The position numbers were made by a program, and so were the translations under genes. Below, in pieces: positions 1 to 64,000 of a DNA stretch of 64,000 nucleotides (its first letter is position 1; every line of letters begins with the position of its first letter). This DNA comes from Bradymonadia bacterium (GTDB lineage Bacteria; Myxococcota_A; Bradymonadia; UBA7976; UBA1532): positions 1-64,000 of the forward strand of contig JBKAGE010000004.1 of assembly GCA_046290225.1 (NCBI GenBank), written 5' to 3'. Below the pieces are notes generated by a model. The model was not told the DNA's origin. It worked only from the letters and a program-made list of their open reading frames with translations, and made no database searches.

Positions 1-885
1 CTGCTCGCCCAGCTGTGACAGCATCGACTGCGTAATCACCAGCTGACCCACCATGTTCATCAGCGTGTCGATCTTGTGCGTGTCCACCCGGATCGACCGT
101 GTGTCCACCGACATCTTCGCCGTGGACTTCGAGGCGGATGCGTCCTCAGGGCTCGCTTTACGCTCCGAGTGAGCCGCTGCAGGCTCCGAGCTCAAGGGGC
201 TCACCTCGAGCACACAGTCATCCTCTACCCAGTCGAAGATTTCTTTGATTTGTCGGGCTTCGAGTCCTTCGCCACCTTCAAGGCGGGCCCGCCAGCCGAG
301 ATGACACTCGTCCGGCTCCAGATCGCTCAGCGCAGGCAGGCGGCTGAAATCGACCTCCAGCTGCAGCTCGCCGAGCTGGCCCAGCTCCCTCAGGATGCGG
401 ACGGGATCATTGCCGGTTTTGAGCAGGTGGGGCAGGGGAAGGAAATCCACCGACCATGCCTTGCTCGCAGTGGCAGTCGCCGCAACTTCGGCGGGGGCGT
501 CCGAGCCGTCGAGCATGGCCTTGAGGCGCTCCACGAGCTGGACTTGGCCTTGAGCATCCGGGGACTCGCCCCCTTGGATGGCACCCATCAAGCCGCGGAG
601 CACGTCCACTGATTCCAGGAGCACGGTGATCGTGGCCGGCGTGACCGTACGCTGTCCTTCTCGAATCTGATCGAGCAGCGTCTCCATCTCGTGTGTGAGC
701 TCGGTGACGGCGTCGAAGCCGAAGGTGGCGCTTCCTCCCTTGAGCGAGTGCGCCGCCCGGAAGATGACATTGATCAGCTCCGGATCTGCGTTGCCTGCGT
801 CAAAGGCCAGCAGACCCGTCTCCATTTGGTCGAGGCCCTCACGGGACTCTTCGAAGAACGTGGCGAGGAAGCTGGACATATCCAT
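1..885 (-). CDS. cheA: Chemotaxis histidine kinase CheA, N-terminal part; runs off the window edge and is absent from the ORF track
   Basis: Manual minus-strand translation from ATG 885 shows the Hpt motif FRAAHSLKGGSATFG, a P2-like segment GNDPVRILREL...IFDWVEDDC, and the dimerisation start SIRVDTHKIDTLMNMVGQLVITQSML. Confidence 0.95.
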   Translation of the reverse strand, partial: MDMSSFLATFFEESREGLDQMETGLLAFDAGNADPELINVIFRAAHSLKGGSATFGFDAVTELTHEMETLLDQIREGQRTVTPATITVLLESVDVLRGLMGAIQGGESPDAQGQVQLVERLKAMLDGSDAPAEVAATATASKAWSVDFLPLPHLLKTGNDPVRILRELGQLGELQLEVDFSRLPALSDLEPDECHLGWRARLEGGEGLEARQIKEIFDWVEDDCVLEVSPLSSEPAAAHSERKASPEDASASKSTAKMSVDTRSIRVDTHKIDTLMNMVGQLVITQSMLSQLGEQ

Positions 886-894
886 CGGTGGACC

Positions 895-1257
895 TCAGCC
901 GAGCACGCGTCGAACGGTGGCGAGCAGCTGCTGAGGCTCGAAGGGCTTCACGATCCAACCGGTCGCCCCTGCGGCCTTGCCCTCCTGCTTCTTGGAGTGC
1001 CCCGACTCGGTGGTGAGCATGAGCATGGGGGTGTACTTGAAGCTCGGGTTGGCGCGGAGCACTCGAATCAGCGCAATGCCGTCCATACGAGGCATGTTCA
1101 CGTCGGTGATCACCAGGTTGAAGGGCTGCTTGGCGGCTTTCTCGACAGCTTCCTGGCCATCGACCGCTTCGACTACGGTGTAGCCAGCGCCAGAGAGGGT
1201 GAAGTTCACCAGCTGGCGCATGGTGGCGGAGTCATCAACTGCGAGAATGGTGGCCAT
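895..1257 (-). CDS. cheY: Chemotaxis response regulator CheY
   Basis: Single receiver domain: LAVDDS, ITDVNMP, LTTES, WIVKPF; directly upstream of cheA. Confidence 0.93.
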   Translation of the reverse strand: MATILAVDDSATMRQLVNFTLSGAGYTVVEAVDGQEAVEKAAKQPFNLVITDVNMPRMDGIALIRVLRANPSFKYTPMLMLTTESGHSKKQEGKAAGATGWIVKPFEPQQLLATVRRVLG

Positions 1258-1286
1258 GGGTCACTCCTGTGTCGGGTGCAGTGGAT

Positions 1287-1586
1287 TCAGTCAAGGTAGA
1301 GTTCAGTGGAGAGCGACAGTGTGCGGGCCGCTGCCACGAGCTGATCGGAGGGGGCGCGCCACGACCAGTCGAGCTGGCGACCGCGGGCATCCTGCGCAAA
1401 AGCCAGGAGCAGCTGAAGCCCTGCTGTATCGACGGTCTCGATGCCATCGCCTTCGAGGGTGACGGGCCCCGTCGCCTCCAACAGCTCGAGCAAACGAGCC
1501 TTCAGTCCTTCTGCCTCCTGGATGGTCAATCGGGCGCCGAGGCACACCGCCTCTGGTGCCTGCAATCGAGGGGCTGGCTGGCTCAT
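1287..1586 (-). CDS. STAS-domain protein of the chemotaxis operon
   Basis: LTIQEAEGLK...IETVDTAGLQLLLAF motif; STAS-cheY-cheA gene order. Confidence 0.85.
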   Translation of the reverse strand: MSQPAPRLQAPEAVCLGARLTIQEAEGLKARLLELLEATGPVTLEGDGIETVDTAGLQLLLAFAQDARGRQLDWSWRAPSDQLVAAARTLSLSTELYLD

Positions 1587-1673
1587 TCACACGCTCCTGG
1601 TTTGAATGTTTTCATATTCGGCTGCTGTGTTGTGTGCCTTGAGCACGAAGCGGGATTTTCGGTGGGGTTTTGC

Positions 1674-3182
1674 TCAGAGCCACAACTCGGCGTCGCCCAT
1701 CTCGTCGACCTGCTCTTCTGAGGTGGGGGTCGTCAGGTCGTCGGCGAGGCTGAGCGTGTCGAGATAGGCCTTGAAGGTCGGTCGCTCGCTGATGGGGCGG
1801 AGGAAGCGTGCGCCCATCTGGTCGCCGTTGAAGCGGACCACTTCGACCTGCTCTGAGCCGAGCCCATCGAAGTGCACCAACGTCGGCTGGTTCGCAGGCA
1901 GTCGCTGTGCCAGGGAGAAGCAGGCCCCCTCCTGTGAGAGGTTGAGCAGCAGGCCATCGCCTTCGACGCCCTCTGCAGTCACCCTCAAGGGAGGATGCGA
2001 GGTATAGCGAGGATGTATGCGCCGGTTGCCCAGGGCGCCCTCTCGCAGCTCGCGGAGGAAGGCGAGCACCACTTTGGTCAATTCTTGGCCTGTCGCTCTG
2101 AAGAGCGCCGAGGCCTTGAGGCTCTCCCCGGCATGATCGCCCGTGTTCAGGATCGCCTGGGCCATGCTCTGCAAGCTGTCGTCGATGATGTGAATATCGC
2201 GGCCGGTGGTGGCGACGAGGCTGTTGATGCGGTCTGTGGCTCTGGCCTGGTCGGCGACGGCGCTGGCGATGCTCACTGTGACCGTCTCGAACCCCTCGAC
2301 ACTGCTCTGAATGGCTTCGATGCCTCGAGTGACGGCCTGAACCTCGCTCTGAATCGCGTTGACCTGATCTGCAATGTTGTTGGTGGCATCGCCCGTCTTT
2401 TGCGCCAGGGCTCTGACCTGGTCGGCGACAACGGCAAACCCTCGGCCGGCCTCACCGGCTCTTTCTGCCTCGATGGCGGCATTGAGCGCCAGCAATCGAG
2501 TCTGGCGAGCGACATCGCGAATGAAGGAGACAACATCTCCAATCTCCGCAGCGGAGCTGGAGAGGGCTTGCATACGCTCTGCTGTGGCCTGGGCCGTGTG
2601 CACTGCATCATTGGCCTGCGCTTTGGTGTCCGCAGTCTGGTGCTCAATGTCGCCGACCGATGAGGACATCGCTGCAGTGAGCTTGCCCAGGGTCGTCATC
2701 ACCCGTTGTACTTTGGTGGAGAGATCCTGCGCCTCGGAGGTGCGCTCTGTGGTGACGCACATCGCCTGAAGGGTGCTGCTCGAGCCCAGCTCGACTTTCT
2801 CTGCCGACATCGAGACCTGTTGGAGCACCTGTATCACACGGGTCTCAAGACCAGAGCAGGCCTGGAGCAGCTCTTCGGTCTTGAGGGAGGTCATGTCCCC
2901 ATCGCCACGGCAGGTCTCAGGGAGAAGGTCGATCAGATCTACGACGTCACGGGCAGAGCCCGACGATGCGTCCGTCGGTGTGTCTTCTCCTGGTACAGCA
3001 GACTGAGGAGCGCGCCTTTGCATCAGGACCAGGGCGAGCACGCCGAGAGTCACGCCCAGCCCCACGGTGGCCCAGAGGTGCGCATCACCTGCGACAGACC
3101 AGCCCAGAGCGGTGAGCACCATCACCCAGGACCAGAGGCCAGGATGGGCAGCGGAGAATTTGCTCTGTTCTGATTTTGTCAT
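1674..3182 (-). CDS. Methyl-accepting chemotaxis protein with C-terminal PilZ domain
   Basis: Two N-terminal hydrophobic helices; hairpin [27 protein letters not shown]; PilZ motifs RRIHPR and NLSQEG. Confidence 0.9.
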
Positions 3183-3276
3183 ATTAGGTTACGTGATTGT
3201 TTCGGGTGCATACCTTCTCGGCAGATTCGACCTGAATGATTAGTGCCCGTGCGCCACGTGTGTCAGGGTTGCCTGC

Positions 3277-3948
3277 ATGAGTACCCACCCTTCTGATGAC
3301 ACTGTCGATCAGGCCTCTCTCTTCAGCAGCCCCGGGCCCCTGACCCGCGAGGAGGCCATGTCGCGTCTCGCACGCCTGGTGGGTCAGGACCTGCGTCCAC
3401 TCGCCGACGCCTATGGGGTGACCGTGTTTCGCGACGGGCGCCTGAACAAAGGTTGGGCGGGGCAGACACTCGAACGCTATCTGGGGATGGGGCCTGATGC
3501 TGCTCAGGCGCCGGACTTCGGTGATTGGGAGCTCAAGGCTGTGCCGTTGGTGCTCGGCCGCGATCTGATGCCGCGGCTGAAGGAGACCATGGCCATCACG
3601 ATGTTTGAGCCCGAGCATCTCGAACGATCAGAGTTCGAGGACAGCCACCTGCTGGCGAAGCTGAGTCGGATCGTGATCGTGGCCCGGCTCTACGAAGACG
3701 GCCAGAGCCGACGATCGATGGTGTACGGCTTTGCGCCCTTCGACCTCGAGTCTTCAGGGCTCTACGAGGCGATCAAGGCGGACTACGAAGAGATCAGGTG
3801 GACGGTGAGCAATCGGGGCCTGCACGCCCTCAATGGCTCGGTGGGGCAGTGGGTACATCCGCGACCCAAGGGGGGGAAGAACAGCCTGACCATGGGCTTC
3901 TACGCCCACAAGCACCTGGTCATGCGCATCCTCGGCTTCGGCGGTTGA
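3277..3948 (+). CDS. MutH/Sau3AI-family PD-(D/E)xK endonuclease
   Basis: NKGWAGQTLERYLG, PDF...ELKAVPL and KETMAITM match MutH-family motifs. Confidence 0.85.
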   Translation: MSTHPSDDTVDQASLFSSPGPLTREEAMSRLARLVGQDLRPLADAYGVTVFRDGRLNKGWAGQTLERYLGMGPDAAQAPDFGDWELKAVPLVLGRDLMPRLKETMAITMFEPEHLERSEFEDSHLLAKLSRIVIVARLYEDGQSRRSMVYGFAPFDLESSGLYEAIKADYEEIRWTVSNRGLHALNGSVGQWVHPRPKGGKNSLTMGFYAHKHLVMRILGFGG

Positions 3949-5266
3949 GTCGCAGACCCAGCATCGCCAGGCAGCCCAAGAACCAGGGGATGCCATGGGG
4001 CAGGGGACCACTGCGGGCGACGCATCCACCCCCAGACGATCTGTTGCCTTCGACCCCTGAGTCTTCTTCGAATATGCCCTGATCGGGCTGCGCCTCCATC
4101 GGTACGCCGGCGTCGGGATCGCCGCACGTGGCTTCGGGACCTTCACCAGGACAGAAAGCCGCGCAGGCTGTCGTTGCGGCGCTCTCCGGGGCGCAACCCC
4201 ATGTGGGGGTCACCGACTGAAAACGTTCGAGTGTGGGTTGCCAGGTGTCTCCAAAGTCACTCGAACTGCCGAGCACCCAGGGGCCCTGAAAGAAGACGTT
4301 GGAGCATGCCCACAGATCGCCAGCAGGGCCAGGCGTCAAGCATCCGAGGAAGGGGATCTCCTCGGGCGTCAGTGACCATGGGGCGTCAGGGGATTCTTGC
4401 CGCAACACGCCGGAGAACGGGACCGTCACTCGGACTGAGCCGGCTTCGTTTGTGGCCATGCCCCGAGGGTATTCATCGAGCTCTGTGGCCACGGACCAGG
4501 TGTCACCGCCATCTGCGCTGCTGAGCAGCAGAGAGGTGGGAAACCGTTGGACCACGGCATACACGCGATCTCGCTCAGCAGCGCTGGCGCCGATCAAGCT
4601 GAACTCGACGGGCAACACCTCAAGCTCCGAGGGCCCGAGAGCCATTGGGAGAAAGGTCCGGCCTCCGTCTTCACTGCGGGCGGCGCCCTCAGCGTGGGCG
4701 ACGTACATCAGATTCGGATCCACCGGGCTGCGGATCAGGCTGTAGACCCGACCCTCGATGTCCAGGCCCGCGCTGGACCAGGTCTGGCCGCCATCTTCAG
4801 TCCACCAGACATCATTTCGGGCCCCGAAGGTGGCTGTGGCCACGACAAACTCGGCCCCCTCGGGGCGCAGAATGGTCTCCGGCCTGGGTGAGATGCCGTG
4901 GGGGATGGCGCCGGCGAGCGGGCCCTCTGCTACAGAGAAGTTGCAACCGCCATCCTCGGTGAAGAACAGACCCAAATCGGTGGCAACCCACCAGCGCTTG
5001 GCCTCGACCCCCATGGGCAACACCGCCCGAAAGCCGGCGCCGGGCTCCACGGCGTCCTCGCACAGCCACCGGCTGCCGTTCGGACCCACGACGAAAAGCC
5101 CCTGATTGTCAGTGACCGCCCACGCCTCTCCAGGGAACTGAGGGGGGAAGCTGATCCCGGTGACCTGAGGGTTGCCACCGTGGCCCCAGCTCGAGGTCGC
5201 ACATAAAAGTGAGAGGCCGACGAGGGAGACGAGGCGACGTGGAGAACTGAGCTGGCATCGAAACAC
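3920..5266 (-). CDS. Secreted BNR/beta-propeller protein with MYXO-CTERM-like anchor
   Basis: Signal peptide; repeated Asp-boxes (TEDGG, SEDGGRTF, SADGGDTW, SDFGDTW); C-terminal GGGC + hydrophobic helix + Arg cluster. Confidence 0.8.
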   Translation of the reverse strand: MFRCQLSSPRRLVSLVGLSLLCATSSWGHGGNPQVTGISFPPQFPGEAWAVTDNQGLFVVGPNGSRWLCEDAVEPGAGFRAVLPMGVEAKRWWVATDLGLFFTEDGGCNFSVAEGPLAGAIPHGISPRPETILRPEGAEFVVATATFGARNDVWWTEDGGQTWSSAGLDIEGRVYSLIRSPVDPNLMYVAHAEGAARSEDGGRTFLPMALGPSELEVLPVEFSLIGASAAERDRVYAVVQRFPTSLLLSSADGGDTWSVATELDEYPRGMATNEAGSVRVTVPFSGVLRQESPDAPWSLTPEEIPFLGCLTPGPAGDLWACSNVFFQGPWVLGSSSDFGDTWQPTLERFQSVTPTWGCAPESAATTACAAFCPGEGPEATCGDPDAGVPMEAQPDQGIFEEDSGVEGNRSSGGGCVARSGPLPHGIPWFLGCLAMLGLRLNRRSRGCA

Positions 5267-5303
5267 TGGAAAAGGTTATCCGTAAGCAACTTGGAAATGG
5301 CCA

Positions 5304-5825
5304 ATGGCCCCAAGCTTGAAGCAGAGGACCCCCATGCAGTTCAAGTCTCTCGCGATGATGGTGATGATCTCCAGTGCACTTTTCGGGTGTGGGGACGACG
5401 AGAGTGGCGACAGCACCGAGATGCCCGTCGAGGGCGAGGCGCCGGCGAGCGAGGCGCCGGAGTTTGGTGACCACATCACCGCCGGGCTTCAGCTTGAGGG
5501 CAACAAAGGGCTGGTGGCCCTCACGTTGAACGAGACACTCTTCGAGCCCCCTCTCAGGGGCGACAACGTGTGGACGCTGTCGCTCACCGAGGCGGCCACG
5601 GGCTCAGCGCTCTCCGAGTGCATGATCGAGTTTGATCCGCGTATGCCGGCCCACGGTAACCACGGCACTTCGAAGCCCACCCTCGTGGAAGAGATGGGTG
5701 GTGGGGCCTACCAGATCAAAGACCTGTACTTGTTCATGCGGGGGCTGTGGGTGGTGCACACCTACATCGAGTGTGGCGAGGCCATCTCAGATCAGATCGA
5801 CATCGAGGTCTGGATCGAAGGCTGA
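5304..5825 (+). CDS. YtkA/FixH-like Ig-fold lipoprotein (start may be the downstream MQFKS Met)
   Basis: Lipobox LFGC; PRMPAHGNHG and LFMRGLW motifs. Confidence 0.75.
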   Translation: MAPSLKQRTPMQFKSLAMMVMISSALFGCGDDESGDSTEMPVEGEAPASEAPEFGDHITAGLQLEGNKGLVALTLNETLFEPPLRGDNVWTLSLTEAATGSALSECMIEFDPRMPAHGNHGTSKPTLVEEMGGGAYQIKDLYLFMRGLWVVHTYIECGEAISDQIDIEVWIEG

Positions 5826-5846
5826 GCCCTTCACACGCCAGAGCGC

Positions 5847-7277
5847 TCAGCGGTCTCCGGGATTGTCCGGCACACACAACATGGGTTGCCCAGTAGCCGG
5901 GGAGCGGCGCATCACGGCGCCCGCCTCGGCCCAGGTGAGCCGGCTGCCTTCCAGGGTGAAGGTGGGCATGGCCTCGATGATGGCGGGATCGAGATCTCCA
6001 CTGCGGACGAGATCTTCGAGGACCTCGATCCCGATGGGGCGCATCTTCACCACCATCTCGATGCGATCCGGGGTGCCGCCGAGCACGCGATAACGACGAA
6101 GAATATGGGTGTTGATGTACTCGGGCTCGATGGGGCTGAGTGCTGTGGGGGCAGGGAGCAGTTCGGGCTCGTGGCTGGCGATCTCCCAGAACATGTGGGC
6201 GGTCTCGCCCTCTGCGTCGAAGGTTCGATCTCGGAGCAACCACATGCTCTCGTCTTCGGCCTCAACGTATGCTGCGGGCGTTCCTTCGGCGGTATGGCCT
6301 GAGCGATACAGCACCTCGTCCCCCGCGTAGGCCGTGAGCTCCACCCACACCCGTCGATCGTGAGCGGCTCCGCTGGGGAAGCTGTGCCCAGCGGCGATGT
6401 TCTCGAGGTAGACCTCCACGTCGGCGCCGCCAGGGGCCGTGCGCACGCAGATCTCCGGGAGCAGTGAGTAGTCGAGCAGCTCCTGCACCATGGCCCGCTG
6501 AGCTTCCCGATCAGGCCAGGGGGTGAGGGCGACGTCTACGGCGGGCATGGCGTGATCATGGGTGGTGCGGATGGGGGCACCTTCCACCAGCGCTGCAGGG
6601 CTCTGACGTGATCCCATGTGGCACTGGCCGCAGCTGTTGGCTTGAGGATCACCCTCACGGGCATAGACTGTGCCCTGCCACTCTGCGTATGTGCGCTCCA
6701 AAGCTAGGCCGCTCTCCAGCACGATGTCGTGGCAGCTGCCACACATGGATGACGAGCTGTGGGCGTCGCGATCGTGCAGTGGGCTGTAGGCGCTCTCGTG
6801 GGCGTGGGTCTTTACGGGATCATCGATGCCGGCACGGAAGACGCCATCCGTGGCGAGGGTGAGCGGGTTGTTGTGGGTGCCGTTCACCTCCGCAACGCTG
6901 TGACAGTAGTAGCAGGTCACCCCTTTGCTATATGCCGGCAGCTCATCGAGGTTGAGGCCGTCTGTGGTGAGCCCTAACCGCACGGCCATGGGGGCATGAC
7001 AGTTCACACAGAAAGTGCCCAGGGCGCCATTCGTCTCTCGCTGTCCGCGGGCGTTCATGGCGGTGAAGACGGGATCTGCTGCAGCGTAGGCGTGCATGCT
7101 GCCCGACCACTCGCTGTACTGCTGGGGATGGCAGTCCTTGCACGCCTCGGGATCCATCAGGGCCTGCTCGGAGAGAGGCGCCGGGCCAGATGTGCTCTCT
7201 TCACAGCCGATGGCCACGAGCAAAAGCAACAAGAGCATCCAAGACGATTTCAAACCCATAAAATATAAAGCCTTCAT
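5847..7277 (-). CDS. Pentaheme c-type cytochrome lipoprotein (c554/c552-like N-terminus)
   Basis: Five CxxCH motifs (CKDCH, CVNCH, CYYCH, CGSCH, CGQCH), WSGSMHA, AGHSFPSG; lipobox AIGC; start moved to ATG 7277 to avoid overlap with the upstream gene. Confidence 0.88.
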   Translation of the reverse strand: MKALYFMGLKSSWMLLLLLLVAIGCEESTSGPAPLSEQALMDPEACKDCHPQQYSEWSGSMHAYAAADPVFTAMNARGQRETNGALGTFCVNCHAPMAVRLGLTTDGLNLDELPAYSKGVTCYYCHSVAEVNGTHNNPLTLATDGVFRAGIDDPVKTHAHESAYSPLHDRDAHSSSSMCGSCHDIVLESGLALERTYAEWQGTVYAREGDPQANSCGQCHMGSRQSPAALVEGAPIRTTHDHAMPAVDVALTPWPDREAQRAMVQELLDYSLLPEICVRTAPGGADVEVYLENIAAGHSFPSGAAHDRRVWVELTAYAGDEVLYRSGHTAEGTPAAYVEAEDESMWLLRDRTFDAEGETAHMFWEIASHEPELLPAPTALSPIEPEYINTHILRRYRVLGGTPDRIEMVVKMRPIGIEVLEDLVRSGDLDPAIIEAMPTFTLEGSRLTWAEAGAVMRRSPATGQPMLCVPDNPGDR

Positions 7278-7317
7278 GGAAGGGGCTGCTTGATTGAGAC
7301 GCCATGGTAGCGAGGGC

Positions 7318-10300
7318 TCAAGATGGCCTCCAGTGACCCCCACATGGGGTGCTGACTTCGAGGGTGTCTCCAGCCTCGGCGTAAAGGCTGATCTTCCCGG
7401 GCAGAATCTCAACAGAGCCATCTGCACGATGGAGGGCATTGCGACCGCGCTCTCCATGCGCCTCGAGGCCCACTGACCAGGGAGCGAGGGTGCGCCGCTC
7501 GGTCATGAGGGTGACTTCCACCGGCGTGAAGAACCGCCACGCCCTCACGATGCCCGTACCACCTGAGTGGCTGCCCTCAAGCACCTCGGGAAACGGGCGG
7601 CGGAGGGCGTAGCGCACAACTTGAACAGGAAAGGCGCGTTCCAGGGCCTCCACAGGGGTGTTCAGGGTGTTGGTCATGTGCGTGTGCACACCATGGGCGC
7701 CAGGCCCGGTTGGGCCACCGCCTGCACCGACGGCGAGGGTCTCGTAGTGCACGAAGCGCTGCCCTCCAGGGGTGCGCTCTCCGCCGAACAGCACGTTGTT
7801 CATCGAGCCACCAGAGGCGCCAGGGATCAGGTGGGGCATGCCCTGAGCGAGGGCGCCGAAGAGGGCGTCGACCAACCGCTGAGAGGTCTCTACGTTCCCC
7901 GCGGACACTGCAGCTGGAGGCTCAGCGTGAATCAGGGTACCTGGCCGGGTGTGGATGGTGATGGGGGCCATGAGGCCGCTGTTTGCCGGTAGATCACCGT
8001 GATCCTCCGACACAGCCCCTGCGAGGGCTCTGAAGACATAGAATACGGCACTCTCGGCGATGGCGCGCACCCCATTGAGGGGCCCTGGCACCACGGGGGC
8101 CGACGCCGTCAGATCTACTGTGGCCTGATCGCCCTCAAGCCGAATGGTTACGGGGATGGCGACGGGCTCGGTGCCTACACCATCGTCGTCGAGGTGGTCG
8201 GTGAAGCGCCATGTGCCGTCGGGCAGTGCATCGAGCACTGCCCGCATGCGCCGCTCTGCATAGTCGACGAGGCCATGATTCAGGCGCTCGACCTCCTCGG
8301 CGCCGAAGCGCGCGGCGAGGGCGAGCAATTGGCGCTCTCCCTGGCGGTTCGCGGCCTCCTGGGCATTGAGATCGCCTAAGCGCTCCGCAGGCGTCCTGCT
8401 GGCGTCGGCGAAACGGGCCCGAGCCTCAGCGTCGATGAGGGTGGGCCCGACGCAGAACCCCTCGTCTGCGAGGGTGAGGGATCGAACCGAGCCGTCCGGG
8501 CGTCGTGGGGCAGGCAGGCTGCCAGGGCTGATGCCTCCGACGTCCGCGTGATGGGCCCGGTTAGCGACGTAGAAGCTCGGCGCCTCGGCCCCAGGCAGAT
8601 ACACGGGGGCCACCACCGTGACATCTGGTAAGTGGGTGCCCCCAGCGTACGGATCATTGAGCATCACCTGAGAGCCTGGAGGCATGGGCACGCTGTCGAT
8701 GGCGGCTCTGACGCTCAGGGGGGTTGCGCCGAGATGCACGGGGATATGGGCGGCGTGGGCCACCATCTGACCTCGGGCGTCGAAGATCGCGCAGGAAAAA
8801 TCCCGTCGCTCCTTGATGTTGGCGGAGAACGCCGCCCGCATGAGCGTGGCGCCCATCTCTTCGGCGATGGCGCTGATCCGCTGTCGGTGGATCTCCAGTG
8901 CCAGGGCCATGGAGGCGGCCCGGTCGGCAGGTTTCGAGGCGTCTTTGAGCTGGGTACAGCGCCATCCGCCCTCTGACATGGGCACTGCCAACCATCCCTC
9001 GGGCAGCCAGAGCGTAGCGCTGTAGCTCGACAGCGCCCTCGGGCCCTGTACCGCCCGGTCGGGATCTGTCGTGTGCTGAGTGTGGGTGGCCGTCTCGGTC
9101 CGAGCAAAGACCCGCAGCGCCACCCATTCCACCTTGCGCTCCGGGCCGTGAGCGTGTCCGTACCGTTCGGTGTGCTGGTCGTCGAAAGCCTTCCGGAGTG
9201 ACTCGGGGGTCAGCGGATCTGGGCAAGAGATCGAGAGGGTGTACGTTTGCCCGGAGTAGCGACAGTCAGCGTAGGCTTCGATGACTGGTGCCTCGATCCG
9301 ATCTGGAGCGGCCATCTTCCGCAGGCGGGTCGAGGCCCTCTCAATCTGATCGCTGAGTTGCTGGGCCATGACCTCTGCAGACCATGCCGTCTCCATGGAG
9401 AAGAGGCTCACTGTGGATGCGGCACCCAAAGGCGCATCCACGATGCCCTCTGCGGAGAGGACACCTGGATCGCTGGGGAAGATCACCTCCGGGCAACCGA
9501 GTGCCTCCGCGAGGGCGCAAGCGTGCAAGCCGCCAGCGCCGCCAAAGGCCACAAGGCTCAGAGCACGCGGATCGTGGCCTTGAGCAAGGCTCACCGACTT
9601 GCACGCCCGGGCCATGGTGGCCTCGGCGATGGCGAGTATGGCCTGGGCGGTGTCTTCGAGGGAGGCATTCAGGTGCGCAGCGAGGCTGCCCACTGCCGAT
9701 CGGGCTGCCTCGACATCGAGGGCCATGGCGCCACCGAGCAGATGGGGCAGGCGCCCGAGCACCACATGGGCGTCGGTCACCGTGGCCTCAGTGCCACCGC
9801 GGCCATAGCACGCAGGCCCTGGCACTGCCCCGGCAGAGCGCGGCCCCACACGGAGCACGCCCCCAGCGTCGACGAACGCGATGGAGCCTCCACCTGCGCC
9901 CACGGTCTCGATGGGCAGCAGCGGCACTCTCAGAGGGTGGCCGCCGAGATCACCGTCGTCCGTGGGCGCGAGGGTGCCCACCATGACCGAGACGTCTGTG
10001 CTGGTGCCCCCCATGTCCAAGGCGAGCAGTTGCTGTCGACCACTGGCGAGGCCAACGTGCCAGGCGCCACGCACACCACCTGCGGGACCGCTGAGGACCG
10101 TGTGCACTGGGGCCTCCGCGGCGGCCCTCGCCGACATCAAGCCGCCATCCGAGCCCATGACGCGTAGGGGGGCCGGATGGACGGCAACTTCCAGCGTGTC
10201 GAGGTAGCGGGCCATGATCGGCGCGAGGCTCGCGTTCACCACCACTGTGCTGGCCCGCTCGTACTCCCGAAAGACCGGGGCGAGCTGATGACTGACCGTG

Positions 10301-10887
10301 AGCGGTATGTCGGGGAACCGGGCACGCAGCGCCTCAGCGAGGGTGCGCTCGTGGCCCGGATGGGCGTAGGCGTGCAGCAACGACACTGCGAAGGCCTCAG
10401 CGGTGGAGAGCACATCGTGATGACGGTCGATCCAGCGCTCCACGTCTTCTAGGGGCTGCCAGACTTCACCTTCAGGGCCGATGCGCCCCTCGATCCCCAG
10501 GACATGGTCGTCGGGCAGGAGGGGATCGTCGACGACAGGCTGCAGTGCATAGAGATCGGGACGGTTCTGTCGCTTCAGACGCAGGATGTCTTCGAATCCG
10601 ACGTTGGTGATCCAAATCACCGAGGCCACCGCGTGCTCCAAGAGCGCGTTCGTGGCCACAGTGGTGCCGTGACGCACCTCGAGACGCCATGCTTCCTGGA
10701 GATCTGGTGTGCCCAGAGCTTCGGCCAGAGCCTGGAGGGCATCGAGCACAGCCCGACCTGGATCGTCGGGGGTGGAGGGCACCTTCAGGCGCACGGGAGC
10801 CCGCCCTTCGGGCCGAGCGACGAGATCTGTAAAGGTGCCACCTGTGTCCACGGCGGCGACGAGCTGAGGGCGGCGATTGGAGGCCAT
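7318..10887 (-). CDS. Fused hydantoinase A/B / 5-oxoprolinase family protein
   Basis: VDTGGTFTD, HGTTVATNALLE, LSGPAGG, DMGGTSTD, NIKERRDFSCA, NDPYAGGTHLPD, HTHMTNTLNTPVE. Confidence 0.95.
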   Translation of the reverse strand: MASNRRPQLVAAVDTGGTFTDLVARPEGRAPVRLKVPSTPDDPGRAVLDALQALAEALGTPDLQEAWRLEVRHGTTVATNALLEHAVASVIWITNVGFEDILRLKRQNRPDLYALQPVVDDPLLPDDHVLGIEGRIGPEGEVWQPLEDVERWIDRHHDVLSTAEAFAVSLLHAYAHPGHERTLAEALRARFPDIPLTVSHQLAPVFREYERASTVVVNASLAPIMARYLDTLEVAVHPAPLRVMGSDGGLMSARAAAEAPVHTVLSGPAGGVRGAWHVGLASGRQQLLALDMGGTSTDVSVMVGTLAPTDDGDLGGHPLRVPLLPIETVGAGGGSIAFVDAGGVLRVGPRSAGAVPGPACYGRGGTEATVTDAHVVLGRLPHLLGGAMALDVEAARSAVGSLAAHLNASLEDTAQAILAIAEATMARACKSVSLAQGHDPRALSLVAFGGAGGLHACALAEALGCPEVIFPSDPGVLSAEGIVDAPLGAASTVSLFSMETAWSAEVMAQQLSDQIERASTRLRKMAAPDRIEAPVIEAYADCRYSGQTYTLSISCPDPLTPESLRKAFDDQHTERYGHAHGPERKVEWVALRVFARTETATHTQHTTDPDRAVQGPRALSSYSATLWLPEGWLAVPMSEGGWRCTQLKDASKPADRAASMALALEIHRQRISAIAEEMGATLMRAAFSANIKERRDFSCAIFDARGQMVAHAAHIPVHLGATPLSVRAAIDSVPMPPGSQVMLNDPYAGGTHLPDVTVVAPVYLPGAEAPSFYVANRAHHADVGGISPGSLPAPRRPDGSVRSLTLADEGFCVGPTLIDAEARARFADASRTPAERLGDLNAQEAANRQGERQLLALAARFGAEEVERLNHGLVDYAERRMRAVLDALPDGTWRFTDHLDDDGVGTEPVAIPVTIRLEGDQATVDLTASAPVVPGPLNGVRAIAESAVFYVFRALAGAVSEDHGDLPANSGLMAPITIHTRPGTLIHAEPPAAVSAGNVETSQRLVDALFGALAQGMPHLIPGASGGSMNNVLFGGERTPGGQRFVHYETLAVGAGGGPTGPGAHGVHTHMTNTLNTPVEALERAFPVQVVRYALRRPFPEVLEGSHSGGTGIVRAWRFFTPVEVTLMTERRTLAPWSVGLEAHGERGRNALHRADGSVEILPGKISLYAEAGDTLEVSTPCGGHWRPS

Positions 10888-10985
10888 GGATCATCCTCAT
10901 CGAATCTTCAGAGCTGCAGGCTCCAGAGGCGCCACACCATAAACTTCAGGCCACCTTCATGTAAGGTGAGCCCTCAAGCAAAGAC

Positions 10986-12125
10986 GTGAGGCAGATCATG
11001 AGGCGAGGTTCGACCCCCTGGCTTGGTGCGATCACCCTGGGGCTGCTCCCGCTCTTCGGGTGTGATGACGCTGGCAGCACTGACGAAGTTGCCGACGCGG
11101 GCCCCGTTGCGATGGACATGTCATCTGCGGACGCCAGCGAGGGTGCACCCGATGCGACGCTGATGGTGGAGGATGCCGGCACTGACATGGCCCTCGAGCC
11201 GGACATGGGCGAGGTGGCTGCGCCCGACATGGGCCCGCCCCCGATGCGTGGGTGGTCCACGGCGGCTGAGCTCCCCGGCCCGCGGCAGGAGACCGCTGTG
11301 GTGGCCCTCGACGGCGAGATTTTCGTCATCGGCGGGTTCGATGGGCGTCTGCGCATCGTCGGTACGGTGGAAGCATACGATCCAGTGGGGGACACCTGGC
11401 GCGCAGTGGCTGATCTGCCTGTGGCTCTGCACCACGCCAACGCCGCGGTGCACGACGGCAAAATTTATGTGCTCGGGTTCCTCGGTCGCGGGTTCGCCGC
11501 TGATGGCCGCGGCTACGTGTACGACCCGGCCCAGGACACTTGGAGCCCCGTGGCCCCGATGCCCGACACTGAGGCCCGCGGTGCGTCAGGCACGGTGGCC
11601 ATCGGCGATCGCATCTACGTCATCGGCGGACTCGACGGGGCCCAGGCAGTGACGTTGAGTACGGCGTACGATCCCACCACGGACACCTGGGGCCCCATGG
11701 CCGACATCCCCAGCCCCCGTGATCACATGGTGGCCACGGCGGTGAATGGCGAAGTGATCGTCATTGGCGGCCGAAACACTCGCATCGAGGCCCACACCCC
11801 ACAGGTCGACATCTACAACCCCGAGTCTGACACCTGGCGCACCGGCAGCCCCGCCGAGGTCTCCCGTGGTGGCATGATGGGGGCCGCCATCGACAATCGA
11901 GTCTATGTCTTCGGCGGTGAAGGCAATGAGGGGGACGCCACAGGGGTCTTCGCAGCCACCGAGGTCTACGATGTGGAGGCTGACAGCTGGGAGACCCTGG
12001 CGCCCATGCCTGCGCCCCGTCACGGTACGGGCGCTGCTGCCATCGATGGGCGAATCATCATCCCAGGTGGGGCAGACGTGCAGGCCTTCGGCGCCGTCGA
12101 CACTGTAGAGATCTACACCCCATAG
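10986..12125 (+). CDS. Kelch-repeat lipoprotein
   Basis: Lipobox LFGC, acidic linker, about six kelch repeats (IYVIGG...YDP..DTW). Confidence 0.9.
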   Translation: MRQIMRRGSTPWLGAITLGLLPLFGCDDAGSTDEVADAGPVAMDMSSADASEGAPDATLMVEDAGTDMALEPDMGEVAAPDMGPPPMRGWSTAAELPGPRQETAVVALDGEIFVIGGFDGRLRIVGTVEAYDPVGDTWRAVADLPVALHHANAAVHDGKIYVLGFLGRGFAADGRGYVYDPAQDTWSPVAPMPDTEARGASGTVAIGDRIYVIGGLDGAQAVTLSTAYDPTTDTWGPMADIPSPRDHMVATAVNGEVIVIGGRNTRIEAHTPQVDIYNPESDTWRTGSPAEVSRGGMMGAAIDNRVYVFGGEGNEGDATGVFAATEVYDVEADSWETLAPMPAPRHGTGAAAIDGRIIIPGGADVQAFGAVDTVEIYTP

Positions 12126-12200
12126 GGACATCACCCCGTGGTGAAGCCCAGCTTCGCTCTTGTATGGGACGGCAGCCTCTGGTAACCCCCGTCGACCCCC

Positions 12201-14981
12201 TTGAAGTGGAGCCGGATCCCCGTGAGCACCGCCAGCAACACCCCCGAGATGTCTGCCGTCGTCAACGCCCTCGCCGCCGAGGGCGAGCGGACCCCTGATC
12301 GCCTGAAGCCCGCTGTAGATGCAGGAGAAGGCATTCTGAAGCGTCGGCTGCCTGCCAAGGCATACGAAAACGCTGTGGCCCATTGGCGCCAGGCTCTCAT
12401 CGCCGCCGGCGCCGCAGCACTTGAGGGTGGCGATCCTCAGGCGGTGGAGAACGCCCTCTTCGCCGCGCACCCAGACAGCCCCATCGACGAGCGGGCGTTT
12501 CGTCTGGCGTGGCTCGCCGTGGTGGATCACCTGAGCCGCTCTGGGGACAAGCCCCCCTTTGGTGGTGCTGGCAAGGCCGAGTCCTGGGCCCTCACCGCTG
12601 CGAGCCGGCCCTGGCCCCACGTCGATCTCGGTGGAGTGGCGAAGCGCATCGCCGACATGCACGGCACTGGTCAGCACGTGGTGGTGGTCCGTGGTCCCGG
12701 CCGCAGTGCCTGCCTCGCAGAGGTCCGCCGCCTGTTGCTCGGTGCCCACGGTGCCAAGAGCCCCGTGACGCCCGTGATGCCCGGGGCGCGTGATGACTGG
12801 GCACCCGTGCTCAAGCCCTTGCTTGAGCAGGTAGACCTGCCCGAGCAGCTCACCAAAATCATCCCCCAGCTGCGGTACGGAGAGGACTTCGTGGGCCTCA
12901 TGGGTCGTGCCGGTGACAGTGCCCCTGTGGCCATGATCGTCGACCACGGCCACATCCAGTCTCGCAGCCTGTTGCTCGGGCTGGCGCTCTACCTTGAGCC
13001 CGCTCCGGAGCGGAAGGCCCTGCTGGTCATGGGGGCCCCAGAAGATCCGAAGTTCGACGGCCCGCTCTCCGAGATCATCGGCGACGCCCGGGGCCGCGGC
13101 ATCCTCACGGAGTTCACGCTCAGTGACTGGAACGCCGAGGTGGCTGGCGCCCTGGTGAACACGTGGTACGGCGACACCGATCACGGCGCTGTGACCGAGG
13201 CCCTCGTAGCCGCCCTCGACGGGGTGCTGGGGGAGGGTGCCTTCGGCGCTGCGCGGGCGTGGCTCTCGGCCCTCGAAGGCCAGAGCGTGGACGAGGCTGT
13301 GAGCAGCCTGAAGGCGGGCTTCGATCCCGAGCCGCTGTTGCCCAAGTCCACCCGGGCCCGGGAGATCCTCGCCGCTGCTGCTCTCGAGGGTCAGCTGTTC
13401 CACGGCTTTGCTGTGGGCAAGGTCTTCGGCCGTGACGAAGACTTCATCGAAGATCTGCTCTTCGACGACGAGCTCGAGATCGACGGCGAGGTGGTCGGCA
13501 CCTGTGAGGCGGCGATTCCCCCTGGGGCTCAGCAGTGGACGGATCTTCCTGACGGTCTGCACCCCATCTTCGAGTTCGGCGACATGCGCCTAGTCATCGC
13601 GCTGCGGCGCACCTTCGCCCCTGAGCTTGCCCGTGGCCGGGCCCGAGCGCTGCGAGATCATCTGCTCCAGGGCTACCAGCAAGGTGGCGCGTGGCAGGTG
13701 TCCGGCACCCTGTGGAACCTCGACCAGATCGGCGGCCGTGATCGGCGCGTCGAGGGGTTGCTCGTCGGCCGCCCCGACGCCCAGCGTGTGCAGGCCGCTT
13801 TCGGTCGAATGCGCCCCGTGCTCGATGCCAAGGCGCCCTACGGTCTGGCTCTCGCCCGCCTCTACGGCGCAGGCATGGAGGCCGGCGCCCTCGGCGCCCA
13901 GGTGGGTCAGCTGCAGTTCGCCGATCAGGGCTTCCAGGCCGCCGCCGCTGCAGCTCAGCGTCTTCAGCGCCCTGGCCCCGCCGGTGAGGCCCTCGCCCGC
14001 CTAGCCGAAATGCGCATTGCCCTGTCGCTGCCTCAGCAGGCCGGGGAGGCGCTCCAGGTGGCGCGCCAGCTGCTCGAGGCCGCGCAGCACGATCGCAGCC
14101 TCGCCCGGCTCGATCTCATGCAGGCCGAGGTGCACATCCTGGATGCAGATCTCGCCACCGGCGAGCAGCTGCTCGAGCAGGCTGTAGGCACCCTGCGTGG
14201 CCTGGGCGATCAGGGCCACGTGGCCCTGGGTCTCACCCGAATGGGCCGTCTCGTCTTCGAGCGCGGTGACGCTGGCCGGGCCAAGGCCCTCCTCGACGAG
14301 GCTGTGGGCCTCGCTGACCAGCTGGGCGATCCGCGCCCTCGGGCCGCCGCCCGTATGGCCCGGGCCCACGTGGCGGCCCACGAGGGCGATCTGCAGCCGG
14401 CTTTCCAGCTGCTCCAGCAGGCCGCGCAGCTGTTTCAGGCTGTGGGCATGCCCGTGCACACTGTGGAGACCGCAGCCGCCGGCCTCCAGCGCCGCTCTGG
14501 TGCGCCGGAGCAGGCAGAAGAACGCCTCCGCAAGGTGGCCGAGGCCTTCAAGCAGGCCCGGGCTGCGGTGCAGTGGGCGGACGCCTGGCAAGAGGTCGCC
14601 CAATGCCTCATCGATCAGGAGAGCTTCTCCGAGGCGGTGATGGTGGTGCGGGAGACCGAAGAGGTCCGGCAGCGTGCTCGGGACCGCTTCGCGCTGATGC
14701 GGATGTACGACAGCTTGGGTCAGGCCCTCATCGGCAGTGGTGATCCTGCCCGGGCCTATGGCGCCTTCGCCCGAGGTCGTCGCATCGCCGAGATCCTCTC
14801 TCTGGGTAACCGGATGGGTGGCTTCGACGCTGAGATGGCCAAGCTGACCTCGGCCCTCGATCAGCGCGCCGACGCTGATCCGACAGCGATCTCTGCGGAG
14901 GCGGTGGCCTTCATCGACGAGCTGGAGGCCCGCTGGAAGGCGCCGCCTCAACCTGTGCAGCAGCCCAAGCAGGTGCATTGA
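12201..14981 (+). CDS. TPR-repeat protein with a degenerate STAND/AAA-like N-terminal module (start uncertain, possibly ATG 12249)
   Basis: VVVRGPGRS and MIVDHGH at Walker A/B-like positions, LAAAALEGQLF winged-helix-like segment, long Ala/Leu-rich TPR-like C-terminal half. Confidence 0.6.
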   Translation: MKWSRIPVSTASNTPEMSAVVNALAAEGERTPDRLKPAVDAGEGILKRRLPAKAYENAVAHWRQALIAAGAAALEGGDPQAVENALFAAHPDSPIDERAFRLAWLAVVDHLSRSGDKPPFGGAGKAESWALTAASRPWPHVDLGGVAKRIADMHGTGQHVVVVRGPGRSACLAEVRRLLLGAHGAKSPVTPVMPGARDDWAPVLKPLLEQVDLPEQLTKIIPQLRYGEDFVGLMGRAGDSAPVAMIVDHGHIQSRSLLLGLALYLEPAPERKALLVMGAPEDPKFDGPLSEIIGDARGRGILTEFTLSDWNAEVAGALVNTWYGDTDHGAVTEALVAALDGVLGEGAFGAARAWLSALEGQSVDEAVSSLKAGFDPEPLLPKSTRAREILAAAALEGQLFHGFAVGKVFGRDEDFIEDLLFDDELEIDGEVVGTCEAAIPPGAQQWTDLPDGLHPIFEFGDMRLVIALRRTFAPELARGRARALRDHLLQGYQQGGAWQVSGTLWNLDQIGGRDRRVEGLLVGRPDAQRVQAAFGRMRPVLDAKAPYGLALARLYGAGMEAGALGAQVGQLQFADQGFQAAAAAAQRLQRPGPAGEALARLAEMRIALSLPQQAGEALQVARQLLEAAQHDRSLARLDLMQAEVHILDADLATGEQLLEQAVGTLRGLGDQGHVALGLTRMGRLVFERGDAGRAKALLDEAVGLADQLGDPRPRAAARMARAHVAAHEGDLQPAFQLLQQAAQLFQAVGMPVHTVETAAAGLQRRSGAPEQAEERLRKVAEAFKQARAAVQWADAWQEVAQCLIDQESFSEAVMVVRETEEVRQRARDRFALMRMYDSLGQALIGSGDPARAYGAFARGRRIAEILSLGNRMGGFDAEMAKLTSALDQRADADPTAISAEAVAFIDELEARWKAPPQPVQQPKQVH

Positions 14982-15392
14982 GCGGACGACCGTGCCTTTG
15001 GCACCGTCTGTAGCGGACGGCCGTGCTACGCACCGCCTGTAGCGGACGCCTGAACCAGCTGCGCTGGTACAGAGCTGTAGCGGACGCCGAGTCTGCCTCC
15101 GGCAGCCTGAGCTGTAGCTTTCTAAGAGAGTTGGGTGGGAGTTATGGGCTTTTCAACCCAGGTAGGGGCTTACGCCGGAACTGGTCCGTCAGGGACCAAT
15201 GGCGTTCGCGGTAGATGAGCCCACGCTCCTCAACTGATCTTCAAAAAGCTACAGGGAATTTGCCGGAGGCAAATGAGCGTCCGCTACAGCTCTCGCCGCA
15301 GGCGAGGCGTCCGCTACAGGTTGTCGCCGCAAGGCGATGACCGTCCGCTACAGACGCAGCGAAGCGAAAGCTTTTGCTGGGTCGTCCGCTCA
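14979..15392. repeat. Nested inverted-repeat element (REP/REPIN-like or structured RNA) with three four-way junctions
   Basis: Complementary arms 14979-14991/15380-15392, 15005-15020/15341-15356, 15036-15051/15305-15320, 15071-15087/15277-15293, 15094-15104/15261-15271, 15112-15121/15245-15254, with small hairpins between the outer arms. Confidence 0.9.
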
Positions 15393-15394
15393 GT

Positions 15395-16984
15395 TCAAGC
15401 CGCTGACAGCACACCCATCAGGGCCACCAACCACCTCGCGTGGCCCGCCATCAGCTGCACACTGGTGAACTCCTTTTCGCTCTCTGGGGCGAAGTATCCA
15501 GTGCCCAGATTGGCCACCAGAGTGCCCTGATCCAGGAACGGGTCCACCCCGGTGCCCCCGCGAATGGGCCGCTCCAGCACATCCACTCTGGCGATCTCTG
15601 CGGCGGCCTTGGGCCAGGCCACCAGCTCTGGCCGATGGGCCATGCGGGGGGCCATGTTCACGTATTGATCAGTGAAGGTCGCCACCGCACCCTCGGGCAC
15701 CTGACCACGGATGTGGTCCTTACGCGCCTCGAGGCCCTCAGGGGTGAAGTCCCGGATCCGCAGATCGACGCGAATGCCGGTCTCTTGGGTCTCGATGCGG
15801 TACGGCTGGGTGTACCCCTGGCGATTGTCCGAGTCCTCGGCGCTGATGGGGTGCATGCCGTCACTGGCAAGGAACCGCTCGATGAATTGGAGGGCTGCGT
15901 CGATGCCCCCTTCGGCTTCACCGCTTGCGGCTTCGAGGGTGCCGACCACATAGCCTGCGCCTCGACAGACATGGGGCTGGACCACCCGCTCCACGGCACC
16001 CTTGAGTGCGTCGAAATGCGTCCGGGCTGCGGTTTCTGTCGTCGCAGACAGCCGGAACCGGACCGTGGCATCACAGTCTCGGAGCGGATCGCATTCGAAG
16101 CTCACAGGTGTGATGTCGCCGCGGAGATCGCCGAGAGCCCCCATGATCTCGGTGGTGAGTCGGGTCGCTGGACGGTGACCCTCGCTCTTCGCCGTGGCCC
16201 CGTGGGTGTTGACCCCGAGCACCTGCACTTCGACCTGCCATGGGCCTGCGGCGACAGGAGTCTTCTGGAACACCAGGCCGCAGTGGGCGGCGTTGAAGTT
16301 CTCCACGTTGATCTCGTAGGGCAGCAGGCCATCGATGGTGAATCCGGTGTGCACCCCGCGCTCGGCGAGAGACTTCGCCAGCCCCAGCAGGGCCTCCTCC
16401 CGGCCGATCTCCTCATCGGGGCGTCCGATCAGCAACAGCGGAGGGTGGGGCAGATCGCTGTGCGCATGAAGCACCCGCGCCAGGGTCATCATGTGGGTCA
16501 GGCCCAGCTTGTCGTCGAGCCCGAAGGGGGCCTTGCCCGTACCGTAGACCAGATCCTGGCCCACAAAGGCTGTCAGATCCGGGTAGGTCTCCACGTCGAC
16601 CTGAAGCCGATCGTTCTCGGGGTAGGGGATCCGATCGCCGCCCCAGCTCGAGAGCACGTTGAGATCGGTGAGGGCCGCGGTGCCCCGGGCGGTGTCGAGA
16701 TGCACCATCAAGGCCACCGGTGGCTGAGATGCGCCCGGGCCGCGGCCAGGGAAGGTGGCGATGATGTTGGCGAAGTCGTCACGCTCCACCTCGGCGCCCA
16801 GCTCGGCGAAGAAGCCTGCGAGGTAGTCCGCCAGGTGGGCTTGCCCCTCGGTGCTGGGGACTGTGTCGGAGCGCTCGTCGCTGGCGCTGTCGATGGCCAC
16901 CACCGACTTGAGGTGCTCCAGGGCCCAGGCGCCGAGGGTGGCGTCGTCGAGGGCGGTCAGATCGATCGCGGTGAGATCGGTCAT
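15395..16984 (-). CDS. pepT: Peptidase T-like M20 metallopeptidase (divergent, enlarged)
   Basis: VPSTEGQ, HLDT, GLDDK, PDEEIG, FTIDG, ENFNAA, PIRGGT; ATG 16984 overlaps the upstream stop (ATGA). Confidence 0.8.
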   Translation of the reverse strand: MTDLTAIDLTALDDATLGAWALEHLKSVVAIDSASDERSDTVPSTEGQAHLADYLAGFFAELGAEVERDDFANIIATFPGRGPGASQPPVALMVHLDTARGTAALTDLNVLSSWGGDRIPYPENDRLQVDVETYPDLTAFVGQDLVYGTGKAPFGLDDKLGLTHMMTLARVLHAHSDLPHPPLLLIGRPDEEIGREEALLGLAKSLAERGVHTGFTIDGLLPYEINVENFNAAHCGLVFQKTPVAAGPWQVEVQVLGVNTHGATAKSEGHRPATRLTTEIMGALGDLRGDITPVSFECDPLRDCDATVRFRLSATTETAARTHFDALKGAVERVVQPHVCRGAGYVVGTLEAASGEAEGGIDAALQFIERFLASDGMHPISAEDSDNRQGYTQPYRIETQETGIRVDLRIRDFTPEGLEARKDHIRGQVPEGAVATFTDQYVNMAPRMAHRPELVAWPKAAAEIARVDVLERPIRGGTGVDPFLDQGTLVANLGTGYFAPESEKEFTSVQLMAGHARWLVALMGVLSAA

Positions 16985-19155
16985 ACGAGGGCGGCTCCTT
17001 TGCTGGTGCCCGAGCCCAGGCGGCCCATCTCGATGAGCTCGGATCGGGCGGCCTGGTGTAGCAGGGCTGTGGTCAGAGGGGTGTTCTGGGCCGCGGCGAG
17101 GAAGGCCGCCCGGACCATGGAGTTGCGAATCAGCGCCCCGCTCATCTCCCACTGTCGGGCGAGGCCGATCCAGTCGAGATCAGGGTCCAGGGCGAGGCCT
17201 GGAGGCACCATGGAGCGCCACAGCTTCAGGCGCTCCTCTTCTTTGGGCAGATCGAAGTGCAGGCGGAACCGGAGGCGGCGCTTGAACGCCTGATCGATGC
17301 CCGTGCCGAGGTTGGTGGTCAGGATGGAGATGCCTTCGTACGCCTCCATGCGCTGCAGCAGGAAGTTCACCTCGAGGTTGGCGTACCGATCGTTGCTGCT
17401 CTCCACCTTGGTGCGCTTGGCGAAGAGGGAGTCGGCCTCGTCGAAGAGCAGCACCACGGGCACCCGGGAGGCTTCGTCGAAGAGGCGGGCGAGGTTCTTC
17501 TCGGTCTCGCCGACGTACTTGTCCACGATGCGGGACAAGTCGACCTGGTACATGTCGAGGCCCAGCTCTTTGGCGATCAGGGCGGCGCTCATCGTCTTCC
17601 CTGTGCCTGGCGGGCCGCTGAACAGACAGCTCAGCCCTCGGCCCTTGCTGCCGAGCTTGCGGGCGAAGCCCCACTCCTCGAACACGCGAGTGCGAAAGCG
17701 GGCGTGGGCCAGGATCTCCATCAGGCTGCCGTGGACCTCTTCCTCGATGATCAAATCGTCCCAGGTCTGGGTGGTGGAGGTGAAGGTGGCCAGATCGGCG
17801 AGGTGGGTCCTGATCTGACGACGGATGGCCTGATCGAACCGAACGGTGTCGAGTGTTGCTGTGTCGCCCAGCTCTACCCGCACGTCTCGGAGCGCGCGGT
17901 CGAGATCACCGGGACGCAACTTGTACATGTCGGCGAGGCCCATGACCTGACCCGGAGGTACCTCGAAGGCGTGTTTCTCGAGTAGCTGCGCGTAGAGGCG
18001 TGTACGCACCGGGGTTGGCGGCTCATCCATGCTCAGGGAGCGGGCATGGGGCACCAAAGCGGCGATGTGCGCCACGCTCAACCGATCCGCGGTGAGCACC
18101 ACCGGCACGTCAAAGGCCCTGAGGAGCCGCGCCAGAGCACCACCGCGTCGATCGTTGCGATCTCCGAGGGGCTCCGCGCGAATCAAGATCAACGCCCCCA
18201 ACAAGAAGCCATCTCTCAGCGCCGCTGCGAGCTGAGTCTCGAAGGGCTCTACCTCCCAGGGCAGCGCTGCGGTGTTGATGCAGAAGAGCGGGCGCTTCGC
18301 CATGAGCGCGTAGGCCCGGGCCAGGGTGCGGCGGCCGCTGCCAGGGGCACCCACAAGAAGCACGGGGGCGGTGTCCCGGCCTTGGGCCAGGGGCCCGAGC
18401 AGCCGGCCGAATCGAACAGGGTCAGGGATCACCAGCTCTTTCGGCCCTGGCCCCGACATCTCCAAAGACACAGCCCCGGGTGTGTATGACTCGTCGAGGA
18501 TGGGGCGGCCAGAGAGGCACCGCCTGACCGCGTCTGGGACGAAGATGGGCCTCAAGAGCAGGGGGGTCGCCGGCTGCCAGCGTCGATCTTCGCCAAGCTG
18601 AACCAGGCGCAGACGACGCAGCGCTGCGTCGGGGGCCAGGGCGTCTTCCAAGTCGGCCCGGTGCGCTTCGTCGTCTGCGAGCAGCTCCAGCAGAAACCCC
18701 GCCGTGGGTTGCTTCACTGCGAAGTCTGCCCAGGCGAAGGTGCACACCCGAAGCAGCCCCGGAGAGCCCTCCAGCGTGGCGAGCAGTGTCACCAGCTCCA
18801 ACGCCGTGGCATCGAGCTGAGCAAATCGACCGAGGCGGGCGGGGGGCAGATCTTCGTGGGCCTCCAGACGCTGTGAGAGCCGCGTGCGCAGGTCGACGAT
18901 CTGACCATCGAGGGCCTCTGCATCTGGCAGCGCGATGGGCGGCTTCGCCTTGCCCACCTCGAGCTCGGCGCTCACCTCTTCGATGGTGACGAAGAGATCA
19001 GAGAGGCTGCCTGCACCCTGCGCTGCCCGATACCAGTAGCGGCTCAAGTATCGTTTCAGCAGTGCCTGGGCCAGGCGGTGGGCGTCGGCCCGCCAGGGGG
19101 CAAAAGCCGGCGAGCGTGAGGGGGCTGGGGTTTCCAGTGTGGGCACGCGAGGCAC
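16981..19155 (-). CDS. AAA+ ATPase, Afp15/Pvc15-like architecture
   Basis: GPPGTGKT, DLSRIVDKYVGETEKNL, LLFDEADSLF, DRYANLEVNFLLQRME; degenerate first AAA module (GAPGSGRRT). Confidence 0.88.
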   Translation of the reverse strand: MPRVPTLETPAPSRSPAFAPWRADAHRLAQALLKRYLSRYWYRAAQGAGSLSDLFVTIEEVSAELEVGKAKPPIALPDAEALDGQIVDLRTRLSQRLEAHEDLPPARLGRFAQLDATALELVTLLATLEGSPGLLRVCTFAWADFAVKQPTAGFLLELLADDEAHRADLEDALAPDAALRRLRLVQLGEDRRWQPATPLLLRPIFVPDAVRRCLSGRPILDESYTPGAVSLEMSGPGPKELVIPDPVRFGRLLGPLAQGRDTAPVLLVGAPGSGRRTLARAYALMAKRPLFCINTAALPWEVEPFETQLAAALRDGFLLGALILIRAEPLGDRNDRRGGALARLLRAFDVPVVLTADRLSVAHIAALVPHARSLSMDEPPTPVRTRLYAQLLEKHAFEVPPGQVMGLADMYKLRPGDLDRALRDVRVELGDTATLDTVRFDQAIRRQIRTHLADLATFTSTTQTWDDLIIEEEVHGSLMEILAHARFRTRVFEEWGFARKLGSKGRGLSCLFSGPPGTGKTMSAALIAKELGLDMYQVDLSRIVDKYVGETEKNLARLFDEASRVPVVLLFDEADSLFAKRTKVESSNDRYANLEVNFLLQRMEAYEGISILTTNLGTGIDQAFKRRLRFRLHFDLPKEEERLKLWRSMVPPGLALDPDLDWIGLARQWEMSGALIRNSMVRAAFLAAAQNTPLTTALLHQAARSELIEMGRLGSGTSKGAALV

Positions 19156-19176
19156 TCCAGAGAAGCGGGGAGGGAA

Positions 19177-20802
19177 TCAGGGGCGGAAGGGCGGCCAGGC
19201 GTACACGCGCCAGCGGGCTACACCCGGACCATCAGAGAGGACCTCGAGCATCTCCAGCCGGCCGTCGCCCTCCAGGTCCGAGAGCGCCAGGCGATGCACC
19301 TCGCCGCTGAGCGGCTCGCCCTGGAACACCCGGGTGCCCTCCTCATCGAGGATTCGGACCCGGGAGGGCAGGTTGCCGTTTGCGGCCCGGTTGCCTGTGC
19401 GCAGCAGGAGCTGCTCGTCACCCTCACAGCCATCGAGCTGACCCAGGGTGCCGAGCGGACCGCGTCGATCGAGGACGAGTTCAAAGGCGGCGTTGCGCTC
19501 CGACTCCACCTCGAGCACGAGATCGCCATCAGAGATCGCGCGGAACTCCTGAGCCCCGTCGATGCCGTCTTCGTTGGGGCCGACGAGCAAACGCAGCTCT
19601 CGCTCGCCATCACCATCGACATCGCTGTCGGTGGACCACGTGAGGGTACGATAGGGACCAAACTCACCACGTCGGCGCATCGTGCCGGCTTCGTAGAGCA
19701 GGATGTAGCGCAGACCACCGCGCTCTTCCTCGACGGCGAGGCGCAGTGCATCGCCTGCTCGATAGAACTCTGCACGCAGGAATTCGCCGATCAAAGGCGA
19801 GGCGGCACCTGCCTCGACGAGATCCTCGCGATGGTAGCGCACGGTGAGCTGGTTGCCCTCAATGGAGGCCGTGACCAGCTCATCGCCCATACCGCGCACC
19901 GCCTGTGGTCCCGGGTCGACGCCCTCGGCGGTGTCGTTGATGGGCACAAAGCCCGCGGTGATGCGTCCGGTGAGGGCCTGCCGGGCGATGTCTTCGAGGT
20001 TCCCGCCGTCGAGCAGCGCCACCCCGAGACCGCCGGTGTAGACGAAATCCACGCCGCCATCACCATTGGCATCCCAAGCAGGGTGAATGGTGCACACTCC
20101 GAGGGCGAGCTGCTCGGTCCCTGCCACTGGATCGAAGATCCCACACCCTCCATCAGAGAAGTTCACCGCTGCGCGCCAGCCAGCACCTGTCTCCACGGGC
20201 ATCACCGCGATGGGGGTACCTGGCAACGACACACGACCGAGATCTGCTCCGGCGGTGTCCACCACCCGCAGCGCCGGTTGAGCGCCCTCTTGATCCGCCC
20301 CGGGCTGCTCCAGGAGGAACAGTGCTTCGCGCCCACCTGCAGAGACTGGGCGGTGCAGCGGCCCGGGGTCGGGGATCACAGGTGAGATGACCCTCAGGGT
20401 GTGCCCGGGCGCGGCTTCAACGGAGAAGAGCTCAGTCAGTTGAGTGCCGAGAACGCCCGAGAGCTTCGGGGGGCTGGCTGCATCGTATGTCAGCAAGATA
20501 TCGGCGAGGCCATCACCGTCGAGGTCATGATCGCCCTGGATGTCGGTGAGCCCGTCCATCGGCTCGCTCTCGTGAGTGGGCACCAGGACACCGTTCTCCG
20601 AGAGGCAGGCATTCGGCTCCAGCTCTGCATCCGGGGGCGGCAGGAACATGTCGAAGAGATCGAGATCAGGCCGTGCATCGGCGGTGCCGGCGTCGAGATC
20701 GACGGAGCCGTCGGCGTCAGCGCCTCCACTTTCACTCTCCGAGCAGCCTGCTGCGGCGCCGAGCAAAGTGAGGCTCAGTGACATCAAGTAACGCTTCATC
20801 AT
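19177..20802 (-). CDS. Lipoprotein with FG-GAP/VCBS-like Ca-binding repeats
   Basis: Lipobox AAGC; DLDGDGLADIL, DANGDGGVDF, DVDGDGEREL, DLEGDGRLEM. Confidence 0.75.
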   Translation of the reverse strand: MMKRYLMSLSLTLLGAAAGCSESESGGADADGSVDLDAGTADARPDLDLFDMFLPPPDAELEPNACLSENGVLVPTHESEPMDGLTDIQGDHDLDGDGLADILLTYDAASPPKLSGVLGTQLTELFSVEAAPGHTLRVISPVIPDPGPLHRPVSAGGREALFLLEQPGADQEGAQPALRVVDTAGADLGRVSLPGTPIAVMPVETGAGWRAAVNFSDGGCGIFDPVAGTEQLALGVCTIHPAWDANGDGGVDFVYTGGLGVALLDGGNLEDIARQALTGRITAGFVPINDTAEGVDPGPQAVRGMGDELVTASIEGNQLTVRYHREDLVEAGAASPLIGEFLRAEFYRAGDALRLAVEEERGGLRYILLYEAGTMRRRGEFGPYRTLTWSTDSDVDGDGERELRLLVGPNEDGIDGAQEFRAISDGDLVLEVESERNAAFELVLDRRGPLGTLGQLDGCEGDEQLLLRTGNRAANGNLPSRVRILDEEGTRVFQGEPLSGEVHRLALSDLEGDGRLEMLEVLSDGPGVARWRVYAWPPFRP

Positions 20803-21089
20803 GTTTGACGGTACCCTTTGAAAAGACAGGGAACGTTATGTGCTGTGCCAGCGACGGCTTCACGCCTCGCCTCAGCCCTCTCCCTGGCTCTTAGCAGAGA
20901 TCTCACGAGGCGAACAACGGGCCTCGACTCAACGGACTGGCCTTCGACGGTCGATTGGCTGTAGTATCCACGGTGCTGCGCCGAAGATGGAGGAGTGTGC
21001 TCGACTGCTGTCTGTGATTGTTCCGACAGTAACCGGCACCCCCGCCCTGCGTGGCGTGCTGTTGAACCTGTGGAGGAGCCCAGAAGCAC

Positions 21090-21728
21090 TTGGACGAGCG
21101 TAGACGCATCAACGAGCAGATCCGCATCCCTCGCATCATGGTCATCGACGACGAGGGCGAGCAGCTCGGGGAAATGCACCCCGACGAAGGCCGCCGTATT
21201 GCCCGCGAGAAGGGGATGGACCTCGTCGAGGTGGCCCCCAACGCCCGGCCGCCGGTCTGCCGCATCATGGATTATGGCCGCTTCAAGTACGAGCAGCGCA
21301 AGCGCTCGAAGAAGCAGCACCAGGTGCAGACGAAGATGATCAAAATGCGCCCCAAGACCGACCCTCACGACCTCGAGACCAAGCTGCGTCACGCGCGGCG
21401 GTTCCTCGAGGGCGGTGATCGGGTGCGGTTTGTGGTGCGCATGCGTGGCCGTGAGCGTTCGGTGACCGAGCGTTGGCAGAAGCAGCTCAACGAGCTGTTG
21501 GCCAAACTCGACGACATCGGCGTGGTGACCGGCCGCCCCGCCCTCGAAGGTGGTGCTGTGTGTGCCACCGTCGAGCCCCGAGCAAAGCCCCAGCCCCAGG
21601 CCAAGCCAAAGCCCCAGCGCCCCCAGCGCCCCGAGGTCAAGGCTGCGCCCGAGGTCCCCGCCGCAGCACCTGCTGCTGCACCCGAGGCCCCCGCCGCAGC
21701 ACCTGCTGCTGCACCCGAAGGCAGCTGA
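21090..21728 (+). CDS. infC: Translation initiation factor IF-3 with Pro/Ala-rich C-terminal tail
   Basis: RINEQI, DLVEVAPNARPPVCRIMDYGRFKYE, RMRGRE; TTG start with upstream GGAGGAG at 21072-21078. Confidence 0.95.
   Translation: MDERRRINEQIRIPRIMVIDDEGEQLGEMHPDEGRRIAREKGMDLVEVAPNARPPVCRIMDYGRFKYEQRKRSKKQHQVQTKMIKMRPKTDPHDLETKLRHARRFLEGGDRVRFVVRMRGRERSVTERWQKQLNELLAKLDDIGVVTGRPALEGGAVCATVEPRAKPQPQAKPKPQRPQRPEVKAAPEVPAAAPAAAPEAPAAAPAAAPEGS
21648..21713 (+). repeat. 33-bp tandem duplication in the infC tail (PE(V/A)PAAAPAAA x2)
   Basis: Units 21648-21680 and 21681-21713 differ at one base. Confidence 0.9.
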
Positions 21729-21794
21729 GCCTGATTCTCTTCCCTTCAGTCAGGGCGCCCTGAGGCCCACTGACCATCAGCCTGCATCCAGGCC

Positions 21795-21823
21795 TTGTTG
21801 CCGTGGGCCGCCGTGGGTACACT
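21795..21823 (+). promoter_or_regulatory. Candidate sigma70 promoter giving a leaderless transcript
   Basis: TTGTTG-N17-TACACT, 7 nt before GTG 21831; no Shine-Dalgarno sequence. Confidence 0.45.
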
Positions 21824-21830
21824 CCCCGCC

Positions 21831-23891
21831 GTGAAAGCCCTCATCACCCTGCTCTGCGTGGCCTTCTGTCTCGCGAGCCCGACCCTCACTCAAGCTCAGC
21901 GCCCCGAGTTTCCCTCTGGGGTCGAGGGCCGCCCGCTGCGGGCGCCGCTCAAGACCGAGAACCTCACCCGAGGTTTCCGCTTCGATCCGCCTTTCTGGGT
22001 CACCGCCGTGGCGCCTTCCGATCCCAACGTCGTCTATGTGGGGACCGATCGAGGCTATATCTATGTGAGCCGTGATGGTGGGCAGTCTTGGGAAGAGTTC
22101 CGGGTGCGTACGCGGAATAGCGCTTTCTATGGCGCCATTCGCCCCATGGGCCAACCGAACCTCGTCTCCAGTCGGGTACCTCGTCGCTGGACGGAGAATC
22201 GCCTGAGCAGCCTGCTCACCCTCGATTTCGCATTTCGTGGTCCCAGTATCGAGCCTGATCCGCCTTCGTCGGTCAGTGGTGAAGCATCACCGCTTGGTGA
22301 TGCCGCTGGGGGTTTTGGCTCAGGCATCAACTCCCCAGATCCCAGCGGCAAGGTAAATGGCCTGTTTGGCCGTACGCACATGCCGCATGTGTGGAAGGGC
22401 TCCGGTGGTGGTGGTGGCCCCGGCGCGCGTCTGGGTGTGGGCTTGAGGGGCGGCGCCCCCTGGCTGACGCTGGCGCTGCGCAAAAAGCGGCGTTGGGCCA
22501 TCGGCATCAACATGAAGCAGACGCTGGCCCTCAAGACCTCGCCGCCCACGGGGGTGTACTGGATCAGCGTCAACCCCAATGATCCCAATGATGCCTTCGC
22601 GGCGACCCAGGACGGCTTGCTTCGCACCGTTGATGGGGGTCTGACATGGCCCACGGTGCTCACTGGGGCCACCCCCAGCGAGCGCTACATGCTGCACATC
22701 ACCCGCAGCCCTCATGATCCCAACACGCTGGCTCTGGCCACTGGCGCAGGGTTGTTCATGAGCAGAGATGGTGGGGAGACCTTCGCCCGCGTGGTGGACG
22801 GCCGTGTCGCCCAGTACGGCATCAGCTGGATCGAGTTTCACGCCACTGATCCCGACACGTTCTACGTAGGCACCACGAGAGCGGGCATGTTCCGCACCAA
22901 GGATGGCGGTGATAACTTCAAGTGGGTCTACATCCGCACGTGGCCCCACCAGAACTACGTCACCATCATGGCCGTGGACAAAGCCCAGCCTTCTCGGGTG
23001 CTCATGGGCACTCGAGATGGGCTGTTCGTCAGCGAAGACGAAGGGGAGACCTTCGAGCGCGCAGGTGGGCTTCAGTTCGTGGGGGATCGCATCAAGGCCC
23101 TGTCGAGCTCAGGCCGGCCCGGTCACTTCATGCTCGCCACCTACGCCGATCTCTGGGAAACCTTCGACGGCGGCAAGACGTGGCAGGTGCTCTACTTCGG
23201 CGCCAATGAGTGGACGATCAACTACGCCCACTTCGATCCGGTGCGCCCTGACACCATCTGGGTGGTCACCTGGGCTGAGATCCTGCGGCTCAGCCCGAGC
23301 AAGCCCGTCGACGTGCCCCGTGATCTCGTTCAACGGTGGCGCGCTTTTCTGAAGACCGAGCCCACCAGCGCAGAGGTCATCCGTGTGGCCCTCACGGAAT
23401 TCGGGGTGTGGAGAGAAGACCTCAACAGCTACCGCAGCAACTCGCGATGGGCGGGGTTGATCCCGAACATCGACGCTGGCTTTCAGCATCAGACCACTGA
23501 TCTCGAGAAGGGCAGGCGATCGGCAGTGCTCGGCGCGCCCATGCTGGGCAACGGTGGCCTCGGCGGACCGCCCCAGTTCATCTGGGAACCTCAGCTGTTG
23601 CAGCGTCAATACTGGTGGGTGATGGGTCAATGGGATTTGGCCCAGCTGGTCTTCAACCAGGACGAGATCCCGACGGGTCGCGTCGAGAGCACGATGCGAT
23701 TCCTCGAACGCCGCATCCGGCTATCGGTGCTCGACATGTATCTCGAGCGTCGTCGTCTGCAGCTGGAACAGATGATGGGGGTGAACTCGAGCCCCCGGGC
23801 CACGCTGATGCGCAACCTGCGCCTCGAAGAGCTGACGGCCCACCTCAACGCCCTCACTGGGGGCGTCTTCAAAGATATGTCCGCCCTCTGA
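21831..23891 (+). CDS. Secreted BNR/Vps10-like beta-propeller fused to a C-terminal half-TolC-like domain
   Basis: Signal peptide VKALITLLCVAFCLA; many Asp-boxes (SRDGGQSW, TVDGGLTW, TKDGGDNF, TFDGGKTW); last ~175 aa align by eye with the next gene. Confidence 0.75.
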   Translation: MKALITLLCVAFCLASPTLTQAQRPEFPSGVEGRPLRAPLKTENLTRGFRFDPPFWVTAVAPSDPNVVYVGTDRGYIYVSRDGGQSWEEFRVRTRNSAFYGAIRPMGQPNLVSSRVPRRWTENRLSSLLTLDFAFRGPSIEPDPPSSVSGEASPLGDAAGGFGSGINSPDPSGKVNGLFGRTHMPHVWKGSGGGGGPGARLGVGLRGGAPWLTLALRKKRRWAIGINMKQTLALKTSPPTGVYWISVNPNDPNDAFAATQDGLLRTVDGGLTWPTVLTGATPSERYMLHITRSPHDPNTLALATGAGLFMSRDGGETFARVVDGRVAQYGISWIEFHATDPDTFYVGTTRAGMFRTKDGGDNFKWVYIRTWPHQNYVTIMAVDKAQPSRVLMGTRDGLFVSEDEGETFERAGGLQFVGDRIKALSSSGRPGHFMLATYADLWETFDGGKTWQVLYFGANEWTINYAHFDPVRPDTIWVVTWAEILRLSPSKPVDVPRDLVQRWRAFLKTEPTSAEVIRVALTEFGVWREDLNSYRSNSRWAGLIPNIDAGFQHQTTDLEKGRRSAVLGAPMLGNGGLGGPPQFIWEPQLLQRQYWWVMGQWDLAQLVFNQDEIPTGRVESTMRFLERRIRLSVLDMYLERRRLQLEQMMGVNSSPRATLMRNLRLEELTAHLNALTGGVFKDMSAL

Positions 23892-23913
23892 TGGGCCACC
23901 TTGGAGTGAGTGC

Positions 23914-24612
23914 ATGAAGCCCACAACCCCCTCGAGACTCGGCCTCGTCGTCGTCTGGATGGTCCTCCTCACCTCGGTGAGCCCGGCCTTTGCCCAGGGC
24001 AATGGCTTCTCTCCGGAGATCGAAGCGGCCCTCGAGGCCCTCAAAGCGGAGCCCACTGTGCAGGAGAGCCAGAGCGCCGCCCTGCAGTTCTTCCGCATCG
24101 ACCCCGACACCGTGAGCTCCATGCGCACGCGGGCCGGGTGGAAGGCGCTCTTGCCGTCGGTGAGCGCCAACTTCAATCAGGTCTCGAACAACATCGACCT
24201 CGACACCTACCGCTTCGACTTCGATCCGACATTGCAGCAGGTTGCTGTGCGCGATGACGCTGAGTCGGTTTCGACCAGCGTCGGGGTGGCCGCCTCGTGG
24301 GATTTGCCCAAGTTGATCTTCAACGCCGAGGTTCTCGACGTGAGCTCCCTGGCGGTGCTCCAGGAGTCGGTGCTCAAGGAGATCACCCGCATCTACTACA
24401 CGCGGCGTCGTCTACAGATCGACCTCATCCTCAACCCGCCGACTGACCCCTCCACCCGGTTGGCCAAGGAGCTGCGCGTCGAGGAGCTCACCAGCACCCT
24501 CGACGCCATGACCGGCAACCTGTTCTCCAACCAGGCCAAGGCCCGGTCGCGGCGGGGCAAGCGCCGTCGTCGCCGGCCCGCCGCTCAGCAACAGGCCAAG
24601 GGGGCGCGGTGA
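23914..24612 (+). CDS. Secreted protein resembling a single outer-membrane efflux (TolC) repeat
   Basis: Signal peptide ending AFA-Q; ALLPSVSANF...VGVAASWDLPKLIF...ITRIYYTRRRLQ...LDAMTG. Confidence 0.55.
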   Translation: MKPTTPSRLGLVVVWMVLLTSVSPAFAQGNGFSPEIEAALEALKAEPTVQESQSAALQFFRIDPDTVSSMRTRAGWKALLPSVSANFNQVSNNIDLDTYRFDFDPTLQQVAVRDDAESVSTSVGVAASWDLPKLIFNAEVLDVSSLAVLQESVLKEITRIYYTRRRLQIDLILNPPTDPSTRLAKELRVEELTSTLDAMTGNLFSNQAKARSRRGKRRRRRPAAQQQAKGAR

Positions 24613-24974
24613 GGTGGCCCCTGGTGCTGATGGGTGTGCTCACCCTCGGCGCCTGCAGCAAGTCTGGCTCTTCTGAGCAGAGCCCCACAGCACAGGCCCA
24701 GACCCTCTATGCAGAGCGTTGCAGTACCTGCCACGGCAAGACCGGGGGCGGGGATGGCCCAGGGGCCGGGGCGCTCGCCCCCAAACCCAGAGCGTTCACC
24801 GATGCTGCATGGCAGTCTTCAGTGAGCGACGCTCACCTCGAGCAAATCATCGTGGGCGGCGGGGCGGCCGTAGGGAAGAGCGTGCTCATGCCGCCGAACC
24901 CCGACCTCGAAGGCGAGCCGGAAGTCTTGAAGGCGATCATCAAGATCATCCGTGGGTTCGGGCCTCGGGGTTGA
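24609..24974 (+). CDS. Monoheme cytochrome c lipoprotein
   Basis: Lipobox LGAC; CSTCHG, GDGP, distal Met in LMPP. Confidence 0.9.
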   Translation: MRWPLVLMGVLTLGACSKSGSSEQSPTAQAQTLYAERCSTCHGKTGGGDGPGAGALAPKPRAFTDAAWQSSVSDAHLEQIIVGGGAAVGKSVLMPPNPDLEGEPEVLKAIIKIIRGFGPRG

Positions 24975-25074
24975 GCCGGGCCTTCAACCGAAAGAATTGC
25001 GTCCCTCCTGTGGAGAGGGCACCATCTCCAGGTGTGGTACGTACCCAGTTTCTGTCCCTGAGTTCGAGGTGAAG

Positions 25075-25524
25075 ATGGCGTCTATCAACAAGATCCTGGT
25101 CCCGACTGATTTCTCCGACTGCTCCGCGGTGGCCTTCGACAAGGCCACTGAGCTCGCTGGCGCCCTCGGCGCCGAGCTGACCTTGTTGCACATCTACGAG
25201 CCCCCGACCTACGTGGGTGACGTCGTGGTGCAGATGCCCGGCCAGGAGGGCCTCACTGTGAGCGAGTACATTCGTGCTGAGGCTCGTCATGAGATGGATG
25301 CGTTCCTCAAAGAGAAGAGCCTCCCCGAGGGCTTGACGGTCCACCACCGGCTCGAGCCCGGGCATCACGCCACGGCCCTCAAGAAGATCGCCAAAGAAGA
25401 AGACTTCGACCTCATCGTCATGGGCACACATGGCCGCACTGGCCTGGCCCACGCCCTCCTCGGCTCCGTCGCCGAGAAGTTGATCCGCACTGCCGACGTG
25501 CCAGTGATGGTGGTGCGCGGCTGA
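25075..25524 (+). CDS. Universal stress protein
   Basis: KILVPTDFS, DLIVMGTHGRTG, LLGSVAEK; ATG 25075 after GAGGTG. Confidence 0.95.
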   Translation: MASINKILVPTDFSDCSAVAFDKATELAGALGAELTLLHIYEPPTYVGDVVVQMPGQEGLTVSEYIRAEARHEMDAFLKEKSLPEGLTVHHRLEPGHHATALKKIAKEEDFDLIVMGTHGRTGLAHALLGSVAEKLIRTADVPVMVVRG

Positions 25525-25613
25525 GCGTCGAAACCATCGTCATGATGCTTTCGTGACGGAGGCATGACGGTGCCATCACCCACAGAGATCCACCACACGT
25601 CATCCTCGATGAT

Positions 25614-27293
25614 GTGTTCTCACCCCTACGGAGATCTCTGATGCCCTCGCTTCGACATGCCTCTCTCTGGGCGCTCTGCCTCGGCGCCGCCTGCATGCAC
25701 CAGGGCTGTGGTGGTGCGGCTCACAAGGCAGAATCACAGGACCCAGGTCTGAGTCCTTCGCTCTTGTCCGGTCGTCCGGCGCCTGCCTCTCAACCCCCGA
25801 AGACACCCTTTGATGGTGTGCAGGTGCTCAAGAAAGGGGTCGACGCCGACATGTTCTTTCGGCACTACGGCGTCAACCCCACCATCGAGACCTCCGCACA
25901 GCCCGTCTCCACCTTCTCCGTGGACGTCGACACAGCTTCATACAGCCTGACGCGGGCCTTCCTCGATCGCGGCGTGATGCCTCAGGAGGCCTCGGTGAGG
26001 GTGGAGGAGTTCGTCAACGCCCTCACGTACGACGATCCGCCTCCCCAGGGCCCGGAGCAGCCCTTTGCCGTGCACGGAGAGATCTTCCCCTCGCCGAACC
26101 GGACCGGCTACCACATCCTCCGCTTGGGTCTACGTGGCCGCGTCATTCACGAAGAAGATCGCAAGGCCGCAGATCTCGTCTTCGTCATCGACGTATCGGG
26201 ATCCATGAATCGGGACGACCGGCTCGGCCTGGTGAAGCGTTCATTGATGTACCTCGTGGACCACCTCGGGCCCGACGACACCGTCGCGGTGGTCACCTAC
26301 GGCGACGATGCACGTCTGGCGCTGCCGCCCACAGGTCTCGATCGACGCGATCACATCGTCCAGGCCATCAGCGCCCTGGCGCCTCAGGGCAGCACCCACG
26401 CCCAGGCGGGGCTCGAGGTGGGCTACAACATCGCCGCGCAGAATGTGCAGGCCGGTCGCATCAGCCGCGTGATTCTCTGCTCAGATGGGGTGGCCAACAG
26501 CGGTGTGGTGGATCCCGACGCGTTGTACGGGCGCATCCGCCACGCAGCAGAGGAGGGGGTCTGGCTCACCACGATGGGGGTGGGCATGGGCAACTACAAT
26601 GATGTGCTCATGGAGCGCCTCGCGCAGCTGGGCCAGGGGCGCTATCTGTACATCGATGGAGACGAGCAGGCGCGTCGGGCCTTTACCCACGCCCTCACCG
26701 GGAACCTTCAAGTCATCGCCAAAGATGTGAAGGTGCAGATGCAGTTCGACCCAGGGGTCGTGGCGCGGTATCGCCTGTTGGGCTACGAGAATCGGCTGAT
26801 GGCCGCGGAGGACTTCGCCAATGACCGGGTCGACGCTGGGGAGATCGGTGCCGGTCACCAGATGACCGCCCTGTACGAGCTGAAATTGACCGGCGCAGTC
26901 AAAGACCTGGGCCAGTTGAGGATTCGGCACAAGTCGCCTGAGGGTCATACCTCGCAGGAGATGCGCTTCTCGGTGGGCCCGCAGATGATCAAGCGTGATG
27001 TCGAGGCGGCTTCGCCCGCAGGGCGGCTCGCGTGGATCGCCGCGGGCTTCGCGGAGAAACTGCGCGGCGCCTACTGGGCCCGCAACCTGCAGTACGAGAG
27101 CCTGCAGATACAGCTGGGGCGATTGCCCGGGGACTGGCGTGAGCGTCGGGACGTGGTGGAGCTGGGCCGCCTGATCGAGCGCGCGCGCCAGCTCGATACC
27201 CGCGCTGATCGATTCGAAGGCGAGCGCCCTCTGGTTCAGATGGACTTCGATCATGTGCCCATCTTGAGCGACTCCGGCGGTGGGCGCTTCTGA
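25614..27293 (+). CDS. YfbK-like VWA-domain lipoprotein (DUF3520-type)
   Basis: STFSVDVDTASY, MIDAS DVSGSM, SDGVAN, YRLLGYENR, VDAGEIGAGH. Confidence 0.9.
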   Translation: MFSPLRRSLMPSLRHASLWALCLGAACMHQGCGGAAHKAESQDPGLSPSLLSGRPAPASQPPKTPFDGVQVLKKGVDADMFFRHYGVNPTIETSAQPVSTFSVDVDTASYSLTRAFLDRGVMPQEASVRVEEFVNALTYDDPPPQGPEQPFAVHGEIFPSPNRTGYHILRLGLRGRVIHEEDRKAADLVFVIDVSGSMNRDDRLGLVKRSLMYLVDHLGPDDTVAVVTYGDDARLALPPTGLDRRDHIVQAISALAPQGSTHAQAGLEVGYNIAAQNVQAGRISRVILCSDGVANSGVVDPDALYGRIRHAAEEGVWLTTMGVGMGNYNDVLMERLAQLGQGRYLYIDGDEQARRAFTHALTGNLQVIAKDVKVQMQFDPGVVARYRLLGYENRLMAAEDFANDRVDAGEIGAGHQMTALYELKLTGAVKDLGQLRIRHKSPEGHTSQEMRFSVGPQMIKRDVEAASPAGRLAWIAAGFAEKLRGAYWARNLQYESLQIQLGRLPGDWRERRDVVELGRLIERARQLDTRADRFEGERPLVQMDFDHVPILSDSGGGRF

Positions 27294-29169
27294 AGGGAGG
27301 GGCGGCCTGCCCCTCAAGTCGCCGTGGTTGCTGGCCCTCGTTGGCGGCCTCGGCGCCCTCATCTGGGGCCTCGCCACCCTCGAAGGCATCCTGGTGGACG
27401 AGCGTGATGAGGCCGAAGTGCAGCAAATCGCTCGGCAGAGGGCCCTCGAGCGACTCGCCGAGCAGCGCTTTGGTGGTGCCCTCAGGCGCAATGTCGAGAG
27501 CGCCCGTGGCGCTGTAGTGCGGGCCATGGAGGATCCTCTGGCGCCTACTGAAGGTCTGTTGGGCTTTGAAGGCGGTGCTCAAGTCGTCCCGCCCATCGCC
27601 CGGAGCCGCCCTGGAAACGACACCCCGGCGCTCGACGTCTTGAGTGCCCTCTCTGCCCGTCAGCCCATTGCCGCGGAGCCCGGCCCCTGGGCACATCGCC
27701 TGATGCTGTTCAGCGCATTCGCCGACACCCTCCAGGGCGACACGTCGGCGGCCATCGAGTCCGCTTTTCGGGCGCATCTAACCCATCAAGCGAACCATGT
27801 ACTCCGGCCTGATCGTGACCTGCCCGAGCAGATCGCCTTGCTTGAGCTGTTTCAGGGCAAAGGCGAGCCGGACCGCGGTCTGATGACGGCGCTCATGCGC
27901 ACGGGGTTGACCTCGGCGAAGGGCAGCGAGATCGAAGGTCTGCAGCGGCGTGTCATCAAGGCGCGTCCTCACCTCACCGCCGCGGACTTCGATGGCCTGG
28001 CGCGGGCTGTGGATCGCCTCAGCCGGGCCAGCGGTGTGCCCGTCTCCGACTTCAACGCTCGAGCAGCGCTGGTGCCACAGGTGTTCGCCGTCCCCCCTGA
28101 AGCGTCAGGCCTGCACATCGACAGCAGGGGTTGTTGGGGCACCCTCGGGGACGGGATGATGATCGTAGGTGCCCGAGTCGACGTGGGGGAAGTGCTCGAC
28201 GACACCCGCCGCGCCCTCGTCGGACAAGGCTTGCTGGAGTCCTCCGATATGCTCACTTTCGAAGGGCTCACCCTTGGGGAGAGGGTGTGTACCTCTACGC
28301 CCCCACAATCGCCCTATTTCGCCCTGTCCAGTATCACCCTCGCGCTCAGCGGACCCCAGTGGATCGCACAAGCGGAGCGGCGTACCCAGAGGTTCCAGCT
28401 CAAGACCATCCTGGTCGTGCTCAGCAGCTTGATGGGGGTGGCCATCGTGATCCTGGCGGTGAGCCTTCAGAGGCGTAGACAGCGGTATCTGGCATTGAAG
28501 TCAGATTTCGTCTCCACCGTGTCCCACGAGCTCAAGACCCCGTTGGCGAGCATGCGGCTCATCGCCGAGACTCTGGAGCGCAAGATCGGGGACACACCGC
28601 GCCTGGGTCGATACCCCCGGAGGTTGCTCAAGGACATCGACGGCCTCGATTTTCTCATCGAGAACATCTTGTCGTTCAACAGACTGGATCGCGGCCGCCT
28701 CGAGCCTCAGATCGGCAATGTCAGCGTGGGAGACCTGGTGCATGTGCTCCGTCAGGATCTGGAAGGCCGGTTCCCAGACAAGACCATCACAGTGAGCTGT
28801 GAAGGAGAAGTGGGGATCCGCTTGGAGGTCGATCCTGCGCTGATGCGCCTGCTCTTGATCAACCTGGGCAGCAACAGTTGTCAGTACAACACCCGCAGCG
28901 CCGTCGAGCTCGCTCTGGACGTCGAGGCAGGCGAAGAGGGGGTGATGATCCACTTCACCGACAATGGCGTGGGCATCTCACCCGAAGCTCAACAGCGTAT
29001 CTTCGAAGCCTTCGAGCGGGGCGCATCTGGTGCCAGTCGGCGAGGCAGTGGCTTGGGTCTTGCGATCTGTCGCCAAATCATGAAGGTCCATCGAGGAGAC
29101 ATCAGGGTGTCGCGCTCGGGCCCTGAGGGCACCACCTTCGAGTTGACGCTGCCGCGGCGAGCGAAGTGA
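27280..29169 (+). CDS. Membrane sensor histidine kinase
   Basis: Two TM helices; VSHELKTPL H-box, DNGVGI, GSGLGL. Confidence 0.92.
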   Translation: MGASEGRGGLPLKSPWLLALVGGLGALIWGLATLEGILVDERDEAEVQQIARQRALERLAEQRFGGALRRNVESARGAVVRAMEDPLAPTEGLLGFEGGAQVVPPIARSRPGNDTPALDVLSALSARQPIAAEPGPWAHRLMLFSAFADTLQGDTSAAIESAFRAHLTHQANHVLRPDRDLPEQIALLELFQGKGEPDRGLMTALMRTGLTSAKGSEIEGLQRRVIKARPHLTAADFDGLARAVDRLSRASGVPVSDFNARAALVPQVFAVPPEASGLHIDSRGCWGTLGDGMMIVGARVDVGEVLDDTRRALVGQGLLESSDMLTFEGLTLGERVCTSTPPQSPYFALSSITLALSGPQWIAQAERRTQRFQLKTILVVLSSLMGVAIVILAVSLQRRRQRYLALKSDFVSTVSHELKTPLASMRLIAETLERKIGDTPRLGRYPRRLLKDIDGLDFLIENILSFNRLDRGRLEPQIGNVSVGDLVHVLRQDLEGRFPDKTITVSCEGEVGIRLEVDPALMRLLLINLGSNSCQYNTRSAVELALDVEAGEEGVMIHFTDNGVGISPEAQQRIFEAFERGASGASRRGSGLGLAICRQIMKVHRGDIRVSRSGPEGTTFELTLPRRAK

Positions 29170-29191
29170 CGCAGCCTCGAAAGGAGACAGG

Positions 29192-29893
29192 ATGAGCCGA
29201 ACATTGCTGTTGGTGGAGGATGACGAGCACCTGCGTCTCACCCTCGCCGAGAACCTCGAGGACGAAGGCTACACCATCCATCTCGCGGAGACGGGTGAGG
29301 CTGCGACGGAGATCCTCGAACGCGAGTGCGTTCACCTCATCATCCTCGACATCATGCTCCCAGGCGTTGATGGCTACACCCTGTGCCAGCAGATCCGCGC
29401 CGCAGGCCACGAGATGCCGGTGTTGATGCTCACCGCCCGCACCTTGGAGGATGACATCGTGCGTGGGCTCGATGCTGGCGCCGACGACTACCTGGCCAAG
29501 CCGTATCGCCTACGAGAGCTGCTCGCTCGAGTCACGGCGCTGCTGCGTCGTGGGCAGCGCGCGCCCGCTGAGGTGCCAGCTGAGCGCCGAGAGCGTTTTG
29601 GGGCATACACCTTCGATCGCAAGGCCCACACCCTGACCCATGATGGGAGGGGAGAGATCGCCCTCACCCGCACTGAGTTCGACATGCTGGGCTTCATGCT
29701 CCAGCACGCAGGTGAGGCGCTGAGCAGGGACGACATCCTCGACGCGGTGTGGGGCGCCGACGTGGTCGTGGATCCACGGACCGTGGACAACTTCGTTTCG
29801 AATCTGAAGAAGAAGCTGCATTGGGCCCCAGGGTGCGGCTTTGCGCTGCTCACTGTCCGTGGAGTGGGCTATCGCATGGTCCTTGAGGGCTGA
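29192..29893 (+). CDS. OmpR-family response regulator
   Basis: LLVEDD, LDIMLP, GADDYLAKP, LTRTEF, TVRGVGY. Confidence 0.95.
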   Translation: MSRTLLLVEDDEHLRLTLAENLEDEGYTIHLAETGEAATEILERECVHLIILDIMLPGVDGYTLCQQIRAAGHEMPVLMLTARTLEDDIVRGLDAGADDYLAKPYRLRELLARVTALLRRGQRAPAEVPAERRERFGAYTFDRKAHTLTHDGRGEIALTRTEFDMLGFMLQHAGEALSRDDILDAVWGADVVVDPRTVDNFVSNLKKKLHWAPGCGFALLTVRGVGYRMVLEG

Positions 29894-30789
29894 GCGACGC
29901 CGAGGGCCAGGGCGGTGCACACCGTCTGAAAGTGCAGGTCCACGATGGTGTCCACCTCGGGCGCATATCCGCCGGCCATGACCGTCACCACAGGTACCCC
30001 CGCCTGCCAGAATCCTTCGAGCACGATACGGTCCCGGGCGAGCAGACCCGCCTTCGACAACGCGAGGCGGCCCAAGGCGTCGCCCACAAAGGGGTCCACC
30101 CCCGCGACGAAGATCGCGAGCTCTGGCCTGTGGTGCAGCGCCGCCGCCATGGCTGGCCGGAGCGCGGAGAGATAATCCTCGTCCGTGGTGCCGTCTGGCA
30201 AGTCGACGTCGAGATCGCTCTTCTGCTTTCGAAACGGGAAGTTGCGCGCCCCATGGAGTGAGATGGTCATCACCTCTGGATCATGGGCGAAGATGGCTGC
30301 GGTGCCGTTTCCCTGATGCACATCACAGTCCATCACCACGACCCGGCGCACATGCCCCTCGTCTTGAAGCGTGCGAATCGTCACCGCAGCGTCATTGAAC
30401 ACGCAATAGCCCTCGCCGTGGTCGAAGCCGGCGTGATGTGTGCCCCCGGCGAGGTTGACCGAGGCGCCGGATTTCAGCGCAGCCCGAGCGCCCGCCAGGG
30501 TGGCCCCCGTCGACCGGCGTGAGCGTTCGACCATTTCCTGAGACCACGGGAAGCCGATCCGCCTGACCTCCTGTCGGGTCAGCGTGCCATCAGCCACCCT
30601 GCGCACATAATCAGGATCATGGGCCAGTTGCAGTTGTGCGTCGGTGGCCGCCGGTGGCACCCGCAGCTTTGGCCGCGAGGGGAGCCGGCTCGAGATCAGG
30701 CGTTGCCGCAGTCGGGCGTACTTCTGCATGGGGAACCGATGGCCTTCGGGCAGCGGCAACACGAAGTGATCACAAAAGTAGATGTCCAT
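29869..30789 (-). CDS. Histone deacetylase family (Zn-dependent deacylase)
   Basis: GHRFPMQKY, AGGTHHA, GYCVFND, DCDVHQGNG, GGY. Confidence 0.93.
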   Translation of the reverse strand: MDIYFCDHFVLPLPEGHRFPMQKYARLRQRLISSRLPSRPKLRVPPAATDAQLQLAHDPDYVRRVADGTLTRQEVRRIGFPWSQEMVERSRRSTGATLAGARAALKSGASVNLAGGTHHAGFDHGEGYCVFNDAAVTIRTLQDEGHVRRVVVMDCDVHQGNGTAAIFAHDPEVMTISLHGARNFPFRKQKSDLDVDLPDGTTDEDYLSALRPAMAAALHHRPELAIFVAGVDPFVGDALGRLALSKAGLLARDRIVLEGFWQAGVPVVTVMAGGYAPEVDTIVDLHFQTVCTALALGVAQPSRTMR

Positions 30790-31010
30790 CGCTGCTCATG
30801 ATGCCCACCGAGCAGGGGCTGTCGCTGTAAATCTTCACAGGAAAGACCGCTTCAAGGGCGCGCTCCCCCAGATTTGAGGGGTGGGGTCGATGTGACCCAC
30901 CAGGGTTGGGGTCACAGGACCGAAAATCCATAACTCACTGAAATCGTATGTGAGAAAATGGGGCGCCTGGGGGCTCCTGACCCCAACTCGGAGAGCGCTA
31001 CGCTGTTCGG

Positions 31011-31040
31011 TTGACAAAAATTCCCACAAAAACTTACTTT
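31011..31040 (+). promoter_or_regulatory. Candidate sigma70 promoter for the fibre locus
   Basis: TTGACA-N18-TACTTT in an AT-rich intergenic region. Confidence 0.5.
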
Positions 31041-31130
31041 GTCACCCGGAGACGGAGGGATCTGTGTAGGCAGATCCTGCCTTTTGAAATCAGGTACTTT
31101 CCTTTCATCCTGCCCACTGGAGGAGCCGGC

Positions 31131-32123
31131 ATGTTCAATGCTCGGGGTTCACGGCGATCATCGAGATCCAAGCTGTGGACACATGCCTCGTCCATTCTCG
31201 TCGTCACGGCCGCATCGTTCTTGATGAGCGGCTGTCTCGAGGATGACGCGATCGACATCACCAACACCGATGCGGCGACGCCCACCGGTGGCAACGGTGG
31301 CGCAGGCGGAGGCGGCGGCGGTGCCGACCTCGGCGTCATGCGCCCGCCGGACGCAGAGCCCCCACCGCCGGAGTACAACGACGTCGGTGAGTCCTGTGCC
31401 ACCAACGACGAGTGCGACAGCGGGTTGTGCATCGAGCAGCCTGGCAGCAACGCCCGGTACTGCAGCCGGCCATGTGTCGAGGGCGCCAACGTGTGTCCCA
31501 CCGACTGGACCTGCGAGGCACCCCCGGCGGACTCGGGCATCACCGAAGAGGGCATCTGCTGGCCTCCGGCCACCCGTGGCCTCTGTGAGTCCTGCGAGAA
31601 CAACAGCGACTGCGGCGATGCCGACGATCTCTGTCTGCCCCTCAACGGCGACGAGAACGATATGCGGTGCGCCCGGGCCTGCGTCGAGGATCGCGCTTGT
31701 CCCCCTGGGTACAGCTGCCTCGACCCCAACGGCGACGGCAACCGTCAGTGCATCCCCACCGAGGGCATCTGCCCACCGGTGATCGATCAAGACGGTGACG
31801 GCGTCGAAGACGGGGACGACAACTGCCCCGAGATCTCCAACGCCCAGCAGCTCGACGGCGATGGCGATGGCCTCGGCGACGACTGTGACAACTGTCCCCG
31901 AGTCCCGAACCCGGACCAGCTCGACAGCGACAACGACGGCTTCGGCGACGCCTGCCCGCCGCCGGTCCCTGTCCTCGGCCCCGGCCAGTTCACCAGCGGC
32001 GCGAGCGTTTCGTCGTCGCCGGGGTACTCCATCCGCAGTGTCCTCGGGCCCCAGAGCCCCCCTGAGGTCATGCGCAGCAGCAGCTACCGCGTCTCCCCCA
32101 TCAAGATCGGGGGTGGCCAGTGA
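31131..32123 (+). CDS. Cys-rich lipoprotein with thrombospondin type-3 repeats and a Gly/Ser-rich beta-strand tail
   Basis: GGAG then ATG 31131; lipobox [22 protein letters not shown] repeats; tail [22 protein letters not shown]. Confidence 0.8.
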
Positions 32124-34072
32124 AAACCAAGAACACACACAACACCATCACCACCGAGCAGATGAATTCTGGAGGCAACCTCAACATGCGTATCCGTAAC
32201 CCCCTGTCGTTCCGACGTCTGGCGGGCTCCGCGGTGGCGGGCGCCGCGGTCCTGGTCTGCGGCGTGTCCGCTGCTCAGGCCCAGCAGGTGCCTTCGGTCC
32301 TCCCGTACACCGGCTACATCGCCAACAGTGACGGCGCCGCGCTCAACGAGTCGGTCGATCTGACCTTCCGTCTCTACTCCAGCCCCAACAGCGACACCCC
32401 CGTCTGGTCGGAGTCTGTCGAGAACGTGGTGGTGGACGACGGTGTCTTCTACATCTACCTCGGCATGAACAGCCCCCTGGCGAACTACTTCCTCGACGGC
32501 AGCACCCGCTACCTCGGTGTCGAGGTGAACGGCGACGGCGAGGCCGAGCCTCGTCAGGAGATCGGCAGCGTGCCCTACGCCATGCTCGCCGGTGACGCTC
32601 TCCGCCTCGGCGGCTACCCCGCCGAGAGCTTCCTCACCGAGGAAGACGTGACGGTGATCCTCGAGAGCGACAACTACATCACCCAGACCTCCCTCGAGCA
32701 GTACCTGGAAGACCAGGAGTTCGTGACGGTGGTGAACATCGAGCAGGTGCTCGAGGGTGACTACGTGACGGTCGAGGAGCTCAACGAGGCCATCGCCGGT
32801 GCTGCGGTGAACGTGGAGCAGGTGACCAACATCATCAACCAGGAGCTCGGCGAGCGCGGCTACATCTCGGAAGCCCGCCTCAACGAGATCCTCACCGAGC
32901 GCGGCTACCAGACCGCTGCTCAGGTGAACGCCCTCATCGACGCCCGTGGCTACCAGACCGCGAACCAGGTGAACCAGCTCATCGACGCCCGCGGTTACGT
33001 GACCGAGGCGCGGGTGAACAACATCATCGACAACCGCGGCTACGTGACCCTGAACCAGGTGAACCAGGCCATCGACGCACGCGGCTACGTCAACACCGAT
33101 GCGGTGAACCAGCTCATCGACGCCCGCGGCTACGTGACCCTGGCCCAGGTGAACCAGGCCATCGACGCCCGCAACTACATCTCCCAGAACACGCTGAACC
33201 AGACCCTGAACAACTACGTGACGGTGAACCAGCTCAACAACGCCGAGGCCACCATCGAGGCCAACGTGCTGGCCACCCTGCAGGCGGCCATCGAGGACAA
33301 CGTCGGCGAGCTGGTGGACGCCGCTGTGGCGAACGCCGTGGCCGATTCGGTGGATCAGCTGGTGGCGGACGCCATCGCTGCTCAGGTGGGCCAGATTCAG
33401 GCAGACATCGCGCAGAACGCTGGCGCCATCGCGAACAACGCGAACGCCATCGCGCAGAACGCCAACAACATCGCGAACAACGCGAATGGCATTGGCAACA
33501 ACGCCGGCAACATCAACGCGAACTTCGATTTGATCGCCGACAACGAGGCGTCGATCAACGCGTTGCAGGCTCAGGTGGCTGATCTGACCAACCGCCTGAC
33601 CAACATCGAAAACAACGGCGCTGGTGCAGCCGCTGAGCCCACGATTCTCGGTGTGTCGCAGTCAAGTTCCAGCGGTAAGATCACCTACGGGGGCCGCGCC
33701 GGCCTTGCTGCTGGTCGCCAGATGTGCATCGACACCTTCGGTGCAGGTGCCCACATGTGCAGCAGCCACGAGGTCTCCCTCGCCGTTGCTGCAGGCAACA
33801 TCAACTTCAATAATGGTCAGGCCGGTGACGGGCAGCAGACCTGGACCGTTGCTGGTGCCAGCCTGCAGGCCAACAATCAGGGTAACAATGGTTTGGGCAA
33901 CACATGCCAGAACCTACTCTACAACAGTGGTGATGTTGCCGTGGGCACCACCTTGGAGATTGATCGCAACTACACCAGCAATGGTGGTGGCGGCAATGCG
34001 ACCTCCGACGTCTTTAAGCTGCGTCGCTCGATTCCGTGTAACACACCTCTCCCCGTGCTCTGCTGCCGCTGA
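32120..34072 (+). CDS. Secreted trimeric fibre/adhesin: N-terminal beta-sandwich, repeat stalk, Cys-rich lectin-like tip
   Basis: Signal peptide ending [36 protein letters not shown]; 15-aa and heptad repeats; tip MC...AHMC...CQN...[11 protein letters not shown]. Confidence 0.75.
32855..33214 (+). repeat. Eight 45-bp coding repeats (consensus RGYVTxxQVNQxIDA)
   Basis: Read directly from the DNA and the translation. Confidence 0.9.
33407..33616 (+). repeat. Heptad repeats with Ile at a and Asn at d ([14 protein letters not shown] ...)
   Basis: Ten heptads, seven with Asn at d, a pattern typical of trimeric coiled coils. Confidence 0.85.
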
Positions 34073-34172
34073 GTTTAATCCAACTCGGGGCAACCCCTTT
34101 CCCTTCCAAGACATCATCCTTGCTGTGAGCAAGAGATAACCCCATCCATACCCCTCTGATAGTGTTGTCTTC

Positions 34173-35693
34173 ATGAAGATGATCCGCACGGTACAGATCT
34201 CCCTCCTCACGTGCAGCCTCTTCGCGGGTAGTGCCGCAGGTGATGGGCCATCTGAGGCAGAAGTTCTTGAGACACTCCACGAAGCCATCGAACTCTACCA
34301 ACGTAGTCGTTTTGGTGCCCTGGTTGTTGCGACTGATCCCTTTGAGAGGTTCGAGAATCTAGTAGGGGTCCCACCGATGCTCTACTGGTCAGAGAACGAG
34401 ATGTTCGATGTCATCTTTAATGTGGGCGATGAGGCATTCGAAGCGGAGTTGGATCGTGTGGGAGGTGCTGGGCAAGGTCCTCCTAGACCTGGAGAGTTGC
34501 CTGCATTTGTTCAGAGAGTCCACGACGGAGAGAGGGGTGGGTATGACTCCTCATCTTGTCGATCTTGTCACTTCTCGGGTGGTGCCGATGGGGGAGGGAC
34601 TCTTACTCAAGTGGGCTTGTTTCGCGGTGATGGTCAATTCCTTTCCAGTGCGATCCTAAGAGACGCACCCCATGTAATGGGACTTGGTTACATTGAGTTA
34701 TTGGCCCAAGAGATCAATCTTCAATTGAGGGATTATCGAGACTTCACCATCGCTGCAGCACAGGCTGAAGGGGGCCCCTACACTATTCCTGTCCGAATCA
34801 AGGGAATGGAGATGGGGGTTCTGACAGCGACACCTGATGGTGAGGTGGATACTTCAGGGCTTCCTGGTGTGTCTTCTGATCTGGTGATCCGCCCATTTGG
34901 CCACAAGGGTCGACACGCTAAATTGACTGAGCTGGCTGATGAGGCATTTCAGATACATCATGGGTTGCAAACAGAATCTCGTATCGAACGCCATCGTGAG
35001 GAGGCAGAAGTACACCTGGGTGATGGGGAGATTCAGTTCGATCCGGATGGGGACGGGGTGAGCTGGGAAGGCTCTGAGGCCCAAGCCGTCTTGATGGCGA
35101 CTTATATGAGCCTTCTTGGAACACCCATCATCCGCCCACCTCAGAATCCAGAGCTCTTGTTGATCTGGGCGGAGGGACGAGCTCTCTTTGAGGATGTGGG
35201 CTGTGAGTCGTGCCATCGAGCCGATTTGAGGATCGAAAGCTACGATGCCTTCCTCCAACCGACTGTGCCCTCCGACTGGTTCTTGCAGTTCAGCTTGTTG
35301 GAGCATGGCGAGGATCCTAAACCCAGAGATCTCGACTTTGCCCCCGATGAGAATGGCCAAATCGTCAATGGAGCCCCTCTCTTCGCATTCACTGATCTCC
35401 AAAGGCACGATATGGGCCCCGCCCTCGCAGATGCTGTACCTGAGGTGTTGCCGTTGGGCGGCGGAGAGGTGGCACCGAACATGTGGCTGACACGCTCTCT
35501 CTGGGGCCTCGCTGACACTGCCCCCTATCTTCATGATGGACGGGCGCCAACCGTTCATGACGCAATCCTCTGGCATGGTGGTGAAGCGGAAGCATCATCC
35601 ACTGCATATCTCGAACTCTCTGAAGAAGAGCAGGGTGCCTTGAGAGTGTTCTTGATGTCCCTGACCCGCGAGCCCAACTTGTTGGTGGAATGA
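34173..35693 (+). CDS. Di-heme oxidoreductase-family (DHOR/DUF1111-like) cytochrome c
   Basis: Signal peptide; [51 protein letters not shown]. Confidence 0.85.
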
Positions 35694-37513
35694 TGAAGTA
35701 CACATCCATCGTAATCATCGCAGCGGGGATCGCACTCTCTGGATGTGAGTCAACAGGACCACAAGGTGAGCCTGGTTCTACCGGGGAAGCTGGTCCGGCG
35801 GGCGAACAGGGACCTCGTGGAGAGCAAGGTCCACAGGGTGAGCAAGGTGATCCTGGGGAGATCGGACCTGAAGGTCCCGAGGGTCCTAGAGGACCACAGG
35901 GCGAGCCTGGGGTTTCACCTGACTCTGGTGTCATCGTGAACCCCGACGCAGAGGTGCCAGATGCAGAGGTGCCTGATGCGTCTATTCCATTCGAATGTCC
36001 GGACTGGACGCCACCCGCCATGATCGAGGGTGCGATTGACTCGCGTGTGGATGTCCCAACAGGCCAGGCATGGCTCGGCTTCCGGACCGCTCGCGAAGAA
36101 GAGCGCATGTGGGAGGCATATCAGCCACAGCGCATCGCTGAGAGATTCCGAATCGAACAGTCATGGATCGACAACGGATGCATCTCTGATGCTGAGTTGA
36201 TCGGCCTGGGCCGCTCGATGTTCCTCCGGCAGTGGTCGGTGGAAGAAGGGTTGGGCAATGACCTCTCAGGCATTGATCCACTTGCAGGCCAGAAACCACG
36301 ACCGAACTTCCGACGCTTTCAAGCAGGGGCTTTTGGTGGTCCGGACGCAAACGCGTGTGTGAACTGTCATTGGAAAGGCGGCTTCGCAGGTGCCGGTGAT
36401 CGGGCAGACAATTCATTCTTGTTCGGTGATGGTGATGATGCTCTTGTCCACGATCAGAGAAACCCACCCGCACTCTGGGGGGCGGGATGGATTCAGATCA
36501 TCGCTGACGAGATGACAGGTGAGCTCCGAGAGACCTATGACACCGCCATTGCGAGGGTGCAGGCTTCTGGTGAGCCTGAGCGTGTCGAGCTCTATGCAAA
36601 GGATGTATACTTTGGGGTGGTTGAGATCAGCGTAGATGAGCAGGGTGATCCAGTGAGTGACTTCACCGGGCTTGAGGGCGTTGATGCGGACCTCGTTGTG
36701 AAGCCCTTTGGCTGGAAGGGGAACTTCACCGACCTGCGTACCTTCGTTAAAGACAGTTTTCATGTGCACATGAACCTGCAAGCCGAAGAGCTCGTCCGCA
36801 CACCAGATGAGTTCCTCCATCTTGGGCGTGGAGATAACCCTGATGATCCCGACAATGATGGTGTGTTGAGAGAACTCACTGAGGGTCAAATCACGGCGAT
36901 GGTCGCTTTCATCGCAACACTGGACACGCCTGAAATACAGGTGCCGACGATCGCTGGCCAGTATGGGAATCCGCTTCTAGGTGATTTTGAGGCTGTGTAT
37001 GGCTCGGAGTTCATCGATCGCTGGTTGGAAGGCGTCGATGTATTCGATGAACTGGGATGTTCCTATTGCCACCGTCCATTCATGGCAGTCTCCAGTTCCA
37101 TCTGGAGGTCGAAGGGCCTGAGTGAGGGCAGTACACATATCGAGCTTGACCTGGCCATGCATGGTGCTGCACCCAAGCCAGAGCTCAACAATGATGGAGT
37201 GTGGTTGGTACCTGTGTTCTCCGATTTTAAGAGGCACCAGATGGGCAGTCACCTTGAGGCCCAACACGTAGATCGAGATGTTCCCACCTCAGACTATATG
37301 ACGCGCAGACTCTGGGGGGTCGCCAACACAAAGCCCTACATGCACACTGGCTCTGCTACGACCTTCGGGGAAGCGATCGCTCTCCATGGTGGAGAGGGTA
37401 GTGAGGCGCAGCCCATGGCTCAGGCATTCTTCGAGCTTGATATGGGGCGGCGCGCGAGCCTGATGGTTTTCTTGGACTCTCTCCGACGAGCGCCAGCAAT
37501 TCGGGTGAGGTAA
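35690..37513 (+). CDS. Di-heme oxidoreductase-family lipoprotein with collagen-like stalk
   Basis: Lipobox LSGC; 17 Gly-X-Y triplets; [38 protein letters not shown]. Confidence 0.85.
35756..35908 (+). repeat. Collagen-like (Gly-X-Y)17
   Basis: [24 protein letters not shown]...GPQGEP. Confidence 0.92.
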
Positions 37514-37524
37514 GAAGTATAGGA

Positions 37525-39210
37525 TTATTGGGTATGCGTGTTGCAGCCGGGGAAGAATGTTTGTAGTCCCTCTCGGTGGATGAGTTGGACTATGCCTTCG
37601 TGCTCGAGAGCATAAGGAGAGCTGAAACTGCCCAAGTTACTCAACACCGAGTCTGGCAGAGGTGTTACCCACGTCTGGCCATCAGGTTGCACAAATGTAA
37701 GGGTGTGTTCTTCCCATGAATCCTCAGGAGTCTCATTGCTGCTGTACCCCCAAGAAATGAATGATAGATGCCGTTCTTTGCTATGTAAAACAGTCGTGTA
37801 GCCTCTCTGAGTATGTTCTTCATAACCAGAGTCTACGAATGCCATGCCCTCAGAATCTATCTTGAGGAGCATAGGTCGGTTCCTGACCTCTCCAACAAAG
37901 TTCATAAACCCATCAACCAGAGTCCACTCCTCTGAAACATGCGTTTGTTTAGGCAGTATAATCATGGGGATGGTGTTCCTTTGACGGGCTTCAATGGAGT
38001 CATCTTCGTTAAGCGTATACTCAACCAGTGCTTGACCTGCTGTATTGTTGACTCCTGCCGCTTCAAATACGACTCTACGTACTTCATCGTCCTTGTAAGC
38101 GGCGATTAGATGTCTGACTTTAAGTGTTCCCGGACCATCAAATAGTTCAGGGGCATCTGCTTGAAATATACCAGGCAGAGCCATTGACTCAGACCACTCC
38201 AAGCCAAATGAGCCGATTTGGTAGTGTGTGTCTGAGGCAACCATGAGTTCGTTGCCATAGGTGATGATGTTTGTGGGGAATGTAGTGGACTGACGAGTAA
38301 TACCCTCGAGGACAATGGTCTCTACGTTTCCGGTATAGTCTATTTGGTGCAAGTTGGTGTCATCGAGAATGTAGAGGTGCTCTCCAAGCTTTGCAACAGT
38401 GGCCTGGCTGGGTTGGTATAGTCTGCCATCTACAATCGGGCGGCCTTGTTCTAGAAGATTGGAAGGGTCGTGTGACCATGAAAAATAGATTTGTCCATTC
38501 AGGTGCCAGAGCGCAACAAAGCCGCCCGCGAGTGTATCGTATCTCAGGTCGGGGTAGTCTTCGTGGGCTGTCCAGCCTGTATCAATGGGCGGACCCACCA
38601 GTGTCGGCACCTCATCCACTTCGCCATCACAGTCATTGTCCAGGCCATCACACAGCTCATCCACCGGCTGCTCCACCAGCCCGCACACCAGTACCCCCGC
38701 CTCGCATACCGTCTGCCCGGAGGCACACGCACCGCTCAGCCCCGTCTCGCACGCAGCTCCAGCGCCCGGTGCCCCTTCATCCACCTCGCCATCACAGTCA
38801 TCATCCGCCCCATTGCACACCTCCGGGCTCTCACCCAGCGGCTCGCATACGCCCCAAGCATCACCCTCACACGTCTGCTCGCCCAGCGTACAGTTCCCTA
38901 GAGCAAGCTCGCAGGTACGAACCGCACCATCCGCACACTCACCCATGTCGGGCAGGGCCGCATCTGCCATCCCCAGATCCGGAATCTCCCCATCAGGAGA
39001 CTCACCTTCGATACCCCCCATGCCCCCAGCGGAGCCACCCGCCTCGCCGCCCAAGCCCCCCATCATCACATCCGCATCTACCTGATCCTGACAAAAGCGG
39101 TGCTCTGGCGAGGACGCGCAGTCGATCTGCACCGTCGTGGGCCCTTCGAAACAGCCCACCAGCCCCAGCACCAACCCGCCCACAGCCCACCTGCAACCCA
39201 TCAGCTTCAT
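37525..39210 (-). CDS. Lipoprotein with CxGxDxDCDGxVDE (MopE-like) repeats and an unrecognised low-GC C-terminal domain
   Basis: GGAGAA SD then ATG 39210; lipobox LVGC; CNGADDDCDGEVDE and CDGLDNDCDGEVDE; the ORF-track N-terminal extension is largely antisense to pyc. Confidence 0.8.
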   Translation of the reverse strand: MKLMGCRWAVGGLVLGLVGCFEGPTTVQIDCASSPEHRFCQDQVDADVMMGGLGGEAGGSAGGMGGIEGESPDGEIPDLGMADAALPDMGECADGAVRTCELALGNCTLGEQTCEGDAWGVCEPLGESPEVCNGADDDCDGEVDEGAPGAGAACETGLSGACASGQTVCEAGVLVCGLVEQPVDELCDGLDNDCDGEVDEVPTLVGPPIDTGWTAHEDYPDLRYDTLAGGFVALWHLNGQIYFSWSHDPSNLLEQGRPIVDGRLYQPSQATVAKLGEHLYILDDTNLHQIDYTGNVETIVLEGITRQSTTFPTNIITYGNELMVASDTHYQIGSFGLEWSESMALPGIFQADAPELFDGPGTLKVRHLIAAYKDDEVRRVVFEAAGVNNTAGQALVEYTLNEDDSIEARQRNTIPMIILPKQTHVSEEWTLVDGFMNFVGEVRNRPMLLKIDSEGMAFVDSGYEEHTQRGYTTVLHSKERHLSFISWGYSSNETPEDSWEEHTLTFVQPDGQTWVTPLPDSVLSNLGSFSSPYALEHEGIVQLIHREGLQTFFPGCNTHTQ

Positions 39211-39525
39211 TATATTCTCCATCAGGGCATCCTGGTACCCCAGCTGCGTCATCAAATACCGGTACACCGCAGCCAAAAAAACCCTTCCACAAAAATCCGA
39301 ACGACCCACCTCCATCTCGACTCCAAGCACCACCCACATCAGGCCCGGAGGGCGGAGCGCCGGAGGCTCCAGATTTCGTTGGCAGGTTGGTGAGGCGTGG
39401 TACATAAGTGCTGCGGTGACCGCAGGCGATGCTGGAAGCATCGTCGAGGACAGCGAAGCGCTTAGGTGCCGCGGATCGCCGACCTGACGACGGAAGATGG
39501 AACCGTAGGCGCGGAGCAAAAGAGC

Positions 39526-42500
39526 ATGAGGAAAATTCTCGCGGCCAACCGAGGGGAGATCGCCATTCGGATCTTCCGGGCGTGTACCGAGTTGGGCATA
39601 CGGACCGTGGCCATCTACAGCCACGAAGACGAACTCTCCATCCATCGGTACAAGGCCGACGAGGCCTACCTTGTCGGTGAGCCAGGCGATCCAGTGGGAT
39701 CGTACCTCGACCAGGAAGCCATCATCGAGCTCGCCTTGCGGCGTGAGGTCGACGCCATCCACCCTGGATATGGTTTCCTCAGCGAGAATGCAGAGTTCGC
39801 CAGGCGGTGCGCCGAGGCTGGCATCACCTTCATCGGGCCCAAGCCCGAAGTCCTCGAGATGCTCGGCGACAAGGTCTCCGCGCGAAAGCTCGCCCAGAAG
39901 GCCAACGTGCCCGTGGTGCCGGGCACTGAGGAGCCCGTCAGCAGCGCTCAGGCGGTCAAAGACTTCGCCGATGCCTATGGCTACCCGTTGATGCTCAAGG
40001 CTGCGTTTGGCGGTGGTGGGCGGGGCATGCGGATTCTGCGAGGCCCCGAAGACGTCGAAGAGTCCTTCGAGCGCGCCTTCAGCGAAGCCAGGGCTGCCTT
40101 TGGGCGGGGTGATCTCTTCGTCGAGAAGCTCGTCGAGCACCCGCGGCACATCGAGATACAGTTGCTCGGTGACCAGCATGGCAACTGCGTGCATCTGTTC
40201 GAGCGGGACTGCTCCATTCAGCGGCGGCATCAGAAAGTCATCGAGGTCGCGCCTGCCGTCGATCTCGGCGCCGCGTTGCGTCAGAACCTGTTCGATGCTG
40301 CGCTGCGGATCGCCCAGGCCAGTGGATACACCAACGCCGGCACCGTGGAGTTCCTCGTCGACCCCGAGGGCAACTACTACTTCATCGAGGTCAACCCGCG
40401 GCTGCAGGTGGAGCACACCATCACCGAGTGCATCACCGGGCGCGATCTCGTCCAGGCGCAGATACGCGTCGCCGAGGGCAAGCGGCTGAGCGATCCCGAG
40501 ATCAACATCCCCAACCAGGCCGCCATCAGCGCTCGGGGCTATGCCATTCAGTGTCGGATCACCACCGAAGATCCCGAGAACAACTTCGCCCCCAGCACCG
40601 GGAAGATCAGAGCGTATCGATCCGCAGCGGGCTTCGGCATTCGCCTCGACGCTGGCATTGGTGGAGCAGGCACCCTCATCCGGGCCGACTATGATCCGTT
40701 GCTGGTAAAGCAGATCGCCTGGGGGCTCACCTTCAGAGAAGCCGCCGCCAAGTCGAGGCGGGCGCTGAGCGAGTTCCGGGTTCGGGGGGTCAAGACCAAC
40801 ATCCCGTTCCTCGAGAAGGCCGTCCAGCACGACGAGTTCCTCACCGGTAAAGCCGACACGGGCTTCATCGGACGGCACCCCGAGCTGTTGCAGATCCCGA
40901 GGCGCAAGGATCGAGGCACCAAGACTCTCAAGGCTCTTGCCAATGTCATCGTCAATGGCCCGCCCGGCGCCGACGAGAAGTTCACGCGGCCTCAGGATCT
41001 ATTCCCGGCGAAAGTGCCGGCGCTGCCCGAAGGCCTCGGTCACTGGGCCCCCGAAGACGGAGGCGCCATGGCCGTGTTCAGAGAGCACGGCGCCGATGGG
41101 CTGTCCAAATGGATGCTTGAGCAGAAGCAGGTGCTCGTCACCGACACCACCTTCCGCGATGCCCACCAGTCTCTGCTCGCCACCCGGGTTCGGACCGTGG
41201 ACATGCAGGCCGTGGCCCGGCCGACGGCTGCATTGCTGCCTGATCTCTTCAGCGTGGAGATGTGGGGTGGGGCCACTTATGACGTCTCCTACCGGTTCTT
41301 GCGAGAAGATCCATGGGAGCGGCTCGCCAAGCTGCGGGTGGAGATGCCCAATGTGCTCCTGCAGATGCTGCTGCGCGGCGCAAACGCAGTGGGGTACACC
41401 AATTACCCCGACAACGTCGTGCGGCGGTTCATCCGAGAGGCGGCGCGGCAGGGCATCGATCTGTTCCGCATCTTCGACGCCCTGAACTGGGTGCCGAACA
41501 TGGAGCTCGCCATGGAGGAGGTCGCCGCCGCCGGCAAGATCGTGGAGGCGTGCCTCTGCTACACCGGTGACATCAGCGATCCCAATCGCAGTAAGTACAC
41601 CCTCGACTACTATGTGAAGCTCGGGCAGCGCCTCGCCGAGCGTGGGGCTCATATCCTGGCCATCAAAGACATGGCCGGGCTGCTCAAGCCCGCCGCCGCC
41701 CGCATGCTCATCAAGGCCCTCAAAGAAGAGATCGGCCTGCCCGTGCATCTGCACACCCACGACACCAGCGGCAACGGCATCGCCATGTACCTCGCTGCCG
41801 TCGAGGCTGGGGTCGATGCCGTCGATCTCGCCATCTCCAGCGTCTCCGGGCTCACCAGCCAGCCCTCGATGAACGCCTTCTGCGAGGCCCTCACCGGCCA
41901 CGAACGTAACCCCGAGCTCGATCTGCCCACTTTGCAGAAGTTCGCCGACTACTGGGAGGCGGTGCGTGTGGCCTACGGGCCCTTCGAGTCGGGCCTCAAA
42001 GCCAGCACCTCCGAGGTCTACTGGCATGAGATCCCCGGGGGGCAGTACTCCAACCTGCGGCCGCGGGCCATCAAGCTCGGCCTCGGCGAGCGGTGGGGCG
42101 AGATCAAGGCGCGCTATCGTGAGGTCAACCTCGCCCTGGGCGATCTCGTGAAGGTGACCCCCAGCAGCAAGGTGGTGGCTGACTTCGCCATGTTCCTGGT
42201 GCAGAACGATCTCACCGTGGAGCAGGCCATCGAGCAGGCCGAGCGGCTCGACTTCCCGCAGTCGGTCATCGACTTCTTGTCGGGGCGTATGGGGCAGCCC
42301 CACGGCGGGTTCCCCGAGCGGCTGCAGAAGGCCGTGCTCAAGGGCCAGCCTGTGCTCACCACCCGGCCCGGCGAGAGCTTGCCCGATCACGACTTCGACG
42401 CCGCTTCGGCGCGCCTGAGCGAGCGGCTCGAGCGGCCCGCCCGGGAGCACGAGCTCGTCACCGACGCGCTCTATCCCAAGGTGTATGCCGACTACCTCGA

Positions 42501-42981
42501 CTTCGAAGACACCTTTGGCGACGTGAGCACCATGCCCACCTCAGTCTATCTCTATGGCCTCGATCTCGGTGAAGCCACCCGGGTGGAGATCGAGCAGGGC
42601 AAGACGCTGATGGTGAAGCTGATGGCCGTCGGCGGGCTCACCGATGATGGTCAGCGGATGGTGTACTTCGAACTGAATGGTCAGCCACGAGAGGTGGCCA
42701 TCCGCGATCTCGGCGCCGAGGTCGACGCCTCGGTGCGGCCCGTCGCCGATCCGAGAGATCCCCATCAGGTGGCGGCGAGCATGCCCGGCAAGGTGGTCCG
42801 TGTGGACTGTGCCGTGGGTGATGTCGTCGAGGCGGGCCAGACCCTCGTCGTGGCGGAAGCCATGAAGATGGAGACGGCCATCTCAGCCACCGTGGCCGGC
42901 GTGGTCGATGAAGTGCTGGTGCGGGTGGGGGATGCCCTGGGCGCCGGTGAGCTGGTGGTACGGACGCGCCCGGTGGAGTGA
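39526..42981 (+). CDS. pyc: Pyruvate carboxylase
   Basis: ANRGEIA, ERDCSIQRRHQK, RLQVEH, DTTFRDAHQSLLATR, HLHTHDT, biotin site EAMKME. Confidence 0.98.
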   Translation: MRKILAANRGEIAIRIFRACTELGIRTVAIYSHEDELSIHRYKADEAYLVGEPGDPVGSYLDQEAIIELALRREVDAIHPGYGFLSENAEFARRCAEAGITFIGPKPEVLEMLGDKVSARKLAQKANVPVVPGTEEPVSSAQAVKDFADAYGYPLMLKAAFGGGGRGMRILRGPEDVEESFERAFSEARAAFGRGDLFVEKLVEHPRHIEIQLLGDQHGNCVHLFERDCSIQRRHQKVIEVAPAVDLGAALRQNLFDAALRIAQASGYTNAGTVEFLVDPEGNYYFIEVNPRLQVEHTITECITGRDLVQAQIRVAEGKRLSDPEINIPNQAAISARGYAIQCRITTEDPENNFAPSTGKIRAYRSAAGFGIRLDAGIGGAGTLIRADYDPLLVKQIAWGLTFREAAAKSRRALSEFRVRGVKTNIPFLEKAVQHDEFLTGKADTGFIGRHPELLQIPRRKDRGTKTLKALANVIVNGPPGADEKFTRPQDLFPAKVPALPEGLGHWAPEDGGAMAVFREHGADGLSKWMLEQKQVLVTDTTFRDAHQSLLATRVRTVDMQAVARPTAALLPDLFSVEMWGGATYDVSYRFLREDPWERLAKLRVEMPNVLLQMLLRGANAVGYTNYPDNVVRRFIREAARQGIDLFRIFDALNWVPNMELAMEEVAAAGKIVEACLCYTGDISDPNRSKYTLDYYVKLGQRLAERGAHILAIKDMAGLLKPAAARMLIKALKEEIGLPVHLHTHDTSGNGIAMYLAAVEAGVDAVDLAISSVSGLTSQPSMNAFCEALTGHERNPELDLPTLQKFADYWEAVRVAYGPFESGLKASTSEVYWHEIPGGQYSNLRPRAIKLGLGERWGEIKARYREVNLALGDLVKVTPSSKVVADFAMFLVQNDLTVEQAIEQAERLDFPQSVIDFLSGRMGQPHGGFPERLQKAVLKGQPVLTTRPGESLPDHDFDAASARLSERLERPAREHELVTDALYPKVYADYLDFEDTFGDVSTMPTSVYLYGLDLGEATRVEIEQGKTLMVKLMAVGGLTDDGQRMVYFELNGQPREVAIRDLGAEVDASVRPVADPRDPHQVAASMPGKVVRVDCAVGDVVEAGQTLVVAEAMKMETAISATVAGVVDEVLVRVGDALGAGELVVRTRPVE

Positions 42982-42994
42982 GGGCAGGGTACGA

Positions 42995-43366
42995 TCAGCC
43001 CTCGATGTCACCACCGATGGCTTCGGGGCCGGTGATGCCATCTCGGATCCGGATACAGTCCATCATCTCGACGACGAAGATCTTGCCGTCGCCGATCTGA
43101 CCTTTGCCGTCGGGGCCAGAACGCGCCCCAGCAGTGATGGCCTGGACGGTGCGGGCCACGAAAGCCTCGTTCACCGCCACCTCGACGCGGACTTTGTGCA
43201 GCAGGTTGACCTCTTCGGCCACCCCCCGCCATGTTTCGGTGTAGCCCTGCTGCTGGCCGCAGCCCAGGGCGTTGGTCACGGACATGCGCCCCACCTCGGC
43301 CTTCACCAGCTCGGCTTTGACAGCGTTGAGGCTCTCGGGGCGGATGTAGGCGATGATCAGCTTCAT
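42995..43366 (-). CDS. glnK: P-II nitrogen regulator
   Basis: MKLIIAYIRP, T-loop, GQIGDGKIF, IRIRDG; directly downstream of amtB. Confidence 0.92.
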   Translation of the reverse strand: MKLIIAYIRPESLNAVKAELVKAEVGRMSVTNALGCGQQQGYTETWRGVAEEVNLLHKVRVEVAVNEAFVARTVQAITAGARSGPDGKGQIGDGKIFVVEMMDCIRIRDGITGPEAIGGDIEG

Positions 43367-43403
43367 GGCGTGCGCTCCTCAGAGGGCAGGTTTCGATCGT
43401 CGC

Positions 43404-44759
43404 TCACTGGTTCGTGAACACCTGGAAGCCGTGGTAGGCCTCCATCCCGTGCTCCTCGATGTCCAGGCCGCGGGCCTCCTCCTCTTCAGTCACTCGCAAG
43501 CCCACGGTGGCCTTGATGGTGCCGAAGAGCACCAGCGACGTGGCTACGGTCCAGCCGAAGACCGCCGCGACACCGATGGCCTGAGTGATCAGCAGGCTGG
43601 CGCCGCCGCCGAAGAGCAGCCCGCTGGCGCCGCCGCTGTACGCTGCCTCGGCGAAGAGGCCCACGGAGAGGGTGCCAAAGGCGCCGCAGACGCCATGGAC
43701 GGCGATGGCCCCCACGGGATCGTCGATGCGCAGCTTCTGATCAAAGAACTGCACGGCGAAGACCACGATGACGCCACACAGCAGGCCGATGAGGATGGCG
43801 CTCGTGGGTGAGACGGCATTGCAGCCAGCGGTGATGCCTACGAGGCCCGCGAGGGCGCCGTTGAGGGTCATCGAGGTGTCAGGCTTCTTGAACTTGATCC
43901 AGGTGACCACCATGGTGGCGACAGCGCCGGCGGCGCCAGAAAGCAGGGTGGTGACGGCGATGGCGGGGATGGTTGCGTCGGTGCCGGAGACGGTGGAGCC
44001 GGCGTTGAAGCCGAACCAGCCGAAGAACAGGATGAAGACCCCCAGCGCCCCCATGGGGATGTTGTGACCGGGGATGGCGCGGCTGATGTACTTGCCGTCT
44101 CGGGTCTTGAGGTATTTGCCGTGCCGGGGCCCCAGCATCCAGCAGCCCACGAGGCCGGCCCAGGCGCCCACGGAGTGCACCACTGTGGAGCCGGCGAAGT
44201 CCATGAAGCCGAGGCTCGCGAGCCAGCCGTCACCGTTCCAGGCCCAGTGGCCCACCACCGGGTAGATGAGGGCGGTGAGCACCACGCTGTAGAGCATGTA
44301 GCTGCTGAACTTGGTCCGCTCCGCCATGGTGCCCGAGGCGATGGTGGCGGCGGTGGCGGCGAACATCGCCTGAAACAGGAAATACGCCAGCTGGTAGGGG
44401 GTGTCGGCCTTGTCCTGAGTGAAGCTCGACAGCATGAAGTTGTCGCTGCCGATGAAGCCTCCAGCGCTGGTGCCGAACATCAGCCCGAAGCCCACCAGGA
44501 AGAACATGATGGCCCCGACAGAGAGGTCCATGAGGTTCTTCATGACGATGTTGCAGGCGTTCTTGGCCCGGGTGAAGCCCGCCTCCACCATGGCGAAGCC
44601 CGCCTGCATGAAGAAGACGAGCACAGCGGCGACGAGCACCCACAAGATGTCCAGTGCTGTGGCGTTCGATGCGGGTGTGGCGTCACCCGCGAGGGCGGCG
44701 GCAGGGGTGAGCAGCGTGGCTGCGAGGGCGAGGTTGGCTTTGAAAACCGGGGTACGCAC
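43404..44759 (-). CDS. amtB: Ammonium transporter
   Basis: FMQAGFAMVEAG, DFAGSTVVH, FGWFGFN, IDDPVGAIAVHG; both pore His residues present. Confidence 0.97.
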   Translation of the reverse strand: MRTPVFKANLALAATLLTPAAALAGDATPASNATALDILWVLVAAVLVFFMQAGFAMVEAGFTRAKNACNIVMKNLMDLSVGAIMFFLVGFGLMFGTSAGGFIGSDNFMLSSFTQDKADTPYQLAYFLFQAMFAATAATIASGTMAERTKFSSYMLYSVVLTALIYPVVGHWAWNGDGWLASLGFMDFAGSTVVHSVGAWAGLVGCWMLGPRHGKYLKTRDGKYISRAIPGHNIPMGALGVFILFFGWFGFNAGSTVSGTDATIPAIAVTTLLSGAAGAVATMVVTWIKFKKPDTSMTLNGALAGLVGITAGCNAVSPTSAILIGLLCGVIVVFAVQFFDQKLRIDDPVGAIAVHGVCGAFGTLSVGLFAEAAYSGGASGLLFGGGASLLITQAIGVAAVFGWTVATSLVLFGTIKATVGLRVTEEEEARGLDIEEHGMEAYHGFQVFTNQ

Positions 44760-44805
44760 GGTGACTCTCGTTTCACTTGAGCAGTGGGTCCACCGCCACC
44801 CATTG

Positions 44806-44820
44806 GCAAGGGGTGGGCCA
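44806..44820 (-). promoter_or_regulatory. Sigma54 -24/-12 promoter of amtB-glnK
   Basis: Minus strand reads TGGCCCACCCCTTGC (GG-N10-GC), about 47 nt upstream of the amtB start. Confidence 0.8.
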
Positions 44821-44887
44821 AGCTGTGTAAGTCACCGAGATTACGATTGATTGATTGTGGTGTGGGGTGGTGTGGGTGATGGTTTGG

Positions 44888-44997
44888 CTACATTTTTGTA
44901 GGATGTTGCCTAGGGGGTACATTTTCGTGGGTTTTGAAAAGAGCCTTTTGATAACCGATGTGTTGTGTAGAGAAATGGATCTTTACAGAAGTAAATC

Positions 44998-45011
<14 letters not shown>
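44888..45011. promoter_or_regulatory. Three candidate enhancer (UAS) palindromes
   Basis: CTACATTTTTGTAG 44888-44901, GTACATTTTCGTGG 44917-44930, CTACGAAAATGTAC 44998-45011. Confidence 0.65.
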
Positions 45012-46461
<1,450 letters not shown>

Positions 46462-46462
46462 G

Positions 46463-47428
46463 TCAGCTCAGGATCGTGGGGGCTTCTTGCAGCAGGCGCG
46501 TCATCGTCTCTTCCACGGGGCCCTTGACCGTGGCGCCCGCTGCCCGGGTGTGTCCGCCCCCTCGAGGGCTCATTCTCTGGGCGAGGGCACAGCAATCGAC
46601 CGAGCCGCGGCTGCGCAAGCTCAGCTTCACCGTGTCTGCGTCGCGCACGATGGCGAGGATGGCGAGATCGACACCCTCGATGAAGAGCAGATCGTCCACA
46701 AGGCCGCCGGTCTCTGCACCGTCGATCTCTTCGGCATCGAGGCGGGCCCAGGCCGCCTGGCCCTCGGCGAAGATCTCCATCTTGTCGAGCATGCGGGCCC
46801 GGAGCTTCACCTTGCTGAGAGGCTGCACCATGAGCACATGCTCCACGAGGGTGGCGTGATCGATGCCTGCCTCCATCATTCGGGCCGCGGCCCTCAGGGT
46901 GGCCGGGCGCGTCATCCGGTACCTGAAGGTGTTGGTGTCGAAGATGATGCCTGTGTAGAGCGCCTCGGCGAGGGGTCGATCGAGGCCAACCCCCCAATGA
47001 TCACACAGGGTCAGGATCATCTCGGTGGTGCTCGCTGCCTTTGAGTCGAGGTAGGCAAAGTCCACAGCCTCTGGATCACTGCTCTTGTGGTGATCGACCT
47101 GTCCGGTCTTCACCGCTGCGGTGAAGTGAGGCTCCGCGGTGCCAAGCCGACCGGGATCTCCGTCGACGACGATGGCGAGATCAGCGCGCTCGATCACTGC
47201 CGTGCCCTGTTCGAAGAGCGTCTCGGACCCTTCGAGGAAGCAGTACCGCTCGGGGACGACCTCCTCGACGACGATGCGCACCGACTTCTCGGGCCACCGC
47301 GTCTTGATGGCCCGGTGCAGCCCCAGCAGCGCCCCGATGGCATCACCGTCGAGACGATCCGGGGCGGTGAGCAACAGGGTGCGGGCGGCTTCGACGGCCT
47401 CTGAGAGGGCTTCGTACGGTGCGGTCAT
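46463..47428 (-). CDS. DHH/DHHA1 phosphoesterase (NrnA-like)
   Basis: DGDAIG, VDHH, GIIFDT, SLRS, GGGHTRAAG. Confidence 0.9.
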   Translation of the reverse strand: MTAPYEALSEAVEAARTLLLTAPDRLDGDAIGALLGLHRAIKTRWPEKSVRIVVEEVVPERYCFLEGSETLFEQGTAVIERADLAIVVDGDPGRLGTAEPHFTAAVKTGQVDHHKSSDPEAVDFAYLDSKAASTTEMILTLCDHWGVGLDRPLAEALYTGIIFDTNTFRYRMTRPATLRAAARMMEAGIDHATLVEHVLMVQPLSKVKLRARMLDKMEIFAEGQAAWARLDAEEIDGAETGGLVDDLLFIEGVDLAILAIVRDADTVKLSLRSRGSVDCCALAQRMSPRGGGHTRAAGATVKGPVEETMTRLLQEAPTILS

Positions 47429-47598
47429 TGAAGGGTCCTGTTCGATCTTGTCGAGCGATGACGGGGCGAAATAAAACGTTCTGAGACGCATTGGACCATG
47501 GCCTGCATGCGCTCATGGAGGATCTCGGGCGGGCATGTATATCGCATGAGCCGGACCCCATCGTAGAATTGATCGTTCTTCCTCAATGTGGAGCCCCT

Positions 47599-48333
47599 AT
47601 GTTTTTTCGACAACTGTTCGATCGCGAGACGTGCACATACACCTACTTGCTCGCTGATGAAGAGGCGAAGGCCGCCGTGCTCATCGATCCAGTGGCGGAG
47701 CACGTGGACCGGGACGCTCAGCTGCTCGAGGAACTGGGTTTCACGCTGGTCTACACCCTCGACACCCACGTGCATGCCGATCACATCACCGGGGCGGGGA
47801 TGCTCCGGGAGCGATTGAATTCGAAGAGCGTGCTCTCTGCCCTGGGCGGCGCCCCCTGCGTAGATCGGGCCGTGACCTCTGGAGATGTGGTTCAGTTCGG
47901 CCGCTACGGCCTCGAAGTGCGGGCGACACCGGGCCACACAGATGGTTGCGTGACCTATGTCACCCGGGAGCTCGTCAACGGTCGACGCTTCGCATTCACC
48001 GGCGACACGCTCCTGATTCGGGGCTGCGGCCGCACGGACTTCCAGCAGGGCAGCGCCGAGAGCCTGTACACCTCGGTGCACACCCAGATCTTCACCTTGC
48101 CCGACGAGACGGCGATCTATCCTGGGCACGACTACAAGGGGCGCACGTGCTCCACGGTGGGGGAGGAGAAGCGCTTCAACCCTCGCTTGGGTGGTGGTCG
48201 CGCCCTCGATGACTTCAAAGCCATCATGGACAACCTCAACCTGCCTCACCCCAAGAAGCTCGCGGAGTCCCTCCCGGCGAATCAGAATTGCGGGCTGCGT
48301 CCGGCGCCGGTCAGTCAGGCTGCTGGAGAGTGA
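47599..48333 (+). CDS. Persulfide dioxygenase (ETHE1-like MBL-fold protein)
   Basis: FRQLFD..TCTYTYLL, THVHADHITG, TPGHT, GCGRTDFQQG, YPGHDY, C-terminal ANQNCG. Confidence 0.9.
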   Translation: MFFRQLFDRETCTYTYLLADEEAKAAVLIDPVAEHVDRDAQLLEELGFTLVYTLDTHVHADHITGAGMLRERLNSKSVLSALGGAPCVDRAVTSGDVVQFGRYGLEVRATPGHTDGCVTYVTRELVNGRRFAFTGDTLLIRGCGRTDFQQGSAESLYTSVHTQIFTLPDETAIYPGHDYKGRTCSTVGEEKRFNPRLGGGRALDDFKAIMDNLNLPHPKKLAESLPANQNCGLRPAPVSQAAGE

Positions 48334-48381
48334 GCGCGCTGTGATATGTTCGCCGCCCTGTCATGAACATGGGCCCGCTCG

Positions 48382-50040
48382 TTGTCCCGGTCTCTGCCAA
48401 GGCTGCCCTGCCTCGATCTCGCCGGCTACTCCGCCTCTGCCGCCTCTGCTGATCTCACCGCTGCGCTGACGGTGTTGTTCCTGGCGATCCCTCAAGGCAT
48501 CGCCTACGCCACCATCGCCGAGCTGCCACCGGCCATGGGCCTCTACGCCTCGGCGATCCCCACGCTCATCGGCGGGCTGTTTCGCAGCTCGCGGCATGTC
48601 GTGGCGGGGCCGAGCAACGCCCTGAGTCTGCTCGTGGGCGGCGCCCTGGCGGTGGCCATCGGCGACGCCCATGGCGTGAGCCCGGTGGTGGCGGCGACCA
48701 CCCTCGCGGTGATGGTGGGCGTGCTCCAAGTGCTCTCTGGGGTGTTGCGGCTGAGCGCGCTGGCGGACTTCATCTCTCGCCCGGTGGTGCTCGGGTACAT
48801 CACCGGGGCGGCTCTGCTCATCGCTGTGGGCCAGCTGCACAACCTCACGGGCACGACGGGGGGCAGAGGCATGTTGTGGCCTCGGGTCCAGGCCTGGTGG
48901 GCGGGCCTCGATGCGATCTCTCCGGTGGCGCTGGCCATGGCCGGCGCCGTGGCCGGGGGCATCCTGGCCTTGCGCCGGCTCAAGCCACGCTGGCCCGTGG
49001 CCATGGTGGCCTTGTCGCTGGGCACGCTGGTGAGCTGGCTCGCCGATCTGCCTGCTCTGGGCCTGCGGCTCGTCGGCGACATCAGTCCTGTGCCCTCCAG
49101 CCTTCCGCCTTTGACTCTGCCTGAGCTTTCCCTGGTGGGGGCGTTGCTGCCTGCGGCCTTCGCCGCCATGGTGCTCTCTCTTGTGGAGTCCACCGCTGTG
49201 GGCCGGGCCATCGCCACCCGCACGGGCCAGAGGCTGGTGGCCTTCTGGGATTTCGTGGGTATGGGCCTGGCCAACATCTCTGCAGGGCTCACCGGGGGCT
49301 ACCCCGTGAGCGGGAGCTTGTCGCGCTCGGCGTTGAACGAGCGGGCTGGTGCCGTGACCCGGATGGGCGCGGTCTATGGCGGGCTGTTCATGCTGCTCAC
49401 TCCACTGGCTTTCGCTGGAGTGTTCAACCTGATCCCGGTTGCCGCCCTCGCAGGGCTCCTGGTGGTGGTGGCCGGTGATCTCGTCGATCGAGCCCGTATC
49501 ATCGTCATCATGCGATCCACCTGGGGTGACCGGCTGGCGTTCACGCTGACGTGTGTCGGCACCTGGGTGCTCCCGCTCGATCAGGCCATCTATCTCGGTG
49601 TGGGCAGCAGCCTCGTGAAGGTGCTCTACAACGCCCGACGCCTCGATATTGACGTCGCGCCCACAACATCGGCGTGCACCATCGTTTCGCCTCGAGGGGC
49701 CCACTTCTTCGGTGTGGAAGAGGTGATCCGCGATGGCCTCGTTGAGGTCCTGGCAGATCGTGAAGGCGCCCCTGTGGTGCTGGCCTGGATGGCCAACGCC
49801 CGAGGGATGGACGTCTCGGTGGGTACGTTGTGGTTGGAAGTGGCTCAGCAGCTGAGGGCTCAGGGCCGAGTCTTGTGTATGGCGGGGCTCAGCGAGGCCG
49901 AGCACGCTGTGCTGGTGCGATCTGGCCTCGCCGAGCAAATGGGTGCGGATCGCCTCCGAAGACAAGGCCCCGATGAAGGGGCCCAGCCATCACCGGAGAC
50001 GATCCGCTGGGCTGAAGCGCAGGCCTCTACGAAGCCCTGA
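48382..50040 (+). CDS. SulP/SLC26 anion transporter with STAS domain
   Basis: AIPQGIAYATIAELPPAMGLY, GSLSRSALN, many TM helices. Confidence 0.9.
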   Translation: MSRSLPRLPCLDLAGYSASAASADLTAALTVLFLAIPQGIAYATIAELPPAMGLYASAIPTLIGGLFRSSRHVVAGPSNALSLLVGGALAVAIGDAHGVSPVVAATTLAVMVGVLQVLSGVLRLSALADFISRPVVLGYITGAALLIAVGQLHNLTGTTGGRGMLWPRVQAWWAGLDAISPVALAMAGAVAGGILALRRLKPRWPVAMVALSLGTLVSWLADLPALGLRLVGDISPVPSSLPPLTLPELSLVGALLPAAFAAMVLSLVESTAVGRAIATRTGQRLVAFWDFVGMGLANISAGLTGGYPVSGSLSRSALNERAGAVTRMGAVYGGLFMLLTPLAFAGVFNLIPVAALAGLLVVVAGDLVDRARIIVIMRSTWGDRLAFTLTCVGTWVLPLDQAIYLGVGSSLVKVLYNARRLDIDVAPTTSACTIVSPRGAHFFGVEEVIRDGLVEVLADREGAPVVLAWMANARGMDVSVGTLWLEVAQQLRAQGRVLCMAGLSEAEHAVLVRSGLAEQMGADRLRRQGPDEGAQPSPETIRWAEAQASTKP

Positions 50041-52042
50041 GCTGGCTGTACCGGGCGAAGGCCTGGCTGAAGCTGCCTGTACCTGCCGTAGCCGATCGCA
50101 GGGCGCTGGCGTAGCCGAAGAGGTCGGCCAAGGGCACCTCCGCGCTCACGCGGCAGTGGCCCTGCTCGACCTCAGTGCCCAGGATGCGACCGCGCCGGCC
50201 CATGAGGGTGCGCACGACGGCCCCCTGATGATCGATGGGGGCCTCCGCCTCCACCGCCGCCAGGGGCTCAAGCAGAACGAGCATCTCGTCCTTGATGTAG
50301 GTGCGGCAGGCCTCCTGCGCGGCGAGGTTGAACGCCATGTCGGAGGAGTCCTGCACGTGGGTGGCGCCATCTTCGATGACCACCCGCACCCCCTGGACCG
50401 GCCAGGCATCGTCGCCAATGCCGGACTGCAAGGTATCCCTGAAGCCCGAGGCGATGGACTTGGCCCACTGACGGGGGATCGCCCCGCCGGTGACCTTCCA
50501 CTCGAACTCGAAGCCCTCAGTGTCCTCGAGGGGCTCGAGATAGCCGATGATGCGGGCCCACATGCCCGCGCCGCCATTCTGCTTGTTCAGCAGGTGGTTG
50601 AAGGCCACCCGCCGACCGAGGGTCTGGCGATACGCCACCGTGGGCGCGCTCAGCTGGACCTCGAGACCCATGGACTTGAGCCGCTCGAGATAGATCTCGA
50701 GGTGCAACTCGCCCATGCCCCGCAGCCTGATCTCTCCGCTCTCGCCGTCGGTGTGCACCTTCAGCGTGGGATCGGAGAGGCAGAAGCGGGTGAGGGCCTT
50801 CGACAGCTTCTTCTCCTCGCCCCGGCGTCGATGGAGGGCGGCCTCCACCATGGGCTCGGGGATCTGCATCGACTCCAGGACCACCTTCTCGTGCTCCGCA
50901 GACAAGGTGTCGCCCGTCTGACAGCCCGCTCCGGCGATGGCCACGATGTGACCAGCCTCGGCGGCCTCGGCCTGTTCGAAACGGTCCGCGTGGAGCCTGA
51001 CCACTCGGCCCACCCGCATGCGGCTGCCATTGCGCACATGGTAGACCGTGTCGCCGGCCCGCAGGGTGCCTCGATAGATGCGCACCCAGGCCAGGGCTCC
51101 ACCAGGGGCGGGCTGCACCTTGAAGACCAGCGCCGCCAGAGCCCCCTCGGCGTCTGCCGAGAGAGGCACGGTCTCGCCCTCGAGGTTCTCCGCCTGGCGC
51201 TCGATGTCCTCGGGGGCGGGCAGATAATCCACCACACCATCGAGCAGACACTGAACACCCACGTTGCGATAGGCAGAGCCCATCATCACAGGCACGAAGG
51301 CGCGCTCGACCACCCCGGCGCGGATCACCGATTTGATCAGGGCAGGGTGGATCTCCAGCTCTTCCACGAGGGCCTCGGTGAGTGCGTCGGAGAAGAGGCT
51401 GAGCCGGTCGAGCATCTCGGCGCGGGCCTGCTCAGCGGCCTCTCTGAAGGCCTCAGGGATCGGCCCACGTCGCACGTGTTCACCCTTTTCACCCTCGAAG
51501 GTGACGGCCTGCATCTCAACCAGGTCGATCACCCCTTCAAGCTCACTCTCGAGACCCATGGGGTGCTGAATCGGGATCGCCTCGACGTGCAGTCGAGCCC
51601 GCATCTGTTTCACCACGGCAGCAGGATCAGCGCCGGCGCGGTCGCACTTGTTGACGAAGGCGATCCGTGGCACGCCATACCGATCCATCTGGCGGGCAAC
51701 CGTGAGGGTCTGCGCCTGCACGCCGCCGACGGCGCAGAGCAACAGCACGGCGCCATCGAGCACCCTCAGCGCGCGCTCCACCTCCACGGTGAAGTCGACG
51801 TGCCCAGGGGTGTCGATCAGGTTGATGTGGGTGCCGTTCCACTGGCACGAGGTGGCCGCCGACTGGATCGAGATGCCGTGAGAGACCTCGAGCGGATCGT
51901 GATCGAGGGTGGCCCCGACACCGTCGGCGCCGCGGACCTCGTGCATGGCGTGGATCCGGCCGGTGTAGTAGAGCACCCGCTCTGCGAGGGTGGTCTTGCC
52001 TGAGTCGATGTGGGCGCTGATGCCAAAGTTACGTACGCGCAT
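50027..52042 (-). CDS. fusA: Elongation factor G paralogue
   Basis: GISAHIDSGKTT, DTPGHVDF, NKCD, GMGELHLEIY; not in an rpsL-rpsG-tuf context; start ATG 52042. Confidence 0.92.
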   Translation of the reverse strand: MRVRNFGISAHIDSGKTTLAERVLYYTGRIHAMHEVRGADGVGATLDHDPLEVSHGISIQSAATSCQWNGTHINLIDTPGHVDFTVEVERALRVLDGAVLLLCAVGGVQAQTLTVARQMDRYGVPRIAFVNKCDRAGADPAAVVKQMRARLHVEAIPIQHPMGLESELEGVIDLVEMQAVTFEGEKGEHVRRGPIPEAFREAAEQARAEMLDRLSLFSDALTEALVEELEIHPALIKSVIRAGVVERAFVPVMMGSAYRNVGVQCLLDGVVDYLPAPEDIERQAENLEGETVPLSADAEGALAALVFKVQPAPGGALAWVRIYRGTLRAGDTVYHVRNGSRMRVGRVVRLHADRFEQAEAAEAGHIVAIAGAGCQTGDTLSAEHEKVVLESMQIPEPMVEAALHRRRGEEKKLSKALTRFCLSDPTLKVHTDGESGEIRLRGMGELHLEIYLERLKSMGLEVQLSAPTVAYRQTLGRRVAFNHLLNKQNGGAGMWARIIGYLEPLEDTEGFEFEWKVTGGAIPRQWAKSIASGFRDTLQSGIGDDAWPVQGVRVVIEDGATHVQDSSDMAFNLAAQEACRTYIKDEMLVLLEPLAAVEAEAPIDHQGAVVRTLMGRRGRILGTEVEQGHCRVSAEVPLADLFGYASALRSATAGTGSFSQAFARYSQLRAS

Positions 52043-52347
52043 GATACACCTGTCTTGTATGCTTCGATGAATGCACGGATGTATTGCGGCTGCATGCCGA
52101 GATACACCCCGGCTCAACAGTGGGACTCTCTCGCGGAGTCACTGTGAGCGAGACACGGACATTGATTCGGGTGAGCGACTCGACGCCCCCTGAGGGGTGC
52201 TCAGGGCGACGCGCCGTGGGGCTCGACGACAATGATGATGTATGTGTGCGGGCCCTCTCTCAGGGAAGGCGCGGCGAACGAATCAGCGGTGAAGTGGTTG
52301 GTGCAGTCCCAGGAGGGGCAACGCCTGAAGTGAAAGCGTTGCTTGGC

Positions 52348-52527
52348 TCAACCCACCAGCTGACCGGCGTCGCCGGCCATGGAGAGATCACCCTGCACGT
52401 ACGGCAGACCGCGGTACAGCGACGCCCCGTAGACGGCGCTGATGTCGGCCCCTCGACGTGCGAAGTCGTTCACCAACGCGCAGGCGCAGGTGGACATGGG
52501 GGTGGTGATGGTGGGGAGGTTTCGCAT
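52348..52527 (-). CDS. Putative leaderless leader peptide (59 aa) upstream of the EF-G paralogue
   Basis: ATG 52527 lies 7 nt downstream of a -10 box; MRNLPTITTPMSTCACALVND... Confidence 0.4.
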   Translation of the reverse strand: MRNLPTITTPMSTCACALVNDFARRGADISAVYGASLYRGLPYVQGDLSMAGDAGQLVG

Positions 52528-52534
52528 GACCGGG

Positions 52535-52563
52535 ACGATAGTGCCGGACATGTATCTCGTCAA
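52535..52563 (-). promoter_or_regulatory. Candidate sigma70 promoter
   Basis: Minus strand TTGACG-N17-TATCGT. Confidence 0.6.
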
Positions 52564-52591
52564 GTCTGTTTTTCGAGATAGTGGTCGAACA

Positions 52592-53767
52592 TTACATCTT
52601 GCTGAGGAACCAGGCCCGCAGATAGCCCACCATCGGCCCCGTGTTGTAGCTGACGCTGCGGCCCACGTGGATCGCCGTCTGGTAGCGGGTGCTGCCGTTT
52701 CGGTAGTACACCGGACCGCCGCTGTGGCCGCCGCTGGTGTCGCACTTGTAGCCCAGGCGCTGATCGCCCACGTACTTGATGTCGCAGCCCATGCCCCAGA
52801 GGCCGAAGGGGCTCTTGTCGGCAGGGTAACCGTAGTTGTAGTGCCGCTTGGCCTTGATCGACGACCGGCTCGTCAGGCTCGACATCACGAAGAAGCCATT
52901 GGAGCCGGGGAAGTCGCTGTCCAGCTTGAGCAGGGCGTAGTCCCGGGTGAAGTCGCTGAAGAGGCCGTCATCGTAGTTCGGTGACATGTAGCGGTAGTAG
53001 ACGTTGACGCAGGTGCTGTTCCGGCACACCTCGCCGCGATCGCGGCGGCCGTTGGCCAGAGAGCGACCACCGTAAATCCAGGCGTCGTCTCGGCGGCTGT
53101 AGACGCAGTGGGCGCCGGTGATGGCGTAGCGATCGTCGATGAGAGAGGCGGTGCAGGTGCTCTGGCAGCCCGGCGACAGGCCCTCGGCGCGGCAATCGGC
53201 GTCAGAGAGCGGGATGGCGTACTCGAGGGTGGCGCTGAAGGGGAAGTTGTTGCGTTCACTGGTGGTCTTGCGTACCCGGTCGTCGCTGCCGAAGACCGTC
53301 TTGCTCACCACATCGTGCTCTTCGAGATCGCCCGAGCCCTTGGCGTCTTCCAAGGGGTGCGCGTCTTCATAAGCGGTGATCAGGGCAACGGCGACCTCAG
53401 GGTCGATGGGCCCCGAGATCCACTCACCGTCGTCGTCATCGAGGATGGCCCCGTCGGTGAAGGCGCCAATGGAGGCGTCGAAGGTGTACCCCGTGAGGGG
53501 GCCTTCGGTGATGATGCCTTCAGACATCGCCCACTGCTCGATCTCGGCGAACTCGATGCGTTCGATCTCTTCGTCAGTGAAGGTGGGCGTCTCCGCCATG
53601 CGGCTCACCCCTCTGATCTCCCCCATGCGGTGCCAGGTCACGCCCTGTTCGTCGACCCGCGTCTCTTCCGTGTCGGACGTTTCCGGGAAATCTTCTGTAG
53701 TGCCACATGCGGCGGGCACCAGGGCGAGCAAGAGCGCAAGACAACGACGACGGGTGAACAGACCCAT
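52592..53767 (-). CDS. Trypsin-like (V8/glutamyl endopeptidase-type) serine protease lipoprotein
   Basis: Lipobox PAAC; triad motifs TGAHC, DYALL, CDTSGGHSGGP; GGAGGGAG SD. Confidence 0.9.
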   Translation of the reverse strand: MGLFTRRRCLALLLALVPAACGTTEDFPETSDTEETRVDEQGVTWHRMGEIRGVSRMAETPTFTDEEIERIEFAEIEQWAMSEGIITEGPLTGYTFDASIGAFTDGAILDDDDGEWISGPIDPEVAVALITAYEDAHPLEDAKGSGDLEEHDVVSKTVFGSDDRVRKTTSERNNFPFSATLEYAIPLSDADCRAEGLSPGCQSTCTASLIDDRYAITGAHCVYSRRDDAWIYGGRSLANGRRDRGEVCRNSTCVNVYYRYMSPNYDDGLFSDFTRDYALLKLDSDFPGSNGFFVMSSLTSRSSIKAKRHYNYGYPADKSPFGLWGMGCDIKYVGDQRLGYKCDTSGGHSGGPVYYRNGSTRYQTAIHVGRSVSYNTGPMVGYLRAWFLSKM

Positions 53768-53944
53768 GACTTCTCCCTCCAAAATTCTATCGATTGCCCC
53801 CTCGGCATCTGGGTCTTCGTCGAGCCCTTCGTGGCTCTGACATGCAATTTGAAGAAAAATATCTTCTCATGAGTAGAAAACGCCTTGGGTCTTTCTCAGT
53901 CTGTGTGGGATAAAGCAGCCTCTGGCTGAACTCGGGAGTGTGAG

Positions 53945-56038
53945 ATGAAGCGTCTGCCTCAGTGGATGATGGCGTGCACGGTCTTGTTGTGGGCCGGGGC
54001 GTGCAGTGATGTCGAAGATCCTGCTGCCGAGGAGGGCGCTGGCGGTGCCGTCGCTGGCGCCGGTGGTGCTGTGGGTGGCGCCGGGGGTGTCGGCGGTATG
54101 GCACAGCCGATGCCCGGTGGCGGAGTGCTCGACACACCCGACATGGATCTGCCCCAGGGTGGCATGGGCGGCGAGATCGAACCCGGTGAGGCTGATGCCG
54201 AGGTGGGTGAGCCCGATGAGGGGGCGGCTGACCCTCCAGACGCCATGGTGCCTCCAGAGCCAGAGACCGTGACCTGTGTCTTCGAGGCGCCTGAAGGTGA
54301 GCAGGAGGTGAACACCTGGCGCAGCGATGTCGATCGAGTGGTCTTCAACGTGCCTGGGGTGCCTGAGGTCGGCGGGGTGGAGCAGGCGATCCTGCGTTTC
54401 CGAGGTCACGATCTCGATCATCCCGGTGAGGAAGGCTGGGTGCGGGTGAACGGCAATGAACGCATCGCGCTCCCGGCAGACGAAGCCAACGACAACGTCA
54501 CTGGCCGCGTGGATCTCGATGTCTCGGGGCAGGTGGTGGCGGGGGACAACCGTGTGGCCTTTCTGGCCTTTGAACGCCCCGATGGCAGCTTCTATCGCAT
54601 CAGCGACGTGCGCCTCGTACTCACCGGTCAGGTGGCCTGCCCGGATCCGATGATGCCGGAAGAGCCCGAGCCTCTTGATCGTGTGGCCAACGAGACGCCT
54701 CTGGGTGTCTCGGCCTTTGCGGCGCTGTCACCGCGGTTCCCTCATGAGGGGCTCTGGCAAATCCTCGGCGCCCTCGACCGGCCCTTCACGACGGTGCTTC
54801 TCGACTTCGAGCCGGTCTACGACGAGCACGGGCTGGCGATGTTCGCCGACGGCGCGGTGGGCAACCGCGAACCGAATGCCGCTCACCTCGACGCCCTCGA
54901 CGATTTCATCGACGACTTCGTGGCAGCCACGCCAGAAGCCGACGGTCGTCACCTGCAGATTTATCTTTTCAACGGCCCCGGGATCCGCCGAACTGGCTAC
55001 GCCCGAGCCTTCGATCTCGACGCCGCAGGCTTCGACGACGCCCTTCAGAACAACGATTCGGTACGTGCCGACGTGCTCCGCTTCGCTCAGGCGCTGGTGG
55101 GCCGGCTGGCGACACACCTCGGCGAGGTGGACATCCGCCTTGTGGGTACCCTCGAAGACAACCTGACCCGACCGGGTGCCCGGGCGCTGAACCGGCTGCT
55201 GCGTGAAGCAGGCTGGGAAGGCGATCTCGGCCGAAACCCCTGTGGCTGCGGTCCCATGGGTGACGACAGTCAGGTGGGGCAGTTCATCGAACATCATCCC
55301 CATAGCGTTGGCGCCACCGAGGCGCTGGCGAACACCCTCGAGGCCCCCGACGCGCTTTCGAACGACGGCTGGGGCTTCAACACCGACTCAGGCACGGGCT
55401 TCATGAACCGCGGGCATGTGGCGCCCACCGTTGCGGCGGCTCAGGCCGCTGGGGTGTGGTTCCACTTCTGGTACGACCCGCTCCAGGGCTACCCGATCCC
55501 TGCCCAGGGCGCGCGGAACCTGCGCTTCGACGATGCGCCAGCAACTGTACTGGGCTGGCTGGCAGATGGGGTGCGCGACATAGAACCAGGGCCCGACCTC
55601 GGCGAGCCCACAGGTCTCGGCGTGGAAGTTGTTCAAGGCTATCGCGATGCCACGTACGATCCCCGCCGAAACTGGGTCCTCGACTGCCGCGACTACGCCT
55701 ACAGCGCCCGCGGCGACGAGCACGAAGAGTGCGACAACCGATACAACCCCGACGGCACCACGCACGGTACGGCGACCTTCGTCTTCGAGGGGGTGCCCCG
55801 GGATCTCTACACAGTGGCCTTGGAGGGTCGCCACACAGAGAACCGGAACCCCGCCGGAGCGCTGGTGATCGTCAATGGCGTGGAGCGCCGCATCAGGCAA
55901 ATCGGAGAGGGGGAGTACACCTTCGTAGATCACGGCACCTATATGCTCGAGGGCCGCGTGGAGGTGGTGCTCGACTCCCGGCGAGAGGTCGGGTCTGATG
56001 CTGTTCGGCGCGTGCGGATTCGGCCCGTCAGCCCATAG
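53945..56038 (+). CDS. Multidomain lipoprotein of unknown function (beta-sandwich modules flanking an alpha/beta domain)
   Basis: Lipobox AGAC, acidic linker; C-terminal TATFVF...YTV...SDAVRRVRI resembles golvesin/CBM-like sandwiches. Confidence 0.6.
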   Translation: MKRLPQWMMACTVLLWAGACSDVEDPAAEEGAGGAVAGAGGAVGGAGGVGGMAQPMPGGGVLDTPDMDLPQGGMGGEIEPGEADAEVGEPDEGAADPPDAMVPPEPETVTCVFEAPEGEQEVNTWRSDVDRVVFNVPGVPEVGGVEQAILRFRGHDLDHPGEEGWVRVNGNERIALPADEANDNVTGRVDLDVSGQVVAGDNRVAFLAFERPDGSFYRISDVRLVLTGQVACPDPMMPEEPEPLDRVANETPLGVSAFAALSPRFPHEGLWQILGALDRPFTTVLLDFEPVYDEHGLAMFADGAVGNREPNAAHLDALDDFIDDFVAATPEADGRHLQIYLFNGPGIRRTGYARAFDLDAAGFDDALQNNDSVRADVLRFAQALVGRLATHLGEVDIRLVGTLEDNLTRPGARALNRLLREAGWEGDLGRNPCGCGPMGDDSQVGQFIEHHPHSVGATEALANTLEAPDALSNDGWGFNTDSGTGFMNRGHVAPTVAAAQAAGVWFHFWYDPLQGYPIPAQGARNLRFDDAPATVLGWLADGVRDIEPGPDLGEPTGLGVEVVQGYRDATYDPRRNWVLDCRDYAYSARGDEHEECDNRYNPDGTTHGTATFVFEGVPRDLYTVALEGRHTENRNPAGALVIVNGVERRIRQIGEGEYTFVDHGTYMLEGRVEVVLDSRREVGSDAVRRVRIRPVSP

Positions 56039-56128
56039 GAGTTGCCATGAAGGAAGAGGCGCTCCTTCCAGCAGACGAGTGATCTGTGAAGACCCCTTTG
56101 CAACCCTCGCCCTGAGTCCACGCAGGAC

Positions 56129-56178
56129 CACGAGTTCACAGATGTATCAACTCGTGCCCGTGCCCGTGCCCGTGCCCG
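56129..56178. repeat. Hairpin plus (CGTGCC)4 hexamer tract
   Basis: CACGAGTT 56129-56136 pairs with AACTCGTG 56149-56156; four CGTGCC units at 56153-56176. Confidence 0.8.
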
Positions 56179-56349
56179 AAACTCTCTTGCCCGCGGAGCG
56201 ACCTCCGCAACCACCACCAGCCATCAAAATCATTACGTCAGCTGGGGTGTCCCAAGCCCCCTCAACCAAAAAGTCTCATCCCCCACCATCACCTGTAGAC
56301 ACCACCATCCACCTGCCCCACACTCTGGCCTTCATCTTCGACTGAGGAA

Positions 56350-57843
<1,494 letters not shown>

Positions 57844-57850
57844 GGTCTCT

Positions 57851-59272
57851 TTGGCGCTGATCCTCTGTGCATATGTCGTGGGGCTCTTCGGCCTCGCCAT
57901 CTGGGCCAACCGCAAGGTGCAGGGCGCAGATGATTTCTTCGTCGCCGGGCGCAAGCTCTCGCTGCCCGTGTCCACAGCGACGCTCTTCGGCACGTGGTTC
58001 GGCGCCGGCACCCTGCTCGCTGCTGCAGACGAAGTCCGCGCCGACGGTCTGCGTGCTGTGGCCATGGAGCCCATCGGCGCCGGGCTGTGCCTCGTGGTGG
58101 TGGGCCTCGTCTTCGCCCGCAAACTCTGGCGGGCGAAGCTGCTCACCCTTGGCGACTTCTATCGACAGCGTTTTGGTCCCGTGGCGGAGTGGCTGTTCGC
58201 CCTGAGTGCCGCCACCTACCTCGGCTGGATCGCGGCCCAGCTCGTGGGCATGGGCGGAGTGCTGCACACGCTTTTCGATGTGCCAATGGGCACAGCGATG
58301 GTGATCACCACCATCATCGCCCTGGCGTATACGCTCATCGGGGGCATGTGGTCCGTGGCCCTCACTGACTCGGTGCAGATCGCGCTGCTCATCGGCGGTC
58401 TCGTGTGGGTGCTGATCTCAGTGCTCTCGGGCATGGGGGAGGGCGATCTGACGGCGGGCCTCGACGCCTTGCAAGCCCAGGCCCCTGCAGGGCACTTGAT
58501 CGTGATCCCCACCGAGAAGGCCGGCGAGCTGTGGGGGTGGGTGAACCTGCTCATCGTGGGCACCTTGGGAAACATCGCCGGCAATGACGTCATGCAGCGG
58601 GTGTTCTCTGCCCGCAGCCCGGAGGTGGCTCGGGGGGCGTGTCTGATCGCCGGCGTGGGTTACCTCGTGGTGGGCGTCGCCCCCGCGTTGTTGGGGGTGG
58701 CTGCGGCCATCTTGATGCCCGACGTGGCGACGGCTGTGTTGCCCGCGCTGGCCCAGAAAGTGCTCGATCCAGTGTCGTCGACGCTGTTCACGCTGGCGCT
58801 GGTGTCAGCGGTGTTGTCCACCCTCGACTCGGCGTTGCTCAGCGCCTCTACGGTGGTGGCCCGAAACCTCGTCCAGCCCCTCTGGCCCCGGCCACTGCCC
58901 ATGCTGAAGGTGACCCGCTGGGCCTGTGTTGTGATGGCTGGGTTGAGTCTGGCGCTGGCCTTTGCCGGGGAGTCGGCTTTCGGCTTGCTCGAAGGCAGCT
59001 ACGCGTTGACGCTGGCGGGGCCTTTCGTACCACTGCTGTTCGGATTGTGGTGGGGTCGTGGTGGGCAGCTCGCCGCTGTGGCTTCGCTGATTCTGGGGTA
59101 TGGGATCACTGCGTTGGAGCTGATCTACCCAGAGATGCAGCCGCCGATCCCTTTGCCGTTGCTTGCCCTGGGCGTGAGCGCGGTCGTCTACGTCACCCTG
59201 GCATGGTGGGCAGGGGGTGCAGGCCCCAACCCAGAGGCTGGGCCGGTTGATCAGGGCCCTGATCCCGCATGA
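57851..59272 (+). CDS. Sodium:solute symporter
   Basis: DFFVAGR, YTLIGGMWSVALTD, MQRVFSARS, SAVLSTLDS. Confidence 0.92.
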   Translation: MALILCAYVVGLFGLAIWANRKVQGADDFFVAGRKLSLPVSTATLFGTWFGAGTLLAAADEVRADGLRAVAMEPIGAGLCLVVVGLVFARKLWRAKLLTLGDFYRQRFGPVAEWLFALSAATYLGWIAAQLVGMGGVLHTLFDVPMGTAMVITTIIALAYTLIGGMWSVALTDSVQIALLIGGLVWVLISVLSGMGEGDLTAGLDALQAQAPAGHLIVIPTEKAGELWGWVNLLIVGTLGNIAGNDVMQRVFSARSPEVARGACLIAGVGYLVVGVAPALLGVAAAILMPDVATAVLPALAQKVLDPVSSTLFTLALVSAVLSTLDSALLSASTVVARNLVQPLWPRPLPMLKVTRWACVVMAGLSLALAFAGESAFGLLEGSYALTLAGPFVPLLFGLWWGRGGQLAAVASLILGYGITALELIYPEMQPPIPLPLLALGVSAVVYVTLAWWAGGAGPNPEAGPVDQGPDPA

Positions 59273-60005
59273 GGGTGAACTCACCCTCGTGATATCGCAG
59301 CCACGTGAAGTGGTTGAGCCAGTCCCCGAGAATGAAGAGCGATTGTGAGCGGCCCTGGTGATCTCGCTGGCGGGCGAGGGCTTTGTGATAGTGCCCCATC
59401 ACGAGCACCTCGTGGCCTTGCTCGATCTTGCTCTGCCACCACGCGTCGAGGTGATGCTCCGGCAAAGGCAAGGTGTAGTCTGCGGTGCGATCTTCACCGC
59501 CGAGCCATCGGCCGTATGCCCCTGCCGCCCAGGCCGCCGCCGAGGGGTGGATCGCCCGAGCGCCTTTGAGCAACGTGGGCTGGTGCACCGCGCGACACAC
59601 AAAGCGCTTGAAGCTGCCCCGCACATCCTCTCGATCACCGTGATCGATCCAGACTTGCCGTTCACCAAACCGGCGCACGAGGGGCGTGTGCTGTACCCGC
59701 ACGCCGATCTGATCGAAGAACGGGCCCGGATCTGGATCATGGTTGCCGGGGAACAGCACCACCTCCACACCAGCCTCCACCAGCTCGGCGAGGGCCCGCA
59801 AGAAGGGGAAGAACTGGCTGTAGATGGCCCCGGAGTAGCCCAGCCAGAAATCGAAAATGTCACCGACGAGGAACAGGCTGCTCACTGGCCGGTGGGCGAG
59901 GCTCTGCACGAAACGCAGCAGGCGCTTCGCCTCGGGCGTCTCCGGGTCAGCCAGATGCAGATCGCTGATGAAGACCGCCTCACCTGGGCGTTGGACTTCG
60001 ATCAC
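59193..60005 (-). CDS. lpxH: UDP-2,3-diacylglucosamine hydrolase (LpxH/LpxH2-like metallophosphoesterase)
   Basis: FISDLHL, GDIFDFW, GNHD, HGD, MGHYH, LGDW; GTG 60005 overlaps the upstream stop. Confidence 0.8.
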   Translation of the reverse strand: MIEVQRPGEAVFISDLHLADPETPEAKRLLRFVQSLAHRPVSSLFLVGDIFDFWLGYSGAIYSQFFPFLRALAELVEAGVEVVLFPGNHDPDPGPFFDQIGVRVQHTPLVRRFGERQVWIDHGDREDVRGSFKRFVCRAVHQPTLLKGARAIHPSAAAWAAGAYGRWLGGEDRTADYTLPLPEHHLDAWWQSKIEQGHEVLVMGHYHKALARQRDHQGRSQSLFILGDWLNHFTWLRYHEGEFTLMRDQGPDQPAQPLGWGLHPLPTMPG

Positions 60006-61978
60006 CGCTTGAGCCTCCGGGCGAGCCGCCGGGCCCCGGGCATGCACTGCAAAGCTTGGGGCTCCGCCTCGAGCAGGTCCTCGAAGGTCTGGCGGCTCTC
60101 CACCTCCCACACGCCGGCGAGGCGGGTGGCGTCAGCGACGAGCTCGGCGTATTGCGCCTCGCCGCCGAGACGAGAGGTCACCCGACGCATGCGGGCCGCG
60201 GCGCTGTTGTAGTGTTTGGCCAGCTCCAGCAGCCCCTCCGGGTTCGGGGCCTTGCGCATGGCTTCGTACTCTTTCTCGAGGGCGGCTTTTTGCACTGAGA
60301 CTTCTTCAGCATAGGCCGCTGAAGCCTCCTCACGCTCGCCGAGCTGATCGAGCACGCGGCCCAGGGCGTAGTGGCGCGCGGGGGTGGCAGGGGCTTGCAG
60401 GGCGTTGGCCTTTCGGTACTTGTCCGCGGCGTCCAACAGGATGACCCGCCGGGCCTCCGGGCTGTCGATCACGTCTGTAGCTTCAGCGCCGCGGCGCTTC
60501 AGATCTCCACCCCAGAACCGGTAGTAGTCGAAGGGCACCGTGGAGGTGTTGAGGGCCAGGACCATGGCGCCGGCCATGAGCACCTGCATCGCCGCCTTGG
60601 GGGCCACGGCACGCTCGAAGAGGTTGGGCCCTCCATCTAACGTGGCGAGTACGGCGAAGAAGATGGCGCCTGCGGCCCAGGACATACCCTCGAAGGGCAG
60701 CGCGAGGGTGAGGGCGGCGGCGCAGATGGCGGCGGTGATGGCGTACATCCAGCGCGTGGCCCCGTCGACCTTCCGCTCGGCGAGGGTGTCGATGAAGCTC
60801 TTCAGCCCGTCGAAGATCCCCGCGAGCCGCGCGGTCTGGCGCTGCAAGAACACCCAGAGCGCCGGCGGGGTCAGCATGATGAAGTCCAGGGCGAGCATGT
60901 AGGCCGAGAACCAGCCGATCTCGAGGTTCAGGAACTCGACGAGGATATGGAACATCGGCAGGGTGAGCAGGCCGAAGAGCCACACCATCTTCAAGCGACC
61001 CAAGCCGATGATGACCGCGCACTGACCCGCGGCGTACACGAACAGCCAAGTGTTCTGAATGGCGATGTCGTCACCGCTGAAGAGTGCCCAGGCGGCGAGG
61101 GGCACCACCGGCAGAGACAGCCAGCCCCTGGCGATGGTCTCCGTGGCGTAAGCCGCCCCACCGATGAGAGCGCCCACGGCGACGAGGGCACCCCAGTCCT
61201 GAGATCCCATGACCTTCCAGCCCATAAAGACGAAGGCGGCGGGCAGAACACCGATGAGCAGCTTGCCCCCACGGGGCAGCAGGAAGGGCAGGGGGGCCAT
61301 GAGCTCCACCACCATCACTCCCACGGCGGCGAGGGTCCAGCTGCCGGCGACGGTGACCCCGAGCAGATCACCCTGAGTGGCGATGTGATCGATTAGGGGG
61401 CTGCAGTTCGGGGTGAGCTGTTGCATCACCGAGCCGTCCCACCAGACCTCGTCCCACTTGGTCACGCCGGTGTAGAAGTAGGTGATGGCCATCTGCCAGC
61501 GCAGCAGCATCCAGGCCCAGCTCTTGATGGGGGCAGGATCTTCACGTCGCCGGGTCTCTGGATCATCAAAGGGCATGAAGACGCAGAGCAGCAGCACCAG
61601 CCCCAACAGGTAGTGGTGTTGATACGAGTCGGCCTGGCTCCAATAGTAAACGCCGTTGTAGAGCACGCAGGCCCCGATGACCGAGGCCTTCACGGCGACG
61701 CCGAGGGCCGCCTGGAGCGCCATGTAGCCACAGAGCAGCCACGCCAGCCCCACCGCCACGACCCCCGGGGTCGGGATCAACGCGTCGAGCCAGGCGAACT
61801 GGGTGGCGTTGAAGGCCCCTGCGCCGTAGCGCGGCGCGTGCTCGATGTTGAGCATCCAGACATCGAAGGCCAGTACGCCGAAGACCAGCAGCCTCAGCAG
61901 GTTGAGGCGCAGCGGATGCACAGTGTGATCGAACCAGTAGCGCTGCCACCGGCCTTGCAGGTCGAGGGGAGCGCTCAT
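60002..61978 (-). CDS. HTTM-domain (vitamin K-dependent carboxylase-like) membrane protein with C-terminal TPR-like region
   Basis: LRLLVFG, YQHHYL, YFYTGVTK...W.DG, FH...LEIGWFS; TPR-like HYALGRVLDQLG. Confidence 0.8.
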   Translation of the reverse strand: MSAPLDLQGRWQRYWFDHTVHPLRLNLLRLLVFGVLAFDVWMLNIEHAPRYGAGAFNATQFAWLDALIPTPGVVAVGLAWLLCGYMALQAALGVAVKASVIGACVLYNGVYYWSQADSYQHHYLLGLVLLLCVFMPFDDPETRRREDPAPIKSWAWMLLRWQMAITYFYTGVTKWDEVWWDGSVMQQLTPNCSPLIDHIATQGDLLGVTVAGSWTLAAVGVMVVELMAPLPFLLPRGGKLLIGVLPAAFVFMGWKVMGSQDWGALVAVGALIGGAAYATETIARGWLSLPVVPLAAWALFSGDDIAIQNTWLFVYAAGQCAVIIGLGRLKMVWLFGLLTLPMFHILVEFLNLEIGWFSAYMLALDFIMLTPPALWVFLQRQTARLAGIFDGLKSFIDTLAERKVDGATRWMYAITAAICAAALTLALPFEGMSWAAGAIFFAVLATLDGGPNLFERAVAPKAAMQVLMAGAMVLALNTSTVPFDYYRFWGGDLKRRGAEATDVIDSPEARRVILLDAADKYRKANALQAPATPARHYALGRVLDQLGEREEASAAYAEEVSVQKAALEKEYEAMRKAPNPEGLLELAKHYNSAAARMRRVTSRLGGEAQYAELVADATRLAGVWEVESRQTFEDLLEAEPQALQCMPGARRLARRLKR

Positions 61979-62442
61979 GAGGGATCACACAAGTTCAGGG
62001 TGGGATCGAAGGGACGCACCTGTACCACGCCGGTGCGGCCGGGGCGGCGGACCGGGCACACGATCTCGGCATTGAGGATCGGCGCCTTGCCCTCGGTGGC
62101 CATCTGCGGGCAGCGCCACTGAGCGAACTGGTCGATGACGCTGCGTCGTGCGCGCTTGAAGAGGTTGATCCACAGGAAGTGAACCTCTTTGCCCGTGGGC
62201 ACACGTCGCCTGACACCGTCGGTGGCGTCGTAGAAGGACACGTCGCACTTCACCATGCGGATCGGTGAGAACATGCGCCACGCGAAGCGCTCGTCGAAGG
62301 GATCTGCCCCCTCGGGGAGGGTCACCGGCTGCTCCGCAGGGGGCTCGGCGATGAGCTCTGGCAGAGGGTCGGGCCGCATGTAGTAGCTCAGTGGCAGGTA
62401 GAGCTGGGCGGCGAGGAAGGCCACGATGAACAGGCTGCGCAT
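61975..62442 (-). CDS. Small membrane-anchored protein resembling the VKGC lumenal domain
   Basis: QLYLPL...RFAWRMF...IDQFAQW...DPTLNL; ATGA-coupled to the HTTM gene. Confidence 0.55.
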   Translation of the reverse strand: MRSLFIVAFLAAQLYLPLSYYMRPDPLPELIAEPPAEQPVTLPEGADPFDERFAWRMFSPIRMVKCDVSFYDATDGVRRRVPTGKEVHFLWINLFKRARRSVIDQFAQWRCPQMATEGKAPILNAEIVCPVRRPGRTGVVQVRPFDPTLNLCDPS

Positions 62443-62572
62443 GGCAGATCCTTGGGCGGTGCGCTCAGCAGGGTTCTATCGCTGCCCCCCATCAGTGGCA
62501 AGTGCAGGCGTCGAGTCGACGGATCACGGGAACGTGATTGACCCTCGAGCGAAGTCGTGTTGATGCTCGCCC

Positions 62573-64000
62573 ATGCTCTTCGGCACCTACACATTCGCGT
62601 TGTTCCTCGCCCTGGTCCTGCTGGGCGCTCGGCTGTGCCCTCGGACCGAGAGTGGCTGGCGCATGCGCAAGGGCTGGCTGCTCACAGCGTCATATGGGTT
62701 CTACGCGTGTTGGAACTGGCCTTTCGCGGGGTTGCTCGCGCTGTCGACGGTGGTGGACTTCGTCGTGGCCCGGACGATGTATCACCGAAAGCGGCGCCGC
62801 CCGTGGTTGATGGTGAGCCTCGCGGTGAACCTCGGGGTGCTCGTCGCCTTCAAATACGCCGACTTTCTATTGTCGAGCGTGGGCGCCCTCTTGAGCAGCG
62901 TGGGCCTCGGCGCTGCAGATGCGGTCGGCGGGCCTCTGATCGACGGGTCCGCCCTCGACATCGTGCTTCCGGTGGGCATCAGCTTCTACACGTTTCAGAC
63001 GCTCAGCTACACGATCGACGTCTATCGCGGTCACATGAAGCCTGCGAAGGACTGGCTGGACTTCGCCCTCTTTGTGAGCTTCTTCCCGCAGCTGGTGGCG
63101 GGGCCCATCGTCCGGGCCGATCAGTTCCTACCTCAATGTGCGCCAGGAGACGAGAGCGCGCGCCGTGGGGGCCCATCGGTCACCAGTGAGATGATGGCCA
63201 CCGGGGTGTTCCTGGTGAGCTGGGGGCTGTTCAAGAAGGTGGCCATCGCTGATAACCTCGCCCCCATCGCCGATAAGATCTTCGCCCAACCCGACGCCGT
63301 AGGGCCTTTGGAGGGGCTCACCGGGCTCCTGGCCTTCTCTGGGCAGATTTACTGCGATTTCAGCGGCTATGCCCACATCGCAGTGGGCGTGGCGCTGTGG
63401 CTGGGCTTCCACCTGCCCGACAACTTTCAGCACCCCTATGCTGCCGTGGGTTTCTCCGACTTCTGGCGACGCTGGCACATCACCCTGTCACAGTGGCTGA
63501 GGGACTACCTCTACATCAGCCTCGGCGGCAACCGGAGGGGGCGCTGGCGCACCCAACGCAACCTCGTGATCACCATGTTGCTTGGCGGTCTCTGGCATGG
63601 CGCCGCCTGGCACTTCGTCGCTTGGGGTGGGCTACATGGCCTCTATCTGGTGGTCGAGCGACTGGTGCGTCGCGGGCGGCAGGCGAAGCGCTCAGATGGC
63701 TTCAAGGGGTTCGCTGGCGCGCTGCTGACCTTTGCTCTCGTGCTGGTCACCTGGGCGTTCTTCCGGGCCAACACCACGATGGAGGCGGTGCATCTACTCG
63801 GATCCATCGTCGGGCTTGGTCCAGGCGTCTCCTCAGCTGGCGTCTCGGTGGGCATCCTCGAGCTGGCCCTCGTCGGCGGCGTCACCGCGGCGCTGGTGCT
63901 CGGTGGGTGGTGGTGGCGCGAACATCAGGTGGAGCATGTGGCCGCTAGGTTGCCGGGCTGGATGCTGGTACCCGGGCTGGTGGGGCTCTGGGTGGTCACC
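62573..64000 (+). CDS. MBOAT O-acyltransferase (AlgI/DltB-like), truncated by the window edge and absent from the ORF track
   Basis: Manual translation from ATG 62573: LPVGISFYTFQ, FFPQLVAGPI, FWRRWHITLS.WLRDYLYI.LGGNR, GLWHGA. Confidence 0.95.
   Translation, partial: MLFGTYTFALFLALVLLGARLCPRTESGWRMRKGWLLTASYGFYACWNWPFAGLLALSTVVDFVVARTMYHRKRRRPWLMVSLAVNLGVLVAFKYADFLLSSVGALLSSVGLGAADAVGGPLIDGSALDIVLPVGISFYTFQTLSYTIDVYRGHMKPAKDWLDFALFVSFFPQLVAGPIVRADQFLPQCAPGDESARRGGPSVTSEMMATGVFLVSWGLFKKVAIADNLAPIADKIFAQPDAVGPLEGLTGLLAFSGQIYCDFSGYAHIAVGVALWLGFHLPDNFQHPYAAVGFSDFWRRWHITLSQWLRDYLYISLGGNRRGRWRTQRNLVITMLLGGLWHGAAWHFVAWGGLHGLYLVVERLVRRGRQAKRSDGFKGFAGALLTFALVLVTWAFFRANTTMEAVHLLGSIVGLGPGVSSAGVSVGILELALVGGVTAALVLGGWWWREHQVEHVAARLPGWMLVPGLVGLWVVT

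What the first reader, a model, noticed from the sequence alone, without database searches (positions are those of the whole stretch)
14979..15392. 414-nt rod-shaped element with three stacked four-way junctions
Seen: essentially the whole gap between two convergent genes folds back on itself. Four perfect 13-17 bp stems (TGAGCGGACGACC, CGTCTGTAGCGGACGG, CCTGTAGCGGACGCCT, AGAGCTGTAGCGGACGC and their complements) are separated by small hairpins placed opposite each other on both arms. Left hairpins: GTGCC-TTT-GGCAC, GTGC-TAC-GCAC, ACCAGC-TGC-GCTGGT. Right hairpins: CAGCGAAGC-GAAA-GCTTTTGCTG, TTGTCGCC-GCAA-GGCGATGA, TCGCC-GCA-GGCGA. The first junction has no unpaired linker bases. Opposing hairpins differ in sequence, so this is not a simple inverted duplication. 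Pairing continues inward (TGCCTCCGGCA, CTGTAGCTTT, GGGCT/AGCCC, ACGCC/GGCGT, TGGTCC/GGACCA). The left end includes the TGA stop of the TPR gene. Known: REP/REPIN elements carry a GTAG tetranucleotide recognised by RAYT HUH nucleases. Inference: a non-autonomous ssDNA-mobilised element or an undescribed structured RNA; it is much larger than a terminator needs to be.
Basis: partly seen in the sequence, partly recalled or inferred. Interest (0 to 1): 0.85.

Follow-up and report, generated by a model that had tools for sequence, protein, structure and literature searches.

The report
Swappable-hairpin repeat, gene-less cassette form
This 414-base stretch is one of about 30 full-length copies of a gene-less, mirror-image DNA repeat built from swappable mini-hairpins and wedged between gene ends; it is likely the passenger form of hairpin-armed cassettes that carry a small four-helix-bundle gene, and the enzyme that would move it is not identified.

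Summary
The fold is real (z about -17), but the element is one copy of a dispersed family: 49 two-ended members, 28 over 300 nt, 33 between convergent genes. It was not found in 112 class relatives or Rfam. Each arm strings four mini-hairpins on a constant 12-mer. Base pairs covary inside modules (73/78) but not across arms (11/23), so the four-way junctions look like a by-product. A related strain carries only a roughly 16-nt remnant at this locus. No RAYT is in this genome. A sister family shares the core. Both four-helix-bundle (PF05635) genes here lie in rod loops, and arms of the same design enclose such genes in four other genomes. Best reading: a non-autonomous, single-stranded-DNA-type element of the four-helix-bundle cassette kind, probably cut in trans by a lost Y1 enzyme (0.5). 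The scan noted this family before on other copies (e1-9944015, e1-9828884). Added here: the covariation test, the collapsed allele, and a promoter-like box shared by four-helix and Y1 genes.

The parts
14982..15389 (.). Whole family-A rod element (408 nt between the invariant GCGGACG ends; 14979-15392 with the flanking TGA/TCA)
14978..14981 (+). Left flank TTGA, includes the stop codon of the upstream gene; matches the degenerate target half-site seen at most ends
14982..15012 (+). Left module 1: motif + hairpin 14992-15004 (TTT loop); its foot pairs within the module
15013..15041 (+). Left module 2: hairpin 15023-15033 (TAC loop)
15042..15079 (+). Left module 3: hairpin 15054-15068 (TGC loop)
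15080..15121 (+). Left module 4 (innermost, arm-specific), ending in the last TGTAGC joint and T run
15122..15244 (+). Asymmetric core, about 81% alike among copies, homologous (53%) to the core of sister family B; no conserved fold, no conserved ORF
15245..15284 (-). Right module 4 (innermost)
15285..15314 (-). Right module 3: hairpin 15293-15305
15315..15348 (-). Right module 2: hairpin 15321-15340
15349..15389 (-). Right module 1: hairpin 15357-15379
14988..15379 (.). 392 nt missing in one contig of a related strain (run X1), leaving the short terminal palindrome
   Evidence: table 5
12201..14981 (+). Upstream host gene, 926 aa, weak TPR match
15395..17152 (-). Convergent host gene, peptidase-T-like (M20 family, below cut-offs)

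Best explanation
The element is one copy of a gene-less, dispersed inverted-repeat family whose arms are strings of interchangeable mini-hairpins, and it is likely the non-autonomous form of cassettes that hold a four-helix-bundle (PF05635, Avd-like) gene between such arms, probably moved as folded single-stranded DNA by proteins supplied in trans. SHOWN: dispersal, modular arms, one-strand loop rule, pairing maintained inside each module, a core shared with family B, an A/B hybrid, four-helix genes inside sister rods, short collapsed forms. INFERRED steps: (1) on exposed single-stranded DNA each module folds on its own, and the array of hairpins is the recognition surface; (2) the four-helix ring protein binds the arms and an HUH (Y1) transposase, now lost from or unassembled in this genome, would do the cutting and joining; (3) the whole unit lands at a loosely symmetric TTGA-GC-TCAA site and survives mainly behind genes; (4) modules are shuffled between copies by recombination at the constant 12-mer; (5) copies decay by slippage across the fold-back to 16-33 nt palindromes. 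A role as terminator or 3' stabiliser for the two convergent mRNAs would be secondary and is untested.
For: Dispersal: 53 blastn loci; 49 two-ended members, 33 between convergent genes against 1033 of 6184 gene pairs (p 4e-15). Kit: 197 modules from 26 copies, 76 distinct, 176 of 196 loops C(T..)G when read outside-in, opposing modules differ in 59 of 64. Foot pairs inside outer modules 73 of 78 (shuffled 38.9), across arms 11 of 23 (shuffled 9.5). Family B (36 full copies) shares the core; hybrid at C82:48337-48782. 2 of 2 PF05635 genes of the genome lie in rod loops. Inverted arms of at least 30 bits flank 16 of 25 class loci against 1 of 49 controls and 14 of 19 further loci against 1 of 35. 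Motif-plus-mini-hairpin arms of the same polarity enclose four-helix genes in G059, G067, G042 and G077; one G059 arm has 50 matches genome-wide, and three inspected are gene-less rods. One bipartite box precedes 25 of 60 four-helix genes and 13 of 22 Y1 genes (antisense 1, shuffled 3.1). Collapsed allele at this locus in run X1 matches four 16-nt forms in the genome.
Against: No family-A copy encloses a gene; the link runs through family B, whose enclosed gene is frameshifted, and through arm design. No binding or mobility was tested, and the four-helix family has no known function (PMC4990558, passages). No Y1 gene or remnant is in this 99%-complete assembly. All 4 genomes with kit-type arms hold Y1 genes, so Y1 alone could suffice; but the G059 and G067 Y1 loci tested have no inverted arms. 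The promoter-like box is absent from A and B cores (0 of 22, 0 of 30) and at chance level in this genome (11 of 6264 genes). The within-module covariation rests on about three inherited types. No clean empty site was found; GC is also the commonest pair after TGA genome-wide (1126 of 5024). The X1 joint is one contig at depth 5 and could be polymerase bypass; two other copies showed no joint.
Confidence: 0.5

Rival explanations
1. An oversized REPIN/BIME: arrays of GTAG REPs mobilised by a RAYT that has since been lost; four-helix genes are just cargo that other rods picked up.
For: Internal joints carry CT followed by GTAG 5' of a hairpin in 141 of 148 cases, the layout TnpA-REP uses (PMC8266576, passages). 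Inverted arrangement with GTAG outward, and position between convergent genes, as for REP dimers (PMC3733652). 9 of 27 family relatives have Y1 genes.
Against: The outermost units lack GTAG. No RAYT or remnant. The stem starts 3 nt after GTAG and overlaps the next GTAG. It does not explain why 2 of 2 four-helix genes sit in rods or why the same arm kit encloses them elsewhere.
Confidence: 0.25
2. A classical MITE: long terminal inverted repeats with four transposase-binding 12-mers per end, moved as double-stranded DNA by a DDE transposase or recombinase with a 2-bp GC duplication.
For: Both flanks show the same graded half-site and vary independently. In four ends a TAG stop spans the boundary, which fits G belonging to the target. 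One IS4 transposase, one serine recombinase and several tyrosine recombinases are present.
Against: Spacers between the 12-mers vary in length yet keep hairpins with a strand-polar loop, which a double-stranded binding array would not need. The IS4 copy has its own ends and sits inside a family-C rod. No transposase gene lies between A arms.
Confidence: 0.1
3. RNA-mediated copying: the rod is transcribed from neighbouring genes, bound by the Avd-like protein and reverse-transcribed, as in diversity-generating retroelements.
For: PF05635 is homologous to Avd (PMC10053308, passages), which binds RNA with a reverse transcriptase (PMC6182149, abstract). 70 of 81 facing gene ends are within 20 nt or overlap. 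Two RT genes exist.
Against: The RTs are retron-type, in their own operons. Core orientation is random to the neighbouring gene (5 same, 4 opposite). No excess of changes at adenine in the core. No 5'-truncated series; the short forms keep both ends.
Confidence: 0.08
4. A functional structured non-coding RNA with stacked four-way junctions, or a purpose-built bidirectional terminator.
For: Very stable fold on both strands. Enriched between convergent genes. Several loops can also be read as UUCG or GNRA RNA loops (recalled knowledge).
Against: No cross-arm co-adaptation, no conserved core fold, no homologue in 112 class genomes, no Rfam match, no U-tract terminator in the element. The locus tolerates loss of 392 nt in a relative.
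Confidence: 0.07

Closest known systems
REPINs / BIMEs / GTAG REP dimers with RAYT (TnpA-REP) (PMC3116915, PMC3733652, PMC8266576; passages read)
   Same: Dispersed, intergenic, downstream of genes; GTAG-tagged hairpins in inverted arrangement; one-strand features; short remnants of a larger unit.
   Different: Four different hairpins per arm in head-to-tail arrays, about 400 nt against 71-110 nt spacing for SBW25 doublets; ends lack GTAG; hairpin sequence free while the 12-mer joint is fixed; no RAYT in the genome; core shared with a second family.
ORF-bearing 23S rRNA intervening sequences (S23p / PF05635 / TIGR02436; PMC4990558, passages read)
   Same: A four-helix-bundle gene in the loop of terminal inverted repeats (seen here in sister families B and C); mobility suspected but unexplained.
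   Different: Outside rRNA; arms 140-320 nt rather than 28 bp; this copy has no gene; dozens of gene-less copies per genome.
TIR families of TIRYT genes (PMC3733652, passages read)
   Same: Long terminal inverted repeats around a small gene, with gene-less repeat families elsewhere in the genome.
   Different: The enclosed gene in the sister rods is a four-helix bundle, not a tyrosine transposase.
Bacterial MITEs such as ERIC, Correia, RUP, BOX (named in PMC3733652 introduction; BOX recalled)
   Same: Non-coding, fold-back, next to coding sequences, symmetric ends.
   Different: No TA duplication; arms 140 nt and modular; no matching transposase found.
DGR Avd-RT system (PMC6182149 abstract; PMC10053308 passages)
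   Same: Homologous pentameric protein family that binds a specific non-coding nucleic acid segment.
   Different: No DGR-type RT, no template/variable repeat pair, no adenine bias in the core.

Membership tests
REPIN/REP-RAYT | GTAG tetranucleotide 5' of a hairpin | tested here: inconclusive
   Met at internal joints (141 of 148); not met at the outer ends.
REPIN/REP-RAYT | Inverted arrangement forming a long hairpin, dispersed and extragenic | tested here: met
REPIN/REP-RAYT | Cognate RAYT gene flanked by the same units | tested here: not met
   PF01797 and NF047646 give 0 matches; tblastn with 22 Y1 proteins of relatives is blank. The assembly is 99.4% complete in 83 contigs.
REPIN/REP-RAYT | Identity to one of the 24 published GTAG families | not testable with these tools
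   The consensus sequences are in Figure 1 of PMC3733652, which is not held; supplements not read.
REPIN/REP-RAYT | Strand-specific cleavage at CT by TnpA-REP | not testable with these tools
   Needs a cleavage assay.
Four-helix-bundle (PF05635) inverted-arm cassette | PF05635 gene in the loop | tested here: not met
   No family-A copy has a gene; met for sister families B and C.
Four-helix-bundle (PF05635) inverted-arm cassette | Arms of a repeated motif, T-first mini-hairpin loops on the outside-in strand, as around PF05635 genes of relatives | tested here: met
Four-helix-bundle (PF05635) inverted-arm cassette | Sequence continuity with a gene-bearing family | tested here: met
   Shared core and A/B hybrid; B arms enclose the gene in place of the core.
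Four-helix-bundle (PF05635) inverted-arm cassette | Promoter-like box inside the upstream arm | tested here: not met
   0 of 22 A cores with the pattern fixed on relatives.
DDE-type MITE | Target-site duplication shown by an empty site | tested here: inconclusive
   A GC duplication or none both fit; the one alternative allele keeps both ends.
DDE-type MITE | Autonomous IS with the same ends | tested here: not met
   IS630, IS3/IS30 and IS91 families were not searched by profile.
Structured ncRNA (Rfam-type) | Covariation across the predicted global fold and homologues in other species | tested here: not met
   Rfam
Structured ncRNA (Rfam-type) | Discrete transcript | not testable with these tools
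   No RNA data could be examined.
Intrinsic terminator | GC hairpin followed by a U run | tested here: not met
   None inside the element.

The most novel reading that the evidence does not exclude
The rods belong to an undescribed, widespread class of mobile DNA in which the orphan four-helix-bundle ring protein reads arrays of mini-hairpins on single-stranded DNA and licenses a co-regulated Y1 transposase, encoded elsewhere, to move them; new families arise by mixing arms, hairpin modules and cores.
Probability: 0.3. Interest if true: 0.85.

Novelty: new variant of a known kind. Interest (0 to 1): 0.58.

Why it matters
It ties an unexplained class of bacterial repeats to a large protein family of unknown function (PF05635/TIGR02436) and makes the link testable: defined arms, a strand rule, an intact candidate protein in the same genome and a candidate partner enzyme in relatives. 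It bears on the open question of how palindromic repeats without their own transposase spread. It also warns RNA-discovery pipelines that spectacular branched folds can come from a DNA hairpin kit. Non-coding rods fill about 0.76% of this genome, mostly at gene ends, so they may shape termination.

Tried and rejected
Rfam: 4 matches at E up to 10, all far below gathering; 0 at gathering on five loci. Homologue searches: 0 of 40 relatives; 3 of 112 class genomes with single unrelated pattern hits; 3 of 112 with 33-37 nt hits at E about 0.006; 24 GTDB, 12 metagenome and 4 viral pattern loci, none a homologue. No RNA holder listed. Laying X1 on two other full copies gave no joint. Candidate enzymes in the genome: Y1 0, RAYT 0, IS110 0, DUF559 0, PDDEXK_3 0, GIY-YIG 1 in a 625-aa frame, IS4 1, serine recombinase 1, tyrosine recombinase 8 matches, RT 2 of retron type; none but the IS4 lies in a rod. 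The core as coding remnant: no conserved frame. The core as promoter relic: only a loosened, after-the-fact pattern fits (12 of 22), not counted. Bias to replication strand: 14 against 12 by local GC skew. Russian-doll nested self-insertion as origin of the layers: considered, not testable; fixed module order argues that the whole unit moves. One search had a query bug and was replaced. Literature searches for a description of four-helix genes in inverted arms outside rRNA found none (open-licence library only). No structure or complex prediction was run, since it would not test DNA binding.
Full report
1. Observation. The four stems (13, 16, 16, 17 bp) and six side hairpins are at the stated places. 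The 422-nt stretch folds at -152 kcal/mol as DNA and -269 and -263 as RNA on the two strands, z -16.6 to -17.3, with no shuffle as stable. It fills the gap between a 926-aa gene with a weak TPR match and a convergent peptidase-T-like gene. Rfam has no match.

2. It is a dispersed repeat of one species. Blastn finds 53 loci in the 8.58-Mb genome. A motif census gives 49 two-ended members: 28 over 300 nt, 2 of 198 nt and 19 of 16-91 nt; about eight more have one arm. With my own crude gene caller, 33 of 49 lie between convergent genes, 15 between tandem genes and 1 between divergent genes, against 1033 convergent pairs of 6184 (p 4e-15). Of 81 gene ends facing an element, 70 lie within 20 nt or overlap and 21 abut it. 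Survival behind genes in a 90% coding genome can explain this without stop-codon targeting. No homologue was found in 40 relatives, 112 class genomes or pattern scans of GTDB, metagenome and viral contigs.

3. Anatomy. Each arm, read outside-in, is four modules joined by one 12-mer (141 of 148 joints identical) in a nearly fixed class order. From 26 oriented full copies I parsed 197 modules, 76 distinct; the outer classes occur on either arm. 176 of 196 apical loops are C(T..)G on this strand, hence mostly C(GNA)G-type on the other, a stable DNA mini-hairpin (recalled knowledge). The A-loop strand folds better for 67 of 76 modules with DNA parameters and 54 of 76 with RNA parameters. The key test: the two bases at the foot of the outer modules pair within the module in 73 of 78 cases (shuffled 38.9; distinct modules 25 of 30, shuffled 12.5), while the match needed across arms to close a four-way junction holds in only 11 of 23 oppositions (shuffled 9.5, p 0.31). 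The within-module signal comes from about three inherited types, so it reflects few events. Still, the maintained structure is the single module; the tidy junctions of this copy are a lucky pairing. The core of about 120 nt is 81% alike among 22 copies and shows no conserved fold or reading frame.

4. Ends and decay. Outside the invariant GCGGACG, 90 outer ends show a graded preference: A 82, G 80, T 53, T 43 at positions -1 to -4. Left and right flanks of one copy are no more complementary than shuffled pairs (104 against 110). This looks like a symmetric target half-site, with a GC duplication or none; GC is also the commonest pair after TGA in this genome (1126 of 5024). In run X1, a related strain about 98% alike in the flanking genes, one contig at depth 5 joins 14987 to 15380. 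That leaves a remnant of about 16 nt like the four 16-nt forms in this genome; depth over the element (33-137 against about 2-5) shows many copies there too. A library artefact cannot be excluded, and two other copies gave no joint. The 28-33 nt forms keep both ends and one hairpin, as slippage across a fold-back would leave (inference).

5. The family is one of several. Among 163 largely non-coding long inverted repeats, clusters of 46, 42 and 26 loci are families C, B and A. Family B (36 full copies) has different GTAG-tagged hairpin arms with the same loop polarity (312 of 388 loops start with T) and a homologous core (53% identity; all 74 profile hits lie in A or B loci). One locus joins an A arm, the core and a B arm. 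Both PF05635 four-helix-bundle genes of the genome lie in rod loops: a frameshifted one replaces the core between B arms at C77:107011-107853 and an intact one lies between C arms at C72:82266-83361 (TIGR02436; PDB 2GSC at E 9e-11).

6. The link holds in relatives. For the best PF05635 locus per genome in the class, inverted arms scored at least 30 bits in 16 of 25 (11 of 25 at 40 bits) against 1 of 49 shifted controls; my own two loci are excluded and four were dropped for short flanks. In the further loci of the phylum sample it was 14 of 19 against 1 of 35, three omitted for short flanks; in 15 extra loci from four chosen genomes, 14. Most arms are 6-8 nt tandem repeats, but in G059, G067, G042 and G077 they are a constant motif alternating with mini-hairpins of the same loops and polarity as family A (judged by eye from printed flanks). 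One G059 arm has 50 matches in its genome; three paired sites inspected are gene-less rods.

7. Which enzyme? This genome has no Y1/RAYT gene or remnant, and no IS110, DUF559 or PDDEXK_3 gene. All four genomes with kit-type arms do hold Y1 genes, as do 9 of 27 family relatives; the G059 and G067 Y1 loci tested lack inverted arms. A bipartite box resembling an ECF-sigma promoter (resemblance recalled) precedes 25 of 60 four-helix genes (1 of 58 downstream, shuffled 2.4; pattern drawn from about ten of these loci). The same fixed pattern precedes 13 of 22 Y1 genes (antisense 1, shuffled 3.1; several loci share a genome). This suggests co-expression and makes a Y1 enzyme acting with the four-helix protein a concrete candidate. 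It may also be a general stress promoter. The box is not in the A or B core and is at chance level in this genome.

8. Mechanism. Most likely (0.5): a non-autonomous member of the four-helix cassette kind that is recognised as folded single-stranded DNA, copied in trans, reshuffled by recombination at the 12-mer and eroded by slippage. Dispersal, modularity, polarity, family links and collapse forms are shown; protein binding, the catalyst, the intermediate and any host function are inferred. That it is a dispersed non-autonomous DNA repeat rather than an RNA gene I put at about 0.9. Rivals: orphan REPIN (0.25), DDE-type MITE (0.1), RNA-mediated copying (0.08), functional RNA or terminator (0.07).

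9. Comparison with the known. It works like a REPIN or TIR family (PMC3116915, passages; PMC3733652, parts 1-2 of 8 and passages; PMC8266576, passages) but fails membership on the cognate RAYT and terminal GTAG. The published GTAG consensus figure and supplements were not seen. Its gene-bearing sisters resemble the ORF-bearing 23S rRNA intervening sequences (PMC4990558, passages), whose protein is homologous to DGR Avd (PMC10053308, passages; PMC6182149, abstract). I found no paper on such cassettes outside rRNA in five searches of the open library.

10. Earlier notes of this scan. I reached the four-helix link, before reading them. Notes on other copies of this family and on families B and C say much the same; they are AI notes and not independent support. 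Added here: the within-module versus cross-arm test, the collapsed allele at this locus, kit-type arms around four-helix genes in other genomes, and the box shared with Y1 genes.

11. Verdict. Real feature; new variant of a known kind (non-autonomous palindromic mobile repeat) with an unexplained partner. Interest 0.58.

Noticed in passing
G000 C78:372746-372903 and C34:360963-361134: A 158-172 nt element with 18-nt terminal inverted repeats and a TA duplication is nested in the core of one family-A copy and one family-B copy; partial relatives at about 30 other places.
   Followed up: partly
G000 C82:48337-48782 (L079): Hybrid rod: family-A arm, shared core, family-B arm.
   Followed up: yes
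G000 C50:55530-57157 (L081): An intact-looking IS4-family transposase gene inserted inside a family-C rod.
   Followed up: partly
G000 family B loci, e.g. C41:18574, C50:17733, C61:31822: The outer 30-40 nt of both arms are often identical within a copy but differ between copies, suggesting arm-to-arm homogenisation.
   Followed up: no
window 15123-15132 and family C arms: The 9-mer AAGAGAGTT occurs 61 times in family-C arms, 13 times at the inner boundary of family A and 14 times elsewhere; possible shared binding site.
   Followed up: no
L069 (metagenome contig), 4001-4300: A GC-rich organism has the same 11-mer in tandem with mini-hairpins, starting at a TAG stop; one arm only, no blastn homology to family A.
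   Followed up: no
L088-L168 and L169-L190, upstream regions: A promoter-like box (CGCAAC, 16-17 nt, CGAWA) shared by four-helix and Y1 transposase genes across the class.
   Followed up: partly
G000 C79:172510-189783: Two convergent operons each ending in a retron-type reverse transcriptase gene, with large neighbouring genes; a short family-B remnant lies between them.
   Followed up: no
G000 C1:25536, C34:114735, C51:24353, C78:355934: A further short palindromic repeat at convergent gene ends.
   Followed up: no
window 32760-33510: 45-nt and 21-nt tandem coding repeats in one gene.
   Followed up: no
G000 C46:54976-55655, C20:15573-16165, C35:95773-96224: Rods of other families enclosing AT-richer non-coding cargo with no clear gene.
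   Followed up: no
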